Shown here in pieces: positions 1 through 11,609 of a DNA stretch of 11,609 bases. The notes under the pieces are model-generated. The model did not search any database and had not been told where the DNA came from. It was given only the letters and a program-made list of their open reading frames with translations. Numbering within the stretch: the first letter of the stretch is position 1; every line of letters starts with the position of its first letter. A program made the position numbers and the translations under genes. Source of the DNA: a virus. Taxonomy: Duplodnaviria > Heunggongvirae > Uroviricota > Caudoviricetes. The DNA is taken from IMG/VR virus record IMGVR_UViG_2695420600_000007; one strand, written 5' to 3'.

Positions 1-36
1 TAACAGATGTCTGGAAATATAGGGGCAAATCCATTC
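1..36. repeat. Left copy of a perfect 36-bp inverted repeat (partner at 11570..11605)
   Basis: Positions 1..36 (TAACAGATGTCTGGAAATATAGGGGCAAATCCATTC) are the exact reverse complement of 11570..11605, checked base by base. The match is lost on the inward side of both copies; its outward extent is cut off by the window. Confidence 0.9.
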
Positions 37-68
37 TGCTGGTGCTTCATTTGCAGAGGACTACTAAT

Positions 69-461
69 ATGATGTTAGTACAAAAAGTACGGAATACGAT
101 GAAGCAGCTTATCAATGCTACTAAGAATCTGACAGTATCACGTGATGTTGATGTATTTGAACAAATTGCTTTTGATTACTCATTAACGAGTTTAAGTTTC
201 AGCAATGAACGCCGGGCAGGTAACTTTGCAATTCAGTATCTGATTTCCCCTAAACCAGAATCAGGTAATACAGCCCCATCCATCACTTATGATCAGATTA
301 TTAGTACTTTTGATAAAGAGAAAACTTCAGCATTCAGTGATGCAGGTTTAATAATGCTTTCGTGTTCTTATGAACAATCCGATATTGTCACAGATCCTAT
401 AACTGGCTCGGTTTCCCTATCCTTTACGATAAATATTCAAGTTACGGAAAAGACAAGATAA
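69..461 (+). CDS. Hypothetical phage structural protein (about 130 aa); position upstream of the fibre and tube genes would fit a tail terminator or completion protein, but this is not supported by sequence
   Basis: ORF track frame 42..461. Preferred start is ATG 69, preceded by AGAGGA at 55..60 with an 8-nt spacer; the GTG at 42 has no Shine-Dalgarno sequence. The frame is open back to the window edge, so an upstream start cannot be excluded. Contains I-S-PKPESG-N, which matches the C-terminus of the 3114..3587 protein. Confidence 0.5.
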   Translation: MMLVQKVRNTMKQLINATKNLTVSRDVDVFEQIAFDYSLTSLSFSNERRAGNFAIQYLISPKPESGNTAPSITYDQIISTFDKEKTSAFSDAGLIMLSCSYEQSDIVTDPITGSVSLSFTINIQVTEKTR

Positions 462-478
462 CTAAAAGGATATAAAGG

Positions 479-3055
479 ATGAGTGATATTTTCTCAGGAA
501 GAGAATTATCAGTACAGTATAATGCTGATATTGGTAACAGAACACCACAGGGAGCAGGCAATGTAGTAATTAAACAGATTAATACTTTTCCAACCTTAAC
601 AATAAATTCAGAAGCAAATAATTTTGAAACGTATGATAGTGATTACAGGACAGTACTACTATCTGATAAATCAGTAGCACCATTTGATATTGTAGTTAAC
701 TACCTACCTGATGATCCTACACATCAATTCTTGGATAATGCCGCTAAGTCTCAGCAGCTTTTCCAGATCATCATTCAGTACCAGATGAATAAGGATGAAA
801 ATACCATTACTTATGCGATGGTGAATGGTTATATCACCTCTTATAAGTTGGACGGTGATAAAGGTTCAGTAGTAACCAAGGCATACAGTTTTGCCCCACA
901 TGATGTGATCGCACGTGCAATGACCATTAACGCACTATCGCCAATCTATCAGGGGGACTACGGTTTAGGTTCGAACACTACGGATGTACCTCAGTACTCA
1001 CCATCAGTACCTACGGGTAACAGCTTCATCAAAGTACCATCATCTCAAGCAGGCAATCCTGCCGGGGCGGATCTGATGGGAGTAGGGCTTGTAGATGGCA
1101 CTACTGTAAGTTCTCTTGCGATGACAAAGACGGGTACTCTAAGTATCTATGCAAAGAACGCTACAACCGCCTGGACACGCATATATACCGCTACACAGAT
1201 GGACGGGCGATACGTACCCCTTACACGTACCATCAACGGCCATGCACTCACGGCCAATTTAGTACTGAACAGTGAAGATACAGGTTCAGTACCTGATACA
1301 CGTACTGTGAATGGTAAGCCTCTAAGTGAGGATGTAGTACTTACCAGTACTGATACCGGCTCTGTACCAGATACACGGACAGTTAATGGTCATGTACTCA
1401 GTGAAGATATAGTACTGAGTAGTGAAGATACAGGTTCAGTACCTGATACACGTATGGTCAACGGTCATGTACTCAGTGAGGATGTAGTACTTACCAGTAC
1501 TGATGTTGGCTTAGGGAAGGTTACAGATGATGCCCAGCTTACGATAGCAGGTAATCTAAGTGATCTGGGGGACGTGGAAGAAGCACGTATTAACCTTGCT
1601 GTTTACTCAATGGATGAAGTAGATGCAGAGGTAACGGCTTTAGCTGACAGTATTACTTCCCTTGATTCCGCTTCCATGAAGAAAGCGAGTAACCTTTCTG
1701 ATCTATCCAGTCTCTCTACAGCACGTACTAACCTACAGGTGAACCGTTTGACTCAGGGTGCTACGTACACCGATCTGATGAGTAATGACCTGACTAACCG
1801 TATCCGAATTCAGGATAACGGGGCATGGGGTGCAAGTACTGGTACTGGATGGATTGCTTTAGGTATAGGTCAGGGGGGGACAGGGGCTACAGATGCTTTG
1901 AGTGCTCGCCTAAACTTTCAGGTGGATCGCTTTAATCAAGGTAGTAATTTAACAACTATTAAATCCGCTGATTCTTCCGCTGCATTAGTGGTTTATGATG
2001 GAGGGCAATGGGGTTCAGCTACATATATTGCGGGTGCTTTCACTGGCTGGAAAGCATTAGCAATTCCGCAGGGCGGTACTGGTGTTAAGACTCAGGCTGA
2101 GTTATGGCCTGCGATTCGTCCTACGGGTGCAACTTCTTTAGCAGGAGATCCTGTCTCTGATTCTGACGCGACTACCAAACGCTGGGTTGAAAACTTGCTG
2201 AGTAGTCGTACTTCAGTTAGTCCTCAATGGGATGTTATTGCTTCTTCCCCTTCCTCTACGGCAATTGGTAGTTATGTAACTGGAGGGCGTATTCGTTCGA
2301 TATGCAACATTGGTACATCAACTGAAATATCTGGTGGTTTTCGGGTTGGTAAAACGATGGGACAGACTGGACAGGCTGATCTCACCCTTTTTATTTCTGA
2401 AAATGGTGCAGAGGATAAACTATGGGGGCTAAAAGGGCCGACTGGAACGATCCTAACTGATGTTCAATCAGGATGGATGACTAATACCGCTGTTTCGGGA
2501 CCGACAGATGCCAATACCATCACCTTTAACGGTATGTATGCAGGGCCAGGTGACTCAGGTATTAACTATAGTGAAAAATATTCCCCTTTATTGCACATGC
2601 AAAGACACCCAGGGGCAAATCGCTCTCAGCTTCAGATAGACGGTGGTGGTACTTTAAGAGTACGAGGCGGGAACGGTACAACATGGTTTGGATGGTTAGT
2701 AATGCAAGCTCAAGGTACATCAGGTCGTGAGTTTAAAAGAGACATAACTCCAGCAAATCCAGTTGAAGCATTAGATCGGATAATGTCACAAGATTTAGTA
2801 ACGTTTATCTACAAGGATGATGAACAAGAAAGGGTTAGGTTTGGTGTTATCGCCGAAGATGCTGAGTTGACTGCTCCGCAGTACATTAAGCATGATGAAG
2901 AAACAGTTGAAATAGAAGGGGAGATTGTCACTCGTGATCATCCACGTGTTGATTTAAATCCAATAGTGATGGACTTGATGGGAGCTATTCAAGCCCAACA
3001 AGAAGAAATTAATCAGCTAAAAGATTTAGTACAACAGCTATTAAATAATAAATAA
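479..3055 (+). CDS. Tail fibre protein (858 aa): N-terminal domain paralogous to the tube protein, tandem fibre repeats, and a C-terminal intramolecular chaperone (peptidase S74-like) autoprocessing domain
   Basis: Long ORF with RBS AAAGGA at 465..470. The N-terminus MSDIFSG...NTF...VNYLPDD...GDKGSVVTKAYSFA aligns with the 3114..3587 protein (MAMDIFSG...NTF...VNYLPDN...GDKDEVVTKTFTLA). Four tandem 25-aa repeats (SVPDTRTVNG..LSEDVVLTSTDTG) resemble phage tail-fibre repeats. NLSDL...AR.NL and GGTG motifs are fibre-like. The C-terminus SGREFKRDITPANPVEALDRI...FIYKDDEQERVRFGVIAEDAE matches the S-D/G-x-R-x-K-x-(N/D)-I pattern of endosialidase-type chaperone domains. Confidence 0.85.
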   Translation: MSDIFSGRELSVQYNADIGNRTPQGAGNVVIKQINTFPTLTINSEANNFETYDSDYRTVLLSDKSVAPFDIVVNYLPDDPTHQFLDNAAKSQQLFQIIIQYQMNKDENTITYAMVNGYITSYKLDGDKGSVVTKAYSFAPHDVIARAMTINALSPIYQGDYGLGSNTTDVPQYSPSVPTGNSFIKVPSSQAGNPAGADLMGVGLVDGTTVSSLAMTKTGTLSIYAKNATTAWTRIYTATQMDGRYVPLTRTINGHALTANLVLNSEDTGSVPDTRTVNGKPLSEDVVLTSTDTGSVPDTRTVNGHVLSEDIVLSSEDTGSVPDTRMVNGHVLSEDVVLTSTDVGLGKVTDDAQLTIAGNLSDLGDVEEARINLAVYSMDEVDAEVTALADSITSLDSASMKKASNLSDLSSLSTARTNLQVNRLTQGATYTDLMSNDLTNRIRIQDNGAWGASTGTGWIALGIGQGGTGATDALSARLNFQVDRFNQGSNLTTIKSADSSAALVVYDGGQWGSATYIAGAFTGWKALAIPQGGTGVKTQAELWPAIRPTGATSLAGDPVSDSDATTKRWVENLLSSRTSVSPQWDVIASSPSSTAIGSYVTGGRIRSICNIGTSTEISGGFRVGKTMGQTGQADLTLFISENGAEDKLWGLKGPTGTILTDVQSGWMTNTAVSGPTDANTITFNGMYAGPGDSGINYSEKYSPLLHMQRHPGANRSQLQIDGGGTLRVRGGNGTTWFGWLVMQAQGTSGREFKRDITPANPVEALDRIMSQDLVTFIYKDDEQERVRFGVIAEDAELTAPQYIKHDEETVEIEGEIVTRDHPRVDLNPIVMDLMGAIQAQQEEINQLKDLVQQLLNNK
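1211..1510 (+). repeat. Four in-frame tandem 75-bp (25-codon) repeats inside the fibre gene
   Basis: Repeat units at 1211..1285, 1286..1360, 1361..1435 and 1436..1510. Perfect 34-nt direct repeats at 1271..1304 and 1421..1454, and perfect 30-nt direct repeats at 1325..1354 and 1475..1504, give a 150-bp super-period. Confidence 0.85.
2720..3052 (+). other. C-terminal intramolecular chaperone / autoproteolytic domain of the fibre (S74-like); predicted cleavage immediately before Ser748 (codon 2720..2722)
   Basis: Motif QAQGT|SGREFKRDI followed by ALDRI and FIYKDD..RVRFGVIAEDAE, then a C-terminal helical heptad-like tail (IQAQQEEINQLKDLVQQLL). Assigned from recalled family motifs, not from a search. 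Confidence 0.6.
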
Positions 3056-3063
3056 ATATAAAC

Positions 3064-3098
3064 GGGGTGAACGGATTCACTCCAATAAAATTTTCTTA
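3064..3098 (+). terminator. Candidate intrinsic terminator after the fibre gene (weak)
   Basis: Hairpin GGGGTGAA-cgga-TTCACTCC (8-bp stem with one G-U pair, 3064..3083) followed by AATAAAATTTTCTT. The T-tract is not immediately adjacent to the stem. Confidence 0.35.
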
Positions 3099-3113
3099 TA
3101 AGGATATAAAACT

Positions 3114-3587
3114 ATGGCTATGGATATTTTTTCCGGTGCTAACCTTACTGTAGAAGTAGGTTCAAGTGCTGGTAAAACAGTTGCTACTGACTTTGTAGAA
3201 GTACCAGAGGTAAACACCTTCAGTACTTCAGGCTTTGAAAGTACTGTAATTAGCGTAAAAACATTCAATAATGCTTATGATCGTAAGCTATTGGGTACTA
3301 AGTCAATCCCGGACATTTCTCTTGCAGTTAACTACTTACCAGATAATGCAGTACATCAGAATTTAGAACAACTTGCAGACGATCAGAAACGTTGTCAGGT
3401 AAAACTAAGCTATTTTACCGATGCAACTAAAAAAGAAGGTTTCTTTGTAATTTATACCTGCTTTGTTTCAAGTACCACTATCGGTGGTGATAAAGATGAA
3501 GTAGTAACTAAGACTTTCACCCTTGCAGTTGATGGTGAAGCAATTGATTCAGGTCTGATTACTCCAAAACCAGAATCGGGCGAATAA
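3114..3587 (+). CDS. Probable major tail (tube) protein, 157 aa
   Basis: Sits directly upstream of the chaperone pair and tape measure gene, the position of lambda gene V. Size and the N-terminal G-x-x-L-x-V-x-V-G pattern are typical of siphovirus tube proteins. RBS AAGGA at 3100..3104. Followed by a hairpin terminator, as is common for highly expressed tube genes. Confidence 0.6.
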   Translation: MAMDIFSGANLTVEVGSSAGKTVATDFVEVPEVNTFSTSGFESTVISVKTFNNAYDRKLLGTKSIPDISLAVNYLPDNAVHQNLEQLADDQKRCQVKLSYFTDATKKEGFFVIYTCFVSSTTIGGDKDEVVTKTFTLAVDGEAIDSGLITPKPESGE

Positions 3588-3595
3588 TAATAAAT

Positions 3596-3626
3596 AAAGG
3601 GAAGGTGCTCAACTTTCCCTTTTTTA
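3596..3626 (+). terminator. Rho-independent terminator or attenuator between the tube gene and the chaperone genes
   Basis: Stem AAAGGGAAG (3596..3604) pairs with 3614..3622 (CTTTCCCTT region) around a 9-nt loop, followed by a T-run at 3620..3625. Confidence 0.5.
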
Positions 3627-3638
3627 TTGGAGATGAAA

Positions 3639-3938
3639 ATGAATTTAAACGAATTGAAGAAAAAACTACAACCAGAATTAAAACCACATGAAGTAATGGG
3701 TGAAATCATCTTTATTCATCGTCCAAATGGTCAGGATTTCCAGAAATGCACTGATGTGGCTAAAACTCTAATCCTATGTGTAAAAGATGAAAATGGTGAT
3801 CCTATCTTCGCAGAAGAAGATATTGATGGACGAATTAATGTTAACTCTATTGATTTTGTAATCCAGAATGAAATTTACTCAGCAATTATTGCTTTAATCA
3901 ATACTGCGAAACCTGTAGATGAAGTAGAAAAAAAGTAA
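3639..3938 (+). CDS. Tail assembly chaperone, gpG-like
   Basis: Small acidic protein directly upstream of the tape measure gene. ORF track frame begins at TTG 3627; the preferred start is ATG 3639, with GGAG at 3629..3632 and a 6-nt spacer. Ends ...VDEVEKK with stop at 3936..3938. Confidence 0.7.
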   Translation: MNLNELKKKLQPELKPHEVMGEIIFIHRPNGQDFQKCTDVAKTLILCVKDENGDPIFAEEDIDGRINVNSIDFVIQNEIYSAIIALINTAKPVDEVEKK

Positions 3939-4333
3939 GAGGTGATATCGAATTAAAGTACTTTTGTAAGATGGTTAACAAAAGAGGCTTATCACCTGAA
4001 GAATACTTTAGTTTAGATCCTGATGTACTCAATATGCTTATGATCTACGATACTTTTATAGAACCATCCGGTACGCAGATTGAAATGATGAAACATGCGT
4101 ACCAGTGTTACTACACCACTATCAGTAATGGCAACCTAACACCAGAAGCAAGGAAAAGTATCAAGGTACAGGATTTTGATTTTCTTGATGTGCTTAGTGA
4201 TAGTACTAAGAGTACTTCAGAGAAAGCTGAAGAAAGAAAATTAAAAACTAAAGAGGCTCAATCCAATGATATTAAATCTATAGGGGAGTTAATTAAATCT
4301 CAGGTATTAGGAAAGAAAAAGAATGGCAAATAA
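3639..4333 (+). CDS. Tail assembly chaperone frameshift fusion product, gpGT-like (-1 shift at 3929..3935; the T-part frame ends at 4333)
   Basis: The downstream ORF (frame of 3971..4333) lies in the -1 frame relative to the G-like ORF and is open back to 3923, overlapping the slippery site. Its stop overlaps the tape measure start at 4323. Confidence 0.6.
3929..3935 (+). promoter_or_regulatory. Programmed -1 ribosomal frameshift slippery heptamer A_AAA_AAG
   Basis: In the zero frame the codons are gaA AAA AAG then TAA. A 7-A run at 3928..3934 is followed by G. The -1 frame is open from 3923 and continues into the 3971..4333 ORF, matching the conserved G/GT arrangement. Confidence 0.7.
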
Positions 4334-6536
4334 TAATAGAATACGTGTAGATATTACGGGTGATTCTTCCGGTTTACAGCGTGCTTTAAGGTCTGGTACT
4401 GAATCATTAGAGGAATTTGGTAGTACTGCTGGTGGCATTGTTGAAGAGTTCACAGGCCGAATAACTGGTATGGCTGGCGGGTTCGGTACTGCTATGACCG
4501 GGATCGCGGGTGCTGCGGCTATTGGTATTGGTGGCCTGGCAGCATTAGTAGAATCATCACGTGAATATGTGCGTGAAATGAACCAGATCAGTAAGAGTAC
4601 CGGATTGTCCGTGGTTCAGTTACAACAGCTATCAGCGGCGTTTAGTGGCCTCGGTCTTGAGATTGATAAGTTTGGTGATTTCAACAAGGATACCTTGGAT
4701 AAGCTCGGTGATGCTTTTCGTGCTGGCGGTGGTGTATCCGATGATCTTAAAGAATATGGACTCAACCTACAGGACTATAACAAGTACTTAAAACAGGCTG
4801 ATGGTGGTATGCAGGCTGTGATCCACACCTTTTACGCCATGCGTGATGCAGGTAAATCACAGAGTGAAATAGTTAACGTAATGGAAACGTTAGCCAGTGA
4901 CTCAAGCCACATGATTAGTACTCTTCAGCAGTTCAATAATGAGGCTCAAGCTACAGCCTATATCCAGTCACAAAATGCTGAAGTAACTAATGATGCTGCT
5001 GAAAAATATGCTGAATTCGATAAAAACCTTGGGAAACTTACTACCAGCATTAAAGGTACTATTGCTGATGGCCTATCACCTTTAGTTAATGCCATGAACA
5101 GTGTCTATGATGCTGCAAATCAAAAACCTCACGAGGCAGGTTTGTTTGAAGATCTGAATGAACGTATTAAAACTTCCAAGGGTTCTCTACAGGATATGTT
5201 GGATATCTGGGAAAAATTACGTACAGCAGGGGCATTAAACTACCAGGGTGCAGCACTCAATACTGGCATCATGGATGATAAGGGCAACAAGGGTAATGAG
5301 TTCGCTCAGGCTAAGGCACGTTTAGAAGAACTGGCAAACAACCTAAAGTCCGATGTTGCGGTTGCTACCGCTCCTACTGGCGGATGGGTTGATCAGGCAA
5401 AAGAAGCTGAAGATGCAGCGAAGAAGTTAGAACAACAACGTAAACAGGCAGAAGCGGCACAAAAGGCGGCAGATGCAAAACGCCTACAGGCTCAACGTAA
5501 TCTGGAAGCTGCTCTTGCTCAAGTTGGGGAAGATGGTTTTCAGGTACGTCTACAGCAGTTCGACAGACAACAAAAGGCACTTCTTAAAACCATCACCGAT
5601 AGTGCTCAAGTACTCGGTATCAATCCTGATGAAATGCTAAAGAACGCTACTGCATATGGTGCTAAACAACGTACTGATTTACTGAATTCAATGGTTGGTT
5701 ATCAAGATCCTAATCAGGGTCTGAAAGATACCAATGCTCTTATTGGTTCCGGTCTACTCAATGACAATCAGAAGGGGTATCTGGCACAGCAACAGAATCA
5801 GCGTATCAATGGTGGTAATCCATTAGCCTATAACGATACCGATCAGAAGTTGAAAGATAACGCTGATGCTATGAATGCTGAACTTCAGCAGAATGAGTTG
5901 TTGCTGAAAGGCCATGAGGACTATGAGAAACGTAAAGCTGAGATCACGGCAAAGTACAATGCACAGGCCATCCAAATCAGTAACCAGAATGCACAGGATC
6001 AGTTAAGTATCTTCTCAAGTACTGCACAGTCACTATCACAGGGCATGGTTGATGCGTTTGGGGAAAGTAGTGGGGCTGCACAAGCTGCATTTACCCTAAG
6101 TAAGAGCATAAGCATTGCACAGACAGTACTTTCAATTCAGTCAGCATTGGCCCAAGCACTCGCTACCCCTTGGCCAGCTTCATTGGCAAACTATGCACAA
6201 GTACTTTCACTTGGTATGTCGATTATTAGTACTGCAAAGGGTGCTGCTGCTGGTCAGTTCCATGGCGGGGTAGATGAACTACCAGCAAGTTATGACAACA
6301 AATCATTTGTACTTAAGCAGGGCGAGAGAGTGGTGCAGCCTGAAGCGAATAAGAAATTAACAGCATTCTTGGATAAACAAGAAGGTGGAAGTACTTCAGG
6401 TGATATTACCGTTAACGCACCATTGATCATCCAGGGTGATGTAGCTGATGATGACAAGAAATTTAATGAGATGCTTAAGAAACACGCCAATAGTGTTTCT
6501 CAAGCTGTGAGAAGTAGTCAAAAACGTAATACATAA
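4323..6536 (+). CDS. Tail tape measure protein, 737 aa
   Basis: Position after the G/GT pair. Gly/Ala-rich hydrophobic N-terminal segment (GMAGGFGTAMTGIAGAAAIGIGGLAAL), a long central Ala/Gln/Lys-rich helical region, and a C-terminal hydrophobic segment (ALATPWPASLANYAQVLSLGMSIISTAKGAAAG). Confidence 0.85.
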   Translation: MANNNRIRVDITGDSSGLQRALRSGTESLEEFGSTAGGIVEEFTGRITGMAGGFGTAMTGIAGAAAIGIGGLAALVESSREYVREMNQISKSTGLSVVQLQQLSAAFSGLGLEIDKFGDFNKDTLDKLGDAFRAGGGVSDDLKEYGLNLQDYNKYLKQADGGMQAVIHTFYAMRDAGKSQSEIVNVMETLASDSSHMISTLQQFNNEAQATAYIQSQNAEVTNDAAEKYAEFDKNLGKLTTSIKGTIADGLSPLVNAMNSVYDAANQKPHEAGLFEDLNERIKTSKGSLQDMLDIWEKLRTAGALNYQGAALNTGIMDDKGNKGNEFAQAKARLEELANNLKSDVAVATAPTGGWVDQAKEAEDAAKKLEQQRKQAEAAQKAADAKRLQAQRNLEAALAQVGEDGFQVRLQQFDRQQKALLKTITDSAQVLGINPDEMLKNATAYGAKQRTDLLNSMVGYQDPNQGLKDTNALIGSGLLNDNQKGYLAQQQNQRINGGNPLAYNDTDQKLKDNADAMNAELQQNELLLKGHEDYEKRKAEITAKYNAQAIQISNQNAQDQLSIFSSTAQSLSQGMVDAFGESSGAAQAAFTLSKSISIAQTVLSIQSALAQALATPWPASLANYAQVLSLGMSIISTAKGAAAGQFHGGVDELPASYDNKSFVLKQGERVVQPEANKKLTAFLDKQEGGSTSGDITVNAPLIIQGDVADDDKKFNEMLKKHANSVSQAVRSSQKRNT

Positions 6537-6546
6537 GAAAGCCCAG

Positions 6547-7119
6547 TTAGGGATTTTCCGTGTGATAAGACAAATATTGTGAAAGAGAAGATGAAAGGGT
6601 ATAGAGATTGTAATACTCTTCCCGCAATAATTTAACTTTAGGTGGTGAGTATTTAATATTGTATGCAAGCTGTGTTGAAAGAGTACGTAATCTCGATAAT
6701 GAATAATAACTCTTTACGATGGCATCTACTTCTTTTTTTGGGAGTGATGCTAATTTTTCTAATTGGGAATAATATACATCATCATGCAAATAAGAAACGG
6801 CAGTTGCTACTCTTTTAATAGCTTCTGTATCTTCAGTTGGAAGAGGAATACATATTTCATATGTGCCTAACACCTGAGACTCATCGCCACCAGTAGCAAG
6901 AGCTAAAAGGTTATTGTTGATTTCGCTCAATAAGATTACACGCATCTTAAAAACATCATCTGAACTTTCTTTCCATTTATCATATGCGTTATAGCCTATT
7001 TGGCCTGCAAATAACAACATAGCAACGATGACGGATGCAGCCTGCCAATCAAGCCTGTTAAAAAAAATACGAATCGAGGTTTTTAAATAAATAAAGAAAG
7101 AAGATATTCGAGGTAACAA
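6547..7119 (-). CDS. Hypothetical protein with a hydrophobic N-terminal segment; reverse-oriented accessory gene (moron) inside the tail module
   Basis: The only long ORF in the 584-bp gap between the tape measure and gpM-like genes, on the opposite strand. The region is visibly more AT-rich than its neighbours. ORF track start is TTG 7119; in-frame ATGs lie at 7020 and 6945, so the true start is uncertain. The N-terminus WQAASVIVAMLLFAGQIGY is hydrophobic. No recognisable family motif. Confidence 0.5.
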   Translation of the reverse strand: MLPRISSFFIYLKTSIRIFFNRLDWQAASVIVAMLLFAGQIGYNAYDKWKESSDDVFKMRVILLSEINNNLLALATGGDESQVLGTYEICIPLPTEDTEAIKRVATAVSYLHDDVYYSQLEKLASLPKKEVDAIVKSYYSLSRLRTLSTQLAYNIKYSPPKVKLLREEYYNLYTLSSSLSQYLSYHTENP

Positions 7120-7120
7120 A

Positions 7121-7678
7121 ATGGCATCCTTTTCAAATCAAATAAAAGTAACGAACTTTCAAATTAAAAGTACTGAACCGATCTATTCTAATCAAACATG
7201 GACAGGTCAACGTATCATGAGAAGTACTGGAATTCAATACTATCAAATTCAGTTCACCCTTAATTTTAATCCTGCATCACTAAATGAAGTGAATAGCTTT
7301 TTAGCTCAATATGCACAGGGCAAACCTTTCACTATGTCATTGGGGCTTGCAGGTACATATTACGGTAAACAGACTGGTGCAGTAACCGCTACTGCTCTCA
7401 CTAAACCGGGTAATATGGTTGTACCTATCAGTACTAACACATTAGCTGTGGGTGAGTGGGTACAGTTTTCCAATCACAATAAGCTATATCGAATCGTAGA
7501 ACGTACCAGTACTTCAATTACTATTTTCCCTGCTCTACAAAATACAGTACAGGCAAGTGAAGCACTCAAATATAACAATCTCATGATCGAGGCTGTATTA
7601 GATCCAGACAATGATTATTCATTGCCTATTGGGAACATCATGAATATTACATTGAAAGCAACGGAGAATATCATCTAA
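7121..7678 (+). CDS. Minor tail protein, gpM-like (distal tail region)
   Basis: Position after the tape measure gene. The segment SFLAQYAQGKPFTMSL resembles the lambda gpM motif ESFLEEHGGWKSFLWT. RBS GAGG at 7110..7113. Stop overlaps the next start (TAATG). Confidence 0.5.
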   Translation: MASFSNQIKVTNFQIKSTEPIYSNQTWTGQRIMRSTGIQYYQIQFTLNFNPASLNEVNSFLAQYAQGKPFTMSLGLAGTYYGKQTGAVTATALTKPGNMVVPISTNTLAVGEWVQFSNHNKLYRIVERTSTSITIFPALQNTVQASEALKYNNLMIEAVLDPDNDYSLPIGNIMNITLKATENII

Positions 7679-8300
7679 TGGACTCAGGTATATATACTAA
7701 TGCTAATCTTCTTAAGTACTGGAAGTTAGTCAGAGGTACAACCAAGACAAGATTAACACTAATGGAAATTATGAGCTTAGGCGTTAATGTTACTTGTTTT
7801 GATGTACTACCAAAAGGTACTAATGGTTTTCACTGGACGGATTCACTAATTGATATAGATCTGGATGGTTATAAGTACATAAGTTTCCCCGACATTATCA
7901 GTGGTTCATTACCTTCATATTCTGAACAAAAGGGCATGTCTAATGATGCTATCAATTTTAAAATTAGCAATGTAAACGCCTCGGTTCGTGCTCTTGCCCT
8001 TGGTGGTTTCTTGAAAGATGCACAGATGAATATCAAGTTAGTAATTCTCAATCCATATGATAGTACTGTAATTGATTCAATGCTCATGTTTACGGGGTTT
8101 ATTGACTATGTACAGGCAGTAACTGATCCAAATCAGAAGCAAAACGAAATGACTATATATGTGAATTCTGTCTATAAGAAATTAGACAGACAACCTGCAT
8201 TAATTGCCGCCAACTCAGTATATCAATCTTACTATAGAAATGATGAGTACTTTAGTCTGTTAGGTCAAGTTAATCAAAATCAGAACTGGAAATACAAGTA

Positions 8301-8301
<1 letters not shown>
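7678..8301 (+). CDS. Minor tail protein, gpL-like
   Basis: Coupled to its neighbours by TAATG overlaps at both ends. Size (207 aa) and position match lambda gene L. Similarity is loose and pattern-level only. Confidence 0.5.

Positions 8302-11609
<3,308 letters not shown>

What the first reader, a model, noticed from the sequence alone, without database searches (positions are those of the whole stretch)
479..3055. Tail fibre whose N-terminal domain is a paralogue of the adjacent tube protein
The first ~160 aa of the 858-aa fibre align with the 157-aa protein encoded at 3114..3587 (MSDIFSG / MAMDIFSG, NTF, VNYLPDD / VNYLPDN, GDKGSVVTKAYSFA / GDKDEVVTKTFTLA). The 11 nt upstream of both starts (AAGGATATAAA, at 466..476 and 3100..3110) are identical, indicating a gene duplication that included the RBS. 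If the short paralogue is the tube protein, the fibre carries a tube-like module that could be built into, or dock onto, the tail tube. This architecture is uncommon. The fibre gene also lies upstream of the tube gene rather than after J.
Basis: partly seen in the sequence, partly recalled or inferred. Interest (0 to 1): 0.7.

Follow-up and report, generated by a model that had tools for sequence, protein, structure and literature searches.

The report
Side tail fibre fused to tube-protein paralogue
In this Shigella prophage the long side fibre begins with its own diverged copy of the tail-tube building block, so it is probably built directly into the tube wall rather than hung on an adaptor; I found no published description of this way of attaching a fibre, although it is common in prophages of enteric bacteria.

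Summary

The fusion-plus-tube gene pair is conserved in every intact related locus examined. More than 100 protein clusters from Enterobacterales share the architecture. No fibre gene follows J in the four relatives checked.

The duplication is old: the paralogues are 25-36% identical in every relative. The identical 11-nt upstream motif is therefore a conserved ribosome-binding site, not a relic of the duplication.

Most likely the fibre is anchored covalently as a specialised ring in the tube. This would do in one chain what T5 does with its p140 ring, p132 collar and fibre. Position and copy number are inferred, not shown. I rate it a new variant of known kinds, of moderately high interest.

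The parts
466..476 (+). Ribosome-binding motif AAGGATATAAA of the fusion gene
   Evidence: Read directly. It is one of only two exact copies in the window. TAAGGAT-type motifs precede the fusion gene in most relatives.
479..3055 (+). Gene for the 858-aa tube-domain/side-fibre fusion protein
   Evidence: ORF. The same architecture occurs in 16 IMG/VR loci and 5 genome loci and in more than 100 representative clusters.
479..937 (+). Residues 1-153: tail-tube-protein (TTP) fold domain, paralogue of the neighbouring tube protein
938..1006 (+). Residues 154-176: predicted flexible linker leaving the tube domain
   Evidence: pLDDT is below 50 in both AF2 models. The segment is rich in Gly, Ser, Pro, Thr and Asn.
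1016..1198 (+). Residues 180-240: small conserved beta domain, possibly equivalent to the Ig-like C-domain of gpV
   Evidence: AF2 pLDDT 72-86, five strands. Full-length lambda gpV aligns over 258-273 columns. More than 100 representative proteins share residues 1-250. There is no Pfam hit, so the Ig assignment is tentative.
1277..1504 (+). Three tandem 75-nt (25-aa) fibre-shaft repeats
   Evidence: Tandem Repeats Finder. A near-identical relative, L008, has one more unit: 883 aa against 858 aa.
2090..2224 (+). Residues 538-582: motif shared with the DT57C lateral fibre LtfA, just before the variable distal region
   Evidence: phmmer domain 2 against 8hqz_d.
2126..2701 (+). Residues about 550-741: hypervariable distal region, the presumed receptor-binding part
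   Evidence: Only 2-7 of 146 representative relatives align across residues 551-725, against more than 100 across the N-terminal 250 residues.
2702..3052 (+). Residues 742-858: C-terminal intramolecular chaperone (Peptidase_S74 type)
   Evidence: Pfam PF13884 at 34.2 bits, threshold 22. Homologous to DT57C LtfA residues 953-1071; whole-protein E 2.3e-40.
3064..3083 (+). Conserved 8-bp GC-rich hairpin between the fusion gene and the tube gene
   Evidence: -10.5 kcal/mol, z -2.65. A hairpin with a different stem sequence lies at the same place in 9 of 10 relatives. The RNAalifold consensus is weak, with 2 compensatory pairs.
3100..3110 (+). Ribosome-binding motif AAGGATATAAA of the tube gene
   Evidence: Read directly. 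Conserved before the tube gene in relatives.
3114..3587 (+). Major tail tube protein, 157 aa
   Evidence: Pfam PF08813 at 34 bits, threshold 24.2. PHROG 158 at E 5.8e-19. Identical to P0007, which NCBI names 'phage tail tube protein [Shigella sonnei]'.
3596..3629 (+). Intrinsic-terminator-like hairpin and T-run directly after the tube gene
   Evidence: 11-pair stem plus a T-run. -17.8 kcal/mol, z -4.46. Conserved in all relatives.
3627..4333 (+). Tail assembly chaperone pair (G-like 3627..3938, T-like 3971..4333) with slippery A_AAA_AAG at 3929..3935
   Evidence: Pfam Phage_TAC_13 and PHROG 344. The slippery heptamer and the open -1 frame were read from the sequence.
4323..6536 (+). Tape measure protein, 737 aa
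   Evidence: PHROG 13674 at E 5.4e-86.
7121..7678 (+). Distal tail protein, the ring on which the tube starts
   Evidence: PHROG 1302 at E 7.9e-17; weak match to the Pfam pb9 B-domain.

Best explanation
The 858-aa protein is a lateral (side) tail fibre whose attachment module is a diverged copy of the phage's own tail tube protein.

Shown:
- Residues 1-153 have the tube-protein fold and are paralogous to the neighbouring 157-aa major tube protein.
- Next come a disordered linker (about residues 154-176) and a small beta domain (about 180-240).
- Then follows a repeat and coiled-coil shaft, a hypervariable distal region and a C-terminal S74-type chaperone homologous to that of the T5-like DT57C lateral fibre LtfA.
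- The fusion-plus-tube gene pair is conserved across a large clade of Enterobacterales prophages. The four relatives checked have no fibre gene after J.

Inferred:
- The C-terminal chaperone trimerises the fibre and cleaves itself off.
- The three tethered tube domains of each trimer are then built into the tail tube wall as half of a hexameric ring, so one ring carries two fibres.
- The most likely position is one specialised ring at the tip end, between the distal tail protein and the first ordinary tube ring. This would be like the tube-paralogue ring p140/TTMP that anchors the lateral fibres of T5/DT57C, but with ring, collar and fibre merged into one chain.
- The fibres then give reversible first contact with surface polysaccharide and set host range. 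J remains the central fibre.
For: Paralogy: 31% identity over 137 aa, E 6e-21, with only one 2-residue gap, so all tube-fold loops have the same length in both proteins.

Genuine tube protein next door, followed by chaperone, tape measure and distal tail protein.

Fibre part: Peptidase_S74 above threshold; homology to DT57C LtfA, E 2.3e-40; conserved N-terminal 250 residues against a unique distal region.

Conservation: in the 11 intact IMG/VR loci plus 5 genome loci a 150-157-aa tube gene follows the fusion gene, usually 50-61 nt downstream. The three other loci that reach past the fusion gene are degraded (L023, both genes frameshifted), deleted (L018, tube to tape-measure genes missing) or end at the contig edge (L014).

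No fibre gene lies downstream of the 1100-aa J in four relatives.

The fusion's tube domain has diverged faster than the tube protein at matched loci (50-69% against 74-88% identity). It stays at 25-36% identity to its own tube protein. This is as expected for a specialised minor subunit rather than an interchangeable one.

Precedent: T5 p140 is a tube-protein duplicate forming one ring between the tube and the distal tail protein, and it anchors the collar and lateral fibres (PMC10038345; DT57C TTMP/LtfC/LtfA, PMC10713586).
Against: - No virion of this lineage has been examined. Position in the tail, copy number and even incorporation into the tube are inferred from fold and analogy.
- Both genes have the same strong RBS and lie upstream of the same terminator. 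That would allow many more than six copies.
- Six chains per ring give two trimeric fibres, an unusual number next to a threefold tip.
- The gene sits next to head-tail connector genes, not baseplate genes, whereas the T5 authors used p140's gene position to place p140 in the baseplate.
- The N-domain matches no Pfam or NCBIfam tube model on its own.
Confidence: 0.6

Rival explanations
1. Scattered co-polymerisation. The fusion is a minor tube subunit that enters rings all along the tail together with the 157-aa protein, as SPP1 gp17.1* or the lactococcal extended tail protein do. The result would be a 'hairy' tail with fibres along its length.
For: The tube-fold loops have the same length as in the tube protein. 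Both genes share the same strong RBS and lie upstream of the post-tube terminator. Tube proteins with outward C-terminal decorations are well known: the lambda gpV Ig domain and SPP1 gp17.1* (hit; its minority co-assembly is from my own knowledge).
Against: The paralogues are only 25-36% identical, and the fusion domain evolves faster than the tube protein. A subunit contacting ordinary tube subunits on all sides should be held close to them. A trimeric fibre needs three neighbouring fusion subunits, which random mixing seldom provides unless pre-formed trimers enter as units. A conserved hairpin before the tube gene and a terminator after it bracket the tube mRNA alone. These could raise tube-protein output relative to the fusion.
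Confidence: 0.2
2. Neck-proximal ring. The fusion forms the last tube ring under the tail terminator, so the fibres act as neck whiskers or collar fibres.
For: The gene order is capsid, two small connector-type genes, fusion, tube. This places the fusion next to head-tail joining genes.
Against: Tube growth starts at the tip and is stopped by the terminator once the tape-measure length is reached. No mechanism is known that would add a different subunit only at the end. The documented extra tube-paralogue rings (T5 p140, T4 gp54) are at the tip end. Host-range fibres of the LtfA type act at the tip.
Confidence: 0.1
3. The tube-like domain is not part of the DNA conduit. It would dock on the outside of the tail or onto the distal tail protein or J. 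Alternatively it would serve only in assembly, for example as a nucleator or decoy for tube polymerisation.
For: Nothing direct. The N-domain has diverged enough to lose Pfam recognition and evolves quickly.
Against: A hexamer with the tube fold has the tube's own diameter, so it cannot encircle the tube. The full set of tube-fold elements is kept with no length changes. All known proteins with this fold in tails sit in line: tube, distal tail protein, hub domains, terminator.
Confidence: 0.07
4. Artefact or decay product: a recent local duplication, a frameshift fusion of two genes, or a misassembly.
For: The window copy lacks one 75-nt repeat present in a near-identical relative. Many database homologues are truncated.
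Against: The truncations examined (P0005, P0059) lie at contig ends. Intact 819-1351-aa ORFs occur in independent contigs from many genera. The 25-36% paralogue identity in all loci shows an old, maintained gene.
Confidence: 0.01

Closest known systems
T5 / DT57C lateral tail fibre apparatus: p140 (TTMP) tube-paralogue ring, p132 (LtfC) collar and pb1 / LtfA fibre
   Same: A diverged duplicate of the tube protein is dedicated to carrying side fibres. The fibre ends in a homologous S74-type chaperone and shares a pre-distal motif with LtfA. The distal region is modular and variable.
   Different: In T5 three separate proteins do the job, and p140 is a tandem double tube domain forming a trimeric ring. 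Here a single tube domain is covalently joined to the fibre, and no match to the collar-binding N-terminus of LtfA was seen: the alignment covers residues 347-853 only. Position in the tail is known for T5 and unknown here.
Decorated tube proteins: lambda gpV (N-domain plus Ig-like C-domain), SPP1 gp17.1*, lactococcal extended tail protein
   Same: A tube domain is followed in the same chain by an outward-facing extension. Full-length gpV is the best Foldseek hit and aligns over about 260 columns, which suggests tube domain plus small beta domain.
   Different: In those phages the decorated chain is the major tube protein itself or a frameshift product of its gene, and the decoration is one small domain (my own knowledge). 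Here it is a separate paralogous gene at about 30% identity carrying a roughly 700-residue trimeric fibre with a chaperone.
Other documented side-fibre anchors of non-contractile tails: Ur-lambda Stf N-terminal Ig ring around the distal tail protein, monocin distal-tail-protein loop, F-pyocin PyoF13 on the central fibre helix
   Same: The purpose is the same: to hold trimeric side fibres near a sixfold or threefold tail.
   Different: All are non-covalent dockings onto the distal tail protein or the central fibre (PMC13455828). None uses a tube-fold domain in the fibre chain.
Escherichia phage DCP80 record PQ671644.1, CDS 8763..10859 (698 aa)
   Same: It is the only phage-database record with the same layout. 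A long protein whose N-terminus aligns with the fusion domain (26% identity, E 9e-16) lies upstream of a short tube protein that is 40% identical to the window's.
   Different: A second 745-aa fibre-like gene without the tube domain lies between them. All are annotated as hypothetical. The record is classified as T4-like although this segment is a lambda-like morphogenesis module, so it may be a mixed assembly.

Membership tests
Siphophage tail tube protein (lambda gpV N-domain / Pfam Phage_tail_3 clan) | Beta-sandwich with flanking helix and long hairpin (the tail tube fold) | tested here: met
Siphophage tail tube protein (lambda gpV N-domain / Pfam Phage_tail_3 clan) | Sequence match to a curated tube-protein model at its threshold | tested here: inconclusive
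   The fusion N-domain matches no Pfam or NCBIfam tube model but does match PHROG 158 'major tail protein' at E 1.4e-16. The 157-aa paralogue passes PF08813 with 34 bits against a threshold of 24.2.
Siphophage tail tube protein (lambda gpV N-domain / Pfam Phage_tail_3 clan) | Assembles into hexameric rings stacked around the tape measure | not testable with these tools
   Only monomer prediction is available. Multimer modelling or EM is needed.
Siphophage tail tube protein (lambda gpV N-domain / Pfam Phage_tail_3 clan) | It is the major, sole tube subunit of the phage | tested here: not met
   A separate, better conserved 150-157-aa tube gene follows it in the 16 intact related loci and survives as a frameshifted copy in the degraded locus L023. 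The fusion is therefore a paralogue, not the major tube protein.
S74-chaperone tail fibres (T5 pb1 / DT57C LtfA type lateral fibres) | C-terminal Peptidase_S74 intramolecular chaperone domain | tested here: met
   PF13884 at 34.2 bits, threshold 22, residues 749-797. Residues 742-853 align with LtfA 953-1071 at 113.8 bits.
S74-chaperone tail fibres (T5 pb1 / DT57C LtfA type lateral fibres) | N-terminal segment that threads into the LtfC/p132 collar | tested here: not met
   The phmmer alignment to LtfA starts at residue 347. The N-terminus is a tube-fold domain instead.
S74-chaperone tail fibres (T5 pb1 / DT57C LtfA type lateral fibres) | Trimerisation and autoproteolytic release of the chaperone | not testable with these tools
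   Inferred from homology only. The sequence around GTS-GREFKRD (about residues 746-755) aligns with LtfA GTS-GIEYKKD.
T5 p140 / TTMP-type fibre-anchoring tube-paralogue ring | A tube-fold paralogue distinct from the major tube protein | tested here: met
T5 p140 / TTMP-type fibre-anchoring tube-paralogue ring | Tandem double tube domain forming a trimeric pseudo-hexamer without decoration | tested here: not met
   There is a single tube domain (residues 1-153) followed by a fibre. T5 p140 is described.
T5 p140 / TTMP-type fibre-anchoring tube-paralogue ring | One ring located between the last tube ring and the distal tail protein | not testable with these tools
   Needs EM of virions.
T5 p140 / TTMP-type fibre-anchoring tube-paralogue ring | A separate Ig-like collar protein (p132/LtfC) mediating fibre attachment | not tested
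   No window ORF was flagged as such by Pfam or PHROGs, but I made no dedicated search with p132/LtfC.

The most novel reading that the evidence does not exclude
This would be a previously undescribed mode of side-fibre anchoring in non-contractile tails, in which the fibre is a covalent part of the DNA conduit. Fibres pre-trimerised by their C-terminal chaperone would deliver three tethered tube domains at once. These half-ring building blocks would form a dedicated ring with two fibres and might even seed tube growth on the tip complex. Receptor engagement by the fibre could then pull directly on the tube lattice that relays the ejection signal.
Probability: 0.3. Interest if true: 0.8.

Novelty: new variant of a known kind. 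Interest (0 to 1): 0.6.

Why it matters
How side fibres are fixed to flexible tails is known for only a few models: T5, Ur-lambda, monocin and F-pyocin. Each uses non-covalent adaptors. A fibre that carries its own tube subunit would add a simpler solution.

It also raises a clear structural puzzle: six tube domains against threefold fibres, next to a threefold tip. And it gives a recognisable, conserved N-terminal 'handle' of about 250 residues for finding and swapping host-range fibres in a large family of Enterobacterales prophages. Databases currently label these proteins only 'tail fiber domain-containing' or 'hypothetical'.

Tried and rejected
Searches that gave little or nothing:
- Pfam and NCBIfam on the fusion N-domain found no tube model.
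- A profile search of PDB sequences with alignment A3 hit only a fibre motif.
- Megablast of the whole window against phages and 5,426 E. coli genomes matched only the IS2 end.
- The afdb50 fold library was unavailable.
- The genome-contig scan used one restrictive peptide pattern and returned only 5 loci, so it is not a prevalence estimate.
- Nine literature searches found no description of a tube-fibre fusion. Candidate leads turned out to be unrelated: phiCbK, the Sf11 'neck whiskers' label, Nocturne116, JBD30 and Milano.

Analyses set aside:
- The group-wise conservation comparison was confounded by unequal sampling of the two paralogue sets. I replaced it with the matched-locus comparison.
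- RNAalifold on the intergenic hairpin gave only a weak consensus because of alignment problems. I relied on the single-sequence folds instead.

Ideas rejected:
- Recent duplication including the RBS.
- Assembly or frameshift artefact.
- The fusion as the sole tube protein: even the degraded locus L023 keeps a frameshifted short tube gene.
Full report
**Origin and gene map**

The window is a complete 11,609-bp contig, CXCN01000131.1 of assembly GCA_001251255.1. It is 40% G+C. Its 157-aa protein is identical to a cluster representative that NCBI names 'phage tail tube protein [Shigella sonnei]' and that was seen on 353 contigs. The last 37 bases are an IS2 end. The window is therefore a prophage tail module in an enteric bacterium, probably S. 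sonnei.

All of the following genes are on the + strand unless stated:
- a small connector-type gene, about 69..461;
- the 858-aa gene, 479..3055;
- the 157-aa tube gene, 3114..3587;
- a tail assembly chaperone pair, 3627..3938 and 3971..4333;
- the tape measure, 4323..6536;
- a minus-strand ORF, 6547..7119;
- the distal tail protein, 7121..7678;
- two small tail proteins, 7678..8301 and 8301..8705;
- a J-like central fibre from 8698, which runs into IS2.

**Checking the observation**

BLASTP of residues 1-200 of the long protein against the 157-aa protein gives 31% identity over 137 residues with a single 2-residue gap and E = 6e-21. AAGGATATAAA is present exactly at 466..476 and 3100..3110, and those are its only exact copies in the window.

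**What the shared domain is**

The 157-aa protein passes Pfam Phage_tail_3 (34 bits, threshold 24.2) and matches PHROG 158 'major tail protein'. The N-terminus of the long protein matches no Pfam or NCBIfam tube model by itself. It does match PHROG 158 at E 1.4e-16 over residues 2-150.

Two AlphaFold2 models were made from alignments of database relatives. Both give a confident beta-sandwich-plus-helix core for residues about 10-153, with pLDDT 80-93 in the better model.

Foldseek against the PDB puts full-length lambda gpV first (E 1.3e-7). The alignment spans 258-273 columns, which is more than the tube domain alone. Foldseek against predicted viral structures again returns tube proteins.

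**The rest of the protein**

After the tube domain both models show a disordered stretch, about residues 154-176. A small five-stranded beta domain follows at about 180-240 (pLDDT 72-86). It may correspond to the Ig-like C-domain of gpV, but it has no sequence-family support.

Next come three 25-aa tandem repeats and helical segments with recurring 'ARxNL' motifs. Residues 538-582 share a motif with the lateral fibre protein LtfA of the T5-like phage DT57C. Residues 742-853 are clearly homologous to the C-terminal chaperone region of LtfA (whole-protein E 2.3e-40), and Pfam Peptidase_S74 is above threshold.

I compared the protein with 146 representative relatives. Residues 1-250 are shared by more than 100 of them, residues 551-725 by only 2-7, and the chaperone by about 25. 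This is the usual pattern for a host-range fibre: a conserved attachment end, an exchangeable receptor-binding end and a cassette-like chaperone.

**How widespread it is**

A profile search of 1.84 billion cluster representatives found 192 proteins at E <= 0.001. Of the top 146, 102 are at least 560 aa long, and in the listing the tube domain sits at residues 1 to about 155 of the long hits. Named members come from Shigella, Escherichia, Salmonella, Klebsiella, Citrobacter, Enterobacter, Serratia, Pantoea, Leclercia, Cedecea and Dryocola. They are labelled only 'tail fiber (domain-containing) protein' or 'hypothetical'.

Sixteen IMG/VR loci and five genome loci were inspected.
- In the 11 intact IMG/VR loci and all 5 genome loci, an 819-1351-aa fusion gene is followed by a 150-157-aa tube gene, usually 50-61 nt downstream, and then by the chaperone and tape-measure genes.
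- Three further loci reach past the fusion gene but are not intact. L023 has both genes frameshifted. L018 has a deletion from the fusion gene into the distal tail protein gene. In L014 the contig ends just after the fusion gene.

Many database homologues look short. For the two examined (P0005, P0059) this is because their contigs end inside the repetitive fibre gene.

Upstream, relatives carry a lambda-type terminase and portal, a protease-capsid fusion and two small connector-type genes. Downstream of the 1100-aa J gene, four relatives have only small ORFs and no further fibre gene. In those relatives the fusion is the only long side-fibre candidate.

Among 50,697 deposited phage records only one has the layout, at 26% identity. 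This is DCP80, whose record may be a mixed assembly.

**Age of the duplication and the RBS**

At matched loci the fusion's tube domain is 25-36% identical to its own tube protein in every relative. The duplication therefore predates the clade.

Across the same loci the tube protein keeps 74-88% identity to the window's copy, whereas the fusion domain keeps only 50-69%. The fusion copy is thus the faster-evolving, less constrained one.

Given that age, an unselected 11-mer could not have stayed identical. TAAGGATATAA-like motifs precede the tube gene in all relatives and the fusion gene in most. The identical 11-mer is a conserved strong ribosome-binding region, perhaps homogenised. It is not a footprint of the duplication.

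**Expression signals**

A strong terminator-like hairpin with a T-run follows the tube gene (3596..3629; -17.8 kcal/mol, z -4.5) and is conserved in all relatives. A GC-rich 7-9-bp hairpin lies between the fusion gene and the tube gene (3064..3083). It recurs with different stem sequences in 9 of 10 relatives, although a consensus fold of the aligned spacers is weak.

The tube mRNA is thus bracketed by two hairpins. I read this, as inference only, as a possible means of producing more tube protein than fusion protein.

**Mechanism**

Established knowledge: tube-fold proteins in long tails (tube, distal tail protein, hub domains, terminator) sit in line as sixfold or pseudo-sixfold rings. C-terminal decorations of tube proteins point outward, as in gpV. 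S74 chaperones drive trimerisation and then cleave themselves off.

Combining this with the data gives my best explanation. The fibre trimerises through its chaperone. Its three tube domains are tethered by linkers of roughly 25 residues, and they enter the tube wall as half a ring.

The closest precedent is T5/DT57C. There a diverged duplicate of the tube protein (p140/TTMP) forms a single ring between the tube and the distal tail protein, and it carries the collar (p132/LtfC) to which the lateral fibres (pb1/LtfA) attach. Here the three parts would be merged into one chain. A 2026 comparison of known side-fibre anchors lists only non-covalent solutions: the monocin distal-tail-protein loop, the Ur-lambda Stf Ig ring around the distal tail protein, the T5 collar and the F-pyocin central-fibre helix.

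I put about 0.6 on in-line integration as a specialised ring, most likely at the tip end. I give 0.2 to scattered co-polymerisation along the tube, 0.1 to a neck-proximal ring, and under 0.1 to a role outside the conduit. For the main model: the strong divergence from the tube protein, the faster evolution and the T5 and T4 precedents. Against it: the shared strong RBS, the position upstream of the terminator, and the odd number of two fibres per ring. Nothing here shows position or copy number directly.

**Novelty**

Both components are known kinds: a tube-protein paralogue or decorated tube protein, and an S74-chaperone lateral fibre. Their covalent combination as a conserved gene next to the true tube gene is not described in any paper I could find in nine full-text searches. 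It is not annotated in the databases. No Pfam or NCBIfam tube model recognises its N-domain. I rate it a new variant of a known kind, with interest 0.6.

Noticed in passing
window 11573..11609 (and J gene from 8698): The contig ends in 37 bases identical to an IS2 end. The J-like gene is 1100 aa in relatives, but here it runs into IS2 after about 958 codons. The prophage's central fibre is therefore probably disrupted in this isolate, or at least the assembly breaks there.
   Followed up: partly
window 6547..7119, minus strand: A 190-aa ORF on the opposite strand lies between the tape-measure and distal-tail-protein genes. It has an N-terminal hydrophobic segment (AASVIVAMLLFAGQIGY) and no Pfam, PHROG or NCBIfam match. 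In relatives the same gap holds different or no ORFs (0.06-0.9 kb). It looks like a moron insertion hotspot, possibly for an exclusion or defence gene.
   Followed up: partly
window 3929..3935 and 3971..4333: A classic -1 slippery heptamer, A_AAA_AAG, sits just before the stop codon of the chaperone ORF. The -1 frame is open from there into the 120-aa ORF. This is the conserved G/GT-type programmed frameshift of tail assembly chaperones.
   Followed up: partly
window 1277..1504: The fibre shaft has three 75-nt tandem repeats. A relative that is otherwise 99.9% identical (L008, 883 aa) has four. This is either a real copy-number polymorphism or a collapse in short-read assembly.
   Followed up: yes
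window 3064..3083 and 3596..3629: The tube gene is bracketed by a conserved GC-rich hairpin upstream and a terminator-like hairpin downstream, both present in relatives. They may stabilise or delimit the tube mRNA and set the tube-to-fibre ratio.
   Followed up: partly
L001 (PQ671644.1, Escherichia phage DCP80) 1..21380: The record is classified as a T4-like Gaprivervirus. Its first 21 kb, however, is a lambda-like siphophage morphogenesis module containing a tube-fibre fusion, a second fibre gene and a short tube gene, all annotated as hypothetical. The record may be a chimeric assembly.
   Followed up: no
L003 7461..9257, L004 3933..5729: Relatives encode a single 598-aa protein combining a Peptidase_S78 prohead protease with the major capsid protein. 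Only two small genes (107 and 130 aa) lie between the capsid gene and the fusion gene.
   Followed up: no
L038 12261..13215, L031 12261..13215: Directly after J, relatives carry two small conserved ORFs (98 and 218 aa, starting MAQGLQCWN... and MAGFEVYNSAG...) instead of a side-fibre gene. Their function is unknown.
   Followed up: no

What the first reader, a model, noticed from the sequence alone, without database searches (positions are those of the whole stretch)
2720..3052. Predicted self-cleaving intramolecular chaperone domain at the fibre C-terminus
The last 111 residues begin SGREFKRDI and contain ALDRI...FIYKDDEQERVRFGVIAEDAE, matching the conserved Ser-initiated motif of peptidase S74 chaperone domains (as in K1F endosialidase and T5 L-shaped fibre). 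These fold the fibre trimer and then release themselves by autoproteolysis at the serine. The mature fibre would therefore end at about residue 747.
Basis: partly seen in the sequence, partly recalled or inferred. Interest (0 to 1): 0.4.

Follow-up and report, generated by a model that had tools for sequence, protein, structure and literature searches.

The report
Self-cleaving chaperone domain on tail fibre
The last 111 residues of this prophage tail-fibre gene are an ordinary member of the well-known self-cleaving chaperone domain that helps phage fibres fold as trimers and then cuts itself off; the less usual feature is that the fibre starts with a tail-tube-protein domain.

Summary
ORF 479-3055 (+) encodes an 858-aa fibre, and its last 111 residues (S748-K858, nt 2720-3052) read exactly as quoted.

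Evidence that this is a Peptidase_S74 chaperone domain:
- It scores 38.5 bits against Pfam PF13884 (cut-off 22).
- It aligns to the C-terminus of the T5-like phage DT57C LtfA fibre at E about 1e-32.
- A profile that includes it retrieves MyRF ICA, S16 gp37, GA-1 gp12 and T5 pb1 from the PDB.
- A confident model (pLDDT 90.5) matches only the MyRF, K1F endosialidase and GA-1 chaperone structures.
- T747/S748/K753 align with T5 pb1 Thr1263/Ser1264/Lys1269. Ser and Lys(+5) are conserved in the relatives examined.
- A heptad-patterned C-terminal helix supplies the expected trimerising coiled coil.

Predicted products are a 78.9 kDa mature fibre (1-747) and a 12.8 kDa released fragment. Cleavage was not tested.

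It belongs to a T-S-G-x-x-[YF]-K subclade, with Gly where most members have Asp. I found no experiment on this subclade.

The gene sits on an 11.6-kb contig, probably from Shigella sonnei, that ends in IS2 termini on both sides, so the prophage is probably defective.

Residues 1-150 are a tail-tube-protein paralogue. I found no description of this fibre anchor.

The parts
479..3055 (+). Tail-fibre gene, 858 aa (91.7 kDa precursor). Mosaic layout: conserved N-terminal anchor, repeat shaft, variable tip, C-terminal chaperone.
   Evidence: ORF list and translation. Best relative is P0001, a Shigella sonnei 'tail fiber domain-containing protein', 97% identical. Mosaic coverage map against 118 homologues.
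479..928 (+). Residues 1-150: tail-tube-protein (TTP)-like domain, a paralogue of the downstream TTP gene.
   Evidence: 31% identity to ORF 3114-3587, E 6e-21. phrog_158 major tail protein, E 2e-10. The AF2 model hits 80alpha, lambda gpV, NF5, YDC107 and Sf11 tube proteins with probability 1.0.
929..1222 (+). Residues about 151-248: second, very conserved N-terminal segment (YQGDYGVGSN...GNSFIKVP...TAWTRIYTATQ), with a small beta domain at about 182-235.
   Evidence: Many columns are at least 90% conserved in alignment A2. AF2 strands 182-235 have pLDDT about 80-86. Function not determined.
1223..1522 (+). Four 25-residue fibre repeats (T-R-T-V-N-G-x-x-L-S-E-D-V-V-L-T-S-x-D-T-G-S-V-P-D), residues 249-348.
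   Evidence: Read from the translation. TRF finds a 75-bp unit x3.0 at 1277-1504. The cleavage serine lies 25 residues later in P0001 (position 773 against 748), which fits one extra 25-residue repeat; the extra repeat itself was not checked.
1523..2098 (+). Residues 349-540: shaft, shared with a falling fraction of homologues.
   Evidence: Coverage map. PHROG tail-fibre hits over residues 362-515.
2099..2719 (+). Residues 541-747: distal tip, the presumed receptor-binding part. It begins with a junction motif (res 538-582) shared with DT57C LtfA and ends at T747.
   Evidence: Only about 7 of 118 homologues share the tip. The junction matches DT57C LtfA 542-585. Best phage hit is SDYTW1-F1-2-2_3, 46.7% identity over residues 551-858. 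The receptor-binding role is inferred from position only.
2717..2722 (+). Predicted scissile bond T747|S748.
   Evidence: Aligned with T5 pb1 Thr1263|Ser1264 (PMC4690869). T, S and G are invariant in 61 subclade sequences.
2720..3052 (+). Residues 748-858: Peptidase_S74 intramolecular chaperone domain, predicted released fragment 12.8 kDa. S748 is the nucleophile (2720-2722) and K753 the general base (2735-2737).
2954..3052 (+). Residues 826-858: long C-terminal helix with a heptad pattern, the expected trimerising coiled coil. Its end resembles the family-wide tail ...QIDELKALVQSLLDNK.
   Evidence: AF2 helix at model residues 91-121, pLDDT above 90. 8 of 10 a/d positions are hydrophobic in the best register. 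Conserved tail seen.
3114..3587 (+). Plain tail tube protein (157 aa). Context gene and paralogue of the fibre's N-terminus.
   Evidence: PF08813, E 2.8e-8. phrog_158, E 5.8e-19.
1..33 (.). IS2 terminal inverted repeat at the left contig end (context).
   Evidence: It is the reverse complement of 11573-11605. Megablast hits to IS2.
11573..11609 (.). IS2 terminal inverted repeat at the right contig end. It cuts the gpJ-like ORF that starts at 8698 (context).
   Evidence: 100% identical to IS2 ends in many records. phrog_31 'central tail fiber J' matches the cut ORF.

Best explanation
Residues 748-858 form an S74-type intramolecular chaperone (IMC/ICA) domain at the C-terminus of a prophage side-fibre protein. 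The likely mechanism has three steps. First, three precursor chains associate through the C-terminal coiled-coil helix (res 826-858) and the alpha/beta body of the domain; this nucleates and registers folding of the trimeric tip and shaft upstream. Second, once the trimer is correctly folded, K753 activates the hydroxyl of S748, which attacks the T747-S748 peptide bond. Third, the 12.8-kDa fragment, which carries S748, leaves. The mature fibre ends at T747 (78.9 kDa per chain) with its receptor-binding tip uncovered. Shown here: the sequence, family membership, predicted fold, conservation and alignment of the Ser/Lys dyad and the P1 Thr, and the heptad helix. Inferred from homologues (T5 pb1, K1F endoNF, MyRF): chaperone action, trimer-dependent cleavage and unmasking of the tip. 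In this particular genome the gene lies on an 11.6-kb tail-module contig that ends in IS2 termini at both sides, so it may not be expressed in a productive phage.
For: Family and fold:
- Pfam PF13884 scores 38.5 bits against a cut-off of 22.
- DT57C LtfA C-terminus aligns at E 7.7e-32 within the whole protein and 7e-34 for the domain alone, about 60% identical.
- Profile A1 retrieves from the PDB: MyRF ICA 1.6e-19, S16 gp37 6.7e-17, 8jov 3.7e-13, GA-1 gp12 CTD 1.7e-9, 7y5s 1.2e-7 and T5 pb1 4.9e-7.
- The AF2 model has pLDDT 90.5.
- By Foldseek the strongest match is 7dc3 (TM 0.72, E 5e-6), followed by 3gw6 and 3gud (E 2-3e-3, probability 1.0). The next hit is at E 0.09.

Catalytic residues:
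- S748 and K753 are invariant among 20 diverse C-terminal domains.
- Ser and Lys(+5) are kept in 139 of the 151 aligned hit segments from the exhaustive search. The other 12 are gapped or truncated at that point, or carry Cys.
- Direct alignment puts T747/S748/K753 on T5 Thr1263/Ser1264/Lys1269.
- T5 S1264A and MyRF S587A or K592A abolish cleavage (PMC4690869; PMC8326128).

Other:
- The C-terminal helix is heptad-patterned.
Against: - No experiment exists for this protein.
- The residue after the serine is Gly, not the Asp found in 18 of 20 diverse relatives. It is also Asp in T5, MyRF, S16 and GA-1.
- For the S-G subclade I found only a prediction of cleavage for DT57C LtfA/LtfB. The 8hqz model covers only the LtfA N-terminus.
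- The upstream 'sensor' arginine (endoNF R897, T5 R1250) cannot be placed with certainty. R727 and R729 lie 5-7 residues further from the serine than in T5.
- The structure was predicted as a monomer, although the real domain is an intertwined trimer.
- The IS2-flanked context suggests the gene may be silent here.
Confidence: 0.85

Rival explanations
1. The domain has the S74 fold but is not released. It stays on the fibre as a permanent C-terminal trimerisation cap, because the Asp-to-Gly change next to the serine, or the lack of a correctly placed upstream arginine, disables or greatly slows cleavage.
For: Gly replaces the near-invariant Asp at +1. No experimental cleavage was found for any S-G type domain. 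The Arg candidates R727 and R729 are spaced differently from T5 R1250.
Against: T-S-G-x-x-[YF]-K is invariant at T, S, G and K across 61 sequences of the subclade, mostly 50%-identity cluster representatives. Such conservation is hard to explain if the dyad were idle. In MyRF the upstream stalk does not take part and cleavage still occurs (PMC8326128), so an upstream Arg is not obligatory.
Confidence: 0.08
2. The gene is a relic. The domain is intact in sequence, but the prophage is defective, so no fibre is made and the domain has no present function in this strain.
For: Both contig ends are IS2 termini. The gpJ-like gene is cut at 11572, and IS2 lies about 36 bp upstream of the probable start (ATG at 69) of the gene that precedes the fibre gene. 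A 622-aa truncated relative occurs in S. sonnei genomes (P0002).
Against: The 858-codon ORF is uninterrupted. Near-identical copies (97%) stand for 92 member sequences. This rival concerns expression, not what the domain is or how it works, and it can be true together with the main explanation.
Confidence: 0.5
3. The resemblance to S74 is a chance match of a short Ser...Lys motif in a helical C-terminus.
For: None beyond the shortness of the Pfam model (58 positions).
Against: E-values run from 1e-9 to 1e-34 over the whole 111 residues, and the fold match is independent evidence.
Confidence: 0.01

Closest known systems
C-terminal chaperone domain of LtfA (and LtfB) of T5-like phage DT57C (PDB sequence 8hqz_d; Golomidova et al. 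2016, PMC4728585)
   Same: About 60% identical over the whole domain. Same T-S-G-x-E-[YF]-K-[KR]-D-[IV] start, same FxYKDDEQERVRFGVIAE core, and the same position at the end of a lateral fibre.
   Different: The fibre bodies are unrelated apart from a short junction motif. LtfA is anchored by an N-terminal lasso in the LtfC collar, whereas this protein is anchored by a tube-protein-like domain. Cleavage of LtfA is predicted, not shown.
[quoted passage not shown]
   Same: Same family (profile E 4.9e-7). Thr-Ser scissile pair with Lys at +5, aligned column for column. Coiled-coil helix plus alpha/beta body. Lateral fibre of a siphovirus.
   Different: T5 has S-D, a longer domain (133 aa) with 50-Angstrom 'tentacle' hairpins, and R1250 14 residues before the serine. 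Here the motif is S-G, the domain is 111 aa, and the candidate Arg lies at -19 or -21.
K1F endosialidase (endoNF) C-terminal intramolecular chaperone (PDB 3GW6), founding member of MEROPS S74
   Same: Fold match with probability 1.0. Ser911/Lys916 dyad with the same +5 spacing (PMC8326128).
   Different: Not found at the sequence level at E<=0.01. It sits on a tailspike with enzymatic activity, not on a fibre.
MyRF ICA domain (PDB 7DC3), eukaryotic homologue
   Same: Best structural match (TM 0.72) and profile E 1.6e-19. S587/K592 dyad and C-terminal coiled coil.
   Different: A membrane-bound transcription factor. Its cleavage does not depend on the upstream beta-helix.
Decorated tail tube proteins (lambda gpV with its Ig-like C-domain) and the T5/DT57C distal tube-like ring (p140/TTMP) that carries the fibre collar. 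These bear on the N-terminal anchor, not on the finding itself.
   Same: The N-terminal 150 residues have the tube-protein fold. The gene lies immediately upstream of the plain tube gene. In DT57C a tube-like ring at the tube-tip junction is where the lateral fibres attach.
   Different: Here the tube-like domain and a complete trimeric fibre with a chaperone are one polypeptide. I found no solved structure or paper describing this.

Membership tests
Peptidase S74 / intramolecular chaperone (Pfam PF13884) | Profile score above Pfam's gathering threshold | tested here: met
   38.5 bits on the domain and 34.2 bits on the whole protein, against a cut-off of 22. The public record of this exact protein also carries PF13884.
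Peptidase S74 / intramolecular chaperone (Pfam PF13884) | Nucleophilic Ser at the N-terminal boundary of the domain (endoNF S911, T5 S1264, MyRF S587) | tested here: met
   S748 is invariant in A1, aligned with T5 S1264 and kept in 139 of 151 aligned hit segments.
Peptidase S74 / intramolecular chaperone (Pfam PF13884) | General-base Lys five residues after the Ser (endoNF K916, T5 K1269, MyRF K592) | tested here: met
   K753 is invariant and aligned with T5 K1269.
Peptidase S74 / intramolecular chaperone (Pfam PF13884) | Characteristic fold: alpha/beta body, beta-hairpin and a long C-terminal helix | tested here: met
   AF2 pLDDT 90.5 with elements H26-35, E38-41, E52-55, H57-63, hairpin E68-89 and H91-121. 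The only significant Foldseek hits are 7dc3, 3gw6 and 3gud.
Peptidase S74 / intramolecular chaperone (Pfam PF13884) | C-terminal trimeric coiled coil that drives trimerisation | tested here: inconclusive
   The helix is predicted with high confidence, and 8 of 10 a/d positions are hydrophobic. Oligomeric state was not modelled.
Peptidase S74 / intramolecular chaperone (Pfam PF13884) | Location at the extreme C-terminus of a phage fibre or spike protein, after the receptor-binding part | tested here: met
   It forms the last 111 of 858 residues of a protein that matches several PHROG tail-fibre families, inside a tail gene module.
Peptidase S74 / intramolecular chaperone (Pfam PF13884) | Upstream Arg from a neighbouring chain that senses correct trimer folding (endoNF R897, T5 R1250; not used in MyRF) | tested here: inconclusive
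   The candidate 'GTLRVRGG' (R727, R729; D721) resembles T5 'GSGRVKQ' but lies 5-7 residues further from the Ser. A trimer structure is needed.
Peptidase S74 / intramolecular chaperone (Pfam PF13884) | Asp directly after the Ser (S-D-x-x-x-K). This is common but is not one of the two dyad residues named in the papers read. | tested here: not met
   Gly749. Among the hits the split is 61 S-G to 72 S-D, and S-G is fixed in the closest subclade, which includes DT57C LtfA.
Peptidase S74 / intramolecular chaperone (Pfam PF13884) | Actual autoproteolytic release, and dependence of fibre folding on the domain | not testable with these tools
   Requires expression, SDS-PAGE and mass spectrometry, plus S748A and K753A mutants.
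Siphovirus tail tube protein (for the N-terminal domain, residues 1-150) | Tube-protein fold and sequence relation to a bona fide TTP | tested here: met
   E 6e-21 to the neighbouring TTP. phrog_158, E 2e-10. Foldseek probability 1.0 to many TTPs. No Pfam TTP family was reported for the whole protein at E<=0.1.
Siphovirus tail tube protein (for the N-terminal domain, residues 1-150) | Assembly into a hexameric ring that is part of, or stacks on, the tail tube | not testable with these tools
   Needs cryo-EM of virions from an intact relative.

The most novel reading that the evidence does not exclude
The chaperone domain is conventional, but the fibre that carries it is anchored in a way I could not find described. 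Its first 150 residues are a tail-tube-protein paralogue, encoded just upstream of the plain tube gene. These domains may form a specialised ring of the tail tube, most plausibly at the tube-tip junction. That would make it the one-polypeptide equivalent of the T5/DT57C tube-like ring, collar and fibre. Trimeric fibres would then project from this ring, which requires six-fold ring symmetry to be reconciled with three-fold fibres. More than 100 enterobacterial prophage proteins share this anchor and carry exchangeable tips, most of them ending in S74 domains.
Probability: 0.45. Interest if true: 0.55.

Novelty: new member of a known kind. Interest (0 to 1): 0.2.

Why it matters
For the finding itself the value is mainly correct annotation. 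The mature fibre should be modelled and expressed as residues 1-747, and the 12.8-kDa C-terminal piece should not be mistaken for the receptor-binding tip. Any attempt to produce or re-target this fibre must keep the chaperone in cis. The S-G subclade, about 60 cluster representatives including T5-like LtfA proteins, lacks a direct cleavage experiment as far as I could find, so one simple experiment would settle a whole group. The wider interest lies in the N-terminal tube-protein anchor. It defines a large family of mosaic prophage fibres in Enterobacteriaceae that appears not to have been studied.

Tried and rejected
- NCBIfam gave no family for the fibre or its C-terminal domain.
- A single-sequence phmmer search of the PDB found only DT57C LtfA and a weak S16 gp37 match. 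A profile was needed to reach T5 pb1, MyRF and GA-1. endoNF was reached only through the fold search.
- Megablast of the window against phage records and complete E. coli genomes matched nothing but the IS2 ends. The element is therefore not a known phage and is not present in those E. coli genomes.
- Rfam found no RNA family in the window, and no terminator-like site lies around the gene's end. The short minus-strand ORFs inside 2720-3052 (40-48 aa) were dismissed as frame noise under a strongly supported coding region.
- Four literature searches for a tube-protein-anchored fibre found nothing relevant. The library is limited, so this is not proof of absence.
- The N-terminal profile has no PDB relative at the sequence level.
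- The weak GldM_2nd Pfam hit (below its cut-off) falls on the 25-residue fibre repeats and was not pursued.
- The DT57C cryo-EM paper was checked for evidence of LtfA C-terminal processing. It has none, because only the N-terminus was resolved.
Full report
**Observation.** ORF 479-3055 on the + strand encodes 858 residues. Translating 2720-3055 gives 111 residues plus a stop. The serine is residue 748.

**Is it an S74 chaperone domain?**
- Pfam PF13884 (Peptidase_S74, 'chaperone of endosialidase') matches residues 749-797. The score is 34.2 bits in the whole protein and 38.5 bits (E 1.4e-9) on the isolated domain, against a gathering score of 22.
- Against PDB sequences, residues 742-853 align with residues 953-1071 of LtfA, the lateral tail fibre of T5-like phage DT57C, at E 7.7e-32. 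The domain alone gives 7e-34.
- I aligned the C-terminal domains of 20 diverse homologues (A1). The only invariant positions are S748, K753, G789 and the final Lys.
- A profile built from A1 retrieves MyRF ICA (1.6e-19), S16 gp37 (6.7e-17), 8jov (3.7e-13), the GA-1 gp12 C-terminal domain (1.7e-9), 7y5s (1.2e-7) and T5 pb1 (4.9e-7).
- An AlphaFold2 model of residues 736-858 has mean pLDDT 90.5. It shows an alpha/beta body, a beta-hairpin and a 31-residue C-terminal helix.
- Foldseek against the PDB returns the MyRF ICA domain (TM 0.72, E 5e-6), the K1F endosialidase chaperone 3GW6 and the GA-1 chaperone 3GUD, all at probability 1.0. The next hit is at E 0.09.
- Family membership is therefore supported independently by sequence and by fold.

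**Catalytic site and cleavage position.**
- I translated T5 ltf from NC_005859 and aligned it to the A1 profile together with the query.
- T747/S748/K753 fall in the same columns as T5 Thr1263/Ser1264/Lys1269, with maximal posterior probability.
- In T5 the Thr1263-Ser1264 bond is the one cleaved, S1264A blocks processing, Lys1269 activates the serine, and the serine leaves with the chaperone (PMC4690869).
- In MyRF, S587A and K592A abolish cleavage, and these residues correspond to endoNF S911 and K916 (PMC8326128).
- By homology the mature fibre ends at T747 (78.9 kDa) and the released piece is 12.8 kDa.
- The C-terminal helix has 8 of 10 a/d positions hydrophobic in its best heptad register. 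This fits the trimeric coiled coil that drives trimerisation in the solved homologues.

**What differs from the textbook case.**
- The residue after the serine is Gly, whereas 18 of the 20 A1 members have Asp. T5, MyRF, S16 and GA-1 also have Asp.
- An exhaustive phmmer search of 1.84 billion representatives gave 189 hits at E<=1e-3. Of the 151 aligned hit segments, 61 carry T-S-G-x-x-[YF]-K and 72 carry S-D-x-x-x-K.
- All 61 sequences of the S-G subclade keep T, S, G and K without exception. S-G is therefore a conserved subclade trait, not decay in this locus.
- I found no experiment on an S-G type domain. Cleavage of DT57C LtfA and LtfB is predicted from the motif (PMC4728585). The DT57C cryo-EM model resolves only the N-terminus of LtfA (PMC10713586).
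- The upstream folding-sensor arginine (endoNF R897, T5 R1250) cannot be assigned. The query has 'GTLRVRGG' (R727, R729) with D721, which resembles T5 'GSGRVKQ' but lies 5-7 residues further from the serine.

**The rest of the protein.** Compared with 118 homologues, the protein is a typical mosaic.
- Residues 1-260 are shared by all homologues, 260-540 by a falling share, the tip 541-735 by about seven, and the chaperone by about 44.
- Residues 249-348 are four 25-residue repeats, seen at the DNA level as a 75-bp tandem array at 1277-1504.
- Residues 1-150 are a paralogue of the tail tube protein encoded next door at 3114-3587 (31% identity, E 6e-21). They also match phrog_158 'major tail protein'.
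- A model of residues 1-262 (pLDDT 73.7, and 80-93 across much of the tube-like core) matches the tube proteins of 80alpha, lambda, NF5, YDC107 and Sf11 at probability 1.0.
- No PDB sequence is related at the sequence level.
- Nearly all of the 120 best homologues start with this same domain. They come from Escherichia, Enterobacter, Citrobacter, Klebsiella, Salmonella, Cedecea, Kosakonia, Erwinia and other genera.
- Among 50,697 phage records only one, DCP80, has the domain, at 25% identity and annotated 'hypothetical protein'.
- Four literature searches found no description.

**Genomic context.**
- The window is a whole 11,609-bp contig, CXCN01000131.1 of assembly GCA_001251255.1. The closest proteins are named Shigella sonnei.
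- It carries a siphovirus tail module: a 131-aa-type gene, the fibre, the tube protein, two chaperone-like ORFs, a tape measure (4323-6536), a distal tail protein (7121-7678), a tail protein (7678-8301), DUF6950 (8301-8705) and a gpJ-like protein from 8698.
- Both contig ends are the same terminal inverted repeat of IS2, in opposite orientation. The gpJ-like ORF is cut by it.
- An intact but distant relative (about 65% nucleotide identity) is a ~33-kb prophage in yegD of E. coli NZ_CM151386.1. It has the same gene order, preceded by terminase, portal, capsid and head-tail joining genes.
- The Shigella copy is therefore probably part of a defective prophage. That bears on whether the domain is used, not on what it is.

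**Verdict.** This is an ordinary new member of a well-characterised domain family, so the interest is low. The remaining uncertainty is experimental: whether S-G type domains really cleave. The feature most worth following up is outside the finding's coordinates, namely the tube-protein-like N-terminal anchor of this fibre family.

Noticed in passing
window 479-1264 (residues 1-262 of the fibre): The fibre begins with a tail-tube-protein fold that is paralogous to the adjacent tube gene. A second, highly conserved ~100-residue segment follows. More than 100 enterobacterial prophage proteins share this anchor, but only one deposited phage (DCP80, unannotated) does. I found no paper and no solved structure.
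   Followed up: partly
window 1-33 and 11573-11609: Both ends of the contig are the same IS2 terminal repeat in inverted orientation. The right-hand one truncates the gpJ-like ORF that starts at 8698. The left-hand one lies about 36 bp upstream of the probable ATG (position 69) of the first gene. The tail module is therefore bracketed by two IS2 copies.
   Followed up: partly
window 3005-3052 (last ~16 residues) and the homologues listed: C-terminal domains that are otherwise very different end in almost the same peptide (...QIDELKALVQSLLDNK; here EEINQLKDLVQQLLNNK). A conserved 3' end next to a conserved tube gene could serve as the downstream anchor for swapping tip cassettes by recombination.
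   Followed up: no
window 1277-1504: There is a 75-bp tandem repeat (3 copies at 75% match; 4 at the protein level, residues 249-348). In the 97%-identical S. sonnei relative P0001 the cleavage serine lies 25 residues later, which suggests one extra repeat and a variable copy number; the repeat count in P0001 was not checked directly.
   Followed up: partly
window 6547-7119, minus strand: A 190-aa ORF on the opposite strand is wedged between the tape-measure and distal-tail-protein genes. It has a hydrophobic N-terminus and matches phrog_3829 (unknown function). The E. coli relative L002 has no minus-strand gene at that place. It looks like a moron-type insertion.
   Followed up: no
window 2090-2224 (residues 538-582): A short motif (AELWPAIRPTGATSLAGDPVSDSDATTKRWVENLL) matches DT57C LtfA 542-585 at E 6e-7, although the flanking sequences are unrelated. 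It lies exactly where homologue coverage collapses, so it is probably a shaft-tip recombination joint.
   Followed up: no
L003 (Escherichia phage DCP80, PQ671644) 8763-13136: This record is classified as Straboviridae/Gaprivervirus, yet the region has lambda-like head genes and two consecutive ORFs (698 and 745 aa). The 698-aa ORF carries the tube-like N-terminus. A second match in the record, whose position was not listed, may be the neighbouring 745-aa ORF. The record may be chimeric or misclassified.
   Followed up: no

What the first reader, a model, noticed from the sequence alone, without database searches (positions are those of the whole stretch)
1211..1510. Near-identical tandem 75-bp coding repeats in the fibre shaft
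Four in-frame 25-codon units carry perfect 30-nt and 34-nt direct repeats spaced 150 bp apart. Such repeats are substrates for slipped-strand or recombinational gain and loss of units, which would change fibre length or receptor reach without a frameshift. They also tend to be collapsed or expanded by assemblers.
Basis: seen in the sequence. Interest (0 to 1): 0.35.

Follow-up and report, generated by a model that had tools for sequence, protein, structure and literature searches.

The report
Tail-fibre shaft repeats, one unit short
Four diverged 25-codon repeats in the fibre gene of a decayed Shigella sonnei prophage are real, and this contig has one unit fewer than the usual five, through either a genuine in-frame slippage deletion or an assembly collapse; this kind of variation is ordinary for phage fibres.

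Summary
Window 1211-1510 is four in-frame 75-nt units, with exact 34-nt and 30-nt repeats 150 bp apart. The units are not near-identical (63-83% nt identity).

The window is a Shigella sonnei draft contig bounded by IS2 ends. It carries the tail module of an IS-riddled, defective prophage. The repeats encode 25-residue modules (family consensus YVPLTRTVNGKALSSNIVLTKTDVG). They sit between an N-terminal tail-tube-like domain and a T5/DT57C-like fibre shaft that ends in an S74 chaperone.

The common S. sonnei allele, including finished genomes, has five units. The window and one other allele have four. The difference is an exact 75-bp in-frame loss bounded by a 37-nt direct repeat, and it occurs on two different lineage backgrounds.

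Whether the window's loss happened in the cell (replication slippage) or in a short-k assembler cannot be settled without reads. I put it at about 50:40 for the cell.

Any effect on fibre length or reach is untested, and moot in this dead prophage. Interest is low to moderate. The tube-fibre fusion is the less expected feature.

The parts
479..3055 (+). 858-aa ORF: a tail-tube-like N-domain, a second beta domain, the 25-residue repeat array, a T5/DT57C-like shaft, and an S74 intramolecular chaperone
   Evidence: The exact protein is found on S. sonnei contig CXCN01000131.1.
479..931 (+). Tail-tube-protein-like domain (aa 1-151), a paralogue of the neighbouring tube protein
   Evidence: 31% identity, E 2e-20, to ORF 3114-3587. 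phrog_158 major tail protein, 1.4e-16. AF2 pLDDT about 90. Foldseek matches lambda gpV, NF5, 80alpha, YDC107 and Sf11 tube proteins, E about 2e-7.
1016..1198 (+). Second beta-rich domain (aa 180-240). It may correspond to the Ig-like C-domain of lambda gpV.
   Evidence: pLDDT 84-90. Full-length gpV hits span 251-263 aligned columns. The domain assignment is inferred.
1211..1510 (+). The finding: four in-frame 75-nt / 25-residue units. They equal U1, U2, U3 and U5 of the five-unit S. sonnei allele.
   Evidence: 75/75 identity to U1, U2, U3 and U5 of strain 53G
1271..1304 (+). 34-nt exact repeat, copy 1 (U1/U2 junction)
1421..1454 (+). 34-nt exact repeat, copy 2 (U3/U5 junction)
1325..1354 (+). 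30-nt exact repeat, copy 1 (3' part of U2)
1475..1504 (+). 30-nt exact repeat, copy 2 (3' part of the last unit)
1410..1446 (+). Single remaining copy of the 37-nt sequence TAGTACTGAGTAGTGAAGATACAGGTTCAGTACCTGA. It occurs twice, 75 bp apart, in the five-unit allele. This is the junction of the one-unit loss.
   Evidence: gene alignment
1511..2098 (+). Downstream shaft with other short motifs (NLSDL...ARxNL, QGGTGA) shared with T5-like L-shaped tail fibres
   Evidence: 8hqz_d stretches 1-2
2720..2869 (+). Peptidase_S74 intramolecular chaperone domain with the Ser748...Lys753 pair
   Evidence: PF13884, 34.2 bits against a cutoff of 22. 8hqz_d (DT57C LtfB), E 2e-40. Residues read. The dyad's role rests on my own knowledge of the family.
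3114..3587 (+). Ordinary 157-aa tail tube protein, the paralogue of the fibre's N-domain
   Evidence: PF08813, 34 bits against a cutoff of 24.2
1..33 (-). IS2 terminal sequence (contig boundary)
11573..11609 (+). IS2 terminal sequence that interrupts the J-like central fibre gene (contig boundary)

Best explanation
The 300-bp array encodes four 25-residue structural modules. They form the proximal shaft of a presumably trimeric tail fibre that ends in an S74 chaperone. Unusually, the fibre's N-terminus is a paralogue of the phage's own tail tube protein.

The modules are old, diverged duplicates kept alike at protein level. Short stretches of exact DNA identity (30-37 nt) have been left by exchange between units. 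Those stretches act as direct repeats, across which whole units are lost or gained in frame.

The window shows one such event. Compared with the standard five-unit S. sonnei allele, it lacks exactly unit 4 (75 bp), and the junction lies inside a 37-nt direct repeat. The most likely cause is replication slippage, or unequal exchange between sister chromosomes, in the bacterium. The loss happened independently on two lineages.

Shown here: the repeat anatomy, the four-versus-five polymorphism, the junction, the direction of the change (five to four), and the variation in unit number across the family.

Inferred: the in vivo mechanism, the trimeric shaft role, and any effect on fibre length. In this genome the change is probably neutral, because the prophage is broken by IS elements.
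For: Anatomy and frame.

Five units are the norm:
- The 883-aa alleles P0122 (131 contigs) and P0123 (101 contigs) include the finished genomes HE616528 (53G) and CP026802.
- The four-unit alleles are P0121 (the window) and P0130 (2 contigs).

The difference is one unit:
- The gene alignment across eight loci differs only by the 75-bp gap, a 165-bp duplication and two SNPs.
- The window's units match U1, U2, U3 and U5 at 75/75.
- The 37-mer is present twice, 75 bp apart, in the five-unit allele and once in the window.
- Unit 4 carries substitutions found in no other unit, so five to four is the parsimonious direction.

Two lineage backgrounds:
- The window shares C2606 and the left IS2 junction with five-unit loci L001-L003 and L016-L019.
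- L008 shares T2606 and the absence of that IS2 with five-unit 53G.

Longer-term turnover:
- Three units in a relative that is 95.6% identical at nucleotide level over the N-terminal-domain coding region.
- 0-7 units in 101 representative homologues.
- 16 units in a Cedecea prophage.

Patchy identity: P about 0.001.

Fibre context.

Defective prophage: IS elements in the terminase and J genes.
Against: No reads were available, so the four-unit state is known only from draft short-read assemblies.

The window contig extends only 33 and 37 nt into IS2, and L008 only 41 nt, against about 92 nt in L003. This suggests assembly with k-mers about as long as the 37-nt repeat, where a one-unit loop can be skipped. 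The same 'deletion' on two backgrounds is also what a systematic artefact would give.

Every finished genome examined has five units.

The array region of the structure model has low confidence (pLDDT 41-71). The shaft role therefore rests on context and on the motif's presence in other phage fibre genes.
Confidence: 0.55

Rival explanations
1. Assembly artefact. The isolate really carries five units. A short-k de Bruijn assembly (with scaffolding or gap closing) skipped the 75-bp loop created by the 37-nt exact repeat and produced a clean in-frame 'deletion'.
For: - The contig ends reach only 33 and 37 nt into IS2 in the window and 41 nt in L008, against about 92 nt in L003. That implies small k, close to the 37-nt repeat.
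- Four-unit alleles are rare: 3 contigs, against more than 230 with five units.
- They are seen only in drafts of one accession series.
- They appear on both SNP/IS backgrounds.
- Finished genomes have five units.
Against: - Other assemblies with accessions in the same protein-accession series (CSO.., CSE.., CSN..) give five units.
- Two separate contigs, of different lengths, share the T-background four-unit allele. That fits inheritance.
- Slippage between 37-nt repeats 75 bp apart is expected to be about as frequent as all point changes in the gene. Only about 3-4 SNP alleles are seen. The rate argument rests on my own knowledge.
- The k value could not be established.
Confidence: 0.4
2. 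Four units are ancestral, and the five-unit allele arose by duplication of one unit.
For: Tandem duplication by the same slippage mechanism is possible in principle. A 165-bp tandem duplication did arise elsewhere in this gene.
Against: - Unit 4 differs from unit 3 at 10 of 75 nt and from unit 5 at 18 of 75. Some of its bases are found in no other unit. A recent duplication would be identical to its source.
- Five units occur on both lineage backgrounds and in the great majority of contigs.
Confidence: 0.03
3. The array is a programmed contingency locus. Frequent, reversible changes in unit number tune host range, as in phase-variable surface genes.
For: Units are in frame, and unit number varies among relatives. 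The same loss occurs twice in a clonal species.
Against: - Units are only 63-87% identical, with 3-10 synonymous codon differences per pair.
- After the loss, the longest repeat at 75-bp spacing is 17 nt.
- More than 95% of contigs carry one allele length.
- The prophage is IS-disrupted, so nothing selects for host range here.
Confidence: 0.02

Closest known systems
L-shaped / lateral tail fibres of T5-like phages (T5 pb1; DT57C LtfA/LtfB, PDB 8hqz)
   Same: - A C-terminal Peptidase_S74 intramolecular chaperone (PF13884; 8hqz_d E 2e-40, with 113.8 bits over aa 742-853).
- A conserved 'RPxGxTxLAGDPV..TKRWVE' segment and short shaft motifs.
   Different: T5-type fibres dock non-covalently on a collar around a tube-like ring (literature read; own knowledge of T5 p132/p140). 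Here the fibre's first 150 residues are themselves a tube-protein paralogue. The 25-residue unit array was not detected in 8hqz by sequence.
Repeat-built fibre shafts whose length is set by unit number (adenovirus fibre 15-residue repeats; repeated motifs in T4 long fibres) - own knowledge
   Same: Short, in-frame, diverged pseudo-repeats. The number differs between relatives while the termini are conserved.
   Different: The unit is 25 residues with its own consensus. No solved structure or Pfam model matches it. No functional link between unit number and receptor use has been tested here.
RecA-independent deletion between short, closely spaced direct repeats (replication slippage, as studied in E. 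coli by Lovett and others) - own knowledge
   Same: An exact loss of one repeat period (75 bp), with the junction inside a 37-nt perfect direct repeat. The event recurs.
   Different: The mechanism is inferred from the junction only. No rate or recA dependence was measured, and an assembly artefact would leave the same junction.
Tail tube proteins with C-terminal decorations (lambda gpV Ig-like domain; SPP1 gp17.1* FN3 extension)
   Same: An N-terminal tube fold followed by a small beta domain (review PMC8718954).
   Different: Known decorations are single small domains. Here a roughly 600-residue fibre with an S74 chaperone follows. It is encoded by a separate paralogous gene upstream of the ordinary tube gene, not by a frameshift.

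Membership tests
In-frame tandem coding repeat subject to slippage (VNTR-like) | Head-to-tail units whose length is a multiple of three | tested here: met
   75-nt period, four units in frame with ORF 479-3055
In-frame tandem coding repeat subject to slippage (VNTR-like) | Units near-identical at DNA level | tested here: not met
   63-87% pairwise nt identity. Only local exact patches of 17-37 nt.
In-frame tandem coding repeat subject to slippage (VNTR-like) | Copy number differs among close relatives by whole units | tested here: met
   858-aa against 883-aa S. sonnei alleles differ by exactly one unit. This is seen in assemblies only; reads were not examined.
In-frame tandem coding repeat subject to slippage (VNTR-like) | Heterogeneity within a population or read set (size ladder) | not testable with these tools
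   No read data or PCR available
Peptidase_S74 (intramolecular chaperone) trimeric fibres and spikes | C-terminal S74 domain above the Pfam threshold | tested here: met
   PF13884, 34.2 bits against a cutoff of 22, aa 749-797; 8hqz_d E 2e-40
Peptidase_S74 (intramolecular chaperone) trimeric fibres and spikes | Ser...Lys catalytic pair at the cleavage site | tested here: met
   S748-G-R-E-F-K753 aligns with SGIEYK of DT57C LtfB. The role of the dyad is from own knowledge.
Peptidase_S74 (intramolecular chaperone) trimeric fibres and spikes | Trimerisation and autocleavage | not testable with these tools
   Only a monomer model was made
Siphovirus tail tube protein (lambda gpV-like fold; PF08813 relatives) | Tube-protein fold and sequence relationship | tested here: met
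   31% identity, E 2e-20, to the adjacent PF08813 tube protein. Foldseek E about 2e-7 and target TM 0.6-0.69 to gpV, NF5, YDC107 and Sf11. phrog_158. Pfam itself gave no hit on aa 1-244.
Siphovirus tail tube protein (lambda gpV-like fold; PF08813 relatives) | Assembly into hexameric rings of the tail | not testable with these tools
   Needs virion structure or mass spectrometry
Curated phage tail-fibre repeat families (Pfam PF03406 Phage_fiber_2, PF22337 Phage_fiber_rpt) | HMM match at or above the gathering score | tested here: not met
   PF22337 scored E 1.8, 8.7 bits against a cutoff of 27. PF03406 was not reported, even for the 16-unit homologue. The motif does occur in annotated fibre genes of Vibrio, Aeromonas and Microbacterium phages.
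GldM second domain (PF21601) | Ig-like domain of about 98 residues matched over its length | tested here: not met
   Only profile positions 22-75 match. The score is 21.6 bits in the whole protein (below the 24.4 cutoff) and 28 bits on the excised array. The model shows no Ig-like domain there. Judged a pattern match to the repeat.

The most novel reading that the evidence does not exclude
The repeat array may be the adjustable spacer of an undescribed class of side fibre that is covalently built into the tail. A tube-protein paralogue (aa 1-244) would take a place in a hexameric tube ring and carry a trimeric, S74-matured fibre. One ring would then bear two fibres, and the number of 25-residue units (0-16 in relatives) would set how far they reach.

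The family is about 125-140 clusters at 50% identity. It is found almost only in Enterobacterales prophages and is essentially absent from isolated phages (1 weak hit in 50,697 records). Annotation pipelines do not recognise it.
Probability: 0.3. Interest if true: 0.55.

Novelty: new member of a known kind. Interest (0 to 1): 0.3.

Why it matters
For the finding itself, the value is mostly practical. It gives a concrete case where a phage fibre gene differs between isolates of a clonal pathogen only by whole repeat units. It also shows that such a difference in a short-read draft cannot be trusted without reads. Anyone using this prophage region for S. sonnei typing, or for comparing fibre genes, should treat unit number as unstable or unreliable.

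Biologically, the family-wide range of 0-16 units fits modular tuning of fibre length, which is not surprising for phage fibres.

The tube-fibre fusion noticed on the way would matter more. If the fusion protein sits in the tail tube, it is a different way of attaching side fibres from the docking rings known in T5, lambda, 80alpha or TP901-1.

Tried and rejected
1. Close DNA matches. Megablast of the ORF or the whole window against phages, E. coli complete genomes and plasmids found only the IS2 ends. Shigella is not in those collections, so the population comparison came from the protein-cluster and contig look-ups instead.

2. Known repeat families.
- Pfam and NCBIfam gave nothing convincing for the 25-residue unit.
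- The GldM_2nd hit was rejected as a partial pattern match.
- ThiS-like, Beta-APP and similar hits are noise.

3. PDB sequence search with a 16-unit array returned only marginal flavivirus E domain III hits (E 0.06 or worse), judged spurious.

4. A two-unit (150-bp) super-repeat was rejected. In the five-unit allele the same patches are 225 bp apart, and relatives have 1, 2, 3 or 5 units.

5. Deriving the assembler's k from how far the contig reaches into IS2 gave inconsistent values (33, 37, 41). It supports only 'short k', not a number.

6. Five literature searches for a tube-protein/fibre fusion found no precedent (papers read). The library is incomplete, so this is weak negative evidence.

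7. The AF2 monomer model gives no reliable structure for the array (pLDDT 41-71).
Full report
**1. The observation**

Starting at 1211, four consecutive 75-nt units lie in frame with the long ORF 479-3055. They translate to:
- YVPLTRTINGHALTANLVLNSEDTG
- SVPDTRTVNGKPLSEDVVLTSTDTG
- SVPDTRTVNGHVLSEDIVLSSEDTG
- SVPDTRMVNGHVLSEDVVLTSTDVG

A 34-nt stretch (1271-1304) recurs exactly at 1421-1454. A 30-nt stretch (1325-1354) recurs at 1475-1504. Both are 150 bp apart. Tandem Repeats Finder reports period 75, 3.0 copies and 75% matches.

Shuffles of the window never give an exact repeat longer than 16 nt. No competing ORF of 25 codons or more lies on either strand inside the array.

The title's 'near-identical' is wrong. 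Units are 63-83% identical in DNA, with many synonymous differences. Given that divergence, the exact patches are longer than expected (P about 0.001 by shuffling mismatch positions). This points to past exchange between units rather than recent duplication.

**2. Where the window comes from**

The exact 858-aa protein is encoded on one public contig, CXCN01000131.1 of Shigella sonnei assembly GCA_001251255.1. That contig is the window.

Both ends of the window are IS2 termini (1-33 and 11573-11609).

The genes form a siphovirus tail module:
- the fibre ORF
- a 157-aa tail tube protein
- an assembly chaperone
- a tape measure protein
- a distal tail protein
- a J-like central fibre cut by IS2

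In finished S. sonnei genomes the same prophage also has IS elements in its terminase and J genes. It is a decaying prophage of low G+C (40%).

**3. What the repeat-bearing protein is**

Residues 749-797 are a Peptidase_S74 intramolecular chaperone. The C-terminal third resembles the L-shaped tail fibre protein LtfB of T5-like phage DT57C (PDB 8hqz, E 2e-40). So the protein is a fibre.

Its N-terminus is unexpected. Residues 3-139 are 31% identical (E 2e-20) to the tube protein encoded next door. They match the PHROG family for major tail proteins.

In an AlphaFold model built on 83 homologues, these residues fold with high confidence into the tube-protein fold. The best structural matches are lambda gpV and the NF5, 80alpha, YDC107 and Sf11 tube proteins. 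BFVD gives the same answer. A second confident beta domain covers residues 180-240.

The repeat array begins right after it, at residue 245. It is modelled with low confidence, as expected for a monomer model of a trimeric shaft. The array is therefore the proximal part of the fibre, directly distal to its anchor.

**4. The unit is a family-wide module**

A profile built from the units finds them at the same position in homologues across Enterobacterales. The consensus is YVPLTRTVNGKALSSNIVLTKTDVG.

Unit number varies:
- Most homologues have one unit, and others have none, two or three.
- Tandem runs of four or more units are rare: 3 of 101 representative clusters.
- A Cedecea lapagei prophage has sixteen units.

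The motif also occurs in annotated fibre genes of Vibrio, Aeromonas and Microbacterium phages. No Pfam or NCBIfam model covers it. The marginal GldM_2nd hit is a partial pattern match.

**5. The key result: copy number within S. sonnei**

The 90%-identity cluster holding the window's protein has 92 members.
- The common full-length alleles are 883 aa: P0122 on 131 contigs and P0123 on 101 contigs. They include the finished genomes of strain 53G (HE616528) and CP026802, and they carry five units.
- Two 858-aa alleles exist: the window's (P0121) and P0130 (two contigs; locus L008).

Aligning the gene from eight loci shows only four differences in the whole gene:
- a 75-bp gap in the window and L008
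- a 165-bp tandem duplication in one lineage
- a nonsense change in that same lineage
- one C/T polymorphism (His/Tyr)

The window's four units are identical (75/75) to units 1, 2, 3 and 5 of the five-unit allele. In that allele a 37-nt sequence occurs twice, exactly 75 bp apart, at the 3' ends of units 3 and 4. The window has one copy, at 1410-1446.

Unit 4 carries substitutions found in no other unit. The four-unit form therefore derives from the five-unit form, not the reverse.

**6. Two backgrounds**

The window carries C at 2606 and an IS2 junction at position 33/34. It shares both with five-unit loci L001-L003 and L016-L019.

L008 carries T at 2606 and lacks that IS2, like five-unit 53G. 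Otherwise the window and L008 differ at a single base in 11,539 nt.

The same one-unit loss therefore sits on two lineages. Either the deletion arose twice, or the same error was made twice.

**7. Real or artefact?**

Points for a real deletion:
- An exact loss of one period, with its junction inside a 37-nt direct repeat, is the classic product of replication slippage between close direct repeats (own knowledge of the E. coli literature).
- In a gene that shows only three or four point variants across hundreds of isolates, two such events are not surprising.
- Two separate contigs share the T-background allele.
- Other assemblies in the same accession series give five units.

Points for an artefact:
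- Every finished genome examined has five units.
- The window contig reaches only 33 and 37 nt into IS2 (L008: 41 nt), whereas another draft reaches about 92 nt. That implies assembly with k-mers about as long as the 37-nt repeat, a situation in which a 75-bp loop can be dropped.

I cannot decide this without reads. I put about 0.5 on a real deletion and 0.4 on collapse.

**8. What it does**

Shown:
- modules of 25 residues in variable number
- in-frame change by whole units
- patchy exact identity that supplies the direct repeats

Inferred:
- The modules extend a trimeric shaft, so unit number sets the distance between the anchor and the distal receptor-binding part.

Neither trimerisation nor any effect on adsorption was testable. 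In S. sonnei the prophage is defective, and in one lineage the gene itself is broken by a nonsense codon (TGG to TGA at window 2106) plus a 165-bp duplication. The change here is most likely neutral decay.

The window's allele still holds substrates for a further 150-bp (two-unit) in-frame loss between the 34-nt or 30-nt repeats. At one-unit spacing it now has only a 17-nt repeat.

**9. Comparison with what is known**

Repeat-built fibre shafts with variable unit number, and slippage between direct repeats, are both well known. The finding is a new example, not a new kind.

It is not a contingency locus. The units are too diverged, and more than 95% of contigs carry one allele length.

The closest characterised proteins are the T5/DT57C lateral fibres, through the shared S74 chaperone and shaft motifs. 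Those dock on a separate collar.

The covalent tube-domain anchor was not found in five literature searches. The reviews and structures read describe only small Ig/FN3 decorations on tube proteins, or non-covalent fibre docking.

The N-domain family comprises 142 clusters at 50% identity among 1.84 billion representatives. The domain is almost always at residues 1-244 of proteins of 700-1560 aa. The gene order is conserved: fusion gene, then the short tube gene. It has one weak relative among 50,697 phage records.

**10. Verdict**

Copy number does vary by whole units among close and distant relatives, but the repeats are not near-identical.
- The functional consequence is untested and moot here.
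- The window's own unit count may be an assembly product.
- Interest is low to moderate (0.3). The tube-fibre fusion is the item worth a separate look.

Noticed in passing
window 479-1210 (with 3114-3587): The fibre protein's first ~244 residues are a tail-tube-protein paralogue plus a small beta domain: 31% identity to the adjacent tube protein, and Foldseek matches to lambda gpV and others. The family has about 140 clusters, almost all long fusions in Enterobacterales prophages, and the N-terminal domain is not recognised in the source annotations seen. No precedent was found in the literature searched.
   Followed up: partly
window 1-33 and 11573-11609: Both ends of the window are the same IS2 terminus in opposite orientation. 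The contig is bounded by IS2 copies. The right-hand copy truncates the J-like central fibre gene (8698 onward). The left-hand copy lies in the 107-aa gene upstream. The short reach into IS2 (33 and 37 nt) hints at a short-k assembly.
   Followed up: partly
window 1676-1840 (L001 11273-11602): In another S. sonnei lineage (P0002, 15 contigs, including a 4.98-Mb contig) this 165-bp segment (55 codons) is tandemly duplicated. The junction has no microhomology at all. Several draft contigs of other isolates break at its boundary.
   Followed up: partly
window 2104-2106: The same lineage has TGG to TGA (Trp543 to stop). This splits the gene into 622-aa and 286-aa ORFs, so the fibre gene is being pseudogenised in part of the species.
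   Followed up: partly
window about 1225-1229: Partial proteins P0133 (ends ..RYVPLT; on a contig of 1191 nt, which equals the distance from the left IS2 to this point) and P0125 (starts TINGHALTAN; 13 contigs) suggest a further IS insertion. It would sit exactly at the first repeat unit in a sub-lineage. This is inferred from contig ends only.
   Followed up: no
window 2606: A C/T polymorphism (His710/Tyr710; His735/Tyr735 in the five-unit allele) splits S. sonnei alleles into two large groups. It served as a lineage marker.
   Followed up: yes
window 6547-7119 (minus strand): A 190-aa ORF lies on the opposite strand between the tape measure and distal tail protein genes. It matches only phrog_3829 (unknown function, E 1e-5). 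It has a moron-like placement and is conserved in the S. sonnei loci.
   Followed up: no
window 3639-3938 and 3971-4333: The tail assembly chaperone ORF and the following 120-aa ORF, which overlaps the tape measure start, look like a G/GT pair. They are separated by about 30 nt, and no slippery site was looked for.
   Followed up: no
L013 (PQ671644.1, Escherichia phage DCP80) 8001-12374: This is the only phage record with the N-domain. It is filed under Straboviridae (141 kb), but the region is a siphovirus-like module with two consecutive N-domain fibre genes upstream of a short tube gene. The record may be chimeric.
   Followed up: no
whole window: G+C is 40%, well below the roughly 51% of the Shigella/E. 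coli chromosome (own knowledge). This fits a foreign origin for the prophage.
   Followed up: no

What the first reader, a model, noticed from the sequence alone, without database searches (positions are those of the whole stretch)
3923..4333. G/GT-type -1 programmed frameshift in the tail chaperone pair
The slippery heptamer A_AAA_AAG at 3929..3935 sits 1 nt before the G-like stop, and the -1 frame is open from 3923 through 4333. This matches the conserved frameshift that makes a minor chaperone fusion product in long-tailed phages. It confirms the identity of both ORFs and of the tape measure gene downstream, and means the 3971..4333 ORF is probably not independently initiated.
Basis: partly seen in the sequence, partly recalled or inferred. 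Interest (0 to 1): 0.35.

Follow-up and report, generated by a model that had tools for sequence, protein, structure and literature searches.

The report
Tail chaperone -1 frameshift site
This is an ordinary but well-supported example of the ribosomal -1 frameshift that long-tailed phages use to make a short and a long tail-assembly chaperone from one gene pair, here in an uncharacterised prophage lineage of enterobacteria.

Summary
A_AAA_AAG lies at 3929-3935 in the frame of a 99-aa chaperone-like gene (3639-3938). It directly abuts the TAA stop at 3936-3938. The -1 frame is open from 3923 to 4333 and ends 11 nt inside the tape measure gene (4323-6536).

Comparative evidence from 30 related viral loci (tape measure identity 100% to 36%) and two bacterial genomes supports a lambda G/GT-type -1 frameshift:
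- GAA AAA AAR TAA is present in all 29 viral loci that include the junction.
- The second ORF is always in the -1 frame.
- In 17 loci the -1 frame opens exactly at the heptamer.
- The 12 codons between the heptamer and ATG 3971 behave as coding sequence in the -1 frame.
- ATG 3971 has no Shine-Dalgarno sequence in any locus.

The SD-like GAGGTGAT after the stop is not a ribosome binding site. It is the 5' arm of a predicted stem (3940-3947 with 3990-3997). That stem has moderate support and is specific to the window's clade.

Verdict: a new member of a known kind, of low interest. No protein data exist. Slippage by RNA polymerase on the A7 run would give the same protein and is not excluded.

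The parts
3114..3587 (+). Tail tube (major tail) protein gene, 157 aa. It is the upstream synteny anchor.
   Evidence: PF08813 Phage_tail_3 E 2.8e-8 (above cutoff); phrog_158 major tail protein E 5.8e-19.
3596..3622 (+). Terminator-like hairpin followed by a T-run, between the tube gene and the chaperone gene. It is context and may lower transcription into G/GT/TMP.
   Evidence: 11-pair stem plus T-run, with 2 sites found against 0.5 expected. A similar hairpin is present in L011.
3629..3633 (+). Shine-Dalgarno sequence (GGAGA) of the G-like gene.
   Evidence: Anti-SD duplex -6.4 kcal/mol, 3-5 nt before ATG 3639.
3639..3938 (+). G-like tail assembly chaperone gene, 99 aa. It is the product of standard frame-0 decoding.
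   Evidence: phrog_344 E 1.2e-5; PF16459 E 5e-5, below cutoff. Homologues are 98-99 aa, start MNL and end (D/E)E(V/I/L/F)EKK in most (SIEKK in L027).
3929..3935 (+). Slippery heptamer A_AAA_AAG in X_XXY_YYZ phase. It is the proposed -1 shift site.
   Evidence: A_AAA_AAR is present in all 29 related viral loci that include the junction. Codons GAA and AAA are invariant there, whereas 24 of 27 other invariant-residue columns vary synonymously.
3936..3938 (+). Frame-0 TAA stop directly abutting the heptamer. It terminates G and may act as a 'shifty stop' contributor.
   Evidence: TAA at this exact position in all 24 distinct sequences. A stimulatory role is inference.
3935..3970 (+). Twelve linker codons in the -1 frame (VRGDIELKYFCK). 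They can be translated only after a frameshift.
   Evidence: No stop in the -1 frame in 24 distinct sequences, against 17 and 22 sequences with stops in the other two frames. Synonymous to non-synonymous codon-pair differences are 514:1264 against 123:1702 and 245:1694. One Leu (codon 3953-3955) is invariant with synonymous codon changes; Asp (3944-3946) and Lys (3968-3970) are conserved in 23 of 24 distinct sequences.
3935..4333 (+). T-like -1 frame segment, 132 codons plus stop. Fused to G it gives a predicted 231-aa GT protein.
   Evidence: It is in the -1 frame relative to G in all 29 viral loci that include the junction. It has no Pfam or PHROG family.
3940..3947 (+). 5' arm (AGGUGAUA) of the candidate 3' stimulatory stem, 4 nt after the heptamer. 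It overlaps the SD-like GAGGTGAT.
   Evidence: MFE -15.3 kcal/mol, z -2.4. Pair probabilities 0.6-1.0. More stable than 99.7% of synonymous recodings.
3990..3997 (+). 3' arm (UAUCACCU) of the candidate stem.
   Evidence: 6-8 of 8 pairs are kept in 18 of the 24 sequences compared (which include the Pluralibacter locus L031). L015 has a compensatory U-A to C-G change made by two synonymous substitutions. The stem is absent at these columns in L017-L020.
3961..3984 (+). Inner helix CUUUUGU/ACAAAAG of the predicted hairpin. ATG 3971 lies in its apical loop.
   Evidence: Only 72.6% of cells are paired across relatives. Support is weak.
4323..6536 (+). Tape measure protein gene, 737 aa. It is the downstream synteny anchor and overlaps the end of T by 11 nt.
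   Evidence: phrog_13674 tail length tape measure protein E 5.4e-86.

Best explanation
The two ORFs between the tail tube gene and the tape measure gene form a G/GT-type chaperone pair.

Most ribosomes that start at ATG 3639 read to TAA 3936 and release the 99-aa G-like chaperone. A minority slip back one base on A_AAA_AAG (3929-3935). The slip occurs in one of two ways. Either the two Lys-tRNAs re-pair from AAA-AAG to AAA-AAA, or the P-site Lys-tRNA slips while the adjacent TAA waits for release factor. Translation then continues at GTA 3935 in the -1 frame to TAA 4331-4333. The product is a 231-aa GT fusion with the junction ...EKK-VRGD....

The 3971-4333 ORF is therefore not a separately initiated gene. 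A stem that starts 4 nt after the heptamer (3940-3947 paired with 3990-3997) probably raises the shift frequency in this clade.

By analogy with lambda, the G parts would coat the tape measure protein and the T part would recruit the tube protein.

Shown here: the sequence anatomy, its conservation, the coding signature of the linker, and the lack of an independent start. Inferred: that the shift happens, its efficiency, the role of the stem and of the stop, and the binding partners.
For: 1. Anatomy: in-phase A_AAA_AAG abuts the TAA, and the -1 frame is open 3923-4333 with no start codon before 3971.

2. Synteny: tube gene, then G-like, then T-like, then tape measure.

3. Conservation: GAA AAA AAR TAA is present in all 29 related viral loci that include the junction and in Pluralibacter gergoviae. 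Neighbouring codons differ at 36-55% of sites between sequences.

4. Frame relation: T is -1 relative to G in every viral locus. In 17 loci a -1-frame TGA sits immediately before the heptamer, so the heptamer is the only place where a -1 shift could join the two frames.

5. Codon level: GAA and AAA of the motif are invariant, whereas 24 of 27 other invariant-residue columns with degenerate codons vary.

6. Linker: its 12 codons carry a coding signature in the -1 frame only.

7. No RBS: ATG 3971 scores -0.4 kcal/mol in the window and 0 to -3.0 in 24 homologous sequences, against -3.3 to -7.2 for eight other window genes.

8. Distant relative: in E. coli phage DCP80 the T frame is again -1, with an in-phase T_TTA_AAG. 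The conserved RGLLPE motif lies upstream of the first ATG of that frame.

9. Stem: it is more stable than dinucleotide shuffles (z -2.4) and than synonymous recodings (z -2.5, 0.3% as stable), with one compensatory double-synonymous change.

10. Literature: A_AAA_AAG is the most shift-prone heptamer tested in E. coli. [quoted passage not shown]
Against: - No protein-level evidence exists for a fusion product in this lineage.
- The T part matches no family and does not match lambda gpT. The G match to chaperone families is weak, and its Pfam score is below the curated cutoff.
- The stem is not general. RNAalifold finds no consensus structure over all 24 sequences. Covariation is thin, with 7 double-change cells. 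Eleven of the 19 sequences tested fold no better than their synonymous recodings (z above -1).
- Codon invariance in the motif could partly reflect A-rich codon bias, since one unrelated Glu column is also invariant GAA.
- The Met at 3971 is conserved in 23 of 24 sequences, which would also fit a start codon.
- The Phytobacter locus (L032) has A7T in place of A8T, which puts T in the +1 frame.
Confidence: 0.85

Rival explanations
1. T is made as a separate protein. Ribosomes either initiate at ATG 3971 independently, or reinitiate there after terminating at TAA 3936 (translational coupling or 70S scanning over 32 nt). On this reading the heptamer is only the codons for a conserved EKK tail.
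For: ATG 3971 is the first start codon of the frame, and its Met is conserved in 23 of 24 distinct sequences. Gene callers treat T as its own gene (P0001; the DCP80 annotation). An SD-like GAGGTGAT lies upstream.
Against: There is no SD within 20 nt of the ATG in any of 24 sequences. GAGGTGAT is 24 nt away, is absent in L017-L020, L027 and L029, and is predicted to be paired. The 12 codons upstream of the ATG are stop-free and conserved as protein in the -1 frame only. In L029 the Met is replaced by Leu. In DCP80 the conserved RGLLPE motif precedes the first ATG. The ATG lies 32 nt from the stop, far beyond the usual coupling distance.
Confidence: 0.06
2. The GT fusion is real but arises by transcriptional slippage. 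RNA polymerase adds one extra A on the A7 run (3928-3934; A8 in seven distinct relatives). Standard translation of that mRNA would then yield the same EKK-VRGD protein.
For: Inserting one A gives a protein identical to the -1 frameshift product (read from the sequence). The conserved element is a homopolymer of 7-8 A. Homopolymer-length variants of exactly this run occur in public assemblies (L032 has A7T, L034 has A6). Slippage by bacterial RNA polymerase on A/T runs is established (PMC5009743).
Against: High-efficiency slippage is described for runs of 9 A or T, and here the run is 7-8. The last base is G in 17 of 24 sequences. That choice shortens the run but gives the most shift-prone ribosomal heptamer. 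A stop immediately after the site and a stem 4 nt downstream are features of ribosomal shifting, not polymerase slippage. The assembly variants occur in a draft genome and in an error-rich long-read contig with fragmented genes, so they are probably sequencing errors.
Confidence: 0.07
3. The arrangement is a chance juxtaposition. An A-rich codon run happens to end a gene in a 32% G+C region, a -1 ORF happens to follow, and neither has any recoding function.
For: AAAAAAG is not over-represented in the window. In-phase X_XXY_YYZ heptamers occur about once per kb of coding sequence.
Against: The motif, its phase, the abutting stop and the -1 relation are all kept across lineages with tape measure identity down to 36%. 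In 17 loci the overlap is exactly the heptamer.
Confidence: 0.02

Closest known systems
Bacteriophage lambda gpG/gpGT tail assembly chaperones (-1 frameshift at G_GGA_AAG; Levin 1993 and Xu 2004, 2013, 2014, as summarised in PMC5009743)
   Same: The gene pair lies between the tube gene and the tape measure gene. The second ORF is in the -1 frame with no start of its own. An in-phase heptamer ending in AAG lies at the end of the first ORF. A short product and a C-terminally extended product are predicted.
   Different: The heptamer is A_AAA_AAG, not G_GGA_AAG. It abuts the stop codon, whereas in lambda it lies several codons upstream (recalled from memory). A stem is predicted 4 nt downstream. 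The T part has no detectable similarity to lambda gpT (PF06223 not hit). The G part matches a different chaperone family (PF16459, phrog_344), and only weakly.
E. coli dnaX gamma/tau -1 frameshift
   Same: It uses the identical heptamer A_AAA_AAG, read by the single enterobacterial Lys-tRNA, with a 3' stem-loop a few nt downstream (PMC5009743).
   Different: dnaX also uses an upstream SD-like stimulator, and its shifted frame ends almost at once, giving a shorter product. Here the shifted frame is long, giving an extended product. No upstream SD-like element was noted. The SD-like sequence here lies downstream, inside the stem.
Escherichia phage DCP80 (PQ671644), the closest deposited phage with a full-length tape measure match (35% identity)
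   Same: It has the same module order, an MNL... G-like gene, T in the -1 frame, and the conserved RGL(S/L)PE and YxEPxG motifs in T.
   Different: Its in-phase heptamer is T_TTA_AAG, 10 codons before the G stop. The record annotates both genes as hypothetical proteins and starts T at an internal ATG, with no slippage annotation.
'Shifty stop' single-tRNA -1 slippage at A_AAG next to a stop codon (Weiss et al. 1987, cited in PMC5009743)
   Same: AAG would be in the P site with a stop in the A site. This is a known context for -1 re-pairing of Lys-tRNA.
   Different: Here it is only a possible contributor. It cannot be told apart from tandem slippage by sequence or by product.

Membership tests
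G/GT-type programmed -1 frameshift of long-tailed phage tail assembly chaperones | Two consecutive ORFs lie between the major tail (tube) gene and the tape measure gene. | tested here: met
   Tube gene 3114-3587 (PF08813, phrog_158), G 3639-3938, T frame 3923-4333, tape measure gene 4323-6536 (phrog_13674, E 5e-86). The order is the same in all 29 viral loci that include the junction.
G/GT-type programmed -1 frameshift of long-tailed phage tail assembly chaperones | The second ORF overlaps the end of the first in an alternative (-1) frame. | tested here: met
   The overlap is 13 nt in the window. The frame is -1 in all 29 viral loci that include the junction, and the overlap is exactly 7 nt in 17 of them. 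One exception exists, L032, with one A fewer.
G/GT-type programmed -1 frameshift of long-tailed phage tail assembly chaperones | An in-phase slippery sequence (X_XXY_YYZ) lies within the overlap. | tested here: met
   A_AAA_AAG at 3929-3935. A_AAA_AAR is conserved in all relatives. DCP80 has T_TTA_AAG instead.
G/GT-type programmed -1 frameshift of long-tailed phage tail assembly chaperones | The second ORF lacks its own translation initiation signals. | tested here: met
   There is no start codon between 3923 and 3970. ATG 3971 has no SD in any of 24 sequences. The linker is conserved as coding sequence.
G/GT-type programmed -1 frameshift of long-tailed phage tail assembly chaperones | The upstream product belongs to a tail assembly chaperone family. 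| tested here: inconclusive
   phrog_344 at E 1.2e-5 (14 of 16 homologues hit it, best 1.1e-7). PF16459 scores 24 bits, below its 28.8-bit cutoff (14 of 16 homologues hit it at E 0.01 or better). The single-sequence AlphaFold model was unusable, with pLDDT 39. The PDB profile search found nothing relevant.
G/GT-type programmed -1 frameshift of long-tailed phage tail assembly chaperones | Both a short protein and a frameshifted fusion protein are produced, in a fixed ratio, and both are needed for tail assembly. | not testable with these tools
   This needs mass spectrometry, western blotting and genetics.
Lambda gpT protein family (Pfam Phage_tail_T) | The -1 frame part is similar in sequence to lambda gpT. 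| tested here: not met
   No Pfam or PHROG hit for 3971-4333, or for the T part of 16 fusion sequences, at E 0.01 or better. The segment is T-like only by position and architecture.
Described RNA frameshift-stimulating elements (Rfam) | A match to a curated covariance model at or near the shift site. | tested here: not met
   No Rfam hit overlaps 3900-4010 even at E up to 10.

The most novel reading that the evidence does not exclude
The invariant abutment of A_AAA_AAR to TAA may be part of the signal in this lineage. On this reading much of the shifting happens by P-site slippage while the stop codon waits in the A site. The G:GT ratio would then be set by the competition between release factor and slippage, and so by host termination capacity, with the clade-specific stem acting as an optional booster. 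A further possibility is that polymerase slippage on the A7-A8 run contributes a second route to the same protein. Either would make this a variant of the G/GT mechanism in which chaperone stoichiometry responds to host physiology.
Probability: 0.12. Interest if true: 0.45.

Novelty: new member of a known kind. Interest (0 to 1): 0.2.

Why it matters
The main value is for annotation. In this prophage lineage of Enterobacterales, which has no close relative among deposited phages, the 120-aa ORF should be annotated as the -1 frame part of a 231-aa GT fusion with ribosomal slippage at 3935. Gene callers and the nearest deposited phage record currently treat it as a separate or truncated gene.

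The finding also fixes the identity of the tail module. It adds one more independent lineage in which the G/GT arrangement is kept without any T sequence similarity to lambda. It does not open a new question.

Tried and rejected
- Megablast of 3100-6600 against deposited phages and of 3100-4400 against complete E. coli genomes gave no match. No annotated near-relative was available.
- A whole-database protein search with the 231-aa fusion returned only two proteins.
  - P0001 is a T ORF called from a TTG inside the linker.
  - P0002 looked like a natural in-frame G-T fusion (DEIEK-IRGD). It comes from a Canu-style 1.37-Mb contig with fragmented neighbouring genes and an A6 run where close relatives have A8. 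I rejected it as a homopolymer assembly error.
- RNAalifold on all 24 distinct junctions predicted no consensus structure. The stem is therefore claimed only for the window's clade.
- A pseudoknot between the hairpin interior and 3998-4045 was no better than shuffled controls.
The single-sequence model of G had pLDDT 39, so no fold search was run.
- A profile search of PDB sequences gave only spurious dynein hits.
- The SD-like GAGGTGAT was considered as an RBS for a non-canonical start. No start codon lies 5-10 nt downstream in the T frame, and the motif is not conserved in diverged loci. It was also considered as a frameshift stimulator of the dnaX kind. It lies on the wrong (3') side of the shift site for that role.

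Full report
**Observation**

Frame-0 codons read ...GTA GAT GAA GTA GAA AAA AAG TAA. A_AAA_AAG at 3929-3935 is therefore in X_XXY_YYZ phase, and the TAA at 3936-3938 follows with no gap.

The -1 frame is closed by TGA at 3920-3922 and then open from 3923 to TAA 4331-4333. It contains no ATG, GTG or TTG before ATG 3971.

The upstream gene most likely starts at ATG 3639, behind GGAGA at 3629-3633. All homologues start MNL... at that point and are 98-99 aa long. A -1 shift on the heptamer gives ...VDEVEKK-VRGDIELK..., a protein of 99 + 132 = 231 aa.

**Is it more than chance?**

The heptamer by itself is not unusual. AAAAAAG occurs 5 times in the window against 3.0 expected. Ten in-phase X_XXY_YYZ heptamers occur in the window's genes. 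The weight lies in position and conservation.

A scan of viral contigs with the tape measure protein gave 30 loci, from 100% down to 36% identity. In the 29 that include the junction:
- GAA AAA AAR TAA ends the G-like gene, while neighbouring codons differ freely. Mean pairwise difference in the preceding 60 nt is 0.49, 0.36 and 0.55 at codon positions 1, 2 and 3.
- The second ORF is always -1 relative to the first.
- In 17 loci a -1-frame TGA sits directly before the heptamer. The heptamer is then the only place where the two frames can be joined.

Among 27 columns of the G-T alignment with an invariant residue and degenerate codons, 24 vary synonymously. Two of the three that do not are the GAA and AAA of the motif. 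The last Lys codon varies only between AAG (17 sequences) and AAA (7), and both keep the site slippery.

**Context**

- Upstream lies a 157-aa tail tube protein gene, 3114-3587 (PF08813 above cutoff; phrog_158).
- Downstream lies a 737-aa tape measure gene, 4323-6536 (phrog_13674, E 5e-86), which overlaps the end of T by 11 nt.
- The G-like protein hits phrog_344 "tail assembly chaperone" at E 1.2e-5. It hits PF16459 below its cutoff. Fourteen of 16 homologues hit each family.
- The T part hits nothing, including lambda gpT. It is T-like only by position.

**Independent initiation of T**

The anti-SD duplex energy upstream of ATG 3971 is -0.4 kcal/mol. Eight other gene starts in the window score -3.3 to -7.2. 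The 24 distinct homologous sequences score 0 to -3.0 at the equivalent ATG.

The 33 nt between the stop and the ATG have no stop in the -1 frame in any of the 24 sequences. Stops occur in 17 and 22 sequences in the other two frames. The ratio of synonymous to non-synonymous codon-pair differences is 514:1264 in the -1 frame, against 123:1702 and 245:1694. One Leu is invariant, encoded by TTA, CTG, TTG or CTA; an Asp and a Lys are conserved in 23 of 24 distinct sequences.

In L029 the Met itself is Leu. In the distant E. coli phage DCP80, T is again in the -1 frame and an in-phase T_TTA_AAG lies 10 codons before the G stop. There the conserved RGLLPE motif precedes the first ATG of the frame. 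The deposited record starts T at an internal ATG.

The region upstream of ATG 3971 is therefore translated, and only a frameshift can reach it.

**The SD-like GAGGTGAT at 3939-3946**

It is not one:
- It is 24 nt from the ATG.
- No start codon lies at a workable distance in the T frame.
- It is absent from L017-L020, L027 and L029.

Instead it forms the 5' arm of the minimum-free-energy structure. AGGUGAUA at 3940-3947 pairs with UAUCACCU at 3990-3997, starting 4 nt after the heptamer. An inner helix places the AUG in the apical loop. The energy is -15.3 kcal/mol, with z -2.4 against dinucleotide shuffles. Pair probabilities are 0.6-1.0 in both a 75-nt and a 200-nt context.

Against 300 synonymous recodings of the same peptide, the native sequence is more stable than 99.7% (z -2.5). 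L005, L007, L012, L015, L022 and L025 behave similarly, with z from -2.0 to -2.8.

In 18 of the 24 sequences compared (which include the Pluralibacter locus L031), 6-8 of the 8 pairs are kept. L015 changes a U-A pair to C-G through two synonymous substitutions, GGT to GGC and TCA to TCG.

The support has clear limits:
- RNAalifold finds no consensus structure over all sequences.
- Only 7 cells show double changes.
- L017-L020 lack these pairs. L017 and L018 instead have a different stem that starts at the same distance.
- Eleven of the 19 sequences tested fold no better than their synonymous recodings, with z above -1.

I treat the stem as a probable clade-specific stimulator, at about even odds. 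I found no evidence for a pseudoknot and no Rfam family at the site.

**Mechanism**

The best-supported reading is a -1 ribosomal frameshift on A_AAA_AAG. This is the most shift-prone heptamer tested in E. coli, because the single Lys-tRNA pairs better with AAA than with AAG (PMC5009743). The hosts here are Enterobacterales: Pluralibacter gergoviae at 81% and Phytobacter massiliensis at 39%.

The invariant abutting TAA leaves open a contribution from P-site slippage while the stop is in the A site. This gives the same product and cannot be distinguished from sequence.

Polymerase slippage that adds one A on the A7-A8 run would also give the same protein. It is less likely to dominate. High-efficiency slippage is described for runs of 9, and most sequences end the run with G.

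Function is inferred by analogy with lambda: G and the G part of GT bind the tape measure protein, and T recruits the tube protein (PMC5009743).

**Oddities at the A-run in public data**

- L032 (Phytobacter) has A7T where its nearest relative L017 has A8T. This puts T in the +1 frame.
- P0002/L034 has A6 and an apparent in-frame fusion, but lies in an error-rich long-read contig.
- L011 has a frame break near the end of T.

I read these as homopolymer sequencing errors. This is inference.

**Verdict**

This is a new member of a very well known kind, in a prophage lineage with no close deposited relative. Interest is low. The useful outcome is the corrected annotation.

Noticed in passing
window 479-3055 and 3114-3587: There are two paralogous tail tube genes in tandem. 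The 858-aa protein has an N-terminal tube domain (residues 2-150, phrog_158) that is 31% identical over 137 aa to the 157-aa tube protein (E 3e-19). It continues with tail-fibre-like regions, including tandem repeats of about 22 aa (TGSVPDTRTVNGxxLSEDVVL...), and ends in a Peptidase_S74 intramolecular chaperone domain (749-797). This suggests a tube subunit carrying a fibre, which may be co-assembled with the plain subunit.
   Followed up: partly
window 3596-3626: A terminator-like hairpin (11-pair stem) followed by a T-run lies between the tube gene and the chaperone gene. A similar hairpin is present in L011. It may lower transcription of G/GT and the tape measure gene relative to the tube protein gene.
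   Followed up: partly
window 6547-7119, minus strand: A 190-aa ORF on the opposite strand, with a hydrophobic N-terminal segment and 34% G+C, is wedged between the tape measure gene and the distal tail protein gene. It looks like a moron or cargo gene inside the tail module. It was not searched against any library.
   Followed up: no
window 8686-11609: An open frame of at least 974 aa runs off the right end of the window, after the DUF6950 gene (8301-8705). It is probably the tail tip or host-specificity protein. The ORF listing does not list it because it has no stop within the window.
   Followed up: no
L032 3270-3300 (Phytobacter massiliensis JC163, NZ_HE578945.1): The shift-site run is A7 followed by T, instead of A8 followed by T as in the nearest relative L017. 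G therefore reads on for 12 more codons and T lies in the +1 frame. This is either a homopolymer error in a draft genome or a real variant that would need a +1 or -2 shift.
   Followed up: partly
L034 2576-2595 (ENA ERZ1332367 tig00000001) and protein P0002: There is an apparent natural in-frame G-T fusion (DEIEK-IRGD) with an A6 run. The neighbouring tail genes are fragmented into short ORFs, so this is most likely an indel-rich long-read assembly.
   Followed up: yes
L033 (Escherichia phage DCP80, PQ671644.1, record 13777-14462): The deposited record annotates the G-like and T-like genes as separate hypothetical proteins and starts T at an internal ATG. An in-phase T_TTA_AAG (L033 5095-5101) and an open -1 frame indicate an unannotated G/GT frameshift. 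The record is labelled Straboviridae/Gaprivervirus, yet it carries this siphovirus-style chaperone and tape measure module.
   Followed up: partly
L011 5880-5920: The T frame of this otherwise typical relative is interrupted near its lysine- and glutamate-rich C-terminal part, and continues in another frame. This is either an indel or a sequencing error next to an A-run.
   Followed up: no

What the first reader, a model, noticed from the sequence alone, without database searches (positions are those of the whole stretch)
6547..7119. Opposite-strand, AT-rich gene with a hydrophobic N-terminus between the tape measure and gpM-like genes
The tail module is otherwise co-directional and tightly coupled. 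This gene interrupts it on the opposite strand and has lower GC and a probable membrane anchor, which is the profile of a moron expressed from a prophage. Morons at this location often encode superinfection exclusion, abortive infection, or other host-interaction or defence functions. Its sequence shows no family motif I can recognise, so it may be novel.
Basis: partly seen in the sequence, partly recalled or inferred. Interest (0 to 1): 0.6.

Follow-up and report, generated by a model that had tools for sequence, protein, structure and literature searches.

The report
Swappable membrane-protein gene in prophage tail
A real, strongly conserved 190-residue membrane-anchored protein of unknown function sits backwards in a swappable slot between two tail genes of a prophage; it is most likely a host-protecting cargo gene (perhaps blocking entry of other phages), a familiar kind of element whose protein family has never been studied.

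Summary
6547-7119(-) is a genuine 190-aa gene: dN/dS is 0.07-0.31, and no ORF this long arose in 300 random sequences of matching composition. Its start codon changes between TTG, GTG and ATG at one site. It has one N-terminal transmembrane helix and a predicted four-helix bundle. The "lower GC" claim is only partly true: the gene matches the downstream tail genes.

It is accessory cargo in a hotspot. In related phages the tape-measure/distal-tail junction is empty (64-76 bp) or holds this family, a DUF6216 membrane protein or a DUF726 hydrolase-like protein. All cargo lies on the opposite strand. Cargo similarity does not track flank similarity. Two decayed prophage remnants (Citrobacter, Enterobacter) keep this gene intact while both flanking genes are broken.

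The family is small and uncharacterised (no Pfam; weak hit to phrog_3829). Distant members occupy P2 "moron position 2" (the Fun(Z) site) and integrase-proximal or defence-rich islands beside TIR/PDC-S66, Lamassu and DUF4238 genes.

Function is inferred. The best guess is an inner-membrane superinfection-exclusion or defence protein. No promoter was found and no phenotype is known. It is a new member of a known kind (prophage moron). Interest is moderate.

The parts
6547..7119 (-). Cargo gene ('ORFX'), 190 aa, TTG start at 7119-7117, TAA stop at 6549-6547
   Evidence: ORF list and sequence. dN/dS 0.07-0.31. Homologues of 190 aa are found in Citrobacter, Enterobacter, Buttiauxella, Dryocola, Klebsiella and IMG/VR contigs. 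The start codon is TTG in most, GTG in L022 and ATG in L024 and L026, at the same or an adjacent codon.
7127..7131 (-). Shine-Dalgarno-like AAGGA, 7 nt upstream of the TTG start; lies inside codons 2-4 of the divergent distal tail protein gene
   Evidence: Sequence. Identical in all 9 aligned loci. Its conservation could also be due to the DTP codons.
6985..7041 (-). Codons 27-45: the single predicted transmembrane helix (AASVIVAMLLFAGQIGYNA), preceded by W25
   Evidence: Hydropathy and flanking charges. AF2 places it in a continuous helix 25-76 with pLDDT about 87. It is the most conserved segment of the whole family.
6550..6984 (-). Codons 46-190: predicted four-helix bundle built on the extension of the TM helix. 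Carries invariant E66 and N70, the CxPLP loop (C90-P94), and L126 and Y138
6537..6558 (+). Imperfect hairpin just after the tape measure stop; overlaps the last codons and stop of the cargo gene
   Evidence: Fold of 6525-6580 (-9.4 kcal/mol, z -1.5). The equivalent hairpins in an empty locus and a DUF6216 locus are stronger (-14.9 and -14.8 kcal/mol).
7083..7114 (+). Leader of the distal tail protein gene: a TAAATAAATA motif (TATAAATAC in relatives) and the GAGGT ribosome-binding site; overlaid by codons 2-13 of the cargo gene on the other strand
   Evidence: The junction comparison shows the motif and SD also in loci with no cargo.
4323..6536 (+). Tape measure protein gene (left border of the hotspot)
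   Evidence: phrog_13674 E=5e-86.
7121..7678 (+). Distal tail protein gene (right border of the hotspot); must contain the cargo gene's promoter if it has one
   Evidence: phrog_1302 E=8e-17. Weak pb9 B-domain hit.

Best explanation
ORFX is an accessory cargo gene (a moron) that occupies a variable slot between the tape measure and distal tail protein genes of a clade of enterobacterial siphovirus prophages. It encodes a single-pass inner-membrane protein. The short basic N-tail is predicted to face the cytoplasm. One unusually conserved transmembrane helix follows, and a roughly 145-residue four-helix bundle is predicted to sit on the periplasmic face. The most likely role is protection of the lysogen against incoming phages at the inner membrane. 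It would interfere, through its TM helix and membrane-proximal bundle, with the tape-measure-dependent channel or the host membrane proteins used for genome injection (superinfection exclusion). This is the way HK97 gp15 works. Shown here: it is a real gene, it is accessory, it is exchanged horizontally, it is retained under purifying selection even when the prophage decays, and it is a TM-anchored helical protein. Inferred: the topology, expression from the prophage, the anti-phage role and the injection-block mechanism. The 0.4 confidence is for the whole chain. My estimates for the steps are about 0.9 for 'real, selected accessory membrane-protein cargo', about 0.55 for 'anti-phage' and about 0.35 for 'injection block'.
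For: Real gene: dN/dS 0.07-0.31; no chance ORF of at least 190 codons in 300 simulations; start codon TTG/GTG/ATG at one site with a conserved AAGGA. Accessory and hotspot: among 21 IMG/VR loci with the same distal tail protein, the junction is empty in L036, L039, L041, L045 and L046 (64-76 bp), and in L038, where IS1 has also inserted. It holds ORFX-family genes in 8 loci, DUF6216 genes in 4 (including L031, whose flanks are 93-96% nt identical to the window) and DUF726 genes in 3. All cargo is on the opposite strand with GC 0.31-0.36. Cassette exchange: L043 and L044 have flanks at 73-75% nt but ORFX at 84%; L032 has flanks at 83-88% but ORFX at 64%. Host-level selection: Citrobacter (L001-L004) and Enterobacter (L005/L017) remnants sit at different chromosomal sites and keep a 190-aa intact ORFX, while the TMP, DTP and next gene are truncated or frameshifted. 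A 31%-identical member occupies the same TMP/DTP slot in a more distant phage (L050). Other members occupy P2 moron position 2, the Fun(Z) site (PMC3573123). Others sit in integrase-proximal or defence-rich islands next to TIR/PDC-S66, DUF4238-Pers plus mREases, and Lamassu. Membrane protein: one hydrophobic segment, with N-tails net +2 to +7 in all members. The TM helix is the best conserved region, with W25, A33 and F37, which points to specific intramembrane contacts. Precedent: HK97 gp15 is a moron beside the tape measure gene, inserts in the inner membrane and blocks genome entry in a tail-dependent way (PMC3594210). SNIPE shows that inner-membrane defences can engage tape measure proteins (PMC13190303).
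Against: No phenotype exists for any family member. No sigma-70-like promoter was found on the minus strand upstream, and no terminator; a by-eye search of the alignment found only weak candidates. Expression in lysogens is therefore unproven. There is no sequence or specific fold similarity to any known exclusion or defence protein. The hydrophobicity of the TM segment is moderate (1.52). K+R counts on the two sides of the helix are equal in this allele (4 and 4), so the topology call rests mainly on the distant members. In the P2-like phage AC1, which carries a family member (gp21), the lysogen's protection against lambda and LF82_P8 was reproduced by the cloned TIR locus alone. No extra phenotype attributable to gp21 was reported (PMC9122126). 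Cargo at such sites can also be virulence or fitness factors, such as NeaT (PMC3573123).
Confidence: 0.4

Rival explanations
1. It is a membrane-acting abortive-infection or effector-type defence protein. It would sense infection, alone or with an unlinked partner, and permeabilise or depolarise the inner membrane, as the TM effectors of CBASS, Thoeris, Pycsar or retron systems do.
Against: In the window and in all tail-module loci the gene stands alone. The same island without the TIR gene carries the family member directly after the integrase (L051-L053), so TIR is not an obligate partner. There is no PADLOC match. A single moderate TM helix is a weak basis for a pore. The gene is retained in remnants without a partner.
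Confidence: 0.2
2. It is a lysogenic-conversion gene unrelated to phage defence: an envelope protein that alters host physiology, stress tolerance, surface properties or virulence, as Lom, Bor or NeaT do.
For: It shows the same evidence of being selected accessory cargo retained by the host. PGAP names the P2-like members 'lysogenic conversion protein'. P2 moron position 2 is known to carry a virulence-linked gene, neaT, in CFT073 (PMC3573123). One homologue sits on a Pantoea megaplasmid next to a Sel1-repeat lipoprotein in a non-defence context.
Against: The neighbourhoods of distant members are enriched for known defence genes. The allele diversification decoupled from the flanks is more typical of conflict genes. 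The PGAP name is positional and not experimental.
Confidence: 0.2
3. It serves the phage's own cycle, for example by modulating its own injection, lysis timing or tail assembly, and is not host-directed cargo.
For: It is embedded in the tail module. Its initiation region interlocks with that of the distal tail protein gene. It is syntenic down to 31% identity.
Against: Close relatives with 93-96% identical flanks lack it or carry unrelated cargo, and several have an empty junction, so it is dispensable. It is kept intact where the tail genes are dead. Family members occur in non-phage islands and plasmids.
Confidence: 0.07
4. It is not a gene: a chance antisense ORF in an AT-rich intergenic spacer.
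For: Unusual TTG start. No detectable promoter or terminator. Several genome annotations call shorter versions of the gene.
Against: dN/dS 0.07-0.31. None of 300 simulations reached 190 codons. The frame is open and the length conserved at 55-87% amino-acid identity. Profile-detectable homologues occur in other contexts. The AF2 model is confident.
Confidence: 0.01

Closest known systems
HK97 gp15 (YebO-like) superinfection-exclusion moron
   Same: It is a non-essential gene inserted in the tail operon next to the tape measure gene of an enterobacterial siphovirus prophage. It encodes a small inner-membrane protein. gp15 blocks genome entry in a way that depends on the incoming phage's tail region (PMC3594210).
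   Different: No sequence relationship (no Pfam hit). ORFX is larger and carries a roughly 145-residue helical bundle. It lies on the other side of the tape measure gene and on the opposite strand. Its exclusion activity is untested.
phrog_3829 / P2-like 'lysogenic conversion protein' (e.g. P2_AC1 gp21, WP_264115996)
   Same: True but distant homologues. ORFX hits phrog_3829 at E=1e-5. The family profile matches gp21 with hhalign probability 98.6% and hmmsearch E=5e-25. They share the architecture of a basic tail, a W-x-A-x-S-V-I-x-A-M TM helix and a helical domain. Both occupy a moron slot between tail genes.
   Different: About 20-25% identity. The phage type (myovirus) and the slot (G/FI, the Fun(Z) position) differ, and there the gene is co-directional with the tail genes. 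It is also of unknown function; the name is positional.
P2 Fun(Z), and the old/tin loci of P2-like phages
   Same: Lysogenic-conversion cargo at fixed variable positions in a prophage late region. Cloned fun(Z) blocks T5 (annotation). The hotspot concept was validated experimentally for P2/P4 (PMC9122126).
   Different: Fun(Z) is an unrelated 528-aa protein. The TMP/distal-tail-protein slot of this siphovirus clade did not turn up in the literature searches run here.
Transmembrane effectors or partners of TIR, CBASS or retron defence systems
   Same: Small TM proteins in defence islands. One distant family member is adjacent to a TIR (PDC-S66/ThsB-like) gene.
   Different: ORFX is solitary. 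The TIR adjacency is not conserved. There is no PADLOC model match.
Four-helix-bundle periplasmic sensor domains (Tar/MCP 4HB, histidine-kinase sensors)

Membership tests
Moron (Juhala/Hendrix sense) | Present in some genomes and absent from close relatives at the same position | tested here: met
   Empty junctions of 64-76 bp in L036, L039, L041, L045 and L046. Different cargo in L031, L033-35, L040, L047 and L048.
Moron (Juhala/Hendrix sense) | Base composition different from neighbouring genes | tested here: not met
   GC 0.344 against DTP 0.369, next gene 0.346 and chaperone 0.317. Only the tape measure (0.439) differs.
Moron (Juhala/Hendrix sense) | Own promoter and terminator | tested here: inconclusive
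   The consensus scan found no minus-strand promoter or terminator in 6200-7500. There is only a weak shared hairpin at the 3' end. The scan detects only near-consensus sigma-70 sites.
Moron (Juhala/Hendrix sense) | Expressed from the repressed prophage | not testable with these tools
   Needs RNA-seq or 5'-RACE from a lysogen. Indirect support: the gene is intact and under purifying selection in dead prophage remnants.
HK97 gp15 / YebO family | Sequence homology to YebO/gp15 | tested here: not met
   No Pfam family at E<=0.01. No NCBIfam match.
HK97 gp15-like exclusion (mechanistic class) | Inner-membrane protein that blocks genome entry without blocking the receptor | not testable with these tools
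   Only the single TM helix is predicted.
phrog_3829 | Significant match to the family profile over most of its length | tested here: met
   E=1e-5, residues 21-143 against profile positions 8-134 of 197. Supported by bridging members: P0012 2.8e-23, P0014 6.5e-27 and gp21 9e-134, and by hhalign at 98.6%. ORFX is a distant, not a core, member.
Known anti-phage defence systems (PADLOC v2) | Match to any PADLOC protein model | tested here: not met
   No family at E<=1 for ORFX, P0004 or P0005, and none at E<=0.01 for P0012 or P0017.
TIR-associated TM effector (Thoeris-like or AC1-type) | Conserved operonic linkage to a TIR or other signal-producing enzyme | tested here: not met
   No such gene in the window. 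The TIR is adjacent only in L011-L013 and absent from the otherwise identical island L051-L053. The TM proteins of the AC1 TIR locus do not match the family profile.
Holin / antiholin / spanin | Location in the lysis cassette with an endolysin | tested here: not met
   The gene lies inside the tail module. No lysis genes are within the window.

The most novel reading that the evidence does not exclude
ORFX founds an unrecognised family of stand-alone, single-pass membrane anti-phage proteins. Their conserved TM helix (W-x-A-x-S-V-I-x-A-M-x-x-F) and membrane-proximal bundle (invariant E66 and N70) would target the tape-measure or inner-membrane injection conduit of siphoviruses. On this reading, the tape-measure/distal-tail-protein junction of this prophage clade is a previously undescribed defence hotspot. 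Its other occupants (DUF6216, DUF726) would also be new exclusion or defence genes.
Probability: 0.3. Interest if true: 0.65.

Novelty: new member of a known kind. Interest (0 to 1): 0.45.

Why it matters
Prophage cargo slots have repeatedly yielded new anti-phage genes, as in the P2/P4 hotspots and HK97 gp15. This junction offers three uncharacterised cargo families in one defined, easily cloned position. ORFX also comes with a natural experiment: it is retained intact in two independently decayed prophages, which argues that it benefits the bacterium. If it blocks genome injection, its unusually conserved transmembrane helix would be a handle on how siphovirus tape measure proteins cross the inner membrane, which is still poorly understood. 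If it has no phage phenotype, it is simply one more lysogenic-conversion gene of unknown role.

Tried and rejected
- Nucleotide searches of the window against GenBank phages and 5,426 complete E. coli genomes found nothing. tblastn of ORFX and of P0017 against GenBank phages also found nothing.
- Pfam, NCBIfam, PADLOC and PDB-sequence searches gave no family.
- Tested and rejected: that the TIR protein next to a distant homologue is an obligate partner. The same island occurs without it, and the AC1 TIR-locus TM proteins are unrelated.
- Tested and not supported: that TATAAATAC upstream of the distal tail protein gene is a repeated late-promoter motif. It is not enriched in the window.
- A promoter was looked for with the consensus scan and by eye in a 9-locus alignment. 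Only weak candidates were found, such as TTGACC with a poor -10.
- The internal ATG (M34) was considered as the true start, as annotated in Dryocola. It was rejected because the frame is open from the upstream start in every allele, the start codon interconverts between TTG, GTG and ATG, and W25 with the residues before M34 is conserved in distant members, all of which have N-tails.
- A profile too diverse for the search for related loci failed, so a narrower one was used.

Full report
**What is there.** The window is a siphovirus tail module read on the + strand. It holds a fibre-like protein (479-3055), a tail tube protein (3114-3587), two chaperone ORFs, a tape measure protein (TMP, 4323-6536), a distal tail protein (DTP, 7121-7678), two further tail genes and a tail-tip gene that runs off the end.
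- The finding's coordinates match an ORF of 190 codons on the minus strand, 6547..7119. It starts with TTG.
- It fills the TMP-DTP gap almost to the base. Its stop is 10 nt from the TMP stop, and its TTG is 1 nt from the DTP ATG.
- Each of the two divergent genes has its ribosome-binding site inside the first codons of the other. AAGGA lies 7 nt before the TTG, within DTP codons 2-4. GAGGT lies before the DTP ATG, within ORFX codons 3-4.

**Is it a gene?** Yes.
- Random sequences with the local composition never gave an ORF this long (mean longest 100, maximum 175 codons in 300 trials).
- Homologues at 55-87% amino-acid identity keep the same length and frame.
- Pairwise dN/dS is 0.07-0.31 with dS up to saturation.
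- The start is supported by three facts. The start codon is TTG in most alleles, GTG in L022, and ATG in L024 and L026, at the same or an adjacent codon. The frame is open from there even in the Dryocola genome, which annotates an internal ATG. W25 and the residues upstream of that internal Met are conserved in distant relatives, all of which have a basic N-tail.

**The protein.**
- A single hydrophobic stretch (residues 27-45, Kyte-Doolittle 1.52) follows a net-positive N-tail. Across the family the tail carries net +2 to +7 and the stretch scores 1.16-2.39.
- AlphaFold2 on a 17-sequence alignment gave pLDDT 81.4 and pTM 0.66. The fold is all-helical: a short N-terminal helix, one continuous helix 25-76 (TM plus extension), a low-confidence loop carrying the conserved C-x-P-L-P, then helices 97-125, 128-153 and 159-188. 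This is a four-helix bundle sitting on the membrane helix.
- By the positive-inside rule the bundle should be periplasmic. This is an inference. In this particular allele K+R counts are equal on both sides of the helix, so the call leans on the distant members.
- The TM helix is the most conserved part of the family, with mean top-residue frequency 0.61 against 0.38-0.46 elsewhere. F37, E66, N70, L126 and Y138 are invariant, W25 and C90 are 93% conserved, and A33 is 81% conserved. This suggests specific contacts within the membrane and not a passive anchor.
- Fold searches gave only generic helical bundles. PDB sequences gave nothing.

**It is accessory cargo in a hotspot.** Searching IMG/VR with the DTP returned 21 loci. 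The TMP/DTP junction is in one of the following states:

| Junction state | Loci | Notes |
|---|---|---|
| Empty | L036, L039, L041, L045, L046; also L038 | 64-76 bp gap; L038 also carries an IS1 in the DTP gene |
| ORFX-family gene | 8 loci | opposite strand |
| DUF6216 multi-TM protein, 208-212 aa | L031, L040, L047, L048 | opposite strand |
| DUF726 hydrolase-like protein, 260-262 aa | L033-L035 | opposite strand |

- All cargo has GC 0.31-0.36.
- L031 is 93-96% nt identical to the window in the flanking genes, yet it carries DUF6216 in place of ORFX.
- Cargo similarity is uncoupled from the flanks. L043 and L044 have flanks at 73-75% nt but ORFX at 84%. L032 has flanks at 83-88% but ORFX at 64%.
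- All states share a hairpin after the TMP stop and a TATAAATAC-like motif plus SD before the DTP ATG. Cargo sits between these two elements. ORFX extends over both, with its last codons in the hairpin and its first 13 codons over the DTP leader.
- A 31%-identical member occupies the same slot in a more distant phage (L050).

**A natural experiment.**
- In Citrobacter cronae-type contigs (L001-L004, between ybhA and modABC) only about 1.8 kb of the tail module survives. In Enterobacter sp. CC120223-11 (L005/L017, between mipA and yeaG) under 1.3 kb survives.
- In both, the TMP is reduced to its last 77-121 codons, and the DTP is split by frameshifts (Citrobacter) or reduced to fragments (Enterobacter).
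- In Citrobacter the TMP remnant also carries a frameshift and the next gene is cut after 87 codons.
- ORFX remains a 190-codon intact gene in both, with dN/dS about 0.09-0.13 against the window.
- This argues for selection at the level of the bacterium.

**The wider family.** It is small: 11 clusters at 50% identity among 1.84 billion proteins, and 12 clusters in the 5.8-billion set. There is no Pfam, NCBIfam or PADLOC model. ORFX hits phrog_3829 (unknown function) at E=1e-5. The core of that PHROG is a 197-aa protein of P2-like phages.
- In phage P2_AC1, gp21 (mis-started in the record) matches the family profile with hhalign probability 98.6% and hmmsearch E=5e-25, and matches phrog_3829 at 9e-134.
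- gp21 lies between tail fibre assembly gene G and sheath gene FI. This is P2 "moron position 2" (PMC3573123), where P2 itself carries fun(Z), whose cloned gene blocks T5 (annotation).
- This P2-like member is in 203 of 5,426 complete E. coli genomes. PGAP labels it "lysogenic conversion protein" in some.
- Other members follow the integrase of a genomic island, either directly (L051-L053) or with a TIR/PDC-S66 gene inserted in between (L011-L013). Others lie near DUF4238-Pers and methyl-directed restriction genes (L015), next to Lamassu LmuA/LmuB (L054), alone in Kluyvera (L014), and on a Pantoea megaplasmid (L018).
- The TIR gene is therefore not an obligate partner.

**Mechanism.** The best-supported reading is a prophage-encoded protective factor acting at the inner membrane.
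- The closest functional precedent is HK97 gp15. It is a moron next to the tape measure gene whose small inner-membrane product blocks genome entry in a tail-dependent way (PMC3594210).
- SNIPE shows that inner-membrane defences can associate with tape measure proteins (PMC13190303).
- I propose that ORFX's conserved TM helix and membrane-proximal bundle interfere with the tape-measure or host-protein conduit.
- This step is inferred. No family member has a known phenotype.
- One piece of evidence counts mildly against a broad defence. In AC1 lysogens, the observed protection was reproduced by the TIR locus alone (PMC9122126).
- Rivals are an abortive-infection membrane effector, a non-defence lysogenic-conversion factor (compare NeaT at the P2 slot, PMC3573123) and a role in the phage's own cycle. 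The last is unlikely given dispensability and retention in dead prophages.

**Weak points.**
- No promoter or terminator was detected. The promoter, if any, must lie in the DTP coding sequence.
- The late transcript must read through ORFX in antisense to reach the DTP gene. This would oppose ORFX expression during lytic growth (inference).

**Verdict.** This is a real, selected, horizontally exchanged membrane-protein cargo gene in a previously unremarked tail-module hotspot. It is a new, uncharacterised member of a well-known kind of element. Interest is moderate, and higher if an exclusion or defence phenotype is shown.

Noticed in passing
L031, L040, L047, L048 (about 2837-3482, minus strand); L033-L035 (about 2640-3436, minus strand): The same TMP/DTP slot holds two other uncharacterised cargo families: a DUF6216 multi-TM protein and a DUF726 alpha/beta-hydrolase-like protein with a GHSLG motif. 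Neither matches PADLOC. A DUF6216 gene is reported as H-NS-bound next to retron Eco1 in the BL21 P2-like prophage (bioRxiv 10.64898/2026.09.05.749240).
   Followed up: partly
window 6537-6558 and 7083-7114; L036 3437-3500 and equivalents: A GC-rich hairpin directly after the tape measure stop, and a TATAAATAC-like motif 25-40 nt before the distal tail protein ATG, are conserved whether the slot is empty or filled. In empty loci the hairpin is followed by a short run of T's, like an internal terminator or attenuator inside the tail operon. The motif is not enriched elsewhere in the window.
   Followed up: partly
window 479-3055 (+): This 858-aa protein has a first ~140 residues that resemble the tail tube protein encoded at 3114-3587 (about 31% identity). 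Tandem ~22-residue repeats (…TGSVPDTRTVNG…) follow, and the C-terminus is a Peptidase_S74 intramolecular chaperone domain. It looks like a tube-like domain fused to a fibre. Its C-terminal half varies strongly between related loci.
   Followed up: no
L007, L008, L009, L010 (locus position 1): Contigs from four independent assemblies (Klebsiella, 'Shigella sonnei' and two SRA runs) all end inside codons ~12-15 of ORFX, at the cassette/DTP-leader boundary. This suggests a repeat boundary, for example a second prophage in the same genome sharing the downstream tail genes.
   Followed up: no
L001 6525-7460, L005 7250-8273, L049 2214-4147: The islands around ORFX remnants (Citrobacter, Enterobacter) and around the distant member P0014 share other genes. 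These are a 331-aa protein with no family (72-73% identity, L001/L002 vs L049) and, between L005 and L049, a DUF2188 protein (63%) and a methyltransferase-like gene (75%). It is unclear whether this is chance mosaicism or a functional neighbourhood.
   Followed up: partly
L056 (NC_070903.1) 17235-17828; L006 9908-10480: Public annotations start family members at internal codons: P2_AC1 gp21 at a GTG 16 codons downstream of the ATG, and Dryocola P0005 at M32 of the full-length 190-aa product. The full-length forms match phrog_3829 end to end, and PGAP calls the 197-aa form in E. coli genomes.
   Followed up: yes
whole window: The window has no megablast match in 50,697 GenBank phage records (bases 5500-8300) or 5,426 complete E. 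coli genomes (bases 6300-7400), although it is 100% identical to 'Shigella sonnei' TPA contigs and three IMG/VR UViGs. Whole-window GC is 0.40, which I know to be low for Enterobacteriaceae (about 50%).
   Followed up: no
L056 23136-23921 (+): P2_AC1 gp28 is a 261-aa multi-TM protein on the opposite strand between the baseplate spike gene and the tail completion gene. It is another apparent cargo gene in a third slot of the P2-like late region.
   Followed up: no
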